From assembly GCA_964270895.1 (NCBI GenBank), contig OZ185444.1: a DNA stretch of 64,000 nucleotides. One strand, 5' to 3'. The translations under genes were made by a program, and so were the position numbers. Below the pieces are notes generated by a model. The model worked only from the letters and a program-made list of their open reading frames with translations. It searched no databases and was not told the origin of the DNA. Every line of letters begins with the position of its first letter. Positions within the stretch are counted from its first letter, which is position 1. This DNA is from Podarcis filfolensis (Eukaryota). Shown here one piece after another: positions 1-64,000 of the stretch.

Positions 1-1984
1 TCCGGAACAAAGTAAGTTCGTAACCAGAGGTACTACTGTATAAGTAAACATGCAATGATGGAGGAGAACAGGCGCCATGTTATGGGATGGTCTAGTGCTC
101 TCAAAACCCAGATCTTTTTTGCTGGACCTGAGGTCTCCAGACCCTTCCTGTTTTCCAACTCCCTCCCCCCGAAAAAGAAAATTGCTTATAGGGAATCTGA
201 GTGCACTACTAACGGCAATGTCAGTGAAACGACAGCCACTCTCCATCTTAATTGACCCAGAAGCCTTTGCTTTAGTTCTAACATGTGCATTAGCAGCAGT
301 TCTTGCTAATAGACTGAAAGGTCATGTGGAGGGCTCAATCCACTACATGCAGGGCATTTCCAGACTTGTCACTATTTGTGGGTGGGATCCAATCACACAG
401 AAGGAAATTCAGGTTGCAAAATTAGAATGGATTTGAAGCTCTTGTGCAACAAACCAACTTTCCCCAAAGAGCTGGCTTCTTGTGGTAAGGAAAATGAAGG
501 GGAAATGCACTGGGAAGTGTGGGATAACACTCGCTCTGACATAACATCACCTAACATCTGTTAAATCAAGTAAAAATAATGCTCAATAAATAGATTGCCT
601 GGAAACACCCAAAGTGTACCAGGCCCAGAAAAACCTGCAGATACTCATAGCTCAGAGTACATCCTAACAGGTGGACTCCCCTGCCACCCACTCAGAAAAT
701 CAGCTTACATTCGCATCTATACATACAAATGGATACATGCAAATTTATGTCATGATCTGTGCCCCAAATATTTTAACTACTGTATCTAGGAATATCCCTG
801 GAGAGGGAGCTATTCCCTCCCCCCTCAGTTGTCTCTTTTAATTTTTTTTCTTAATCCCATGTGATGCTAGATCTAGAGCTGGAGAGGAGGTATACACTCT
901 AAGTTGAAACGGTTTTTAATATGTAAGTATTGGTAGCCTTGCACTCTTCCTTTCTCTTCTTCTAGATATGGTGAAACTTGACCTATGAAGCACCACGTTC
1001 TTAAGGGAATGTGATTGTGAAAAGGAATCCCCCATCATCCATCAACAGATGTTGTGTCGGCAGAATAAATACATTTTTGGAGAAATTAAGAACATCTGTA
1101 ACATGCCATCTGACTTGATATGTGTTGTTTTGAACAGACGGAATTGGATATTCATTGAAGTTGTCTGTCTTCTGCTGATTAGTTGTTCTATATGTACCCA
1201 AGAAGGCAGTCAAACTTTTCTTTCCTGGGACTGATTCGAGTAATTTCAAAGGAGAAAACTGTTTTTGATCCTACTGTGTGATGGAAAGCAGACTTACTTG
1301 CATCCTTGTTTTGTTCCCATCTTATGATTCTGCTAGCATGAAGCTCATAGAATTTTGATTATATCCACATTGTTGGAGTTTCCTATATCGGTGTGCAATG
1401 GTCCCCTGACTTATACTGCTCATTTCAGAACTGAGGCAGAAGATTTAACACCGCGACGGTTTCCGCTTCAAAACAATTGTGAATGCAGATGATAACAGAT
1501 GGGAGTGTTCCTCCCGAGTGCATGTTTGTGCCAGATATCCTCGTTACAGCTTGTTCTGAATTGCCTAGATTTCAAGAGCTGCTTAATTCCAGTGAAGGTG
1601 AAGAAACAAATAGGATGCTACATGAAAGGCAGACTCTGTGCATCCTAATGAATTTGCTCTGCTTATGTAGAGAAGAAGGATAAGTGACAGCTCAGATGGG
1701 CAGGCAAAGAGGCTGCTCGGTAAGTAGAATGAAAATTTTCGAAAGGCTGCTCTTCTCCTGAGAGTAATAAAGAAAACAGAGGGGCAGCAGAATTTAATGA
1801 GAGGCTTCCCTTCTTAGATCTGATACCTGGGAGGAAGGGATGTAACACATTTGCTAACCCAGCCAGTGAAGAAGGCATGGCCTATGTGGGGCTAACACCC
1901 ATTTGCTTCAAAAGCCAGGCGATTCAGCTGCAGAATGGCATTTGCTGGGACACTGGCAAACGGGAAGGGGAACTTACATACACC

Positions 1985-2127
1985 CAGTGCTTTTTTCTGG
2001 GGGGGGGGACGCATACCCTTAAACATTTTGTGAACCTAGGTTTGGCCTCATTGAAGGGCAGTATTTCAGTATGAGTAGGAAAATGAGAGTACCCCTAAAC
2101 ATTTTTTTTTAGAAAAAAAAAGCACTG
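1985..2127 (+). mobile_element. Short hAT-type MITE
   Basis: Termini are CAGTGCTTTTTT...AAAAAAGCACTG. Flanking 8-mers CATACACC / CATAAACC (7/8) fit an 8-bp TSD. Internal sequence matches the reverse complement of the 5082-5485 element. Confidence 0.75.
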
Positions 2128-2584
2128 CATAAACCTTTGCCCTGCTGTGGTGACTACTGTACAGTTGTCTGTTTTATTGTGTATTAAATATATGGTAAGC
2201 TGCCTCAAAAAAATTTTAGTTAGTAGGCGGGGCATAAATACAGCAAAATTTTAAATTTAGGTTTTTATTGTATAGTTTTACCTTTTTATTGCTGAGAACC
2301 GCTTTGATTATATTTTAATGGCGTAGCAGTATACAATTTTTAAAGATGAATAAATAATAAACTACTGCTGAATCTTCATTGTTCAGCTCCATAGGCCACC
2401 AATACACACACACACACAAATAGATGGGGAAATCCAAATCAATTTAGCATATTTCATCAAATAACATGCCTTCAAAAAGGAGATAAATAATGTCCCCTCT
2501 CCTGAACAAAAGGGGCACTGATGCCTGCCATTAATTAGCAGATAGGTACTGCAGGCATGATAGGGGTCCCCCCCCTTTAATGCC

Positions 2585-2790
2585 TGTCAGAGACTGGCAG
2601 GATACTGAGGAGTGGGCACCGGGAGAAGGGAGGTTGGATCCTGACTTGGAAGAAAGGATCAGTGATCTGGGGGAGCCTGTGACAGCCAAGGGACAAGAGC
2701 CAGAGGCAGGAGAAGCTGCAGGACTGGAGAGTGAAGAATGGGCGCAGAAGTAGGGAAAGGTAGGTCAGGCTGGTGTAAAGGCTTCCACAC

Positions 2791-2831
<41 letters not shown>

Positions 2832-2955
2832 GTCGCCGTTCCCACCTCCACTGCTCCACTGTCTCCTAGGAGCAGGCGAGAACTGAAGAGGGAGAAGCAG
2901 TAGCAGGTTACACGCAGGCGTAGTCTTCGCCTGCTTGCGCACAGCTCAGGTGAGG
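2585..2955 (+). mobile_element. LTR-like / interspersed repeat fragment containing (CTG)12
   Basis: Abrupt GC-rich, purine-rich block starting TGTCAG in an AT-rich context. It resembles squamate LTR-type repeats from memory. The family is not determined. Confidence 0.4.
2794..2829. repeat. (CTG)12 trinucleotide repeat
   Basis: 12 perfect CTG units. It produces the polyQ/polyA/polyS ORFs in the track. Confidence 0.95.
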
Positions 2956-2959
2956 GAAA

Positions 2960-4950
2960 TACATAAGCTAAATAAAGTAAAAAAGGTACAGTATTTATAA
3001 AATGTGTCCTGATCTGTTGATTATTTTCCAAGAGCACCACTGACTTTGAGGCAAAGCTAACTAAGTGTTCCTTTTCTGCACCCTCTAGATGTTTTTCAAA
3101 TGTTTAGCGGCATATCAGCAGTTGCCAGTGCTTGGTAACCGGCACTGCTTTGCATAGCAAGACAGACAGCAATGTTAACAGCAACTCAAAGATACCCCCT
3201 ACTGGCAAAACGGAGCTTCCTTGTGGAAATATAAAATATATAAAAATATATAATATAAATATATATAAAAATATAAAAGCTCTGGATATTGCTTTTATAA
3301 TTATCTTCTTATTTTTAAGTGCATGTGCACGGATGTTTCCATTCCAGCTATTTTTCTGGGGAGTGGCTGCTGTGAGTTTGGAACTGGCATCTTTTGTTAC
3401 TACTGCTGTATAAGGATGCATGTACAAATGGTTCATTCTCATCCCTTCCTGCTAAATATTCACACTTCGATATAGCTTGGTAAGCTTTCCAGACACGGCC
3501 ATTTTCAGTTATTTTAGCACGGAGTACATAGGATCATGTTGTAAATCTGCTAAGGACAGAGCAATAGAAAACTTCTGATTATCTGTGTATGCACATACTA
3601 TTTTCCTAGCAGATTTAACTCTCCTAGTTTTGTTTTGTTTTCTGTTAACACAACAGTGTCTCACTGCAGAATATGTGCTTGAACACTAATTAGAGGCATT
3701 GTGTATCTCACTAAATGCTGCTGCGCAACTCTCATGCGTACCTTGCGATTTTCAGACTTTCTCCTTTCAGTCCTGAGTCATATCTAGCATTCTCACCATT
3801 TTCTGTAGCATTTTCAGTGCTCTGGAAAGCACAAGCACTTTGCTCAAGAACACGAAATACCAACCCAAAGCAAGTAACAGAGTGCAGCTGAAGAGCAGGC
3901 CACTTCATCAAACCAACCCAAACACTTCTCTTAGCAGCAGGCAGTAGAAGCTGGCAAAATCCTGAGGTAGTTCCATAGTAAACATTGCCTAATAATAATA
4001 ATATTTGCACCCCTACCATCTGAGTTGCCCCAGCCACTAAGTAGCCTAGGAAGGCCTGAACAATTACTTTCCTGTGACATGCAAAAAGCTCTCCTCTACT
4101 GACAAACACTCTAAAATGGATAAACTGTTCTTTTCTTTTCTTTTACACAGTCATTAACATTTTCCTGTCGTTTCACACCTCATAGTACTATTTTGATGTT
4201 ATTGTTCTTTGTTCTATTGTTTCATTGGTTTCTGCAGTCCAGATTCGAAAAGCCTAAGACTGATTTTAAGGGGGGCAAATCTCTCCCAGAAAGAGCAGGC
4301 TGGATAAGGTTTTGCTCAAGTGTGCACATTTTCATCAGTTGGACTGACTAGAGAAACTAGGGTTCAAATCCCAATGAAACTCACTGGGTAACCCTGGGCC
4401 AGTCATTGCCTCTCTGCCTAACCTACCTTGTTGTTGTTGATTATTAGATTTCTGTACCACCCTTTATCAAAAGCTCCCAGGGCAGTAGACAACATTAAAA
4501 ACATCTTTTAAGGAACATAATAATAATAATAGCATAATAATAAAGAGCATAATAATAAAATAATCATAACAGTCGTCGTCGTCCCCTTAAATAGACCATA
4601 GATTATTTAATGGCTGAAGGTCTGGGTAAAGAGGAATGCGTTTTCCTGGCGCATAAAGACATGTAATGGAGCCAGGCGATTCTCTCTGCAAAGAGCATTC
4701 CACAGATGGGGAGCCACCACACAAAAGGCCCGTTCTCATGTTGCCACCCTCCAAAATACCGGGCAGGGTTCAAGGATCCTTTCAATTGCAGCAAATTAAA
4801 TTAATGCCACCTGCCCTCCACAATGAGGGGTGGGGATGGAAAGAAAGGCAAACATGGAACTTTACCTCATGCCCTTTTGCAGGATTCCTGTACCTTTAAA
4901 AGCCTGATAATGACAAGACTCCCATCCTGACAATGTGGAGTCTCTTCAGG
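2960..4950 (-). pseudogene. BBS10: Decayed BBS10 (chaperonin-like BBSome assembly factor), exon 2 relic
   Basis: Minus-strand translations in shifting frames match recalled human BBS10 in the correct order: FLSI (4835-4846); IQP (4297-4305); WTAETNETI ~ WIMEKTKAI; NIKIVL*GVKRQENV ~ NVKLLISSVKQPDLV; ECLSVEE ~ ECLSSEE (4091-4111); FCQ...HS...LEQ...[fs]ALKML ~ FCK...HS...IEQ...ALKML; SVLPVGGIFELLL[fs]HCCLSCYAKQC ~ [24 protein letters not shown]. It sits downstream of OSBPL8 on the same strand, as in human. Confidence 0.88.
4345..4785. mobile_element. tRNA-derived SINE fragment plus L2-type LINE 3' fragment inserted in the BBS10 relic
   Basis: 4345-4440 has SINE-like GGTTCAAATCCC...CTGGGCCAGTC...CCTAACCTACCT. 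4440-4785 reads on the minus strand as an L2 3' end (GGGCCTTTTGTGTGGTGGCTCCCCATCTGTGGAATGCTCT) with an (AAT)n/(TTA)n tail. Confidence 0.7.
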
Positions 4951-5081
4951 ATTTGCACCCCAGGCCTTTGCTTTGAAAGCCTGCTGGTTGGATAGCAGCA
5001 CTGCAGCACTTGGGTTGAAAAATGGTGGGAGCACTGGTGATTTATTGCAAATATTATTACTATTTCTTAGTATTATATATG

Positions 5082-5485
5082 CAGTGCTTTTTTCTAAAAA
5101 AATAATAATGTTTAGGGGTACTTTCATTTTGACTCAAGAAAACCACCATTTTATAGTTCAAATCAGGGAAAATAAATACAGTAAATGGGCAAAAGTACAA
5201 AGAACATGCATTACTCATATTGAAATATTGCCCTCAATGAGGCCAAACTTTCATCAATAAATCATCACACATCCACATTCCACACTGCTTCACACATTAA
5301 ATGCTTGCTTCCGTCTGAGACTCAGGAAACACCATGACAGGGAATGAGGCGGTCATCGGGGGTAGCAATGGAAGTGACGATTCACTGTGCTAAAGAAACG
5401 AAAATTTCAAGAGTTTCTTCTCCTGTTAAGTCACAAAACGTTTAGAGGTATGCACCCCTCTGCGTCCCCCCAGGAAAAAGCACTG
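5082..5485 (-). mobile_element. hAT-type MITE (longer member of the 1985-2127 family)
   Basis: TIRs CAGTGCTTTTT / AAAAAGCACTG. Flanks TATATATG / TATATGTT share TATATG. Confidence 0.75.
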
Positions 5486-6629
5486 TATATGTTTCTCTGA
5501 CCATTATTGTTTTAATATTATGTAAAATGACGCTATAATCAAATGCTATGGGTTTGTTTTTGGAGGCTGTATTAAATTTTACATAATTTAAAAAATGATT
5601 AGTATTATATGTTTCTCATCATATAACAGCAAGCAAAGAGGTGTTTGCAATGTTAGTAATGATTTACTTTCTTGTATAAGAATAGCATGACTTTTTTGGC
5701 AGAGTACTCCTCAGGGATCCAATTTGTTACAAAGGTTGGTTGTTATTATTTACTGTACTGCTGTTATAAAAAACTGAATAAAAATAATTACTTTTAAAGA
5801 AAAGAAGCAGCAGCCAGGTCGGAGTACTACATTTCCAAATTGCCTATCCTTCAACCTTTTTACAACAAACCAGGCTCTTGAGCTTCCACGCTGTCGTCTT
5901 CCAGCCCAATTAATTTCTGTTCCAGGGGCCGCTGAGGAGGTGGGCAAGATGGCGCCATTATCTCCAAGCACTGCACTGAAGAACTGGAACTTCTAACGCT
6001 GGCCTTTTGTTTTCCCCTCGACCCCTCGAGGTACCTATTGCATCCACGTTGGGAGGCTTTGAAATGGTTCTGCTGAAAAATTAAAAAGCATATAATGGGC
6101 CAGAATGGTCTTATTTGCAATGGGGGGCCATTTGCTTTGGAACAGGTATGGGCCAGCTTTTGGGGGCTAGTGGGGACATTTCAAGTTTTGAGACTGTTGT
6201 GGGCTCCAGTCACAAAATGGCATGGCTCGATGCAACATGGCTGCCCAGAAGGAAGGCATGGCACAACGTAGAATGAGAGAGTACGTGGCTGAAGCTTCAC
6301 CGATAATTGTGCTTCCATATCAGAAAAGGCTTAATCTGTTGAATTTCTGCCTGGCACACAGCTCTTAAAGGCACGAGAACCCCGTTTTCACCAATTATCA
6401 ACCCTAAACTAAAGCGTGGCTTAGTGACTAATTCACGTAGGGGTGCACAAAGAGGAGAGGTCTAATGAAGAGAAATATTTCACTGTAGCTTTTCAGTTTT
6501 TATATGAATGTGCAGTAGCAGGGTTTTTTTAACTCAATATTTTAACTTTGAATTATAAATGAGTCTTCTCAAGAGTAGCAACGACTTTTAGGTGCTGGTT
6601 TCAGCCATACAAAACAACTCAAGTGTACT

Positions 6630-9600
6630 GTTCTTGATCACAGCTCTTTATTTTATTTCTTCAAGTGTACAAAACTATTGACCAATGGTAGAGCTTTAAA
6701 TTTACAAATGGCCTTTTAAACAAGTTGGAACTCAGCTGTACATTTAAGCATGCAGCACACAATTTCCACTTCTTTTAAAGGAATTACTTGCTTCTCTTAT
6801 CACACTGCATGCAGCATGATTTTTTTTAAAAAGAAAACAGTGCAATAATAATGCTACTTTACATGATATGTAGAAACAAAAAACTTTCATGAATAGGGTT
6901 TTCTTCTCTCTATATATATAAAATATGTGCATTAACATTCACATTGTCTGACATAACTTCTTACTTTTCCTTACATATATTGTATGCACTGGATTAACCA
7001 CTGGTCTGTACAGCTTTAGTAAAACAGCCCATTTTCAGTTAAAAAAGTGTAACAGTATAAAAATCCAAGCAATGTGTTAAAGTAAAAAAAAAATAAATGT
7101 GGTGGGAACTGTGTGAAGCTCAAAAACTAAAGAATGTGAACAAGAGTTCAAGAATAGCAGAATGCTTTATATTTAAAAGTGCTTTCCAGATTTGAGCCAA
7201 AGTTTAAATCCGCTAAAAGTGTTTTTTGGTTCACACAAGGAAGCTATTTGATTAGAAGTGTTCTTTTCCACAAGCTCCATCAAGAATTGGAGACCTAGTT
7301 TTCTTTCAATTCTTAGTAATTTTCCTCCTCACATCCCACACACACTTTTGTTCACAAAAGTTTATTTTCTCAGAATGTTTTGACCCATGAAAACCAAAGT
7401 GAAGCCAAAATAATCTGTCTGTGATGTTATGATTTTTATTATGGCTATTTTTGTAGTATCACAAACAAAGCATTGCAGCTTCATTGTACAAGAAGACACA
7501 CTCCAAAATCTGGAGATCTTGTTGGGTCCTAGTCATTACTAGTTATTCAAAGAAAAAAATTTGATGTGTTCTTCAATAAATGTACCATATCTTTTTCAAA
7601 TTGTTTGTCTGATAGTTAATATTGGAAATATAGCAACTTCCAAGTTTAATGAATAGATATGGCACAACCTTGACAACATTGTTATCATAAACACACCTCA
7701 TCTCTGTGTGAATTCCATCAAGGCACTATTACAATACTCAAGTTTCTGATGGCCTGCTCTCAAAAGATGCCCAAAAATTGAGGATACAGTAGAAACATAG
7801 CAGTCACAAGAGTTTAGCAGTTAAGTATTCTATTTACAACAGGATAAAAACCATGAAGAAAGTAGTTGTTAAAGCAAGTAACTACCATCGTGGTAGATGA
7901 GATGAATGTATTTAACTCTCATTCCATTTCATTAACATTGAATTGGCAAGAAGTTTTTCCCCAAAGGCACAGGAGGGCAGTGAACTGTAACATCCTTTGA
8001 TACATACAGATTAGCTGTTAGAATGAACTTTTCATGAAAAGGAAGCATGCTGTACTCCTATAAGGGATGCTTAATAGTTAAAAACTAACCTAACACGTGA
8101 GTCACAAGTTTTTGTGTATTGCCAGAACTCTATTTACTACTTTACACCCAACACATTTAGTTTCTTTTTAGGTATGTTAATGGTTACATGGCATATTAAA
8201 GGCTTATAGTGCATTTCTTTTAAACAAACAGCCATAAATATGGCAGTAACAAGCAATTCTGAATATTTTCTACTTCTGTACATAAAATATACACAACTGA
8301 GTGAGAAATCAAGTGCTCTGCTTTAAATACTAAAAATTAACAGGGACGTCATTGCCTTCAGAGTTCTACAAACTGTACAATCAGGGTTTTTAGAACTATG
8401 TGCAGAAAACAGTTGGTCTGAAGGAATTTAAGGTCGTATACACATAGCTAAATATTATATATGAACAAACTAGGCCTATAATCAACCACATTGTATAAAA
8501 AAATTAATCAGGCAATAAATTCCTTTGTTTTGCTCAGCCAAGGAATTCTGTAAAGGAGCAAAGCAGGAATTTAAATTTTAAGAGCTGTGCTTTTTATATT
8601 TGAGACAGGAGAAGACAGGACTCTTGTGACTTAACTTTGCCACAGAACGTTTTCTTAAAAGCAAATAAATAATGAAATGCCCCAAAGAATAAAGCAATTG
8701 AACACGTTTTCCAGCTCTACAAAAAAAATGCACGAACAGAACATATGTGCAAGCAGGCAGACATAGAATATATTAGCTATGCACATTAAGCAGACAGGGG
8801 CGAAAGTCCAGTGAAAGCAAGTTAACATAACAGTTTTGACCACTGGGTATTGCAGTGTATGAACAGCTAGTTGTCCCAAATGCTCACTAATACATATAGA
8901 TCATCAACCTCAGCATAAATATTTGGTGGTGCTACTGTCACTGGAGTTCTTTTACCAACTTGTATTTGTAACTATGACAGCATCCCAGACAATCTGTAAA
9001 GCATCCAGCTATGCAGACTAAACTGCCTGCTACAACCACATTAAATCTTAACTTTTGATTTGCAGCACTAGAAACCTGTTAATACACTGTTATGGAATTG
9101 TGTGTTAAATGTGCACTATTTGATGCGTATTTAAAGATGATTTTAAAAATTTGGATTTGGCAAAAAGTCCACAAGGCAGAACAAAAGGGAAAGACCTGAA
9201 AGACAGGCAAGACCAGGATGGGAAACCTGTCCAAATATTGCTGGACTCTTCACTCTTCACTTTTAGAGCCAGTAATGATGGGAGTTAAGAGTTCAACAAT
9301 ATCTGGAGGGCCACAGGTTCTCCATCTTGGGCTGGACATATGCAAATATTAAACCAGAAAGATTTGAATCCAGGATATCTTACTCTGCTTAAGTTGTTTT
9401 AGACTACATAACGAAAGTAGTAAATTGACAGCTTCTTATATAACATTTGACTGCTAAATTGATCGACAGCGTGCCACATACGCATGTCTTACTGAAAAAA
9501 TTTATATTTGCTGTAAAATAAGATCACTGAAAATTGGGACATCCTACTTTTCTGCATGTTGCCTTGCATCTTAAATTCATACTATATATGTCATGTAAAC

Positions 9601-10785
9601 AAGCAGAATAGCAGGACTAAAAATTGGTTTTGAACAGATTTGTCTTTTGGAAATTTGAAAGCATCCAGTAAGATTTGAAGACTGGGTTTTTTTCATTTAC
9701 AGTGAGCGCTAGGATCTAGGCCCCCTCAAAGCAAATGTTTATAAACAGCACTGTGTGGGAATTACCTGGCTCCTGGGATTTATTCTTGAAACGCTGAGGT
9801 TGCTACCCAAGACTGTATATTATAGCATAACTGTTCAGACACAATTACATTCAAATGGCTCAAATGGCTCCATTAAACCCAATGTTTGTTGAAAACCATG
9901 CTGATGCTTCATTACCCTAGAAAGTCTTTTCTGGTATCAAACAGAACCCTTTTTCTACCCCAACAGTAACCACGGCTTCCACTGTCTACACCTCAACATA
10001 ATGAGTTTCTGAAACTGTTCACTGTATAATACAGCACCTTGCAATTTGCCAACAGACGATGCTGTTTGGGAAGAAATGAATTGAATGTGGCTGAGCACAC
10101 AAATCTCTCTCTTTGGACTGTTGTAATGGTATTTCTCCTAAATTCACTAATGTGATCAACGGTATTCCATTTTCATAAACTAAGGAAAACTGCAGATAAG
10201 TAACAATCACAGAAATGTGCGATTAATGAAATGTTGGACTAATTGCGTAAACATCTTTTAATGGCAATGAACAACTGAGTAGTTTAATCTTTTTACCACT
10301 ATTAAGTTTCCAAATGAGTATCACTGGATATAATTTTCCTAATGAATGTATGAAGACCATAATTCCCACTAAACTCTGAAGACGTTTTAGGTTAGAATTC
10401 ACTTGTTTTGTTAATATGACCACTGGAGATTATATGATTACAGTGAAGAAAGATATGTGTTTTTGAATTCCCAGACTGCTATATTCTGTACTGGTATTTA
10501 TCAGAGCAGTCTACAACACTTTAGAATATGCAAGGCAGTTATCCAGCGTTTTAAAGATGTAAAGAGAAAGGTACTGGTATGTAAGCATTGTCCATGTCAT
10601 CTGGATAGGACGGAATATAACAAACATTGCTCCATGTGAGCACAGCCTTTTAAGGCCAAGACTTAAATCTTCTGTGTCCCTGTGTTTTAGATAATATTGC
10701 CTTATTTGACGCCAAACCAAGATGAAAATATGGTCCCACGAAGAACATGATATTTCCACTTCATATATTCATCTGTCCAGTCATT
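6630..10785 (-). other. OSBPL8: OSBPL8 3' UTR (~4.1 kb), inferred
   Basis: Follows the stop codon. Tandem AATAAA on the minus strand at 6647-6657, in AU-rich sequence. The exact poly(A) site is inferred. Confidence 0.55.
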
Positions 10786-10921
10786 CTATTTAAACCAGTA
10801 ATTGATTGCAAGCTGCAGGAGAATCATCAGTAAAATGAAGACATAGTGCTTGAAGTTAAAGAAGTTATTATCTGGAGTCTGTGAGCTTGAAGTCATTCTG
10901 GTTCTTAGAGCTGTGATGTCT
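10786..10921 (-). CDS. OSBPL8: OSBPL8 coding exon 23 (last; TM anchor)
   Basis: DITALRTRMTSSSQTPDNNFFNFKHYVFILLMILLQLAINYWFK*. Acceptor TTTTTGCAG, phase 2, 136 nt. Confidence 0.95.
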
Positions 10922-12061
10922 CTGCAAAAATGTATGAACAAAAGAGGTGAATTCAAAAGGTTACTAATTCTGAAATCAGCACCACAGAAATTATTAAAAT
11001 ATCACATACTAAATACATGGCAATTAGATCAGGATTTGTTCCAGCTATTTTAGAAATTCCTACAGTACTGGTTTTCACCAGCATCAGAGGCCACAATTAG
11101 AGCCTTGGGATGAAACCCCAAGTTCTAAAAATGGGAGACCAAAGGGGGTGGGGTTCACTTTAGAGCTGGCACAAATATGTGGGCCGAACTTCTACAAGCT
11201 CCAATAGTGAAATATTTGGAAATTTCTGCTCCAAAGTAACTTCTGCAAAAGCATATATTTGGCTATTTGGGGCATGAGTAAAGCAAAAGACAACTGTTTT
11301 AGGGATGGTAAAAACTGAACAAAAAGAAATACCACATGACTATCCTCTAAGCAATGCTCCTATACAGTTGCCATTAATTTCAAAGGGTTTTGGCGAGAAA
11401 CACACATTAGATCGACTCCTTATTTAGAAAGCTAAAACAGAATCACATTTTTGGTCTGTGAAGCTTTAATGAGTTTCAGTAGTAGATCTATCAACTAAAG
11501 TTTTAGTTAATCTACCATAATAATAATACAGAAATTTCTGGTAATCCACTTCTTCAATGTGGAAGATTAGACCTAGATATTAACTCTCATGCCATAGACA
11601 AAAATGCCTGATAACTATTCTTAAGAACATAAGAGATCTTATGATCGAATGTTGTCTTGTTTTGGCCAAGACAAACACAAGAAACAAAACAGAGGATGAA
11701 TATTGTGCAGATCTAAAGGATGCACTGAGGCACCTGAGACAAGTACTCCATGAAACAAACATGGAATTTTCCTACTACTGAACAAAACACGGGTAGAGAA
11801 ACAATAAAACTAGTGAATTCCTGGTCCACCACACAAGTACAAAGAAACTGGCCTCAGAGATTATATTGCGTTCATTTAAGAAACTGGTCATGCCTCACTA
11901 AAGAAGTCTGATTTACACCTTTGAGAACTGATGACCTACGAGCATGATTTGATATAATGTATTTATTTAGCAGTTGATTCATGTATAAATAAGTGGCGTT
12001 TTTTATTCTAAACAAAGCACTCGCGGTAAAAACAGACCGAAAAGCTTTCAAAAATACACAC

Positions 12062-12164
12062 CTTCTAATGTCTTCTTGCGTCTCTCTTATAGATTCAATG
12101 GCACTTTGCAGTTCACCAAGGTCTAGTGTCTTCTTTCGGATTCTTGCACTGTGTTTGTGTTGCC
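12062..12164 (-). CDS. OSBPL8: OSBPL8 coding exon 22
   Basis: GQHKHSARIRKKTLDLGELQSAIESIRETQEDIRR. AG/GT ends, 103 nt. Confidence 0.95.
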
Positions 12165-12426
12165 CTTCAGAAGTAATTCAAATAATGCAAGATAGGTTAA
12201 AGAATGGAAATCTTTAAAGGCGGCAAATGCTTTTAGTTCACCAAATAAAATCACACAACTTTTCTCTTTTTCTGCCTTTCATAACAGGACAAAAAAACTG
12301 TTCCCAATCCTAAAATAAATGCACCGTTTTACAACACAACCTCTTTAGTCTAAAGGAGAACGAAGTAAAGGCATGTAACTACTACTGCATTCTATCCGAA
12401 AAGAAAAAAGGATAGTGTGAACTTAC

Positions 12427-12526
12427 CTTCACTACCAGAGGAGTCCTGATTATCAGGTTCTGGCGATGAGAAGCCACTCTCCCCTTTCTTCGATTTTGCA
12501 GACCTCTTTATTTTTGCAACACTAAC
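12427..12526 (-). CDS. OSBPL8: OSBPL8 coding exon 21
   Basis: VSVAKIKRSAKSKKGESGFSSPEPDNQDSSGSE. TTGCAG / GTAAGT, 100 nt. Confidence 0.95.
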
Positions 12527-13238
12527 CTGCAATTCAGAAGACTTATCTGCTCAGTAACAAGACAGATAAAACACTTGCTGTGACAACCTGCTTTGATATT
12601 AGAAAGAGGGCAGTCTGTTCATCATTTTGACGAGGCATTGTGCTCTTTAGAGTGGTCTCTGTAAGGCTGGAGGGATTGACTCTGGTTGTTGTGAACGTTG
12701 TGGGGTGGAAGAAACATCTGACCATGTTATATGAGACTGTTTGAGGTATATGGAAGAAAGAGAGCCTCTGCTTCATAGAATTTGTGAACTGGGTACTGCT
12801 AATCTGTTCTTAAGGGCTGCTCTTTGAGACCAAAACCTCTGGGGCTTGGTGTTGGAGATTCTATGGATGTTTTTGAGAGATACAAGGATTTATAAAAGAC
12901 TGTAAATGAAGTGAAATAATACTGTTTCCAGTAATGGGGCCTTTCCTTTTGGCCTTGCAACACCATTAAACCCAGGAAAAAGGAGAAGAAATGAACAACC
13001 AGCTTTCATGTTTGAAATGCAAGGTAGGGATGGGAAGGAGTTATGCTGACTGTCATTTAGCTTCTTCAGTTCTGCTAACAGTGAACTTTCCTTGCTTATC
13101 ATCAGGTAAGAAGGAAGGATTTCATTAGAGTTTTAATCTCTCCAAGGCAACTGGCCATGAGACAAATATTGGACTCTGCATTCTAAAGGATAATCTACTG
13201 TTTTTTACTTGCCCACTTAATATCATACAAGAGCTTAC

Positions 13239-13326
13239 CATTGGTGTCCGATGTCTGACTTTTGTTTGGATAGCACAATCTTTTTCAAACTGTATCATAT
13301 CATTCAGTGGATCCCAAGGTCTTGTG
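13239..13326 (-). CDS. OSBPL8: OSBPL8 coding exon 20
   Basis: TRPWDPLNDMIQFEKDCAIQTKVRHRTPM, 88 nt. Confidence 0.97.
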
Positions 13327-13638
13327 CTGTGGGCAACAGAGAATGGACACAGTACAAGTTAAGTAAGTCTATTCAAAAAGAGAAAAAAATAATAATCCTG
13401 TTTCTTTTCAAAATGCAAGGTACTAGCATTTCATGAAGAAGATCAAGACTGGAATATGCATCTTGTCTGATCTGGAGGGTCATTTCATCTAAAGGAAAGC
13501 ATTATCTGATATATCTGCATGAAGGATCATATTACCAGTCAGACTATATACCACAGCCAAGTATGTAGTATGTGACAAGCTGTTTCAAAATTGTTTGCTA
13601 GTATCCCAAGTAGAAAGGGAAAGCAAACCAAAACTTAC

Positions 13639-13824
13639 TCTGCATATCTGTAGTTCCATTCCCCTGTGAGTGGATCTGGCTCAAACAGTTTGCATACCCA
13701 CTCTTCATCTGCAAGTTTCCTTTCTTTGGCAGCCTTTCTCTGTGCTTCTTCAAGAATACATTTCTCCTGAGTTGCTTCTGATTGGTCTTTGTTATTTATA
13801 GCTCGGGTCACGTGTTGCCAAAGT
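13639..13824 (-). CDS. OSBPL8: OSBPL8 coding exon 19 (ORD)
   Basis: LWQHVTRAINNKDQSEATQEKCILEEAQRKAAKERK...EWNYRYAD, 186 nt. Confidence 0.97.
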
Positions 13825-14107
13825 CTAGCACATACAAGTAATACAACTGTTAAGGATCAGACACTGGTCCAAATATATTCATTGCAAGTTTATTTCTGCT
13901 GTATCATCTGAACAAAACTTACAATTACCACATAAGCCTGATTTCAATTTGTTACCTATTTTAGAAATTATTTCTCCAATTTACTCCAACTCAAGTTCCT
14001 GTATTTTTTGCTGTACTATGTTTTTCACCCTCCACCCTTCCTGCTTCTAGCCATTAGATGCTTGCTATGTATTAATCTATAAGAAAACAGGTTTAATATG
14101 AACTTAC

Positions 14108-14244
14108 TTCTCTGACTCAAAGTCACCTTGCTCCTCAAACTTCACTGTGTATCTTCTCAATCTGCGCTGTCTGATCTCAGGTGTTGGATTCCAGAATGTC
14201 TCTGAAACATCTGTCTTTTTGTCCCTAATAATAACTTCACTGTC
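14108..14244 (-). CDS. OSBPL8: OSBPL8 coding exon 18 (ORD)
   Basis: DSEVIIRDKKTDVSETFWNPTPEIRQRRLRRYTVKFEEQGDFESEK, 137 nt. Confidence 0.97.
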
Positions 14245-14738
14245 CTGTAATGTTTAACATATTAGATTACTTTGTAGTCAAAGAGTAAACAATCTTACAA
14301 AGTCAATAAGAACAAAGACTTCCTTCAGAAAGTCACTTTTTGCAACCATGAGGTTTGTTCTGCCAGTTTGGCATACGTGGTTGGGGACAATTTAAAGTCA
14401 AATCTGAAAATAGATCTCTTATTTCAGCAAGAGGAACTTGATTTAAGGGAACCTGATTTACTTTCAGTCAGGTTTTGACCTCAGATGCAGTACTTCTGCA
14501 AAACTTTTTGCTACCAATGGAATCTAGAAAACAAAGAATCTGAGGTGGAAGTTCAAATTCTTGAAAGGCCTCTGAAAAGGTACAATAAATATTTGATCTG
14601 AACAGCAATTAGGGTAATCAAAGGGGGATTGGAGGGGGGAATGTGCTATTCTTAACAGCATTATGTACCAATAATTCAATGAATGTAAGAGAAATTTGAA
14701 AGGGCTACCCAACAATTGAAAATAAACATGCTACTCAC

Positions 14739-14828
14739 CCAGTGGCCTTCCAGAGTAGCTAGCACTTCTTTTCCAAGCTTAATTTTCCCCATTATCTGAT
14801 TAACACTGTCATTGCTGCCCAAAAATGG
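14739..14828 (-). CDS. OSBPL8: OSBPL8 coding exon 17 (ORD)
   Basis: PFLGSNDSVNQIMGKIKLGKEVLATLEGHW, 90 nt. Confidence 0.97.
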
Positions 14829-16071
14829 CTATTAAAGAAAAAAGATTACAGCTTGATAATGCTGTATAGAACTTTATAAGATAATGTCTCAGTTAACACA
14901 TTGCATTATGCCAATATTTTAAAACAAATGATGGGTTTAACGTAAAAGTTCCCATAGTGCTCCTTCCTTACACCTATTGTGCTGCAGATGAAGTAAGCCA
15001 AAGGGAGGCTTGCCATGTCTTCTGACCCAGGCACGTGGTTTGTTTATTCCCAAATCATGAGCGGAAACCAATATTTGTTCTACTGCTTGTGGTTTGTTTG
15101 GTGAGAAACCAAAAGCTCATGTTCAGAGGACACAACAAGTCAGATTCTGGCATGTTTGGTCTGCAGAAAATGACAGCAGTAGGAGAGAAGTTCTTTGGGA
15201 ACTTCTGAGCAGTGTGCACCAGCACGCTGCTCATTCACATCAATGTACTGTTTATTTAAAGTAGGTTTTGTGTGACAAGCAAATTAGGCTACTAAAAGCT
15301 GCTAAGAGGTTTCTGAAATGTCAGCCTAATGTATTTCAAAGATAATGTCTGTCATCATTCCCCCAGAACTAAGTAGAATCAAATACTGAACTCTTCTTTC
15401 ATTCCTTGAGAGATATCCGAAGAAAATTATCCACAAAGAAAAATTATGCTGGAAGTGCACAGAACACATCATGACTAGAGCAACTAATAACTATGGCACT
15501 ATATCTGAGCTACAGACGTATTAAATTTACTACTTTATTTTTATTTAAATCAGTGCTGGGGGGAATCTATGGCCTCTGGATGCTGTTGGACTACGATTCC
15601 CATAATCCCTAGTGTCCAACACCATTTGGGAGGCAGCAGGTTCCCCATCTCTGGGTAAAACGAATGGATTAATATAAAAGTCTTGTTTTTCTGCATAGTT
15701 TCTAAATAAATGTTATGAACTATTCTACTGATTAATAAATACAGCTAACTTTGGGTCAGATTTTTTTTTTAAATACAAAGAGTGATTTTTTTGTCCAAAA
15801 CTGTAATATGCTTAAGGTTGTGCGGTTTACTGAGAAATACGTCTCACTTAGTTCAATAGGTAAGTGTGAAAAGAATTACAAGGTACTGGAGGGTTTATTA
15901 TGATGATTATCACCATCACCACTAATATTCAAAGGTTGTTTCCAGCATTTCAAAAATAAACTAGGCCAGTAAAAGAGGTCTCATTTCCTCTGCAGAACCA
16001 AAAGAATGAATGCACTACTCTGTATTTTCTAACGCTAAATCCTCTTGTGCCTATAAACAGGTTTAACTAAC

Positions 16072-16169
16072 CTTTAGCTTGAATTCAAGTGCTGCACTGT
16101 ATCCAGTTTTTTCACATGTGATGCTAACAGTTCCTCCAAGCTCTAAAGTCATTGTGCCATACAGAATTC
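16072..16169 (-). CDS. OSBPL8: OSBPL8 coding exon 16 (ORD)
   Basis: GILYGTMTLELGGTVSITCEKTGYSAALEFKLK, 98 nt. Confidence 0.97.
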
Positions 16170-17318
16170 CTGTTAAGAAAGAACTCATTTTAATTCTAAT
16201 TCTGTTACAAAGTTACCTCCATTTTGTACTTCCATTTCTACCTAAGGTATAATGAAAGATGGTATATTAAAGCCCATGCCTTTTGTTACATTCCAAGAAA
16301 AAATAACTGACGGCAAGATGGATAACAAGAGGAAAAATCCACCAACATGGCTAATCCTTTTCTTTAAAAAGCCACTGTCTATCAAAGGCTCATAAGCCCT
16401 CAAGCAACAAACAAAGTCAGCAGAAATCTTCAGCTGGTTAAATTCAAAAATACTTAAATCCTCACCGGAAGACATTACTTATTGGAAGTAATTATTTAGA
16501 AGACACTATTTATTCTACTGCTTTATCTTCACTGCAGAAATTCAGATTGTTTATAAGTTCAAATATGCATAACTACTGTGTGATAACCAACAGCACCATA
16601 TACGGAGTAACTCTGCTGATTTTAATGAGTCTGCTCTGAGTGTGACCAATGTTTGCTATCATTCACTGTATGTAGCACTGTGTCCTTCATTGTCCTGTTC
16701 TTAGGTATACAGAGAACGCCCTCCAAATGTCCCAGTGCTGTGCAAAGCTCAGTATGACCTACAGCTATCAATTTCTCTCCCCTTGGAGACTCACAACCCT
16801 AATCTTCTTTTAGAAATGATGCAAACTATCTGTTCTTTCACAGAGAGGGCTCACTTTTGCATTGAGTAGGAGGGTTTTAGCATATTTTAAGTTCCATCTA
16901 TCATGTATACCCCATTATTCAATCTTACATGAAATAAAGGACACTGCTGAATGAAGAAGTGGCCTTTGTGCAGCACAACTAAATATTTATTGAAGGATTT
17001 TTGCAGACAGAATGTGTCTGCCAAATTAGGGAAGGACCAAATTCCCACAAAAAAATGATTTTTTGTGTGAAAATTGGGTCATACTCTAGTCCATGATTTC
17101 TCACGGGCCAAAACAAGCAACAGTTACTTTTTAGCAATCCTTTTTCTCCCTGAGTTATGGTTATGAGCAAAAGAAGAAACAGTAGTCATTTCTTCTCCAG
17201 TTTCTTCACTTAATCACACCTCCATACAAGTCGGCCCAGACTTTGTCTCATTCTCAAGCTACCTGTGCTTGCCAGAAGTAAGTACCGTAGGCTGGATTAG
17301 CCAAACTGGTATTTTTAC

Positions 17319-17417
17319 CTTTACAATGTGCATATGGCATGGTCATTACATATTCCTCTCCTCTGTTTAGGAACAGCAGCCGTCCTTCACCATCAAGAAT
17401 GGCAGATAATGAATTTC
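17319..17417 (-). CDS. OSBPL8: OSBPL8 coding exon 15 (ORD)
   Basis: GNSLSAILDGEGRLLFLNRGEEYVMTMPYAHCK, 99 nt. Confidence 0.97.
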
Positions 17418-17670
17418 CTGAAAGACAATAAAATGTTAAGATTCAAAGAAGCACATCCAGAGAGTGTACAAGACTAAATAGTGTCCTCACAGAAAATTCT
17501 GTAGACTAATATTAATTTAAAAGAACTATGGCACTCTTTTTTGTGGAGAGAAAGCTATTTCAATTCATTTTTATCACTGCATTCATCAAATTCTTATTAT
17601 TTAACACACTTTCATCATTAAAAATAGGCACATTTTTGTAGACACTGAAAAAACTAACCCAAGATCTTAC

Positions 17671-17767
17671 CATAAAATTTGGATTTGGCCAAGATATTAC
17701 CACTAAGGCAAAATCCATCCTTTCGATTGCTTACATAGAAGGCAGATATTGGAGGATGATGAGATAC
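17671..17767 (-). CDS. OSBPL8: OSBPL8 coding exon 14 (ORD signature)
   Basis: VSHHPPISAFYVSNRKDGFCLSGNILAKSKFY, 97 nt. Completes the EQVSHHPP fingerprint. Confidence 0.98.
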
Positions 17768-18497
17768 CTGTTGAAAGCAACATAATTCAATATAAGCAGG
17801 TGAGTTGCTCTGAAAATCTGTGGCAACAAGCAAAGGGTGCAGAAAAATTATTTTTTGGAATCCTAATCACTAGGCAAGTGGATGTAATTTACCAAATTTG
17901 CAGCTACACACCAAGTATTATTGAAGATACTTGTGCAAAAACATGACATCAACATAATTAAACTAACGAACTAACCAGAAACCTGCAGTAGTTATGACTG
18001 CTGATAACTGGCTTATTGTTAAAGAGAAAGTAATAGTTACAAATGAGTCAAACTGAGATACACATGTACATACCTCACTATTGCATTTCAGGCACCAGTT
18101 TTACTACTAGACAGAGCCACCATCTTTTCTTAAAAATTACTTATTATTTTGCCCTTAAATTAGCATTCCACTCATAAACTCTAGTCTGTTGTGGAGAACC
18201 CATCAAACTTGAGATACTCAAACATATATCCCAAAAGAATATTTACACATGGGCTAGAAAATTTGAGAACTGTAACATGTTATTCTTAATTAAGGTGGGA
18301 AGTACAAACAAGTCATATCCAAATATAGAGAACCGTTCTCAAACTTCACAAGTCAGTTCTCAAGTGAGTTGATTGCGCATGTCCTGCATATAGACACATA
18401 TATCACCACAACGCTTGCCTTCAGATTATCAAACTTTGTGAAACAAGTTTATGGGTTTCAAAACATCACCTAGCGTATCAGAAAGAACCTCAAATTT

Positions 18498-18952
18498 TGT
18501 TAGAATTCCCGGCTCCATGATTGCAGTCATGGGATTTTTGTCTTTCACATGACAGTATATGTTTTGACTCCACAGAGTGGGAAGTGACGGAGACAGGATG
18601 TTTGTGTTACTGTGTTCCATGAAGTGGGACTATTGCCCTTTGTTCTTTTTCTCTTTGTTGTCTGATGCTAGAGAGAGAGGGAGCCATGTTGCAGTCCTCC
18701 GTGTGTGTTGATATGTAAATAAAGTAGATTAGCCAACATGCTAAGTTGCTGAGGTCTGTCACACGCATGATGCGCAAACTCTGCGGATCCCTAAGTGCGC
18801 TGGTTGGCATCGGTCGCTGTGATGTTCGGGCAGAAGAAAGCTTTTGAAGCTCCCGAACGATCGACCAGGAGGGAGGGAACATGCCAGTCGGGCATGTGTC
18901 TCTGCCAGGGTCCTACTCGAGTGTAGGCTGAACTCCTGACAACTCCTCAACA
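18498..18952 (+). mobile_element. Solo LTR (probable)
   Basis: 455-bp CpG-retaining block with TGTT...AACA termini and an internal AATAAA (~18718). No internal retroviral ORF. No clean TSD seen. Confidence 0.6.
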
Positions 18953-19458
18953 AAGACTTAGGATGATGTTGGCTAAGAGATTCCTGCTGACATTTGAAGG
19001 AGATCTCCACAGTGTCACATGGAGTATTTTGGAATCAATGCCATCAGCAATGGAATCTGTCTAATCTGTGCAGTTAAGATTCTTTTGGAAAATATGTTTA
19101 ATGTATATCCCAAGTCTTATGGGTCTTCCACCCTAAAAATTGCAGTCCTGTACACCTTTGTATGAAAGATTTATATGATCTGAAGAGAAACCAGTCACTT
19201 GTCCTTTTGGTGTTTCCTTCAACATAGGAAAGAGCCCTAGGCCTAAAATAGTAAGAACCGTAATCTAACCAATATCCCTAAAACAGGAAAGGAAAGAAGG
19301 AAAAATGAAACATGCTAAAATAGAAGTGTTATGGTTCTATTATGCCAAGCTCTCCTCTGGTCATCTTCATTTATTTGATGACACTGTAAAGAAATACAAA
19401 ACTTGAAGAAATGCTGTTAGTTATAAAATAATAATAATTGTTACATCTTTGGCAATAC

Positions 19459-19557
19459 CTGTTCAGCTATATAGTAAGTCTTGCTATTTGTTCTTGGATG
19501 AACCCACAAGCAACGGAAGGTCTCACCAAGGATAGGGTTGTAGGGTTTTTTAAGTCC
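19459..19557 (-). CDS. OSBPL8: OSBPL8 coding exon 13 (ORD)
   Basis: GLKKPYNPILGETFRCLWVHPRTNSKTYYIAEQ, 99 nt. Confidence 0.98.
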
Positions 19558-19904
19558 CTGAAAAGAGAGACAATTTTTGCTAAGAAAATACATTCCAACT
19601 GTAAAAAGAAGGGCCTAATAGTTTTCAATTCGTAAGTATTTAAAGGAAAGCCCTATGGTGACATTCTCTCTCAGGATAAGCTAAGGTAAATTTCATATTT
19701 GTAGGGCATATAGAGGCACAGCAACTATGGAAATGTATTTCTGTGACTCACATTACATTTTATTAAACCAGTCCAGTAGTCAAATCACTAGAGAACGCTG
19801 CCTGCCAACTTTGCACTGTAGTACCGCAGTGCTCACATCAAAAGCAGAAGAGACAGCACTGTGTGTTTATTTGACCAAATACTAGTTAAGTATTTGATTG
19901 ACTG

Positions 19905-20105
19905 CATTTTTAATCCACATTTCCTCCAAGGAGCTCGAAGTGGTATGCATGGTCCCTCTCCCCATATTATTATCACAACATCCCTGTGAGGTAGGTTAGG
20001 CAAAGACACTGTGGCTGGCCCAAGGTCACCAGTGAGCTTCATGGCTGAGTGGAGCTTTGAATCCTGGTCTCCCATGTCTCATTTCAACACAGTGCCATGC
20101 CAACT
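19905..20105 (-). mobile_element. Squamate tRNA-derived SINE
   Basis: Reverse complement contains GGGAGACCAGGATTCAAAGCTCCACTCAGCCATGAAGCTCACTGGTGACCTTGGGCCAG...CCTAACCTACCTCACAGGG, a CORE/Squam-type SINE body. Confidence 0.7.
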
Positions 20106-20855
20106 CTCCATATGGCATGTATTTCACAGGGACCTTTGCCATAGCTGCTATTTGGTGTCTGAGGAGTCAGTCAACCAGACATAGAGATGACTGATTACGA
20201 GTGTTTAGGGAGAAAAAATAATGTGCAAAAAGTATGCCTTTCTTAACACAGAGGACTATATGTACTGATTGCTGTATATTAGTTGTGCTAGCAGAATGGT
20301 TTGTGCAGGAGGATAGAAAGCCAGGATGGTTCTCGAAGGTAGTTGTGCAACAGACTGCTGAAGCCCTGATACTTTTTGATGTACAACTTGCTGCACAACA
20401 AGCTACTGCTAACACAACTATTGTGCTAGATTTTACACTGCACAACCATTATTCTCACCCTTAAGCTCCCACAAGAGCTGTCACTATTTTGGGGCTGAGG
20501 GTAAAACTGACCAACGGCCCACCCTCCAGAAGCCACATGGCATAGTGAGCCAAAAGTGTTTATGGTCACAGAAGACCTTTATAATTAAATTAAAATTTTA
20601 ATTCAGGAAGGTGAAGAGTGGCAGAAAAGGGCCCTCTTTAACCCACCCTGCCTGCTACAGATATAACCAACAAACACCATGATTAAAGCCACCACCCTAC
20701 CATCCTACAGGCTTATTATACTAGTATCCAGAAATATCCTTCATGAGTATATAGGCAAATTTTGATCTGCACCAAAGTGTATGGGGGTGGGGGCAAGGAA
20801 AAAGAGTGAAAGGGGAAGGGATCTGCTACCATAAAAAGTGTTTGGAAAGTGTTAC

Positions 20856-20937
20856 CTTTGGCTTTTTGTAGAATCCTGACAAATACCATTTCACAACTTG
20901 TTTCATACGATTGTAAGCATTCTCTTCAAGGGCAGCT
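20856..20937 (-). CDS. OSBPL8: OSBPL8 coding exon 12
   Basis: AALEENAYNRMKQVVKWYLSGFYKKPK, 82 nt. Confidence 0.97.
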
Positions 20938-21662
20938 CTAGAAAACAAGATTTGTTAGGCAAATCTAAGTACTTTTTTGGACACAGTCTTTATTTTAATT
21001 AAATAACAATGTACAATAAAATTTGAAACTATTAACATGTGAATAGAGTAAAAAGCAGATCTTGTCTGCACACAATATAGAGCAGTGTACAAAAGTGTGA
21101 ATAAGAACTAATTCAAATGCAAGATGGAAATACAATTAAAGCCAGTAAATATATATAACAAGGCAGAAGACAAAACAAATTAAAACTAAAAAAAATATCT
21201 CGTGTACAAACTAGAAATAATAACAACGCTAAAATGCCTGAGCAAATAAGAAAGCCTTCTCAAAACACTGAAAAACTTGCTGTTTGAAGTCCTTTAGAAA
21301 GAAATTCTAAAGTCAGGGCAAAGTCTAGAGCATAAAAGGCCCTCTACCTTGTAAAAACCATAATGAACCCCTAACTAAAGGCAGTACTTGGATCAGCACC
21401 TTTCTTGCTGCTCTCAAGACGTGGGCAGGTTGGTGTGGGAACAGACACTCCTTCAGATACATGAATCCCAAGGTGCTTAGGACTTTAAAGGTAAGCCCCA
21501 CAAAAGAAGGGAAAATTCCAGGGGCTAGAAGTATGATTTATTGCAGGCCTGACATGTTTTACAACTTATTAAGAAAGCAATGTTAAAAAATGCTTCTGAA
21601 AACAAAATACTGAGCGGATACATCAAGTTAGTTTTTATTGTAGAGGAATGAAATCAACTCAC

Positions 21663-21847
21663 TCAGATAAGAAGTCTGCATGATAGTAGTAATCAGAGAG
21701 TTTATCCAAGAAAGAACGAGTTTCCAAAATAAACGTGGGCAGCACCACCTTGGAGAGGTCCATTCCTGGGCGGACTTGTTTTAGTAATGTCCATATCAAG
21801 CTTTTGTTCTCTTCTGATACTGTTTCTGTTTGGGAAGCTTCTCCTGC
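21663..21847 (-). CDS. OSBPL8: OSBPL8 coding exon 11 (ORD lid/start)
   Basis: [62 protein letters not shown], 185 nt. Confidence 0.98.
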
Positions 21848-22773
21848 CTTCAACAACAACAAAGCAGAATAGAACATAAACATGATACTAATTGAAAGAG
21901 CACATTTGCAGAAGGTATTTGGTTTCAGTCACTGTGGTTCAAAACTGCCATTGCCTTCTCTATGACGTGGGGTGAATTCATATTTATTTTGCATTGGTCA
22001 GAGCCCATGTTTGTTAGTAAACTTGCTTTACCCACCCATCAAAAATACATAATGCTGCAGAGGACAACTTAAGAGAAAGCACTCCAATTGACTCAACTTT
22101 GGGCAATTTATTCCTAAGCAGTTTTGCTTTTTTAAATTAAAACCCGGAGCCTGCAACCCTGAATGAGCAAGGGCCAAAATATAACATGTGAAGCAATTCA
22201 CATGCTGCACTTGGGAAACGTAAACTATTTTTTAAAAAACACCGAACAGCTATTTATCAAACCAAGGCTAGATAACCTGCAACACACTACAACTTCCAAC
22301 TCAACCATGAGATTCAAAATTTCTGTTTCACCTTGATTAATGCCCTTGGGCATGTCCTCGCTGCTGTTATCCGTTGTCAATCTAGAATAATCTCTGTTTA
22401 CCTTTGGGTCGGTTCAGGTGAATGGCTGGCTCTTAGTGTTTTGATTTGTCAAGTTATTTCTAAATCTGCATCAACTTTAGCCAGCCATAGTCCCTTGGCC
22501 AAATCCTACCAGTTTCTTTTGCTTTTTATGGTGGCCTCTTATGCTTAGATATGCTTTAAAAATTAAGCAACCAAAGCAATTAATCTACCAATGGTCTGAA
22601 AATTGACCTACAGCTAGAGGGACATTAGACAAGAAAGTGTGTGTTAAAAAGGCAAAGGAAACCATTTTGCAATTCAAATGTTGCCAAACTGACTGCCTTT
22701 CCAAGGTACAATTTTAGTTTCAAAACCTTAAAACCAAAACATTACTACTGCATAAAAACACTTTTTTTTTAAC

Positions 22774-22999
22774 CTCTCCAAGCTCTTCATGAACTTCTTC
22801 CAAATACGTTGTTTCCTTGATATGATCAGGTTCAGGGTCAATGTACGAGTCATCCTGCCGCTCAGATGTGTCAGTGTCACTTTCTCCCAAGCCATCATTA
22901 TCCGATTCATCGCGATCATGATCATTTTCCCTATCTGATTTATCAGAATACAGATCTGGATCTTTGAAGTGATGCCTTTCCATTTCACTATCATTTAGC
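22774..22999 (-). CDS. OSBPL8: OSBPL8 coding exon 10 (acidic linker)
   Basis: LNDSEMERHHFKDPDLYSDKSD...ETTYLEEVHEELGE, 226 nt. Confidence 0.97.
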
Positions 23000-23878
23000 C
23001 TAAAAAAAGAAGAGATAGGTTTCAATCCTTTATACAATTTAGCAACTCAACTCACCTTATGGCTTTTGAGTGGTCAGTTCAGTAAACATTAGGCACAATA
23101 AAGTCAAATTTAAGCACTTTTCAGTCTCACTTAATGGAAAAATTAAAAGCATATTTAAATGAGTGGGACATAGGAACACTTACATCTGGCTGGGATCTAT
23201 CCTAAGTTTTAATTTATGCAACTTCAATTCCTAACCTTTTTTCATATGGTTTTACCTCTGTTTATACTATAGCATCAATACTTTATCACTAACCAAGTAA
23301 CTATGCTTAGAAAAAGAACTGCAATTACTACAGCTTAGACTGCAATTGTATGTTTTTCCTTAGGTTTTATAACAGACCTTACCCCATAGACTCAGAGAAA
23401 CAATCCATACTTTCCATTTTAGCTGTTTAAAATACATTTACACATACACAGGTAGTGATCAAATTAAGAATGTATTAAGCTTGCCAATTAAAATTGTAGA
23501 TAACATTTTAGTATTAAAATATATGGCTTTTCTTGCAAAATACATCAATATGAGTTAATACAGAAATGTTTGTACAGCTACAACACTGTAAATAAAGAAA
23601 TCATTGCAATAATTTATCTTTGAATTGAGTGCTACAGTCACAGTGTGGGGTCTTTGAGCAGTTCAAGCCACTGGTAAGTACCAGCATTGTGACTCACAGC
23701 TAACTCAACCAATCACCGCTCTGTAGTTTGTTGCTCCTGCAGTTGTATTGAGTGACTGAAACATAACAAGTGAGCTGAAGAGGAGTAGTAGGTGTGTGGC
23801 AATAGTTTCTATTTGTAGCTGTTTCATAACTTCTGGCAAAACAATAGCAAACCAGTTCCATATCATAATGAATGTTTA

Positions 23879-24200
23879 CTACAGGTGCAAACCCTATTCC
23901 AGAACTGGTGGTACTCAGCTATTTAAATGTCTTTGGGAGGGAGAAGATTACAAGCAGCTCCCCATTTATGCACGTTCAATATGTGTCCAACTGTGTATAT
24001 GGAAGTGTATATGGAACTATGTATATGGAAGTGACCAGGAAACATCATAAAGACATCACTGAAATTTCACTAAAAAAGCAGGGCAGGGGGCAGAATGGGG
24101 TGTTTGCAGGCTTTTCCAATGGCTTTCAAATATACACGATTTCACCAACGTGTGTGATGCCTCGGAACGTAACCCCTGTGTAAACTGGGGGCTACCTGTA
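23879..24200. mobile_element. Tc1/mariner (Tigger-like) MITE remnant
   Basis: Ends TACAGGT...ACCTGTA with TA dinucleotides. Contains an internal (GTATATGGAA)x3 repeat. Confidence 0.45.
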
Positions 24201-25226
24201 TAGCCTCAAGGTATGGTGGAAATGGCCAGGAAATTCTATTTCCTAGGTCCCTCTACAAGTCAGCTCTATAATATTGATAATTGGGGGTTTTTGGGGTTTT
24301 TTTTAAAGGAAATCATTATTGTGTTAGCAGGGAACAGTAAAAAAGAATTGTAACATTGGTGAAGGGTGCAGGGCCGGAGGCGGCTTTTAAGTCATTCATT
24401 TGCCCATTTACCTTGTCTACATGGACCCTCTAGCAGTGTTAGAAACTGAGATATGGAAGCACCTTAAACCTGGCTTATGGGCGCAACAACGGAATGTCTA
24501 GGCACATTTTTAAAAAATTAAAATACAAAGCTGAAAATGAATGAACTGCAGCTAAAATATTGTGTTCATTTTTCACATGGTCTTGTCCTTCCCCTGCCCC
24601 TAATATTCTTAAGAGGATCTCTTCTCCAGTCTTCAGAGGGTAGCTGGAAGTGGGCCCTCCTTTCCTATCACTCTGCAGTTTTAATCCGAAATCTTAGGCG
24701 CAGTACTGCACCCAGAGCTCAGAAACTGCTTGCGCATTAATGAACTTCCCCGTCACAAAATGTGCCCAGAACAATGGGAGTTGCGAACACTGCCCTCTAG
24801 GATAGGTCTTCACCAGCCTATGAGAAGAATATGAGGCGGGTGTAAAAGAAAAAGGGAAGGATGAAAACGTCTCTTCCCTCCATCTTATGTCCTTCCACAA
24901 CCATAAACTAGCACATATATGAACACAATTGCATCCTTAAGCATATCTGTACTCAACAGGTTAACATGTGAATATATAAAGAAACTAAAAAGTTACTTTT
25001 AGATACCATTATTTTCATACAATGTGCCTTTTGTGTGCTTATTTAAAAATTCTAGTGATATTTTCAGTAAGTATGGCAAGCAGCAGTTTTGCCAAGACAG
25101 TGAAAAAAGTAACCAATAAAAGAAAACATTGGAAAACTATTTAAACGACAGTAAGAATTTAACCTTGGAATAGGCTTCATGACCCCCCCCCCACCACAAT
25201 AAAGGCTGTAAATCTGAACAACTTAC

Positions 25227-25395
25227 GGGAAGCTTTCACTACTATGCACGTTGTTTGCACGTAGCAGACCATAGAAAGACACGTGTGCACCATCTGTTAA
25301 GGTCACTTCATGCTCTTTACCTTCTCTAATCATTGTGCGCTTGAGCAAACCTGAACACTTCAAAGCCAGCTCCAATGCATCCATCCAACACCTAC
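25227..25395 (-). CDS. OSBPL8: OSBPL8 coding exon 9 (end of PH domain)
   Basis: GRCWMDALELALKCSGLLKRTMIREGKEHEVTLTDGAHVSFYGLLRANNVHSSESF, 169 nt. Confidence 0.97.
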
Positions 25396-25579
25396 CTAAA
25401 AATACATATTTTGGTTAGTATAATACCCCATGTAATTGAGTACACCATTTGAACAGTATGCTAGATCTGCATTTCATATGGATGTACCTTTAAAGCACAG
25501 AACTAGGATTTTGTATCTGACCTCTTAAGACCAGAAATGATTATCTGTGCTCTTTCAACACATAGCCAGATTCCAACTA

Positions 25580-26068
25580 CCGTATTTTTCGCCCTATAGG
25601 GTGCACCGGCCCATAGAGCGCACCTAGTTTTTTTTGGGGGGGGGATAGAGAAAAAAAATTTTCCCCCAGGCGTGGGGCTGGGACGGGGGAAGCCCGAGCT
25701 TCCCCCGACCCCTGCCCCCAGAACAGGCTGCTATCCGCAAGCCTAGGGAGCCCGGCGGGAAGTCGCGCCGGTCTCCCCAGGCTTGCGGATATCTGCCCGA
25801 AGCCCGGGGCGCGCTCTGCTGCGCTTCCCGGGTTTCGGGCTGCAGGCTGCTGTCCGCAAGCCTTGGGAGCCCGGCGGGAAGTCGCACTGGGCTCCCAAGG
25901 CTTGCGGATAGCTTCCTGAAGCCTGGAGAGCGAGAGGGGTTGGTGCGCACCGACCCCTCCCGCTCTCCAGGCTTCAGCGAAAGCCTGCATTCACCCCATA
26001 GGACGCACACACATTTCCCCTTCATTTTTGGAGGGGAAAAATTGCGTCCTATAGGGCGAAAAATACGG
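25580..26068. mobile_element. Young Tc1/mariner-superfamily MITE with internal hairpin repeats
   Basis: 21-bp perfect TIR CCGTATTTTTCGCCCTATAGG. TA TSD at 25578-79 and 26069-70. CpG-rich interior with two ~68-bp repeat units. Confidence 0.9.
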
Positions 26069-26669
26069 TATATTTTTGGTTAAGTCTCATTTACTTCAAT
26101 AGGACATGTTTTTATTCACGTATGTTTGGGACTGCAGCACTAGTAGCTTCTGATATACTGGGGGGGGGAGGCACTGAACTTTGGTCTGTATCCAAAAAAG
26201 TCTTTCCTCGTTAGCACAAGGAGTTCCTCTCCCTCTTCTCTTTCTGCAAATCCCCCCAATCTGTTCTCAAGGTTCCCCCCCCCCAAAAAAAACCCCCTAT
26301 GGAGCAGAGGTGGGGAAAAGGAAGTCTCGTTGCAAAGGCAGGAGTCTGAATATATAGCCACAGAATCAATGAGTCATGTACATTCGACCAGCTGTGCCTT
26401 ATAAGTCTTATAAGGCTGAAGTCTTCTGCAGGGAAGCTGTACCTATATTGCACTATCTTTGTATTACCTAGCTCTGGTTTTCATATTTTTTAATCCACAT
26501 TTATCTTACTGTGAATATTTTGAGAAAAAAAAATCTGGGGACAAAAAACATCTGGGCTACACACGGTGTTGCTGGTAAAAAAATATTTCCTGAAACTGTT
26601 TAATCACATTAGGATTTACTGTGTTGCCCTTCGCAGAAAATGTTATTGACAGAATGTGCTTTTATTTAC

Positions 26670-26754
26670 CATCTGATTCTGAAGCTGCTCGGATGATCAA
26701 GTAGCTGCTGGGTAATGGTTGTGTTATGGATCCAACAGCTTCACCTTTAGGACC
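26670..26754 (-). CDS. OSBPL8: OSBPL8 coding exon 8 (PH)
   Basis: GPKGEAVGSITQPLPSSYLIIRAASESD, 85 nt. Confidence 0.97.
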
Positions 26755-28339
26755 CTTAAAATACAAACAATATAGATGCAAGAGATTTAGATTAAATTTG
26801 AAGGCACAATTTTAATAAAATATCTAGGATTCTCTGTCAATCAGCAATTGCTATTGCAATAACTATGTGACCAATGGTCATACTTCACTGGAATCTGCTC
26901 TTCAGATTAATTTAAAAAATATCTCCTATTTTGGATCCCCCTCCTCCTCTTAAAAGATCTTTAGAACTAAAATTTCCAGGTGCTTCTCACACTCACTCCT
27001 GTATTATTATTTTTCTAAGAAAAAAACATTATAGAGGCCAAAATATTGGTGGCATTAAAAACTCTGATTACTCATTCATGTTGGGGTGGGAAGCAAGAAA
27101 GAAATGACAGCAAGAATACATTTAAGCAGAACATGCAGCTGGCGAAGAAGAAAGGCACAGCCAACACCATCTGTACGCTTCCTTTCTTCAATCACTGTTG
27201 AGAAATTGGAAGGTAGCTCAGCTACAAGAAAAACGTCTGGAGAGTTGGAATGATCCTCATTTGAAGCTCATGGACTCCCAAATGTGTGTAGATAAACAGG
27301 AGGGGGTGGACAGAGGACACTACAACTTAGTACATAAGAAGAGTCTGCTGGATCTCCCAACAACTTCTCGTCTGGCAGTGGAGGTGGAACATAGCCATCA
27401 TGTAGCTATTGACAGTCTTCTCAATTAATTAATTTATTTAATCTTCATTAGAAACCATCTAAATTGATGACCATCACTTCCTCCTGTAGTAGCGAGTTCC
27501 ATAGTTAACGATACGCTGTGTGAAGAAGTCAACCTTTCCTCACAAGGGAGCTGCCCCATACAACCGCCCAAACATTTTGGTTGGGTTTACTGGTTAGCAT
27601 TCAGAATATTCAGTAGCAGAGCCAAAAGGCATAGAAGTTATACTGCCTCATGTATCAAGAGATCCAAACATCATTAAGTGTAATTATGGATTATCACAAG
27701 AGATCCATCCACAAATGGACTGGGCCCTTTTTGGCTGTCTTGGGGATGAAAGTACATGTAATTCAGGTGATGCCTTTGTTCCTAATATCCAGGGCTGATT
27801 TCTGCTGCTAACCCATTTTAAGTGGACTCTAGGTGGGGTATGGAGGCACAACATAAGACCAATAAAAAGTAACAAACAGGAACTTAAAACAGCAAAGTAA
27901 AAATGTGGCAATTTTTGATGTTTTAAAAGAGAATCTTCCCAATACAATTTTAAAGCACAAATCATTAAAAAGCCTGAGAGAATGAAAAAATATTATCCTA
28001 ATGCCTACAAGATAATAAAATAGGTACCATTAGGGATTCAGGCGCTGTTACACAGCATTACTGTGCACATTTTGTATGGGCAAAGATTATGATTAGTGGC
28101 TGCTTTCACAATAAAGACCACACAGGATTATGCAGAGGGCCAATACTTCTCCAATGCAACCACACTGCTCAGGGCTTTGGTATGTCAGAAAATCAAGCAA
28201 ATTTAGCAAAGGGATAGCTGAGCTGACAACTGAAAGCACACTGAGATCATTAATATTTAACAGTGCAGATAGGTTTAATGTGTCATTGGTGTAATGTTCT
28301 ATTCAACGCCACCTGCATTAAGAATACATATTCACTTAC

Positions 28340-28543
28340 CTTAACAGCCCAGATGGATTGCTCCAAAGGATGGAAAAGTTTGAAACAAAATCCATCCTTT
28401 TTTGAAGGCCGCTCAATGAGTTCACAAGCGTTCAGAAGTACTGTTCCCACCCACTGGCCGTTTTTGGGAGTTTTGTAAATAAGCAGTACTCCAGGTTTCA
28501 ACACACACCAAAGTTTGGTCCAGCTTTTCAGTGTACCTCGAAT
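28340..28543 (-). CDS. OSBPL8: OSBPL8 coding exon 7 (PH)
   Basis: IRGTLKSWTKLWCVLKPGVLLIYKTPKNGQWVGTVLLNACELIERPSKKDGFCFKLFHPLEQSIWAVK, 204 nt. Confidence 0.98.
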
Positions 28544-29698
28544 CTTAACAGAAAAAAGAGACTTTTAATTGTAAGTACATTTTTAAGTACATTTCAGTCC
28601 CAATCCCTCCTGGCTAAGCAGTAAGACCCTTCTTACAATATACACAACCAGTTCAGAATTGCAAAAATGAAGAAGAGTTATTCAAATCTCACACAAATAC
28701 TTATAGGCACAACACATCTTAATGTTTGTATACTGGTAATTGAGTGTAACTAGTAAATCAAATTACCAAAGGATATCAACTGCACCATGCAGACAGTATT
28801 CCTTTAAAATGAAAACTAATTTACTATGTCAGACGTTATTTTACATATGTAAATAAATACAGAAACTTGAGATGATTCCCATGCCTGCAGAATATGTCTC
28901 AACTGACACCAGTAGAACCTACTGGTTAGGGAATGTACTTGAAATATGAAATGCAGGTTCAAATCCCTAATCAGAAACAAAGATCACTTTGTAGCCTTGA
29001 ACAAATCACACTCTCTCAACCTAATTTAACTTTCATGGGTTTGTGAGGATAAAACATTGCCTTTGAGAAGAGCAGGATACAAATGTAATCAATCAATGAA
29101 AAAAAGTAGTATGTTAACAGCCCTTACACTTTAGCCAATACAGTAAAACAAGGTACAAACAACAAGTTCAGGTGGAATATTTTATTGATCAGCAGAAGTA
29201 ATTTAATTCTCCTGTGACGTGCAAGAAACACACTGACATTAAGCAGCTTAGATTATTTGATACCCGTGCTACTTTTACGTCCTCTTCCTGGAGCTATTCA
29301 TATCATCATTGAAATTCACACATTTGAAACTCCCAGAGCTTTAGGCTATCATGTATGAAATGTGGCTTGGTGAGTCTGCAAGAAGGAATCTGTTTTAAAG
29401 TAACAGTTTCCTGTTTCCAGAGGAATCACTCATAATTCACATTGTATTGAATATAAAGTGATCACCAATTCAATTAGTCACTGCAGACAGATGTAGCCAT
29501 GGCAACCACTGTAAAGCAGTGGCAAGGTGTCCCCGTTGGTTCCCTATGCATCAAGTACTGAGCCTCTGGGATATAATTAATGGAGATTTTTCTAGTGGTA
29601 AACATCAATCAGCAACCAACTAGGATCTGAATTCTTTTACATTCTGACAAATAAACAACAGCTACAACTTTCACTCAATATTACACATAATTCCTGAC

Positions 29699-29800
29699 CT
29701 TCAGCCAGTCAGCCATAACAATGACTGATGGGTCTGTGATTGTGCTAAGTAGTTCTTTTGTGGCTCTTTTCTTCTCTTCCCTGTAATTTTTCTTTTGAAC
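29699..29800 (-). CDS. OSBPL8: OSBPL8 coding exon 6 (polybasic pre-PH)
   Basis: VQKKNYREEKKRATKELLSTITDPSVIVMADWLK, 102 nt. Confidence 0.98.
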
Positions 29801-31625
29801 CTGTAAATAATGAACGAACAATAAATTCAGAGGGTAAGAAATTTAAGAAAATGGAAGTCGTGGAGCCATAAATGCAAAGGTCAAAACAAACTGCAACATG
29901 CTTAGTTCAATCCATAGTAGTATGAAGAAAACGAAACAGTGGCATTACATAATATTGCCTTCAAACCAATTTCATATAAAGCAGGAATTGGGGAACCTGA
30001 GACCCTTCAGATATTAACTCTACAGCCCCCATCAGCCCCAGCCAGCATGGCCAGTGGTCAGGGATGATGGGAGTTCAGCAACATCTGGAGACTTGAAGTA
30101 GGGGTGGGTTATGATATATTGATATTTTGTCTCTTACTGCTATGAACTCCAGACCGCAATAAATGTTTCATATTTTTTTACCCTGTAATATATTGAGAAT
30201 GCACTGCCCAGCTTGCAGGCAGGAAGCAACACTTTACTGCAAAGTAAAGGCCATGTTTTTTGCCTGCCCAATCTGCAAGGCATAAGCCCATGCCGCCTCC
30301 CAGCTGGCGTTGCAGAGTAAAAGGCTTTACTTTGAAGTAAAAGCTGCTTTCTGCCTGCAAAATCTGTAAGGCGTAAGACAGACCCAGCATAGCAATAAGC
30401 TTCCCTGCCAAGGGAGGGAGATTCTGATCAGCAAATATCCACGTGGCTTTGCTCTTGCTTTTGTTATGCAGGTTGGTTTAAGGCACACACCTCACTTCTT
30501 GCTAGGCAGAATAGAGACCCAGCTTCCTGGCTGATCTGATAAGCAAACAATGTTTCTTTCCCCCTCATAAGATCCACATGACAGAATAGACACCCAGCAT
30601 ATTATCAGGCTAAGCAGACATTAGAGTCTCTACAAGAGCCTTGTGGATCTTATTTGCTTGCTTATAGGAATCTTTGGTCCTCAGCAGTGCTGTGGACAGA
30701 GAATCGGCAAACAAAGTTTCTTCTTCCTGATACGATCAGTTTGGCTTGGCTTGGCTCCTGCTTCTGTACAGGCAAGGAAGCAACAATTTACTTTTGCAGT
30801 AAAGGCTTTGTGCATTTGGAAACTAAGATGCGGACGATGCTGATGACTGGGCTGCTGCCGCCAGTTCAAATTTTAATTGCTGGTTTTAGATATATAGTGG
30901 TGCATTTTAAGTATTGTTTTTTAAGCAGTTTGTTTTTATTATTCTTTGTTCTATGACTGGTGTTTTTAAATGTTGTAAGCCGCCTTGAATTTCAACTTGG
31001 CAGGATATAAATATGTTATATAATAAATAAATAAAATAATATGAGAGGCAGTGGGGTGGAAGAACCCATGGAAGGCTTTTCACTCAGCAAAGTAGTAATG
31101 GGCTGGTAACACATTTAATATTTCCAGCAGAAACAAGTCATGCCACATTCAAAGTGGTGGACAGCTTCTGTGCATCCCTAGCAGCAGCAACCAGCACACC
31201 ATATATACTTTATCTGTAGCCTAGTTTTTACAAAGGTGATGAAGTCATGTCTGGGCTACACCATTTTAGACCACAGGTGGGAGTTAATAAGCCTGAATAA
31301 TACCTGCATGAAAGTGAGCCCATAAACAGGTTTACAAACTCAAATGAGAACCAGATCTGCAGAGGGCAAAAAGTAATTTAGCTTCTTCTGTGTCCTCTCC
31401 CACACTCTAGAACTAGAGGGCTATGTTCAGGCTAGAAAAACACAGTGAATTCTAGAGAAAATTACGACATTGGTTGAAGAAACAGCAGCACATCTTGGAA
31501 TGTTCTAGCATTTCTTTAAAGTTATTGTGTATCTCACATTTGTCTTCTGAGACCACTTAGAGGTGTCGTATTCTATAGCCAAAAGGCTGGAGATGGTAGG
31601 TTTTCTATTCTGGAAAGCAACTCAC

Positions 31626-31721
31626 CTTAAGAGACTCCTTCTTTGTGAGCTTGGTAGTAGAGGAGCTGGGGGAGGAGGCAGTGATGTCCTTCTCAGAGCC
31701 ATTATAAAGCTTAGATTCTGA
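31626..31721 (-). CDS. OSBPL8: OSBPL8 coding exon 5
   Basis: SESKLYNGSEKDITASSPSSSTTKLTKKESLK, 96 nt. Confidence 0.96.
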
Positions 31722-32624
31722 CTGAAAATATACATAACACAAGGAAATAATTAATGAAGGATTAGAGCAGTTGCTGTTCAGTCAAACTTCAAGTGAAACA
31801 TAGAAGCTACAAGTTTTTCAGATTGCTGCTTGCTCCCTTTATGTCGCTTCATTTAATCAAGGCATAGAAAGAGCTTGTAAATGAATCCTTCGTGTGGTAC
31901 TTCAAAACATTGGCTTCTTCTGTCATATCATTTAACAATAACCCAGTTTGAAGAAAGGAGTCAAAAACTTGACATTGTCCACTGAGCTTTACACATGCAA
32001 ACACAAATAGCTTTTCTTGTCCAGTGCCACCTACACACTTACTTACCCCCTGGCCCCTCAAGTAAAACATGGAATTTCTCCAGACTAAGATCTGCTCCCT
32101 GAATCTGTTATATCGGTGTTATTCAAATACATTATTATTTCCCCAAAACACCCTAATTCTAGAGATCCATAACTTCACCTCACTTAAGTGCCTTTACCAC
32201 TGAAAATATTTCTTTATTAAACATGCTGCTGTGGCATCACATGGCTTTTATTTATCCTGCCTTGAAAGTTCTAAAAATGGTTTCTCTGCATGTGCCACCC
32301 AATAGCTTGGGGGGGGGGCTGGTTGAGAATGACAGATGAACCCTGCAGAGTTGCAGAGCTATTCTAGCAGTCTATCATCACTCAACATTGGTTGATAATG
32401 TAACCAAGTTAACTCATTAGGAACGTCTCAGCATCTTGTACTGACTAAAAATAAACTTTGGATGAGTTACAAGGCATTTGTTACCCTGTATAGGAAAACA
32501 CGTTTTATTGACACAAATTGTTTAATACTGAGATGCCCAGGAGCCAGCCAAATCTGCTGGCTAAAATTAAGGCTATTCCCCCCCCCCAAAAAAAACTATT
32601 TTACTAAGTTTTCAGAGACAGACA

Positions 32625-32661
32625 GAGGGAGGGAGGGAGGGAGGGAGGGAGGGAGGGAGGG
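32625..32661. repeat. (GGGA)n microsatellite
   Basis: About 9 tandem GGGA units. Confidence 0.9.
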
Positions 32662-32869
32662 AAAGCGAGAGAGCACACACATAAACACCCACCAATCTCA
32701 AGAAAATGAGACAAAAACTCTAATCTACCAAGCTCAGCCACATGTACACATACGAAAGTACATACTTTCTTAACCTGGATTTGGCACAGTGAAAGCTTTG
32801 GTCACCTTGGCTTTTTATTTGTATGAGGAGAGGAACTCCAACGTTGTTGCTTCTCCTTGAGCTCTCAAT

Positions 32870-33242
32870 GGCTCTTCATACCATTGACCATGGTATCCTC
32901 ATGGACTGGCTCCATTAAACAGAAGTTGGAGGCAGTGTATTACTGTGGTTCTGTCCCTATTTGATGGCCCAAGTTTAGAGAACCGCTCTGGGAGATTTCT
33001 GTTTGTTCCCATGGAATTATATTGTGGGGATCAATTCTGTCTTCCATGCTGTTTAACACCTAAGTGAAGTCATTGGGTGCCATCATCAAAGGATTCTGGA
33101 TGAGTCATCATCAAGGCACTCTGCTCTATATCTTTTCCAACAGAAGCAGATGAAGCTGTTCAGAAGCTGAACTTGTGCCTGGGGTGGGGACGAGTGGGTG
33201 GTCTGGATGGGAGCCAAAAACCAAGCCTGAACCCTGAGAAGC
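32870..33242 (+). mobile_element. Degraded L2-type LINE reverse transcriptase fragment
   Basis: Broken frames read HGIL..WL..VGGSVLLWFCPYL..GSILSSMLFN..LGAII..HQ..LYI..WMGA..LNPEK. The YADD catalytic segment is deleted. Confidence 0.7.
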
Positions 33243-33875
33243 GTTCTATGGCTTGGTAGTTTGTATCTTGTTCAAGTGTGAGTTGCACTCACCATAAAAC
33301 ATATAGCATGTAGTACAGTAAAACCCGCAACTTACCTGGGGGCTATGTTCTGGGGATTGCGCCTAAAACCAAAATCATGTATAGTCAAAATTCATTGGAT
33401 TCAACGGCAGAGAGGATTGCCAAAGTCATTTTCCCCAGAACCCCATCCCCTTTCTATTTTTTAATTGACATGCATGTAAAGCTGAATGTGCACAAGTGAA
33501 ATGCACATAAATTGCAGGTTTACTTGTGGATTCTACCTTGTCATTGGAGGCTCCAATGCCTATTGCCAGCTATGGCTAGTTCATCTAAAATAATATGCCT
33601 CATACTTAACCAAGTAGCTAATAGAATTCACCAAAGGCCCACTGCATCTCCTGAGCAGCCCTCACTTTTTTTCACAAACTGGCTTTAAAAACAAATATTA
33701 GTGCTTGTTTTTGTGCTATAACCAAAGATTACACATAAACATAATTCACCTTACTATTTAAAATAAGCCACAAATGAGATAGGTAGGGAAAAGATTAAAT
33801 TAATTGCAACTACGTACCCAAGCTCACTTAGATGCATCAAACTGAACTATGCTGTCTGAAGGTTAAGGTGCTCAC

Positions 33876-33946
33876 CTTGCTTTTTGACATTGATTGTGTA
33901 GAATCATCTTTACTTTGTGAGGCATCATCCTTCCCTCTGTCAAAAC
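33876..33946 (-). CDS. OSBPL8: OSBPL8 coding exon 4
   Basis: GFDRGKDDASQSKDDSTQSMSKSK, 71 nt, phase 1 in, phase 0 out. Confidence 0.95.
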
Positions 33947-36292
33947 CTTGAAGAGAAATTGAAATGGTTTCAAAAAATCAGTGTATCCCATATGCCATTA
34001 AGGTTGAAATCCTAAATAAGTCAAAGCTATTAAAACTCTGACCAAATATACTTAGGGACATGGTGTATATGTCACCATTTGTTCACCAAATGTTTTTGTA
34101 ATTCCTTTACAACTAGGATTTTTTTTGTTTAATATTAAAGCCATGTTGTGTGAGACCTAGGGTCCAAAAGTGGTTATGTTCCCAACCTACAAAGTTCCAA
34201 GCATGAATGGTAGTTATCAACCCTGTCCCAATTTAATGCATTTGTATTTTACCTTCCAGGCATTCAGAGCTACCTCAATTACTCAGTTATATGAAAATAT
34301 CCAACTACAGTACTAGTAGCACGTAGCACAACATAGATAAGCACAGAGAGTTTCAGTCCACGGGAGAACTGGCTTGCCAGCCCAGCCCCAGGTTACAGCA
34401 GTTCCAACAATGCAAAGCCTTCTCATCAGGCATCAGAAAAATAAGATGGAAGTGGATCTAATAATAAATTCATGATCGAGTAAGCCGCTAGGATTAGGCA
34501 TTATCATATTCACACCATACCACCACACACATCCAGGGATGTGAACTAATCAATGGAGCATAAAACAGAATGAAGCAGAGCTTGTGCAAAGCCAAGTAAG
34601 GAGAGTAGTGCTAACAAGCCATTTCTACTCCTTGTGTTAATAAAGGCAGATCGGAGTAACCACAAAGCGGCAAGTGAATTCACTTATCTTAATCAGAAAT
34701 TCCTCAGCAAAGTATTAGCTGCAAATGTTATCTTCCTGGTAAACTTACCAGGAGCTTGGGAAATTCCCTAGAACAATTTGGGATTAACTGAGATTTGGCA
34801 GCAACTTCTACATGCACAGCCTGTATGTGTCCAAATGTCTTTGGACATTTGTATGGGCAAGGGCCAGTGCGCAACATCTTACTGCTCCAAGCATTCATGT
34901 ACCTTGTGATATGTCTAGAGAATGGGGCTCATGACACCATAATTAATGTCTAGGGTGCTCTACTCTTCATACAAAGTCAGTGAGCAAGTTACACGCACAA
35001 AAACTGGTTTTAAAAAAGAAAGAAGGAATGTGAATCAAATGCCAACCACTGACATATTCAACAGCATGAAATTCATAACAACAGATACTGTGTTTCCCTC
35101 GCCCAGATAATTCATCTAAAAGGCTATAATTAAGGTAAGGTTGCAGTACCTAAGTTAACTACACTGTCTTGCATTTGAGATCTAGCACACATACATCTCA
35201 CTTTGTCATCTGTGAGTATTAAACCACTCTAAATGTCAAGCTGGACTTTTAGTAAGATATGGCAAAAACTCAGTAAAAATAACAACATACTTCCTTACAA
35301 GAGTTGTTATGCAACTTACTGGCTTGGTTCAGATATCCTGAAAACCAAACTATGAAAAGGAAACATGCAATGTTGTGGTCACATTCAGAACTCTGCAATA
35401 AGTGATTGAAGCTGCAGTTATACAAGTACAGCAAATCTGCTTGTCCTTTGTTTTGTTGTATAAACGTTTATTACTTACACAAAAAAACATGAAAAGAGGG
35501 AACATTATTTCTAGTTTCCAGGGGATTCACATCATGTTTGTGTTGAAACTACTAACCACAAAAGAAGAGGTAGACAACTAATAGGTACATTAAAATGCAA
35601 TTAGCTTGAAGGTTGCAATTGTCTTAAATAAATCAATTTTTACAGTAGTACTAACTCACACATTTACAGTAACCTTGCAATTGTGCATTTTCAAGACTGA
35701 TCAAGTCCATTAGAACCAATGCAAACTAGATTACAACATTATGAGTATTTCCAAGTTATTATTTACATTATTAAGGAATGTAAGGATTAAAGGACACAAC
35801 ACTGATTAACATGGCCTCAAATTTTACATTTTAAGATTACTTCTAACAGTCAAAAGTCCTGCTGTGTTGTCTACTCCAGATTTCAAAAGGACCTGCACCT
35901 AATTAGAAGCCATGTTCCGTTTACTTGAAAATCATTTGGTTGTAGATTCCAGTATGTTGAAAATTCTCTTAAATTGCAGGTAAGAAAGACACCACCCATA
36001 TTCAGTCAAGTATCATTCTCATTATATAATATCAGCATCATCATCATCATGTACAATCCCACGCAATCTACAATGAAGCACTTCGTTCTTAATGCTGAAC
36101 TTAAAGAAAGCGCTGCCCAAGAACACATGCCAACCATGAATCATTATTTCCAAACCTCATTTTATTTTATTCAACGTGAATCCAAGTGCTTTTTCAGCTT
36201 AGAAAATTGCTTTTTTTAAAAAAAGTGGTATTTGTAGAAGCTTTTACAATAAATATTTTCATGAGAACATTAAAAAGTGAGACAAAACAAAC

Positions 36293-36428
36293 CTCGGAAG
36301 ACTGGTGAAAGTGCATTGTATCCTCCGAATGAAGCATTCCGGACAAGTTTCCGACCATCAGCCCGTGGAGGCAGCGAAACTCCAGCACATGAAGAAAACC
36401 TACGTCGCTGTGGACCTTCTGCCTTCAT
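36293..36428 (-). CDS. OSBPL8: Alternative first coding exon of OSBPL8 encoding an ORP5-like N-terminus
   Basis: ATG-initiated, 45 codons + 1 nt: MKAEGPQRRRFSSCAGVSLPPRADGRKLVRNASFGGYNALSPVFR|g. Donor GAG|GTTTGT is phase 1, matching the 33946 acceptor. Aligns to recalled ORP5 MKEEAFLRRRFSLC...PQKVDPRKLTRN. Confidence 0.8.
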
Positions 36429-38949
36429 GAGTTAGATGCTCTGTATAATGATTATTTTCATTCAGAAGGATGACGGGAATAAGAACGTTGCAGAAAGTCT
36501 TTTCCCTTCACATTCAGATTAGCAGCATGCAAGACCCACAAAGATCAAGTGCCATGTGCACGCTTTGAACAAGGAGAGATGCCAGAGGCTATTGAACTTT
36601 GTAACCAAGCTAAGAGATGTTTATGAATTCAATCCAAGCTGCTACCATTCCTCCATCAATAACATGTCATATTTCAGTCAGCATGCCCCGAGACAAGCTG
36701 TTACTCTTCATTGTTTTGCAGGCACCAGACAACTGTCATGACAAAGTACATCAGAATGGAGGAGTTATTAAAGAAATTCCTTTGCTGCCTAATCATTCAA
36801 GTTCTATTTTATTGCACACAGAACAATTATGAGTATACTTCTAAAATTCACTCAAGAAAATTAAGAGTACTACTGAGAATCAGAGAAGGAATTTCCATTA
36901 AATGGAAACCCATTTCTTTTCAGTACTTTTTATTGTGGATTAAATAGCATTTGCCAGCAAGAACTCACATAAATGGCCCTGAAAGAAAAAGCACTGCTTC
37001 TGAATGCAGTATTAGGGTACATTTTAGAAGGCAGGCACTAACTCATATCATTTAAGCAATACCACCAAACAGACCCTTGCCAAAATAATTTCTGATACAG
37101 GAGTCAGAACTTCCGTCAGCAATTTCCAGAATTTAGTACAGAGTAACAAGTATCAAAAAAGTGTAAAGTGTTTATTGATGACTTTGCTTTTTAACATAAT
37201 TAACAACTCCAGAGAAAGGGGGTCACTTTTTCATTAAATAGTTTGACATGTTTTCAACGTGTTTAAATACAAGCTATGGTATTTGCTCAACACTATACAA
37301 CAACAATACTCAATAAATATAAGTAAAAATGTTATCTTTAGAAACCACAGGCTAACTCTTTTAATGGAAACAACTGAAACAGAATTTAAGCTTAAAATTT
37401 CATTCAAAATTTTGCAAGCATTTGAATGCTTCATTTGCTCATCATGCAAATTAGTTAGGTGGTCAGTTTTGCCTGCTTTCCATTCGAAATGTCTAACTTT
37501 ACACAACATTTTTAATTAAAAAAACCCTTCCTAGTCAATTTCCCCTTGCTTTGATGAGTCATTAAAAAACAACAACAGATATTCTATAGCTGAGAGCCAA
37601 GGTTGTTTTTTAAGCCATCATTTTGCCTGAATTCATGAAATGAAATATAGCAAGAAATCTAAAAGCTTGTACAGTGGGGGGGGGATTAAACCAATAAAAT
37701 ACTTTTCTTATATTAGATGATGATCAAGAAAAGTCTTAAGATTTCAAACTATTTAATCTCAATGACTAACAAAACAGAAATGACTTGGATCCAACTATTT
37801 GTACCATATAAATCTGGCAACTGTCAGGTTTAAGCTATACAATAAAAATATATTAATTTACTATATTTTTATCCTGCTTTTCAGACAATTACTGTCTCCC
37901 AAAACGGCAAAGAGAGAGAGTGAGTATGTGTGTATGTAAAAGAAGGGCCCACCATCATTCTATTCATATTCTTTTGGATCTCATGCTTTTCATTACTAGA
38001 TACCAAATGTTCTGGCCCATTAACAGAACACAAACCACTAATATATCCCTCCCTGACCTGATGGGAATCCTCATCCTCTGAGCTCACACAGAAGGTCACA
38101 CACATCCTATTAGACTCCTTTCCCTCCTGCCTGCTTTTCCAGTATAGAAGCAAGACAGTGCCAACATTCCAAAGTAAGATATTCTGCTTTGGATACCTTT
38201 CATACATCTCACTCTCAATTTCTCACGCTGTATGTGAAATCCATATAACTCTACATATGGACACAGCTTAGATCCCCTTAACAGCTAGAAAACTGTTAAC
38301 TGAAAGCTATGACAGAGCTTAGTTCTCATAGGTACAATCTGTTATAACCTTTGCACCACAAAGGCTCGCATTATATTTTTTTCACTTTAATAATGGGAAA
38401 TGTCATGCTATTTAAAAAGAAAAAAAGGGCAGTTTGACTATTTATTATAATGATACGTATTATAATATTAACACACCCACAGAACCTGCTCTTGAGCATA
38501 GGGATCTAAGAACGGAACTTGAGGTTACAAGAGAAACAATGGTTTCCTTAGCAACAGCAAAGTGGGAAAGGGAGGCACCTGAAGGAGAAAATCAGTGGGG
38601 TGGGGGAATAATAGTATTTAATCCGTTCTCTATTCACGAGTTCTACCCTACAAATCCACACACACACACACCCCAACTGGCTACTTAAAATTTGTATCTC
38701 CCCAGCCAGGCCATGAAACAGGAAATAAGCTCAACGGAGAGAAAACCAAGAACATTTGTGAAAATAAATCACCCTGCATGGGAGGATTAAGCACCCCCCT
38801 CCCTCTTGCCACTGACCCTCCTTGGTAAGTGCCTTTTACCCTATAATATGCTTGTTAGCCATGAAAACACTAATGGACGGTAAATATTCAAAAAGGAGTG
38901 CACCCCAAATCTGTCATATGGTTTAACTACTCAAAAAAAAAACAAAAAA

Positions 38950-39292
38950 AACAGGGTCTCCACCCCCATTGTTCAGCCCAGACACTTAGGTCCAGGCTCC
39001 GAGGGCCTTCTGGCGGTTCCCTCATTGCGAGAAGTGAAGTTACAGGGAACCAGGCAGAGGGCCTTCTTGGTATTGGCACCCAACCTATGGAATGCCCTCC
39101 TATCAGATGTCAAAGAGATAACAAATTGTACAACCTCCCATAGATAGCCTGAAGGCAGCCCTCTATCAGGAAGCTTTTCATGTCTGGTGTATCGTGTATG
39201 TTTTATATTCTATTGGAAGCTGCCCAGAGTGGCTGGGGCAACCCAGTCAAGATGGGTGGGGTACAAGTAATAAATTATTATTATGATTATAG
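38950..39292 (+). mobile_element. L2-type LINE 3' end
   Basis: GAGGGCCTTCT...CCTATGGAATGCCCTCC...GGAAGCTGCCCAGAGTGGCTGGGGCAACCCAG...AATAAATTATTATTAT tail. Confidence 0.75.
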
Positions 39293-40929
39293 ATAAACAT
39301 GGATCAGAAGATATCTAGTGAGAAAGCATCATCATTATTAAGTAATGTAATTTTGATTCAATATTCTGAAGCAGAGGGTTGTTGTGGTTTGGTGTGTTTT
39401 TTTACATCTATGCTACAGCACCAATATTTTCTACAGATTTTTTCCCAGGCGTCACATGTTGAACACTCATACTAATCCCTATTACTGGAGCTTATTTCTG
39501 CTTAAAGAGGTCTCTAATCACCTGGTGATTTGGCATGCCTGCTTGGAAAGGAAGTTCGCACTCGGACTTAGTTTTGCCGAGATGTATACATGCCTGTGAT
39601 GTTCTGCTTTTAGCTGTAGAAACAGACTTACTTGCAAGATGGAATGTTCCATTATGACAAAAAATTCTGACACACAGAAAGGCACCATACCAGGGGCAAA
39701 GCTACACTGTAATCCTTCTTTGCAACATCTAACTTTCTATAGGCAAGGTGTGTGTGTTGTTTTTAAACTTGAGCAACTTGCCATCATGTGAGCCCTCACT
39801 TGCAGTCTGAAACAGTTCAACAAAGACACAAATTTGCCGCTTTTAAATCTCCAGGCCAAAGCTGATAGTGGAACACCACTGCCCAAACTTAGTTTTTATT
39901 TATTTATTAAATACATAAATAAATTTGTCAGGTATAAAGTGGTGAACTTTTACATATATCCTTCTTGTATCAATTTCCATTGTCAAGTCTTTTTTATATC
40001 AGCCTTATATCAGCTTTACCTCTAAATCCTACATATCTTTCTCCCTTTCCTTATATCCCTGCTCCAAATTCCCAGGCCTAACTTCCTCACTATCTATCTT
40101 TTTCTTCTTCCTGATATCTTTATTGATCTCTTTATTGATCTCTATCTCCCCTTCCTCTTTTGCTGCCCCACCCTCCTGAGCACTCTCTACATCAGGAAGG
40201 CAGCAGGAACAAAGTGCAATGTGATTTGTTTCCACTGTGTATTCCTATGTCAATATGATGGTTCTCTTTGCAGACTGTTTTTTTACACTGTGGAAATACA
40301 TTTCAGTGCCAACAATATTCTATTATTCTTTTCCATAACCCACAACAAACAGCTTTTGGCAAACATCCATTCTTGGGATTTTTTGATTATTATTTTTGCT
40401 ACTTCCTCTGTTAATTCATTTTCTTACTCATGCATGGTGCATTGAAAGGCATAAGAACCTCACAGCAGTCATCAGATTCTAGAGGAGAAAACGGGCTCAG
40501 CACTCTTTCACAACAAAACTTATTTCATTCTTTGACATTTATATGCTGCCTATTCAATGCAATTAAATATAATGTTATAGGGAAAGGGTTAGTATTTTGA
40601 AAAATCTTCATTACAAATAGTAAAGATAAAGCATCCTCCATCTTGTGGTCTGGCAGGGGACAAAATGAAGAAAGAGCCAGAAGAACAGCAATCTGAGACA
40701 GAGATGCATGCAGAGCAGCAAAAATAATCATCGATGCTCCTCCAAGGTAAATTCAAGAAGGTAATCAACAATGATAGCTACTTAACAATTATTATTTTAT
40801 TTGTTACATTTATATGTGCACCAGTTTACTCCAGTAAAAGTACAAGATTTAAATACTGAAACATGGCGACTTAAGCAATGCAAAGTTTCAGGACCCAAAA
40901 AACAAGTTATCTTACCATTGGATCATTTA

Positions 40930-41022
40930 AGGCTGCAATCCTAACTACACTTATCTGGGAGTAAGCCCCCTTAAATTCAATAGGACATACTTTTAAGTAG
41001 ACATGGTTAGGATTGTGCTGTA
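40930..41022. mobile_element. Short palindromic MITE (GCAATCCTAAC...GTTAGGATTG family)
   Basis: Inverted termini. A second copy lies at ~60415-60500. Confidence 0.6.
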
Positions 41023-44000
41023 AGAAAATAGGCTACTGTTCCAAAACCTCATTAAAATGCAACTGAGGCATGGTTAAACTCCACAGAAAACACAATTAAC
41101 AGTATAGTTTCTGCACAGGATACTGGAAAAAACAAATGGGTGTCAATTATTGTACGCACAGAAATAATCTGTTTCAAGTAAAAAACATTTGCAGTGGTTG
41201 CTGGTAAAAGAAAAAAAGGGAGGGGGAACCCTTCAACCACTCTGGTGACTGCTACCTTGAAAATTCAGGTTCACTATTAAGATGGTATTGTTCAGCCAGT
41301 GAGACAAAACCATACAAGATTCTCTGTCTAATGAAGCCCAAAGAGCAAAGAAATTGTAAGGATTGCAGGGTCATTAAGACTATGAATACAGAAGGCGATC
41401 AGTGAAAATCATCAAACTGTGTTAGCCATTACTTTCAAAGCCTTATACCAGGGTTCCCTAATCATTTTTGGGCCCGAGGACACATTCAGAATTTTGAAAA
41501 ACTGACAAGGGCACAACCACAAAATCACTGCCATTGAGGCATAACTATTCACAAAATGACTGCCTCCCACTTAAGATACCCTCTCCAGATTAACTCCCCC
41601 CCCCAAAAAAAACCTCTCAGAATCTTCCCCATCAACTCTATCATGACTGTACCAATCATGGTCACTCCTTTCCCTCCTCCAATTTTCCCTCCCCTCCCCC
41701 TCATTACTTTCACCTCCCCCTACCCCCATGTCCTAACCCGCTGCCCCCATGTCCTTGCCAGAGCAGGTGGAAGTGGCATTTCTTTATGGGAACCGCAATG
41801 AATTTGGGGGATTCTATAATGCCCACTTTGAAAGGATATGGGAGCTAAGCAGCCCTCATACAGAAGTGCCACCACTCACTTGGGTGAGGAGTTATGTGAC
41901 GGGGAAACAGCCTTTGCAGGTAATCAGGGCATGGAACTGCAGACCCTGATGTCTGCAAGTCCTGCTTTAGGAATGGCCACCCAACACTGCCTGGTACTTG
42001 CACAAAAATTGAACTGATGGAGATTCTTCGCTACAAGACTGTAGCTAACAAGATCAAGAACAAGAGTCTTGGCTATGGGGGTGAGCAACACTGATGCAGA
42101 ATACCTAACAAGAAGAGTCATTTTGGTGTCATATACAAAGTAAGGTTATTACAAAGGTATTCAGCATTGCGAAGTCACTCTCTTTGGCATGAGCTTTGCC
42201 ACAAAAATCACTTTAACCATTTGCTAGAACACTAAACTTAAGTAACTGATCTTTCTTTGTCCTTTTGTTTCTCCCTTTAAGTATTACAAAAATCAGTGTA
42301 GCTGAAAATGTTGATAGTTTCTGATGTATTTATATACTTTTTTGTAACAATGACATGCCTATGGTTTTCAGTTACGCAGAAATAACATTCACATATTATG
42401 GTTCATTGCTTATTTGTATCTAAAAGAACAGCTTCCAAAAATGATTCCCTAGGGAGTCATTACTGAACATTACCAGTTTTGATATTCAGCATGATTTTAG
42501 TCATTATTATTATTACAGGAATAATTAAAGAGCATTGTTGGAACAGATAAAAAGTCTACCTAATCCAGTATTCTGTTCTCACAGCGGCTGACTAGAAGTC
42601 TACAAACACGTCGTGAGTACAACAACTATTCCTCCTAGTTGTTTCCCAATAACTGATGCTTTTAAACTATTGAAATTAAACATCATTGCTCATTTTCAAA
42701 ATATATTTGGTGCTCTGTTCCCGACAGCTATTCAGATGGGTTTGAATTCCATCAGTACTAGTTATTTTAACATATAGCGCTAATTGTACTGTAACATGGC
42801 ATATTGCTATACATATGCCACACTCATTAATTTGGCTATCAATGAATTTTAATCTAGAAATTAAAGTTCAATTGCATGTTAAAAATGCAGATTTTCTACT
42901 TCAAAATAATAAACATAAGCTGAAATAAGAACAAAATAGGACATAACCTTGACATATGCTCAACTTGAAATATAAGGGCTTTTTGAAACCGGCCCCCCCA
43001 AAATTAATCCTTTTGCTGCTGTAGCAGCAACAGATATTAGAATGTGTTAGATATCCAAGACAGCTCACAAAATCAATTTGTGACTCTGTGTTCATCCTGA
43101 GGTGGTGGTGTTGTGGAGAGTCAGCTTATTAGTCCCACTACTGTCAAGCCACTTTTCTGGTTAATATGATTAAACACTACAACACACAAACTTATTACAT
43201 CAACAAACCTACCATAAGAAAGAAACCTGTAATTAAATCTGCATTACCTACATCTATGTGCAACATGTGACCTTCCTCATGCAATGAGTTTGTTTGGAAA
43301 ACAAAGTCAGCTGCTAGTAGCTATCAAGCTACTGCTGTATAATATGCAATCCAACTTAAAAGATATTTAAGAGATATACTTGCCTTTAGAGATGTGTCTC
43401 CAACTCACACGAATGGAAATCCAAAACACAAAACAACTGTATATTACAAGAATGGCAAACTGTTTTACAACCCAAAAACTAGTATTCCCAAGGTTGACAG
43501 AATCAATGCAATCTGAATTTCTCCTGAAGCAGTTCCTCTCAGTACACCGGGTTACAGCTCTGGCACTTTTTATAAAAGCAGCTTGCTTGGCCGTAGACTT
43601 GCATCTCAAACTGCTCTGTTCCACAACTCCTCCCACACACTTGTTGACTACTCAGGTTTCAGTTATTTTATCCCAAGCAAGACCTCTGAATTACAAGGAC
43701 AACAGATTAGGCTCAAATGGGTCAAACTGGCCAAATTTAATTCCTAAAGAAAGATTTGTTGACAAGTCCTTTCTTTACAACAAGAGAACAATAAGCCAAG
43801 ACAAAAAGCACTATTCTAATTATATATCCAGGGTGAACAAATACATATAGAGAGGAAAACGGGATCTCAGCAGCAGCCTTGCCACTGCTCTATGCTATTC
43901 AGATGCCTTTTAAACACACAGGGTTCCTCTGCTAATACCCAATCAAAATGGTTGGACACAGCACACACAATTCTGCTCAATGCATTCTGGTAGATACTTT

Positions 44001-44102
44001 AAAACTAGTTTAGACAGTTTCAGCAAAACAGACAATCCCCAAATAACCCACAGAGAGCTTGCTTCTCATGAAGGGGAGGTTAGATAAAATATGAGGCATG
44101 GT

Positions 44103-44510
44103 ATAAGAACGTAAGAAGAGCCTGCTGGATTAGGCCAATGGCATTATGTTTTCACAGCAGCCAACCAGATGCCTGTGGGAAACCTGCAAGCAGGATTCTC
44201 CCCTCCGGTGGTTTCCAGCAACTGGTATTCAGAAACATTACTGCCTCCAACTGTGGAGGCAAAGCGTAGCCATCATAGCTAGCAGCTATTAATAGCCCTC
44301 TTCTCCATGAATCTGTCTAATCTTCTTTTAGGTTGGTGTCCATCACTGCCTCCTGTAGGGGCTAGTTCCATAGTGTGCTGCAAAAAGTACTTTCTTTTAT
44401 CTGTCCCAAATCTTCCAACATTCAGCTTCACTGAATGTCCATGAGTTCTAGAGTAATGAGAAAAACTTTTCTCTATCTACTTCCTCCAAACCATGTGTAA
44501 TTCTATAAAC
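44103..44510 (-). mobile_element. CR1-type LINE 3' fragment
   Basis: AAGAACGTAAGAAGAGCCTGCTGGATTAGGCCAATGG and the following sequence resemble the reverse complement of a squamate CR1 3' end. Confidence 0.6.
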
Positions 44511-45708
44511 TTGTGTTCGACTCAGTTTAGACTTTTGTTACAATGTGCTTACTCTGTTTTTTCTCATCTACCATTGCGTTGCCCTGTCACCCAGTGGGGC
44601 AAGGGAAACTGCAGCCTGATTTGATTTGATTCATATATATGGTACTATTGCTACTTGCTACCAAGTGCAGATCTTGGTAACCTTAATTACAAAATTAAGA
44701 AAAAGCTGAAATTCAGGATCCTTGCTGTGCCATGTCTGAAATGCTCCATTCTTTATTGCACAGCGTCTAAATGACTACTCTGTAACTTGGTTCCACTCCC
44801 AGTCATTATCAACAAAAAAACCCATAAGGTGGCAATCTTTTAAAGAGCCGTATATGAAAGGGATCCCATCTGAGAAGAATGGAATAGTTAGAGCTGCAGA
44901 AAGCTTATGAAATATACATGTCACAGGACGTGTGGATACCACCTTCACATATTTTAGTGGTAAATGGATTTTACACTGTGCAAGCACAGAAACATGTACT
45001 GGTACAATACAGGGATGTCCCCCTCCCCCAATCAAAGTAAGATATAATGGTTTGAAAGGAAAATGAAACATATTCTAGTCCAATGCTTTGCCCCAATGTT
45101 CTGGGGTTTGAGGAAATAAAAGATCAAGTTGAAAGGAAAGAAGAAGGTATTTAAAATAGTTTTCACACTTTTCTAGGAACTAGTGAAAATCTTTGAGTTG
45201 CATGTGATTTGGGCTTTATGTGCTATCCCTGAAACATGACCCCCCACGCAAGTTGAGAGTTGCCTGTACAAAGCCCTTAAAGAATTGGGTCCAGTGTACC
45301 TTCAGAACCACTGAAATCATCTGGAGGAGCACTGTTAATTGTCCCCAATGTTACAAAGGACTAACTGACTATAATTAGAAGTTGGGCATTTAGTGTTGCT
45401 AGTCCATGGAACACTCTTCCAACAGAGATGTTTTGTGCCTACAGTCGTTTAATTTTTTATTAGTCTGTCACCTGAATGATTATCTGCATATGTATTTTAA
45501 TTTCTGAATGATCTTCTATGTTTTAGAGTGTAGACCACCTGATATTTTTAATGAAATGGTGGCATAAAAGTCCTTGAATAAAATTTCCCCAAATACCTAC
45601 ATTTGACAAAAAACACATTCCATTCCATTCCCCTACAGTACTGTTAGACAGATTGACCCAAAACTACAATACTGTAATAATTCCTTAGGTCTATTGTTCT
45701 TCCCTCTT

Positions 45709-46081
45709 GGGACACGCACGGGTGGCGCTGTGGGTAAAACCTCAGTGCCTAGGACTTGCTGATCGTATGGTCGGCGGTTCGAATCCCCAGGGCGGGGTGA
45801 GCTCCCGTCTTTCGGTCCCAGCTCCTGCCCACCTAGCAGTTCGAAAGCACCCCTAAGTGCAAGTAGATAAATAGGTACCGCTTTATAGCAGGAAGGTAAA
45901 CGGCGTTTCCGTCTGCTGCGCTGGTGCTGGCTCGCCAGAGCAGCTTCGTCACGCTGGCCACGTGACCCGGAAGTGTCTCCGGACAGCGCTGGCCCCCGGC
46001 CTTTTAAGCGAGATGGGCACGCAACCCCAGAGTCGGTCACGACTGGCCCGTACGGGCAGGGGTATCTTTACCTTTACCTTT
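45709..46081 (+). mobile_element. Full-length Sauria SINE
   Basis: tRNA-like head GGGTGGCGCTGTGG...GGTTCGAATCCC, BovB-like tail GAGTCGGTCACGACT and (ACCTTT)n end. 17-bp TSD TATTGTTCTTCCCnnTT at 45692-45708 / 46082-46098. Confidence 0.92.
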
Positions 46082-49000
46082 TATTGTTCTTCCCAGTTAA
46101 ATGACCGTTCCCTTATCCCTTGGCACCCACAATTCTACTCACAATAAAATCATTTTCTTCACTTACAATGCAGAATACATTTTAGTCAATGAGCTGCTGT
46201 GTTACATTATAGACCAGCCAGATATGTATGTACAGAGGTTGTTGAGATTGCAAATGCGGCAACATGTATGATAATGACTCAAAGGCATTGTACTACATTC
46301 AAAGACATGTGAATCAACTATAAACTGTTCTTAATTTCCATAAAGTAGATGGAGCTGGCTTTCTGCTAGCTTGATAAATGTTAACCAATTTAAAAATAGC
46401 AATATATAAGCAGGCATTTTACAAACATAGTTGTCTAAAATGTTGGACATTAGCTGTACAGTAGCAATATGAATGTTCCTGCCTACTTAATGTATTAGAG
46501 AAGGTCAAAATGGTTAGTTGAGCAGCCACAATCTCTAAGAAAAACTTAAACAGGAGACCAACAGAAATTAACATTTTAGAATGTAGGTTTATTGTCATAT
46601 TTATTTCCAATATTTTTATAAAACAAACAGGACACAAATAAACAAAGCCAGTAGAAAGGAAGAAAGAAAGAAGAGTAAGAATTCACTTATCAGGGGAAAG
46701 GAGCCAAAAATAGTTACAACAAGAAAAAAAACTGTTCACAGAATTGAAGAGGTACCTATGAGACAATGGGTGGTGGTATGCCATGCACTCAAAAGGGTGC
46801 AGCACTCAAGACTTCTACTCTTTGGTAAGCAGATGCAGAGGATTTGTTCTTCAAGTATTGGAGTGCTAGCCATTTTAACAATAGAAGGCATAAACATCTA
46901 CCTCTTGTGGGCTTCTGAAAGGCCTCAGACCACTCAATATTTTAGAGAGAGGTTCATGTAGGAGAATCTTAGACCAGTTTTCACATGATTTATCTGAAAG
47001 CACATCTCTTCTAAGAAGAAAGCCACTACTGGGCATTGCCACATCATGTGTAACAATAAGTCAGGGTTGAATCCACATTGCCAGCTTTTAACTTCAAGTT
47101 GTTTATTGTTCTGAAGAAACAGAATTGTGTCAAGTCGGTTCCAAACATCAGTTTTTGTTGTATTAAATGCAATCAAAAGGTCCAATGCTGAAAAGCAGAT
47201 AGTGGCAAGAGTTGATGTAAAAATCCTCAAACTGTGGCCTATAAATCACAAACTCAATTCAGGTGATCCATAAAAGGTTGCAGAACAGTGCTTGGTCCTG
47301 CACTTGATTATTATTTTTCTGATGGAGATCAAGGTTGTTTTGACTTAGCTGGATTATCAGATAGGGAAATCCATGATTTTCACAATATGATGCTGATTTG
47401 ATTATGCTGGTGCTAAAGAAAAAGTGCTCTTAAAATATGAGTTGTGGTATGTGCTTTGATTTGATTAATAATAATAAAGTAGTCAGAGGAAAAAAAGCTT
47501 GCGAACAAGAACCAATGAACATCAGCTCTGTTTTTCTCTTACAAGACTACATTCAGCCTTCCTTCCACAGTAAGCTAGCAATACTTGAATTTGAAAAAGT
47601 ATGGTACTGCCTCAGAGTCTGTAACAATCCTGGAGGACTTGATAAGTCTTTCTTGTACTTAACAAATCAAAAATACCTATGCACAAATGACACTTGTGGG
47701 TGTCTAGATACCAAACCCTCTCGAGAGGAATATAACAGAAAATGAAAACTTCCAGCACATAAACACCAATACAGCTGTTCTCAGTAAACGCAGTTGTCCT
47801 GCTATCTGTAAACATGGATTACACCAAAGCATAAGCTTAGCATGGTTGAAGGAACTGAAATGAAACTACCCTCTGAGAACATAGCATGCCCCTTTGGCTA
47901 CCACTACTGTGGGGAGGAACAAAGTTATTCATCCATAATGTATGGATCCAAAAATGACCTATTCTGAGAGCAGTGGCAAATAAAAAGCTTATAGGATAGC
48001 CCATGAAAGTACCGTGGATAGAGGGGAAGGGGGGCCCTGCCATTTTGGGTAGGAGAACGTAATTGGTCTCACAAGTGAATTTGCAATCTAAAGAGGGAAA
48101 CACAGGGAGGGTGGTTACAAAAATGAGACAGGTCACTGGGTCTGGGAATGTTACAATGCAGTGGAAGGTGAATATATGTAATCTTCCCTTGGACTGTACC
48201 ACTTGGAAAGTTGTATGAGATTGAGGATACAGTTCTGCAAAATTGGCAGATGTTTACTTCATCTCTAAGCTGTGAGAGCCTGTTAATAAAGCAACCACAT
48301 TACTCCACATGAACTTGAGTATCCATATGTATATGGCGTGTCCTTCCTATGGCTCTAAGTCAGTCCCAGAGGATCCAGGGACCAAAAGCAGGGGGAATAA
48401 AAATCAATGATGTAGTATTTTTCAATTAAATTTTTAAAAAAATTATGTCAGAATGACATTTTCACAAAATGTTGTGAATACTAAATTTCCTTTAATTAAG
48501 TATGGTAATATTAAATTTTGGTATCATATAGTATAAGGATGTTAACTATATAGTTTACATCTCAACTGATCAATACCTCTGCCAGAGACATAGTTTAAGG
48601 AGGCGTCTGTACGTAAGTGATGAACCAATTTGATCACTTCTCAAATGTTAATATTTACACAGGCATTTCATTTTCATCTCATGAAAACAAATTGTTCTGG
48701 TTTGCTCAGTAAATATCAAGCCCTACTTCGACCTATCACTCACAGGCATTTCATTTTTGTTTGATACTCTGTTTTTGTGAGGATGGGGCTGTGCCAAGGC
48801 AGAGTGAAGAAGAAAGAAACAGCTTTGAGAAGAAGAATCATAGAATTGTAGACTTGGAAGGGTCACCTGAAAATGGCAACAGACTGGAAGTGTCCTCACT
48901 CAGGAAATGCTTAAGCAACACAATGAGTTTCAGACCAGGTTGCTGGGACAAAACAGTTGTTGTTATTTAAGAATAATGAACCATGATGCACGCCAGAAAT

Positions 49001-50714
49001 AAATTATAATACAGGTCAGGGATACCAACATGGAACCCTCCAGATATTGTTGGACTACAACACTCATCATCCCTGTCTGCCGGTCATGCTGGCTGCTGCT
49101 TATGAGAGTTGGAGTCTAAGAATCTCTGGAGAGCACAACTGTTCTAAGTAATCTGAAATGTTACAGGAAGAAAGAAATGACTTGCAGCTTTCTATATACC
49201 AAGTTCAGCTTGCTTTACCTGCCCATTCTCTTCAAGTTTTGCCCACAAAGGCTGCATAAGTTTACAACAATATGTACACATATTATTCTACAGACAACTT
49301 GCCATAAAAAGCCAAGGGTAACTAGCCATAGGGGCTAGTAGTGACAACTGATAAAAGGAAGAAAGGGCAAGTAATGGCACCAAACAGACACATTCAAGCT
49401 AAATATTCTCTAAAATCGTCATAATGCCTCTTTACAACCCATCTCACTATGATTTTGAAAAGAAACAAAAACTACAGTAATTGGAATTAGAAAATTTGAA
49501 ATATTTCCATTTTCTTGGTAGTTTATTCAGCTTGCAATTGGCCTGGAAACCTGGCAAGCATAATCTCTGCTACAAAAAAATGAACAGCACAACAGCACAA
49601 GTTAAGTTTTCTCTCTTTATCAATCCGTGCATCAGAAAGCTGGAGAAAAGATTCCCCAAAAGTAGAATTGCTTTTCCTCAGTTCAAAGAAGAGTTCTGAG
49701 GCAACTGGAAGCACCTAAACATTTACAGCCCAAATCCTTAGCATTTCCTCAGAAGTGTTATTTTGGACAGTGAGGCTTGTTTCTAGGTAAGTGTGCACAG
49801 AATAGCAGCCTTACAGCCTTACAGCATACAGTATGCTTACTCCAACAGAGATCATGCAAGCACGAATAGGACTAAAGTCTCAGAACACTATTTAGCAAAG
49901 GGCAGGCTAATCTGCAAGCCTCCAGATGTTACTGGATGACATTTCCCATCACCCCAATCAATAGCAGTTCAATGGTAAGGAATGAGTGTATTTGTAATCC
50001 ACCAATATCTGGTCCCACCCCCTAATTTATGTAGAGGGTATTAATTCAACCAATTGGTGTTCTCTGTTATTAAGAAACATTCTAATCAATTCAAATCTGA
50101 ATCGCAGGAGTGGAAACTGTTCACAAACTGCAAGGAATTTCAAGCAGTACAAAGCACAAATTCCCAATTTTAACCTTTTGACGCTTCATTCTATTTAAAA
50201 ATTTCAGAAATTTGAATAGCCATTAATGGTGTACAAAACTGTCTTACAAATGCTTTTAAGATGCATACAAATGCAACCTGAAACAGCAGACTGAAAAGAG
50301 AAGATAAAAACTTACACATTTATTAAGGTAAGAAATTATTTTCTGAACCAGATGAGAGGCAAAGAACAGAGAACAATTTTCAGCTCATCCAAAGGATTCC
50401 ACATTTTTAAACAGTTTTACTGGCATGTAGATGAACACATTTGCTGCAAGAGCTGCAGTAACTATTGAAGACTATTGAAGCCTGTGCAAGGGTTCCCATT
50501 GGCACAATGAAGATTTCCTCCCTCCTCTTATCCCAGATCTGCTCTGGAGGGTTGGGCGAACTCCCAGAATAGCGGGGGGCGGGGGGAGAGGAGGGGATTA
50601 TTCAATCAGACAAGCAGAAATGCTTCTGCTGATGAAACAATCTATTTAGGGCTAGGTTGAATTCCACCCTTTATCCAGTTTGACATTCCAGTCATCTAAT
50701 GAAATGCTTCTTAC

Positions 50715-50852
50715 CATGGCCATGGACTGTTCCTGGACTAAATGATGGCTGCTGTAGATCTTTGGTTGGAGTAAGATAGCCTTCTTTTCCTTGACGCTGG
50801 CTCATCTTTCCTGGACTCAGAACATGAGCTTCATCGTTGTTTGTTACCACAC
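50715..50852 (-). CDS. OSBPL8: OSBPL8 coding exon 3; contains Met43 (ORP8S start, ATG at 50805-50803)
   Basis: SVVTNNDEAHVLSPGKMSQRQGKEGYLTPTKDLQQPSFSPGTVHGH, 138 nt. Confidence 0.95.
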
Positions 50853-52354
50853 CTGAAAAACAAAGAGGATTATTAATTAATTATTCACTGCACACGGTGT
50901 TTTACAGAGTACAGGTCCATGCACAAGGAGAAGGGACAAACCGAAGGCAGGGTATATAGGAGGCCCAACCAACTCCCAAGAGACTGCGATCTACTTCCAA
51001 TTAAAAAAAACTGGCAGTGGTCTACCAGAGTTGAGTTTTGGGGGGGGGATGCCCCGGAGTTGTTGAGCTTAGGCCAAGTTACAGTATGGCATGGGAATGA
51101 GAGGCTTACACCAATGGCTTCACATAAATGGTAGGATTTGAGGGAGGATTTAAAGGAAAGTAAGAACGCACAGTTGTTCTGGGAAATGGTTGCAAATATG
51201 GGAGGAAAGGGTGGCATCTTTTGAGAAAGCAGGATTTCTTCAGGGGCTGGAGCTGGACGAGGTAAAATTATGGGTAGGGATGCACTGGATATAAGAGTGG
51301 GAAGATCAGGGTGGACACATTAGTCCTCACAATAGACATGCTATTCCTCACTCCCTACAACATTTCATGAGTAAAGACATATGAATGTCTTCCAGTGTTA
51401 CTAAGAGTAAAATGGGATTTGCTGTCCCATGTGGTCATCCCATGCCACTCTGATAGCTTTAAAATATCATTTCAGGCACAAGCCTATGAACACAGCTGCT
51501 TCCCAATCCAGAGGTCTATAAAACTTCTTCCTATATCAATTTCAGAATTTTTTTTGCGCAGCATTTTCAGTCCTACCTATACTATTAATCACATCTTCCT
51601 ATAACCTTTAGACCAAACATTCCCAATATTAAATTTCTAAAGCTAACCAAATAGTGGTACCAACAAACTGGACAGATTCTTCCATGTTCAAAAAATGAAA
51701 TAGCTATGTCTTAAGAGTTGTACACATTTTAATTAACAGCTTAAGTAATACCCAAAACATCCTAACACCCATTCATAGATTCAATCCCAAGAGTATAGCT
51801 TTTATAGTGCATCAACTTCCAATCTAATAAAACATACCTGTTTATTTTTGAGATACTGCTTTTTGTTAATAAGAATTGCACATTCTGATGTCATGCCATG
51901 TTGCTTCAAAGCCCCCACTTTTTAAATCTTTCAATACTGCTATATTGCCCTCTAGAGACTTCACTATGAAAGTGCAAATTTCTTCAATTTTTCCACCAGT
52001 AGGGATTCTGTTCTGCTCTTGGAAAATATTGTACTCTCAATATTAAAATATCCACCATAAATTTATTGTGGTTAACAGACCAGAGATAAGACCAAAAATA
52101 AAGCGATACAATGTACCATACTCTTAAGTATAGGGCAAAATTCAAAGCAAAAGCTTAGGTAAAGCAAATTCTAAGGGATATTTCTTTTCCAGACCTTTTG
52201 GATTACTCATCCGCAACCTGCTCATCTTGTTCCTTAGACATTTTTTTATTATGCTCCTTTTCAGTTAGCTGCTTATTTTAGGAGTATTTTAGGAGTATGC
52301 ATGTATTTAAACACAGTGTGGCTTTTACTCATAATAACCAAGAGGTAGAATGTG

Positions 52355-52485
52355 TGTTCTCGAAGCAACAAACATGAGTCTGACCAAACTGCGGGAGGCA
52401 GTGGAAGACAGAAGTGCCTGGCGTGCTCTGGTCCATGGGGTCACGAAGAGTCGGACACGACTAAACGACTAAACAACAACAACAA
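52355..52485 (+). mobile_element. 5'-truncated BovB (RTE) 3' end
   Basis: CATGAGTCTGACCAAACTGCGGGAGGCAGTGGAAGACAG...GCCTGGCGTGCTCTGGTCCATGGGGTCACGAAGAGTCGGACACGACTAAACGACTAAAC(AAC)n. Possible TSD AGAATGTGT / AGAATCTGT. Confidence 0.88.
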
Positions 52486-55400
52486 AGAATCTGTGGAACA
52501 CGTTCCTTTTATTTTTGTGATGTTTATGCTGGAGCTTATTGGCAAATGATTGCCCAAAGTGGCTGAACTACCTAGAAGGTCAGCTCCATTTTATATAAAA
52601 TACTTGCTGGGATATAAAATCCCAAAGGCTTCAACCATATAGGTATACAACCATACAGGCTGGATCCTCCACAAGCTCACCAAAGGGTTGTGTATGTACA
52701 AAATATCTACGGTAATTAAATTACTCCAACATACAGCTGTCCAACACACATAGGCATGAAAGCATCCTAGTTCTCAAAGCATTAGTAGAATATCTGAGAT
52801 GTACCACTTCCAAGTGGAAACTCCCATGTTGAATATTTTAGGATACAAGTAAATCCCATCCACATAGAAAAGCAGGTATCAAGGAGAAAGTTGCATGGGG
52901 TTTTAAATATTTTTCAGATGGAGGAACATTTGATTCTGCAATTGGTCACATGCACTTAGAAGCAGAACATCTCAGAGATTTTACCCCCTCAATGATAATT
53001 AGGGCGTAATTACCAAGATTACTCTACCGTAGAGAAGATCCTGACATGACAGGTTAAGCCACTGATTTATCTGCAAAATTTAAGAATGAATCCTCAGATC
53101 TCCCTTTGCCAGAACCTCCTATTCTTCCTGAAGATTGAGCAAAATCTCTTTTCCTCAGCCTCTTTTTACACACAGCAACCATCTATCCTTTGCTTCCCAC
53201 TCAGTTCAACCTCTTTCCTTTGGGAAAGCAGGGGGTCAGTAGAGATTTATCTTGCCTAGGTTGACTTGAGCTGGCCTTGCATAGCTGTTCTCTTCTTACT
53301 AAACTACCAAACCCTGTCCCAGTTATAAACACAGCAATATAAACCCACTGCATCCCCTAGTGGCAGTTGCCACTCTGTATATATGACAAAACTACACTTT
53401 TCTTCATTGATTCAACGTGGCAAGTGAAAAACATTATAACACTGAGCACACAAGACTTTAGGGAAGGGAAATGAATTAACATATATACCTAATTTTTCAT
53501 TCTGAATTTTGAAAGGCTTGCAGCCCACCCCCCTCCCTGAATCCTCCATTTCAAATTTCATATGGGTAATATGAGTCATACTGATTTTTATAAAGGAACA
53601 GAATTTGTGGTTTTAATAGATTGTCTCACACCTTAATTACAGAATGACGCCTATGGCTCTTTAATATAAGTGTAATGTGGGCAGTAATTATAATAAGAAA
53701 TACACATAGTTTAGTCTTATACTTAAAAGGTGAAGGCTTAGCCCACTAGAAGGATTAAGCATTTAGTTATGAGGTAAAGTCTTGGATAGGAGTTCCTTCA
53801 GAGATGTTATTAAGCAACCATAAAAGCTTTTAGTTGCTTGAAGCCCACTTGCGTTCAAAGAACAAGTGAGCTGAGCTACCGCATTGGTAGGGAATCTGTG
53901 GCCTTCAGATGTTGCTAGACTATACAACTGCCATCATACCTGACCACTGGCTATGCTCGTTGGGGTTGATGGGAGTTGGTGTTTAACAGGTTCCCCATTC
54001 CTTGGGGTACAATCTGCTAGGCAAGGAAGGGAAATCCTCTTCTCAACTTGCAGTCACACACACTGAATGTGGATACTGAGAAGAGATCCCAGACACTAAC
54101 ATAAACCAGAAAAACAGGAATCCAAACTCTCACCATTCAGTTCCAGTAACATGATTTACTGAAGAGGCACCTTTCAGTGACGGTGGAACTTCCAGGTGAG
54201 ACAGAACTGCTGCTCCTATATAGGGCTCAGTCTAAGACTAACTGCTGCTGAAGCAATATCCGAGCAGGGCACACTTTGAAAATATGGCACCCTGTGCAAG
54301 GCTAAAATTTGTGTAACTGCCCCACCCGGTTGTGACTAGACACTATCCAACAGGAGCCCCACAATGCACTTACGACTGGATTCCATTCAGCACTTCCCTG
54401 GCAATCTCAACTGAGAAGCTGGGATTGGGCGAGAACAAGTGACAAAATATTGGTGTTTGAATGTTGAGTAAATGCAACATTCACACAGCAGAAATTCAGT
54501 TACGAGCAGATATATTGATAGTCGCAACTATACATTTTTCTTTTTTAAAATGACTACAGAGTGCCTAAACTGTTTAAGAAGTACAAATTCAAAACAGAAA
54601 TTCACACAATGGAACTAGTTGTGTGAAACTTTGGATCTCAGTCTCTACATATGATGTCTCAAGACTTTTCCAGTACAAAAAAGAGCTTGTCAACCTTGCT
54701 CACTATAGTAGTGTGTTACAATTAGTTAAGAGAAGAGCTCTTCAAAAGAATGGTGTCAGCTATCTGAGAAGACTTTAGCAGGCAGTTCCTTTTAATTGTA
54801 TTCCAACAGGAGTAGTGCTAAATATTGCTTATTTATAGTCCCAAGAGAAACATTTGATAGCTGCCTATATATTTTTCATTTATCTCTCCAATATTGGGTT
54901 CTAGCAAGAACCCCTGGCTGGATTAGGAACATGGTACTGAATCAAGGCCTCTCAGCTGCTCTCTCTTCAAAATAGGAGCAGCAGCATTATGCACACTTTT
55001 AAAAAAGCTTAAAACAAGTAACACACTGTTTAGCCCCCGCCAAAACGCCATGATTCTTTGCATTACACAGTAAGCTAATTAGAGCTTACCAGGAATGCAT
55101 AGGCTCCTGAAGAGGAGCTCATCCCTCTTTGCTTCTCTCTCTAGTCCTTCTTTATTGCACTGAGCTAATCCACGGTTTGGCAAAGTGTGGTGTTCAAACC
55201 TGGGCTCACAGTTAAGCTCTCATCTTGTTAATTTTGAGTTGTAGACAAGAATAAACCCTGGCTACAGCTCATGGCTAGTTAAGAGAGAACTTCACCACAC
55301 ACTTGGTTTTCGGTGGCATGCTAAACATGGGAATAAAAAAGGCTTGAAGAAGCAAAGTATCTGTGACTTCTCCAAAAGCCTGTGCAGTCCCACAGCCATA

Positions 55401-56149
55401 GTTCGGCTTACTGGGTCATGCGAACTAGGCCAATGAAATATTCTTCAGAACTATTGCATTATTCACATGCAAACTTAGGCAGATTTAAAGCAAAACTCAG
55501 ATGATTAATTGAATAAGATTTCCTTCATCAAGCAACAGCACTGCAGTAATAAAATCAAAATACTGAGATATAACCCCACAAGAGAACCTTAGCAAATTTA
55601 AATAATTAATTAAAAAATAGCTAAAGATATTTAAGACAGCAAGTCAATATAGAAACAACACAATTCTGTGCTTTATCTATTAGCAAGATCTTTTATTTGT
55701 TTACTATCACATGGATGGCTACTAGCTTCCACTTTTCTATTAAAACAGGGAGATTATCGCCAACAGAACAAGGTTACTAGTCACTATCGTACAGACTAAA
55801 TTATACTCTAATCAACCGAGCCATATATACGTGTTCCATTTTGAGAATGATTTAAATTTAGTTTTCCAACTTTAAAAAAACCTAAGGCCCCTACTATTTT
55901 CACATTCTTGTTTATTTTCTTAAGTCACAGCAGACTTAAGCTTGTGCGCATGTACACACACATGTGCTTGCACACAAATGTGCAGTTTCTGTAGTTCAGC
56001 TATTCCACCTCCCTCTGCTACTCTTGTGTCTGATCATTCATTAAAAGCTCGGCACTTGACAGTGTCTAGTGGAAGAAGCTAATCATGTCACGATCTGGGA
56101 ATATGATAATATAGCTCTTTACATGTTGTAGCAGAAATCATTTACTTAC

Positions 56150-56186
56150 TTGAGGATCCCTGGCAGTCTTTGATCTCATCATGATG
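56150..56186 (-). CDS. OSBPL8: OSBPL8 coding exon 2 (37-nt micro-exon)
   Basis: HHDEIKDCQGSS+a. AAG / GTAAGT ends. Same length and phases as the recalled human LLGDSKDVLGPS exon. Confidence 0.85.
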
Positions 56187-58089
56187 CTTGAGGTGACGTG
56201 CAATTGAGTACGCAGAACAGCAGACAAAAGCAGCAAGGCCAAAAATGGAGAGGGAGAATTTAGCAGAGGAGGCAGCCACAATTAAAGGCAAGAGAGAGAA
56301 AGGGAAACAGCATGTTAGTTTGAAACTAAAAATAAAAAATGCACATCAGTCCCGATTAATTTTCTTAAGAACAACATAGCACAAAAAAAGAGAGAAAACA
56401 AAACAAGTGTGCTTAGCAACAGGCCATTATTAGCTTTGCTACAGTTAATGAATGACTAATTTCTCCAGAAGTACAAATACTTTTCAAAATTATTTTTCAC
56501 TCATCCAATCACATAACACACCAACTTCCACTGTAAAAGGGATGCCTTTTACAATAAAGGAAGTTTAATTTTCATTCAATCTATTAATAGTAGAAAGTAG
56601 CTGCAGAACTTAAAATCAAGTCTTTACCTTCAGTTGACAACAGCTAACTAAATTCTACTGTATAATACTACATCAAATATAGTGAGTTAGAATGAAATCT
56701 TGCTCTGAGGGAGATGCATACAATATTGTCAAGTATATTATTAAAAATATGGATTTCAACTAGGCATAATAATTTCTTCCAATAGCAAACTGTGGTAATT
56801 GAATGAATATCAATTTGGAAGCAAAACAGGGTAACCCAAAAAAAGGTGGGGGGTGAAGTGGGGGGGGTAGTCCATAGGCAGCCTTGGGGAAGTGGGTGAG
56901 AAAAACGTTTGATGAATAGTATGAAAGTTAAAAATACTTCCTTCCTTCAACTACAGTGAGATAAGTCAACCCTGACATTAGGCAAAGTGAGGCAACTGCT
57001 CCAAGCAGAAGCACCACCACCACCAAATGTTCATTCTGTGCAACTCCCATTTCCATTTGTTGCTACACAACCTCTCCTGGGTACCCCTAAACTGGCATGT
57101 TTTCTTAGCATGATGAAGAATGCAACCTGAACATCATGAGAAGATTCCCATTTCCATTCAGCTAAAGCTCTGAATAGAACTCCTCTCATAGACGGGATGT
57201 TCTACAACTCTTTGGGTTCCCACTTGAATGATATAAAATTACATACTGAAAGAATTATACAATATCCTTTGTTATTATTAAGCATTGTTTTAAAATTGCA
57301 CCATGCATTTAAATTATTTAAAACCTGACCGGCACAAACAACTACTAATAGTACATCAAAACTGTTAGCAAGAGTTGCTGTAAAAGGCTGTCAGTCTAAG
57401 CAGAGGAAGAGATGCTTGGCCTTCTTCATTTTCGTCTCTCCTCCCCTTGTTCAAACATGTCTCCCCCAGCTGCTTTTCCACTGGGGGGGGGGGTTTAGAG
57501 ATGAGTACAGGGGTAGGGGGAGTTCTTCCTTGGGGAAGAAAATTAGCTGTGGGGGATTTTGAACAATACATTCTGAAGGGAGGGTAGTGTAGTCTTTCTT
57601 CCATGGTTACTTTTAATATAAAAAGAAACACAGACCATCACACACATCTCTTTTGGCCCTTACAGATATGGGAAAGCCAGAAACACATGTGTCTAACAGT
57701 TCTTTGTCATTCAGCACTTTAGTGGAGAAAGAAAAAAAAAATCATGATAAAATCAGAAATGTATGATTTTTAAAATAGTATCCTTTTGGAGGTGTTCTTT
57801 TGTTAAAAGTGAAAGATCTGCTATGCAGTCTAAACTTGATTCGTACCTACCTTAATAAGCAACTGTCTAAATAGTTGCATGGCTGAATATTTACATGTTC
57901 ATTACTATAATAATAATAATATTCAGTATGCATCTGAAATTCATTATGCTTAAACTATGGTGTTAACTAAAAACCTTACCTCAAATCTATTAAAATACTT
58001 CCTTCTCTGTTTAAAGATTCCTGTCTGTTATCTCTACTAAAGGAAAAGAAAATGTACCATATTAAATCAAGTTTTTTTTGGGGGGGGGG

Positions 58090-58357
58090 GCTAGCATAGC
58101 TCAGTGGTAGACTATGTGGTCTCAGGATCAATCCCTAAAACCTCCAGAGAGGGATGAGAAACATCTCTGTCTGGAATCCTAGAAAGCTATTGTCAGTCAG
58201 TGCAGACAATAGTGTGCTAGATCAGGGGTAGCCTTCCAGTTTTTGGTGAGGGCTTGTGGGAGTGGGGAGTTGTAGTTCAACATCTAAAGGACACCACACT
58301 GGTTACTCCTGAGCTATGTAGTTCTTAGTCAGGCTGTATAAGGCAGCTCCCCATGTT
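58090..58357 (+). mobile_element. tRNA-derived SINE with a nested short repeat
   Basis: TAGCTCAGTGG A-box head, then GTCAGTCAGTGCAGACAATAGT...TATAAGGCAGCTCCCCATGTT. Interrupted at ~58224-58312 by the GGGAGTTGTAGTTCAACATCT family. Confidence 0.6.
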
Positions 58358-60593
58358 TCAAAAACATGGGGAGTGGATCATGACGCACTCTGAAGTAGGT
58401 TAAACTAGCAACACTTTTGCTAAGAAAAGTAGGAAGATCTGCACACAGTCAAAAATAAAAATAACAATCAGGACTGTGTCCCGTATTGCAGATAAAAGGT
58501 TATAAGCAAGTTCAGTATCTGAAAAGTTTGAAAAACAACTCGCTACAAGAGAACTTTTGCCTTGCATTGGCGGTAACATAATTAAATAATGTTCAAGATT
58601 ATGGAATATGTTTGCACTGATAATGTTATGGAGGCACTTTGGGACTGTTTGAAGTTAGCATAACACATCTGAGAGCAATGCTACACATTTTAACGGACTT
58701 TTATTTTAGTTATAGATTTAAATAATAATAATGGTAAGTCAAACTGTCATGAAACAATAGATCGAGTGTTGCAAATCAACTAGAATAATCACTTGCTAAA
58801 TGAATGTCTTCCAAGCTCATTGTGAAAACTACATGTCATCTCTCATGCAATGCTTTGAAGAAAAGAGGAGGAGAAAGACAGAAATAGCATCTTAAGCATA
58901 AATGACTCAGATGAGTCTTACAATGGAGCAACTATATTATCAGTACTTACATGATAAAATAGAGCAGAGGATAGTCTAGCCATTAAGACCTCCACAAGCC
59001 TGTACAACTGAGCAAATGCCAACAAGAGAAGCACTGAAATGGGAAAGCTGAGTGAAGCAGATAAAAGCTGATCGTCCAAGATTATTGTAATGGCCAGTAT
59101 GTAAATATTTCAGCACTGCATAGCTAATTACTTTCAAGGAGCTCCTAAGCAACAGGCTAACACACAAGTCTACTGAGATCTGCTACTGCTATATTGTACT
59201 CGTGAAAAAAATCCCTATATATACTGTACTGCCGCAAACTAATTAAAAGAGCTAAACTACAATTTGACAGCTCATATTACAGCTCATATTATGTAGAAAA
59301 TAAGCAAGAATTTAGTTTTTCAAACTCTTACAATGTAGCAGTTTACTTGTTGAATATAACAATTTATATAGAAGAAAATGACTTTTTCAAAAACTGGGAT
59401 TCAACATTTTCTATCATGTTGCTTACCTAATTAGAGATATAGAGATTGGAGATATAGTTATTTCTTTCACTTGTTCATTTAAACATTTTTCTAAATCTCA
59501 AGCTGATTCTGGTGAGCCTAGAATACAGGCGCATCCATTAGAGACAGGAAAAATGAATAATTTCACTAGTCAGTGGCATCTATTTGCCTTTGATTTTTTT
59601 GTCCTGGCCACAATATCATTAAATTGAAGCTTTAAATTAAGAAGTATATTCCAATTTGGTAGTGCTATCTCACACTCTTACCTTCCACATAGTTCAGGAA
59701 AAGCAGCCCAATTTTCAGAATGGCGTTTTGTTTAACACTGAGATCTTCTATGCTTCTTCTATGCTTTTTCTGTTCTAACAATATTCCAAATCTTTGCAAA
59801 CTACCACATGATGGAAGGCGGTTGCTTTCACAATTCTTTATCTACCACTACCATTTCCTGTTGCAGTTGCTATATATTCTGCTTCTTGTGTAACCCTGTT
59901 ATTTCTTATTTCCTACCAGGTTCAACATGAGTTTTCTACTGGACCAGTTTAAACCAGCTGTCACCAACCTGGGGCCCACCAGAAGTTTGGGACTACAGCT
60001 CTTGCCAGCCCACCCATGCTGATGAGAGTTTTAGTCCAAGAGATCTGGAGGGCACCAGGTTGGTGGCGGCTGGTTTAAATTAAATCAGAAGTGTGAAAAG
60101 GGAAAAAGCAAGCAAACTGCAAGAGTTTATAAAAAGTATATTTGATATTCAATTTGTTGGGAAGTTTTTACATTGTAGACACGCAAGTTATGAAACACTG
60201 CAAGGTTCTACTCTACACTTTCTACTAAAATTCATCTGCTTTTGTGGTTTAAATTAGGTGCTACCAAAAGAACAAACCCACCAAAGCATTTCCCTCTTTT
60301 TTTCTTTTTTGGGGGTAGGGAATTCTTCTGACGATATGTGCTCAAACCTCAAATAACTCTCTTTTACACACCTTCCCAGTGGGGAAAATTGTTGATGTTT
60401 ATTGTAAATGGGAAGGGGCACCCCTATTCCCACTTACCTGAGATTAAGTCCTCCTGAACTCAATGGAATTACTTCTGAGTAGACATGTTTAGGATTGCAG
60501 TATTAGTTGGTTGTGAAGCTAAATGGCTGTCTGAGGAAATGCCCTTTGTTTAGGATTTAACCATTGCCAGTCACTATGTACAAAATTACTTAC

Positions 60594-60635
60594 CGAAGTT
60601 CTATCCGGCTCCCCTTCAAAGCTAGTTGTCTCCAT
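60594..60635 (-). CDS. OSBPL8: OSBPL8 coding exon 1 (ORP8L start)
   Basis: METTSFEGEPDRTS ~ human MEGGLADGEPDRTS. Donor TCG|GTAAGT. The 5' UTR part extends to acceptors at 60675/60681, so the non-coding first exon is probably outside the window. Confidence 0.93.
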
Positions 60636-61255
60636 AATGAAGCAGAACTTGTCTTTCACTTAAAGTCCTTCCATTCTGTATCTATCAAGAAAAAACACAC
60701 CTAAAATTAACTGTGAATATAGGTAACATATTGCAACTGAACGAATTACGTTTGATGAGTAACACAGCAGGACACATTGTTCACCACCAATACTATTTAT
60801 TTCTAAAAATAAACAAGAAAGCAGTATTTGTAGATGATATACTGCTGACTTTGTTAGAAAATAAAGAAAAGGTAGATAGGTGAGCAAATTTTGTTCTCCA
60901 AAGTATTTACACGATAGCTAACTGGATACAGATCGCTATTCAGTAATAGGCTATGTGAAGATTACTTGACTCTCAATTTAAATCAATAAGTTGATGAAAA
61001 TAAGCTGATGATACAATGAACAAGCTAGAATCGATTTCATAGTTCTTTGCAGTTCAGAGGTTGTCAAAGAGTGTGGCAAGCCACACTGGTGTGGCAGGAG
61101 GGGGTGGCAAGTGTGGCAGGAAAATTCAAGGACAGTCAAAGAAATATTTAAACATTTCAGTGTAATATAGCATATAGTATCAAAATAGTTGTTGTTTTTT
61201 AATTTGCAGAATATGGATAGATAGCTTTTCAAAATGAGAGCAAGAACGTCAAGTG

Positions 61256-61452
61256 TAGGGCTGCCATACATTTGGGATTCATCCTCCGAAAATAGCGTCC
61301 GGGCAGATTTCTCAGAAAGCGATTAAAATGTCCAGGAAAATCTGGGCATATGGCAGCCCTTTTTGGGGGGTGAATTTCCTAAAAAATAACTCAAAAAAAA
61401 CCTCAGCAACTTTTGTGCCTGGATTTGAACTTTTTGAAATATGGCAACCCTA
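61256..61452. mobile_element. hAT-type MITE
   Basis: TIR TAGGGCTGCCATA / TATGGCAACCCTA (12/13). 8-bp flanks GTCAAGTG / ACCAAGTG. An extra internal terminus lies near 61350. Confidence 0.75.
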
Positions 61453-62042
61453 ACCAAGTGATACTACAAGCTCACATCTCTCATTGAGTTTGTATAAATA
61501 TTTAAGGTACATATGTAAGAGGCTCATTTATAATTATATTTTGGGAATGATTCATGTTTTATACTTTCTGGGTGTCCCAGGATCATATTACAAAGTAATT
61601 GTGTCCCGTGTTATAAATCAAGCACTATTAGGAGCTCTTTCTTTTTGCTTTCCAATGTATTTCTTATCCATAAAAAAGTTGGTGTTGCAAGAGCAATTTT
61701 TTTTCCTGAGAGTGTGGCCCAGAGAAAAAAGTTTGAAAACCACTATTGTAGTTGATGTTATTAGCTTTTGGGAAATCATGAAAGGACTTCCCCTCAAGAC
61801 GTTATACGAGCAAAAACACAGAAAGCTGTTTTAAGCATAATTGGTGCACTGGGAAGTTGGGGGTTACAACTGAGGAAGGAAAGGTCAACACTTTTTCATC
61901 TGATGCAATCTCCATGAAAATAACACAGTCCTCCAGCAATTATGTTTTTTTAAAAAAGCTAAAGTTCCATGTGGTGTGGTAAGTGAAAGAAAGAGAGGAG
62001 GGGTGAGTGGGTGCTATGTGTGGGGTTGTATGAATGCATGTG

Positions 62043-62067
62043 TATGTGTGTGTGTGTGTGTGTGTGT
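62043..62067. repeat. (TG)n microsatellite
   Basis: Tandem TG run. Confidence 0.9.
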
Positions 62068-64000
62068 ACAAGAGAGGGAATGACCCCATCGACTTTTTGC
62101 ATTGGGTGCGTCTAAAACAGGCATGTGGCCCCCATAAGGTTAGCTATAAGGGGATGTGGCCCTCAGGCTGAAAAAGGTTTCCCATACCTACTGTAACCAA
62201 TTTGCATATAAATCACTTCTGTTTAAGAAGTTTTGAAGTACAATTTCATCATCATTATCAATGCCAATTAAATTCCCACAATCCTGTGTATACCATCCTC
62301 AACAACTGGTCTACAGTATCTGCAGCCATGATGTGAACTGCTCGCAGAAATTGTGGTTTCCACTAAATTTTCTGTATTGAATATAAACAGTACTATCCAA
62401 TAGTACTGAAAGCACAACACACAGAATTTTTTTGCCGTTGTACAAGAACTACTGACAGTGACTAGTGCTGGAAAAAGTTTATAAATCCACCCTTCCCCTA
62501 TAAAAGAAGCCAAAATAATTTTGTTATTGATGTTAGCAACAACAGAAATGCCATAACAGAAAGAAGAGTCTTTAAATCCTTAAAATCAAAGCAGCAAGAT
62601 GGTGAAAGAAACACATCCCAGCAGGAAATGTTTCTTTCATTCTCTCTAATAACACACAAACTTCTAGATAGAGACAGATATCAAAAGCTTGTTTGCATCA
62701 ATGCATTTGAGCAATGCCAGGACAAAAACAAATCAATAAAAATCTACGCAACTAACAACCCAATCATATGCATATTTCCTCTGAAGTAATTTACTTCCGA
62801 GGTGCCAGTGCACATAGCATTGCAGATTGAGGTCCAGTTGAAGTATAAAGACCCCACTCCAATGAACCACTGTTTATCAATTCAGGAACAAGCCTTGTAC
62901 CTTTCTAGTCATTCCTTCCCACCTTCCATCATACACTCAACATTGATTAAGATACCTGGTTTGTGAAGCCACAGCTTCTTGTGTTGTCTGAACCATGAAA
63001 CAGTAGTTTTAAGGCTTCCCCCAAATCAAGACCTGAAAGTAGAATCAGATCCTGGTTTGAAATGAGGTGGTTTTTTTTGTTCAAACTTCCTAGAAAACTG
63101 GATTAAAGAAACCATGAAAATTCCATCAAAGGTGGACACACAAAGGGAGAGGGAAGCGTTAGGAAAAATATGTGAACACTATCATTATCAGATGAAGATA
63201 CTAATGTCTGCACTGGGCCTAAAGAAAACTTCAGCTGAATTTAACTTTTAGAGGTAAGGCCTCATACTTACTGCACAGAACAGGCAAAGCCCTGATTATT
63301 TTGTTCCGAACAGCAGTGGAAGCCATGGTAATGTTAGCAACTCCCCCACCCCACCCAGCAATGTGCAAGGCTACAAGTTCATGCATCCATGCATTTTGCT
63401 GTAACTCCACCACAGTTCAACCACAGGATCTACCCCCATAGGTTATCTATGCAAAAGAAGAAGGAAGGGGTGAATTTGATACTGCCTTCTGGAATATACC
63501 AACTCTACATGGCCACCAAAATGAAATTTGAATTAAAATATACATACTAAAATAGAATGGCCAAATTTCATGTTATTTCAAAGTTTTAAGTTTAGTCATT
63601 TGCTTAGGACACAGGACTTACACATTTGGGGACAGCAAAGGGTAGGGATTCATTGGTTTATTCCAGCCTCACATTTAAACCACAAAATCTATACCAAAAT
63701 ATGTATTTTAAAATGTATTTACTCTCAATGTATGCATTCTAAACATATTTTATCCTAAAACATGCATTTATAAAATATGTTTACACTTTATAAAGCTGAG
63801 AACTGTATCACAAAATTTAAAGAAGTGCAAAACCTGAAGATACTTATATTCCAGGGGCTGTGATTTAAGTCAATTTGCTTAAAATGTGGGTCAAATGAAG
63901 TCTCCACCATCCCCAGCAAAGGACTTCAAAATAGTCACTGCTTGGTCATGTAACACATATTTCTTCTCCAATCAGTTACAGAGAGAAGTTTCTGCAGGCA

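Follow-up and report, generated by a model that had tools for sequence, protein, structure and literature searches.

Results

OSBPL8 and the sequence downstream of it

BBS10 (Bardet-Biedl syndrome 10) is a chaperonin-like protein derived from CCT8. In the stretch of 64 kb analysed here (the window), which contains no N and has the appearance of vertebrate DNA, the minus strand at ∼4210-3139 carries a series of short open pieces that resemble BBS10, with the reading frame changing between pieces. Exons of OSBPL8 (ORP8) are situated upstream of this relic on the same strand, at 13638..28564 (Table 1), and an exon that encodes a hydrophobic tail and ends near 10789 is probably the last coding one. 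In the human genome, BBS10 is the next gene beyond the 3′ end of OSBPL8. PMC2846930 places it at 12q21.2 with minus-strand orientation, and in cattle the two genes fall within one 1-Mb window (PMC6097312). Given that OSBPL8 is verified upstream and on the same strand, the relic occupies the ancestral BBS10 locus. A processed (retro-) pseudogene was considered and rejected, as the relic has kept the place of its parent gene beside OSBPL8 and is followed by no poly-A tract.

OSBPL8 fills most of the window (13638-36431, minus strand). One of its introns contains, at 25724-25977, GC-rich palindromic units placed back to back, with arms of 31-83 nt that are 81-94% complementary. The open frames of ∼150 aa found there on both strands have no Pfam match, and the segment looks like a hairpin-forming repeat.

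Table 1. Positions of the BBS10 relic, its lesions, the adjoining repeats and the OSBPL8 exons in the window.
Feature	Position	Strand	Description
OSBPL8 PH-domain exon	in 28286-28564	-	68/70 identical to human ORP8 (PDB 1v88, 5u77; E 1.7e-44)
OSBPL8 PH-domain exon, second	26665-26811	-	
OSBPL8 acidic exon	22723-23046	-	
OSBPL8 ORD exons	19444-19614, 17257-17442, 16066-16212, 14107-14253	-	
OSBPL8 'EQVSHHPP' ORD exon	17657-17866	-	Pfam Oxysterol_BP
OSBPL8 ORD exon, end of lipid-binding domain	13638-13856	-	Pfam Oxysterol_BP
Repeat-family sequence	4346..4800		Directly upstream of the relic, at the expected place of the N-terminal half of exon 2
Relic block 0	4147..4209	-	∼Human BBS10 residues 300-320; 17.3 bits, member of the L003 chain; weak alone
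TGA stop	4182-4180	-	In frame within the aligned block 4209-4147
Relic block 1	4070..4129	-	∼Human residues 326-347, apical domain; 'NSLSILECLSVEE..HVTG' vs 'NSISVVECLSCDE..RITG'
Relic block 2	3822..3959	-	∼Human residues 370-413; 'FCQLLLPAAKRSVWVGL...VLEQSACAFQ', begins 'FCQLLL'
1-nt frame shift	3821	-	Block '..SACAFQ' ends at 3822, 'ALKMLQKM' begins at 3820; one extra base
Relic block 3	3779..3820	-	∼Human residues 417-430; 'ALKMLQKMVRMLDM' vs 'AFKMLRQLFKDLDL'; match 3829-3779, 17.3 bits
Spacer	3239..3778	-	Decayed, with length kept but not sequence; counterpart of the BBS10-specific insertion, which is poorly conserved; stops in all frames
AT-rich tandem repeat	3228-3278		Inserted or expanded within the relic; Tandem Repeats Finder: period 25, 2 copies, 95% matches
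Relic block 4a	3176..3238	-	∼Human residues 595-615, C-terminal equatorial domain; 'SSVLPVGGIFELLL'
1-nt frame shift	3175	-	'VLPVGGIFELLL' (…FELLL) ends at 3176, 'HCCLSCYAKQCR' (HCCL..) begins at 3174; one extra base
Relic block 4b	3139..3174	-	'HCCLSCYAKQCR' vs rat 'HFYLLNYAKQCR'; tblastn 66.7% over 12 aa
TGA codon	3096..3098	-	Present after 'ADMPLNI'; surrounding BBS10 alignment not above chance

Similarity of the relic to BBS10

The reference sequences were all mammalian and distant from the sequence of the window. Human, mouse and rat BBS10 were first taken from supplement 22 of PMC2846930, a machine-read text with reading errors, and short rat and mouse blocks from it were the queries of the first alignment tests, including frameshift-aware alignments run on both strands of the window. 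The rat BBS10 C-terminus, used as a query, brought in six mammalian C-terminal fragments and the contigs L001, L002 and L003. L002, a Logan contig, covers the part of BBS10 that runs from 'LNVGVTGLPVSDSR' (human residue ∼221) up to its end. L003, a 5-kb scaffold assembled from an ENA metagenome but evidently of host origin, contains exon 1 together with almost the whole of exon 2; the two are 74% identical. Both references (regions L003:727-933 and L003:1356-3412; L002:1188-1243) have a frame break inside BBS10, in the spacer or just after 'YAKK', which was left unmended, and exon 1 of L003 includes a run of 11 N. A scan of JGI metagenome contigs for BBS10 gave no match.

Chains of collinear tblastn matches (2-letter words) were scored against 200 residue-shuffled references per test. 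For both L002 and L003, the best chain of the whole 64-kb window on either strand was the one at 4209-3139 on the minus strand. The chain against L002 reached 88.2 bits, compared with 52.2 ± 7.4 (maximum 71.9) for shuffled L002, and that against L003 reached 90.8 bits, compared with 57.1 ± 9.3 (maximum 88.2) for shuffled L003; none of the 200 shuffles scored as high in either test. The members of the L002 chain, collinear and consistently spaced on the minus strand, are 3211-3140, 4129-4070, 3959-3840, and 3829-3779, and those of the L003 chain, likewise on the minus strand, are 4209-4147, 4129-4091, 3959-3840, and 3238-3176. Single matches are weak when taken alone (E of 0.05-0.5 within the window), and among the 249 tblastn matches to L002 on both strands, 3211-3140, 4129-4070, and 3959-3840 rank 1, 2, and 8, respectively. 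In the frameshift-aware alignments, a 54-aa rat block, 'AVPAGCVLPVGG…YAKQCR…', found its best place in the window with an end at 3139, scoring 67 against 44.3 ± 3.9 for shuffles (0/100; z = 5.9). The block ending in '…FKMLRQLF' had its best end point at 3779, with 5 of 100 shuffles equally good. Judged by sequence, the minus strand at 4209-3139 is derived from BBS10, its similarity being beyond chance. The first-pass annotation had reported ordered BBS10-like blocks on this strand and had read them as a decayed BBS10 pseudogene at its syntenic locus. Both statements are borne out, the former by the collinear best chains against the two references and the latter by the two 0/200 shuffle tests, the lesions described below, and the OSBPL8 gene upstream.

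The match is also specific within the chaperonin-like proteins. The BBS10-specific motif pair 'VLPVGG.FE' and 'YAK[KQ]C' is present in the relic, 1 nt out of frame, and since MKKS, BBS12, and CCT6 read differently along this stretch (supplement 22 of PMC2846930), the resemblance is to BBS10 itself rather than one shared by all chaperonins. Block 0 pairs 'NIKIVL*GVKR' with the reference 'NIKLLLSTVKQ', the asterisk marking the TGA at 4182-4180. Block 1, whose frame differs from that of block 2, ranks second against L002 (23.5 bits, 50% over 22 aa) and fourth against L003, and sliding reference blocks 81-140 also have their best places there, at 4091/4070. Block 2 ranks first against L003 (26.6 bits, 37.5% over 40 aa) and eighth against L002, and block 4a ranks first against L002 and second against L003 (57% over 21 aa). 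No sliding reference block matches the spacer at 3239..3778. ALKML and VLPVGG lie 609 nt apart, which makes 186 codons after subtraction of the AT repeat, compared with ∼182 codons between the same anchors in human and ∼175 in rat as obtained from line counts of the machine-read text; the spacing is thus kept within a few codons, and the relic has not been rearranged between these anchors. The detectable equivalents cover residues ∼300-625 of the 723 in human BBS10, or ∼40% of the protein. This ∼1.1 kb can still be recognised because it contains those apical and C-terminal equatorial blocks that are conserved best. With the mammalian references, no second BBS10-like sequence was found on either strand of the 64-kb window.

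Searches with pieces of the relic returned little. Seven pieces gave no hit in Pfam, including Cpn60_TCP1, and two pieces gave no match in a PDB sequence search; a word-indexed protein search with two pieces and a protein atlas search with a relic piece were likewise without a match. A phmmer search with a 136-aa piece against 1.84 billion representative proteins produced two repetitive junk proteins only. With a relic so decayed, such a search would reveal a copy only above ∼70% identity to the query piece, and this empty result is therefore weak evidence against an intact copy. A piece of intact mammalian BBS10 itself scores 24.1 bits on the Pfam Cpn60_TCP1 model, against a cut-off of 34.3, and the blank searches are attributable to this sub-cut-off match of BBS10 to its family models together with the decay of the relic.

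Lesions and coding capacity

The lesions within the relic agree for the most part with those of the first-pass annotation. Its two frame shifts, at ∼3821 (AFQ/ALKML) and at 3175 (FELLL/HCCL), were both located and are 1 nt each; its in-frame TGA at 4180-4182 falls within an aligned block, and its AT-rich insert at ∼3225-3280 corresponds to the tandem repeat of Table 1. A further TGA, at 3096-3098, had been called an in-frame stop as well. The codon is there, but the segment 2960-3138 contains no BBS10 match above shuffles, so that its in-frame status is uncertain.

Over 4200-2985 (∼1.2 kb), the three frames contain 15, 27, and 20 stops, 62 in total, and amino-acid identity to the mammalian proteins is 30-60% even in the best blocks. 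The longest open piece of the relic is 136 aa, and no open frame anywhere in the 64-kb window exceeds 159 aa; intact BBS10 consists of a coding exon of ∼650 aa and a short first exon. In view of the 62 stops, the frame shifts, the insertions, and the missing N-terminal half, the relic at 4209-3139 cannot encode a chaperonin-like protein.

Missing parts and flanking repeats

The pseudogene had originally been drawn from 2960 to 4950. Within these limits, 4209-3139 is supported, whereas the flanks at 2960-3138 and 4210-4950 are without BBS10 signal, the latter containing repeat-family sequence. An N-terminal assignment of 'QDGSLVII' near 4929-4906 could not be upheld, as there is no N-terminal signal above chance: neither the mouse GDGAKT N-terminal equatorial block nor exon 1 and the N-terminal part of exon 2 of L003 gave anything above shuffles in the whole window. 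For the beginning of the apical domain and the final ∼100 residues, the best matches lie elsewhere in the window and are at chance level. Two further candidates were discarded. 'GRGANIIII' at 4017-3991 resembles the GDGAKT motif by chance: it stems from an ATT microsatellite, and the match has E = 18 and is in the wrong order. 'LLLCSLKDVFNVVYCPG' at 4526-4476 ranks only 44-148 among the matches to BBS10, and shows a weak in-window repeat match only at 4514-4561; we take it to lie in a SINE tail. A faint match to the part of BBS10 just before and at 'VGVTGLPVSDSRII', the start of the apical domain, was seen on the minus strand at 5343-5441 (40% over 37 aa), although at rank 54 of 166 with L003 it is not significant. 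If real, it would mean that some of the apical domain has survived upstream, ∼1.1 kb away from the relic and beyond the repeat insertions.

The insertions of transposable elements put forward earlier are supported by repeat-family matches with copies in the window at 4346-4428, 4692-4731, and 5078-5492. The first of these has its copy at 20078-19989 (73% over 91 nt) and the second at 39098-39059. The third, which is in three pieces (5078-5130, 5212-5248, and 5431-5492), belongs to one repeat family with 2131-1976, and the two copies flank the relic on either side in opposite orientation. The repeats at 4346..4800, directly upstream of the relic, are presumably SINE-like. Just after the relic, a (CTG)12 microsatellite at 2794-2830 lies within open frames at 2580-2945, of ∼120 aa on the minus and 57 aa on the plus strand, and the plus-strand frame at 2580-2750 has no Pfam match. 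The sequence at 2580-2945 may have overwritten the C-terminal tail of BBS10.

Discussion

Comparison with known systems

The relic shares with mammalian BBS10 the motifs '..SVVECLS..', 'FC.PLIL.SKR.V.LGL', 'A[LF]KML', 'VLPVGG.FE', and 'YAK[KQ]C', with their order and spacing unchanged, as well as position and orientation beside OSBPL8. It differs from the mammalian gene in that no open reading frame, GDGAKT N-terminal equatorial domain, exon 1, or last ∼100 residues can be detected, and in that frame shifts, stops, and insertions occur throughout. A unitary pseudogene is the product of the lineage-specific loss of a conserved single-copy gene, as is the case for GULO in primates. The relic is similar to this class in being a decayed sequence at a conserved syntenic place, with numerous disabling lesions and nothing that would indicate retroposition. 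The class is, however, defined by the absence of other functional copies, and here that absence is seen within 64 kb only. Ciliary genes have been lost in other lineages, WDR93 and CFAP46 in birds being examples to which the reference list of PMC13005343 points.

BBS6, BBS10, and BBS12 help BBS7 onto CCT/TRiC in the first step of BBSome assembly, with BBS10 acting as a regulator of BBS/CCT complex formation and not as a structural member (PMC5534436). PMC9325507 and PMC5534436 describe BBS10 as essential for this step and list it among the two most often mutated Bardet-Biedl genes in western countries. The chaperonin-like BBS genes are nevertheless patchy across eukaryotes (Mukherjee and Brocchieri 2013, as reported in PMC5534436), and lineages that possess a BBSome but lack at least one of BBS6, BBS10, and BBS12 show that assembly is possible without them; in contrast to the present locus, these cases concern deep, non-vertebrate lineages. 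The regulatory, non-structural role of BBS10 and its patchy distribution outside vertebrates make loss or bypass conceivable.

Loss, relocation, and other readings

To judge from its lesions and its location, the ancestral copy of BBS10 beside OSBPL8 is dead, a true pseudogene. The orthologous ancestral gene would have become a unitary pseudogene once it was unneeded or replaced, when selection relaxed and the gene was disabled. Neutral drift would then have added the 1-nt frame shifts, the stops, the expansion of the tandem repeat, and the repeat insertions, and the N-terminal half and the C-terminal tail would have been deleted, overwritten, or decayed beyond recognition, leaving a remnant that itself presumably does nothing. 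If no functional BBS10 remained at all, BBS7 would be loaded onto CCT/TRiC with only BBS6 and BBS12, or along a different route, possibly with compensating changes in BBS6, BBS12, BBS7, or CCT. We consider it fairly probable that the loss is a true one, with the lineage retaining no functional BBS10, and we lean slightly towards the view that BBS10 has disappeared altogether, with no functional copy anywhere, from a tetrapod lineage whose ciliated photoreceptors are normal. No report of BBS10 loss in lizards or within tetrapods was found in the literature searched.

A dead relic would also be left behind if a functional BBS10 were located elsewhere, as a retrocopy, as a DNA-based duplicate on another chromosome, or as a tandem copy past the start of the window, a reading that we regard as possible, if rather unlikely. 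BBS10 function would in that event persist in the species. The relic lies exactly at the place expected of the ortholog and so represents the original copy and not a spare; nothing else in the 64 kb is BBS10-like, and the relic piece has no close relative among the representative proteins. For a relocated copy to take over from its parent is, moreover, much rarer than plain loss. On the other hand, the window ends 3.1 kb beyond the relic, and the importance of BBS10 in mammals and fish, together with its standing as a major human disease gene that acts in the first BBSome step, lowers the prior for complete loss (PMC5534436). BBS10 also goes unmentioned in the text of PMC13005343, a systematic screen of genes missing from squamates, which favours a copy elsewhere and suggests that at least some squamates probably keep the gene and that any loss would be clade-specific.

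All readings other than loss or a copy elsewhere, the two alternatives already posed by the first-pass annotation, are, taken together, improbable. The remnant may have acquired some non-coding function, for instance within a long OSBPL8 3′ transcript or as regulatory DNA, and the 3′ end of OSBPL8 within a few kb would fit such a role; we consider it very unlikely for a sequence so riddled with repeats and drift. Chance similarity, in which case the stretch would never have been BBS10, is suggested by the weakness of each match taken alone (E 0.05-0.5) and by the blank results from Pfam, PDB, the 1.84 billion proteins, and the word-indexed search. Such blanks are to be expected when a piece of intact mammalian BBS10 itself falls below the Pfam cut-off, and four collinear, correctly spaced matches that form the best chain for two references (0/200 each), one block at z = 5.9, and a syntenic location make this reading extremely improbable. 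Single-base shifts of the kind seen at 3821 and 3175 are a typical error of long reads, and the gene might in principle be intact in the animal, the damage being an artefact of assembly or sequencing. We give this next to no credence: 62 stops spread over three frames in 1.2 kb, the 30-60% identity of even the best blocks, the tandem repeat and repeat-family insertions, and the ∼60% of the protein that is undetectable exceed polishing errors by far. The amount of this damage, with more than half of the protein gone, rules out a simple assembly error, in keeping with the argument of the first-pass annotation from drift and the load of transposable elements.

Should the loss of BBS10 be true, nature would have knocked out what is, in humans, the second most common Bardet-Biedl gene, and a healthy vertebrate lineage would show that BBSome assembly can bypass its first step. 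The compensating changes to which such a lineage would point are of relevance to therapy ideas for BBS10 patients. Should a working copy be present elsewhere, the locus would document an ordinary gene relocation and would still hold a warning for its annotation.

Follow-up and report, generated by a model that had tools for sequence, protein, structure and literature searches.

An alternative coding exon of OSBPL8 homologous to the ORP5 N-terminus, and a probable third form of ORP8

ORP5 and ORP8 deliver phosphatidylserine to the plasma membrane and take phosphoinositides in exchange, and the strength with which each of the two resides at ER-plasma membrane contacts is both central and under debate. 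From its family, ORP8 is expected to end in a C-terminal membrane anchor, and additional OSBPL8 isoforms that differ in their N-termini are listed for human. In the searchable ORP5/ORP8 reviews and primary papers to January 2026, the forms of ORP8 are still counted as two, ORP8L and ORP8S, and one of these papers notes as many as three bands in western blotting. ORP8L associates less with the plasma membrane because of its acidic first 42 residues, ORP8S is intermediate and ORP5 is cortical, at ER-plasma membrane contacts (PMC7356933, PMC5624964); the weak cortical binding of ORP8L has accordingly been ascribed to its acidic N-terminus (PMC7356933, PMC5624964, PMC12962173). Ghai et al. attribute tethering by ORP5 mainly to a coiled-coil/polybasic stretch together with the PH domain (PMC5624964).

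The window analysed here is a stretch of 64,000 nt of Podarcis filfolensis DNA, the minus strand of which carries OSBPL8, the gene for ORP8, as read from the exons that it encodes; all gene features given below lie on that strand. The canonical upstream exon (VVTNNDEAHVLSPGK-MSQRQGKE...HGH, hereafter the MSQRQ exon) occupies 50852-50715, with the ORP8S ATG at 50805, and is followed by an intron of 16,768 nt (50714-33947), in keeping with the 16.8 kb first estimated from the letters. Downstream of the intron stands a shared exon at 33946-33876, (G)FDRGKDDASQSKDDSTQSMSKSK, which opens with FDRGKDD and whose acceptor is common to the MSQRQ exon and to the alternative exon described below. RNA joints and loose ends at 33946/33947 mark this acceptor, and the loose ends at 33947 have a consensus that, once reverse-complemented, gives the 3' end of the MSQRQ exon. 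The next constitutive exon (SESKLYNGSEKD...KKESLK) lies at 31721-31626, as defined by joints at 31721, by its translation and by a GTGAGT donor. The polybasic stretch that precedes the PH domain is encoded by minus-strand exons reading KKNYREEKKRATKELL... and IRGTLKSWTKLWCVLKPGVLLIYK...ERPSKKDGFCFKLFHP, fish proteins with the same exons carry PF00169, and the OSBP fingerprint EQVSHHPP is present, split by an intron into YYIAEQ at ~19.5 kb and VSHHPPISAF at ~17.76 kb. The host gene thus has both the polybasic-PH arrangement and the EQVSHHPP fingerprint looked for in a member of the ORP5/ORP8 subfamily.

The start of ORP8L can be followed here in part. The sequence-only reading of this DNA had described residues 1-42 of ORP8L at this locus as acidic. 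Among these 42 ORP8L-specific residues, the last 15 (VVTNNDEAHVLSPGK) are verifiable in the window, while for residues 1-27 no acidic ATG-led exon was found on the minus strand between 50.9 and 64 kb; nor is there a CpG-island-like stretch on that strand between 50900 and 64000. Exon 1 of ORP8L probably lies beyond the window.

Inside the 16,768-nt intron lies a further exon, here called exon A. Its coding part (36428-36293, 136 nt) starts with an ATG at 36428-36426, comprises 45 codons and one further base and closes in phase 1 at a GT donor (36292-36291, GAG|gtttgt), so that the coordinates and phase originally proposed are exact. The predicted peptide is MKAEGPQRRRFSSCAGVSLPPRADGRKLVRNASFGGYNALSPVFR, with the 9 K/R and 2 D/E that had been counted, and NASFGGYNALSPVFR is an example of a tryptic peptide to be expected from it. 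The CpG richness noted earlier also holds: the 136 nt contain 8 CpG, a density of 5.9 per 100 nt, and the intron around them has 0.79 per 100 nt. Joined to 33946-33876 across an intron of 2,346 nt, the frame stays open and reads ...SPVFR-G-FDRGKDDASQSKDDSTQSMSKSK, the in-frame continuation (...SPVFR-G-FDRGKDD) that had been predicted. The start context at 36428 is weak (C at -3, A at +4). Taken bare, such a frame is unremarkable, because the same intron harbors 19 ATG-led frames, each 120 nt or longer and closed by a phase-1 GT; exon A is set beyond chance by its RNA junctions, its conservation and its match to ORP5.

Four RNA runs (X1, X5, X9 and X21) were mapped on 31500-37400. The junction from 36293 to 33946, named beforehand together with dN/dS of the exon as a way to check the isoform, is present in three of these runs, which come from three studies and two organisms; the joint falls at 33942/36289, equivalent to 33946/36293, with GT..AG ends on the minus strand (CT..AC on the plus strand). 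X5, from organism A, has it in a 470-nt contig at a depth of 9.2, the canonical junction being in a contig of depth 43.1, and X9, from the close relative organism B, in a 553-nt contig at a depth of 50, against 12.7 for the canonical junction. Raw X21 RNA-seq gave two reads with the exon A junction versus 11 canonical ones, recognized by loose ends that match the MSQRQ exon at its 3' end; the control junctions 33876/31721 are present in the same raw reads. The exon reads of X21 all have one orientation (first mate on the plus strand), as expected for minus-strand RNA in most stranded libraries. Among the contigs seen, the MSQRQ exon and exon A are mutually exclusive. With its junction in X5, X9 and X21, exon A is used in RNA, as a minor form in two samples and as the major one in X9. 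In X1, a 408-nt contig (36218-36625, depth 11.7) covers exon A and crosses the donor unspliced for 75 nt; the intron around it is nearly uncovered, AATAAA-like strings occur ~120 nt further on, and the contig could reflect intron retention or an early transcript end.

The exon A contigs of X5 and X9 lie on 36289-36733/36735 and place ahead of the ATG a leader of 304 nt (36732-36429), preceded by an acceptor AG at 36734-36733. The leader holds 10 upstream ATGs, each of which begins a short uORF, 2-15 codons long, that terminates ahead of the main ATG. The X9 contig extends past 36735 by 81 letters, and the 30 shown match 38061-38090 uniquely, which places the 3' part of an upstream non-coding exon (exon U) at 38141-38058, with a GT donor at 38057-38056 (CAG|gtcagg). 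Exon A had been proposed as a first exon selected by promoter choice. It is indeed the first coding exon, but it is the second or a later exon in the transcript of organism B, in which the contig runs from 36732 into the exon ending at 38058 rather than starting at exon A as an alternative first exon with its own promoter would; with this splice to an upstream exon, promoter choice stays a proposal. The layout may differ in other species, since the exon A acceptor is absent from two loci of one species (L003 and L004) considered below.

We explored the conservation of exon A by a word-index search with the 45-residue peptide, limited to proteins 0.55-1.75 times as long as the query, which returned four ORFs on genomic contigs of other species, 73-82% identical to the exon A peptide and diverging right after the donor. 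DNA identity is 72-81% over exon A and 28-54% in the 136-nt flanks on either side, and the donor with the next 6 bases is 88-100% identical in five other loci. Indels in exon A are all in frame (6 or 9 nt), variable sites are distributed 16/11/28 over the three codon positions (chi-square p = 0.016), with an excess at the third, and pairwise dN/dS is 0.12-0.47 at dS 0.33-0.9. Judged from these alignments, purifying selection acts on the frame in both tetrapod-like and fish loci of OSBPL8. Synteny is kept as well: in other vertebrates exon A lies between the MSQRQ exon and the FDRGK exon, with the FDRGK exon ~300 nt downstream of exon A in L003 and exon A ~345 nt downstream of the MSQRQ exon in arowana. 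Thirteen exon A sequences, from fish to tetrapod-like, are invariant at R9, R10, S12 and K27-L-x-R-N-A-S-F-G-G36. In the species with the two loci L003 and L004 (regions L003:749-952 and L004:893-1096), ATA replaces the ancestral ATG and a new ATG stands six codons later, just before RRRFS (MRRRFS...); the acceptor AG and most of the upstream ATGs of the leader are absent there.

Gene models or ORF calls from sturgeon (P0005), tuna (P0010) and arowana (P0018) run the MSQRQ exon into exon A in one frame, and in arowana no stop separates the two. These fusions are either read-through predictions, or exon A is an internal coding exon in some fish. Such an internal position, suggested by P0005 and P0010, was rejected for the window, because in-frame stops stand directly 5' of the exon A ATG.

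The relationship with ORP5 had been suggested beforehand and is borne out by direct comparison. BLASTP aligns the exon A peptide with peccary ORP5 without gaps from Met1 to the exon-end Gly, with 24/46 identities (52%, E = 2e-12), and hhalign, run with 13 exon A sequences against 11 ORP5 N-termini, gives a probability of 99.3% and E = 3e-20 over 46/46 columns. P0039 and P0032, which look like human or primate ORP5 N-termini, were left out of all alignments and comparisons. A profile built from five exon A peptides was searched against 1.84 billion representative proteins (E <=0.001) and yielded 43 matches. The top 19 are exon A in further species, with sturgeon, arowana, turbot, tongue sole and tuna among the ten looked up by name; the other matches, 22 of 24 of which were read, are ORP5 N-termini at E = 2e-7 to 3e-4 library-wide, and among the source names looked up for these are 'ORP5-like' and 'Oxysterol-binding protein', in birds, mammals and fish. 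In ORP5, the first coding exon (residues 1-46, MKEEAFLRRRFSLCPP...SPG) has the same length as exon A, the same start at Met1 and the same phase-1 Gly end, and GKD follows soon after that Gly, as the earlier comparison had also stated. Exon A accordingly has the attributes of an ORP5-type N-terminal exon: ~46 residues, MK-E at Met1, RRRFS-x-C, D-x-RKL-x-RN and a phase-1 Gly at its end; GG-x-N-x-L is a further set of columns common to the two. The paralogues differ in that ORP5 has RNL-x-x-G-x-x-N where the ORP8 exon has an invariant RNASFGGY, and in that this type of N-terminus is constitutive in ORP5 but one of three alternatives in ORP8. On this evidence exon A and the ORP5 exon are homologous over their whole length. 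Since the exon occurs in both paralogues, the simplest history, and the one that the sequence-only reading had favored as retention of a pre-duplication exon, would be inheritance from the common ancestor of ORP5 and ORP8; no outgroup sequence was found.

The exon is not hidden, as had been thought, and the question whether it is annotated in some species is answered by fish gene models. The RefSeq model XP_016367567.1 from Sinocyclocheilus rhinocerous (213 aa, 'oxysterol-binding protein-related protein 8-like') already carries exon A with the same junction, ...LPG|FDRGKEE..., and so does A0A8C1H1G1 from Cyprinus carpio, a full-length UniProt entry of 874 aa that begins with the exon A N-terminus and belongs to the same 90% cluster. 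In KAF0029515.1 from turbot (180 aa), exon A is joined to ORP8 exons and the FDRGK exon is skipped. These models, in which exon A is followed by ORP8 exons as in the window, are orthologues with automatic names and without functional study. A literature search that included conserved peptide strings found no paper on exon A, on a third ORP8 isoform or on an alternative promoter. The exon A form is therefore already known at the level of catalogues, at least for fish, and functionally uncharacterised; as automatic fish models contain it, what is gained here is attention and an evolutionary reading, not the discovery of a sequence.

Given the RNA junction, the purifying selection, the position between the MSQRQ and FDRGK exons and the end-to-end homology with ORP5 exon 1, we consider it very probable that exon A (36732-36293) is a genuine alternative 5' exon of OSBPL8 and that the ATG at 36428 starts a third form of ORP8. 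Transcripts in which exons U and A take the place of the MSQRQ exon would start translation at 36428, so that 45 residues paralogous to ORP5 would replace the N-terminus specific to ORP8L or ORP8S and would be followed by the shared exon at 33946 and by the rest of ORP8, with its polybasic stretch, PH domain and lipid-transfer domain. Translation of the ORF is predicted. Against this interpretation of exon A stand the 10 upstream ATGs of the leader, the weak start context, the presence of only 2 junction reads in the raw data and the unspliced X1 contig, as well as the loss of the ancestral ATG in the species of L003 and L004, which must start six codons later.

The exon A form belongs to the same gene as ORP8L and ORP8S and has the same exons from 33946 onwards; it departs from them solely in the N-terminus, in which ORP8L and ORP8S share the MSQRQ exon that exon A replaces. 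Exon A, with its 9 K/R and 2 D/E, has a net charge of about +7, compared with about +1 for the ORP8S-specific segment (3 K/R, 2 D/E) and with the acidic extension of ORP8L. A charge of this size could shift ORP8 towards an ORP5-like binding of the anionic plasma membrane, and phosphorylation at RRRFS and RKL(V/I)RNAS, both of which we take from consensus motifs to resemble basophilic-kinase sites, could tune that binding. It is a reasonable prediction that the exon A form would bind the plasma membrane better than ORP8L and ORP8S, because the acidic start of ORP8L lowers binding, ORP8S is intermediate and ORP5 is cortical. The prediction is tempered by the fact that the coiled-coil/polybasic and PH region, the main determinant of tethering in ORP5, is common to all forms of ORP8. 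We would put forward, tentatively, that the exon A form is the ancestral ORP5/ORP8 N-terminus kept as a tissue-selective, ORP5-like form that resides strongly at ER-plasma membrane contacts, perhaps gated by phosphorylation; such a form could also explain the third ORP8 band on western blots. If so, ORP8 would have three settings of membrane affinity and not two.

The interpretation of exon A as the start of a translated, membrane-binding form has to be weighed against three others. That the frame is a chance intronic ORF without biological role has next to no likelihood: although the intron holds 19 frames of comparable design by chance, the junctions in RNA from three runs, the conservation and purifying selection, the significant library-wide profile matches, the hhalign result with ORP5 and the annotated fish proteins with the same junction refute it. 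We also think it improbable that exon A is spliced mainly for regulation, reducing ORP8 output as a uORF-laden 5' region or by breaking the frame, with an ORF that is no significant source of protein in this species. The leader with its upstream ATGs and weak start context, the splice to a further upstream exon and the minor share of the exon A junction in two of three runs would fit such a role; a non-coding exon, however, would not be expected to show the codon-position bias, the low dN/dS and the frame-preserving indels, nor a conservation that reaches from fish to tetrapod-like loci and stops exactly at the ATG region and the donor. Exon A is, moreover, homologous to an N-terminus that is translated in ORP5, none of the short uORFs reaches the main ATG, and neither most of the upstream ATGs nor the acceptor are conserved in L003 and L004.

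The remaining alternative accepts a translated isoform and differs on what its N-terminus does. What matters might be not bulk charge but a short linear motif that ORP5 shares (RRRFS-x-C, D-x-RKL-x-RN), serving for docking or regulated by phosphorylation, for instance in partner binding or kinase-controlled recruitment; this is conceivable, and we regard it as somewhat doubtful. The most conserved columns of exon A are motif-like and not simply basic, RRRFS-x-C, D24, L28 and R30-N31 are common to exon A and ORP5, and published tethering by ORP5 lies beside the PH domain, not at the extreme N-terminus (PMC5624964). On the other side, a literature search with the peptide strings found no partner or phosphorylation data, and ORP5 lacks the Ser of the RNAS motif; as ORP5 has RNL at this place, the RNAS part is specific to ORP8. 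The invariant RRRFS and RKL(V/I)RNASFGG blocks suggest that a regulated motif may act in place of bulk charge or alongside it.

A conserved and expressed third form would be a natural chimera, with an ORP5-type N-terminus on an ORP8 body, that could be used to probe the contribution of the extreme N-terminus. Such a form could also be relevant to work on ORP8 that relies on knock-down, antibodies or single isoforms.

Three minor observations concern the region downstream of exon A. An optional microexon of 27 nt, encoding AQSPEHSPQ in frame, lies between the shared exon and the next exon (33362-33336); its joints (31721/33336 and 33361/33875) occur in runs X1 and X21, its splice signals are clean (ttttag|...CAG|gtaagt) and the reading frame is kept. 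The X1 contig (depth ~100) contains it, as do 3-4 of ~13 raw X21 reads. The only match of a 5,112-nt X9 contig (depth 46) in the mapped region is 41 bases long, at 32871-32911, with unlike sequence on both sides, and is probably a shared repeat fragment or an unrelated transcript. At 33897, 19/19 raw X21 RNA reads and the X1 contig have C for T on the plus strand (A>G in the transcript), a synonymous change of ACA to ACG (Thr); the variant is most likely a polymorphism relative to the assembly and less likely RNA editing.
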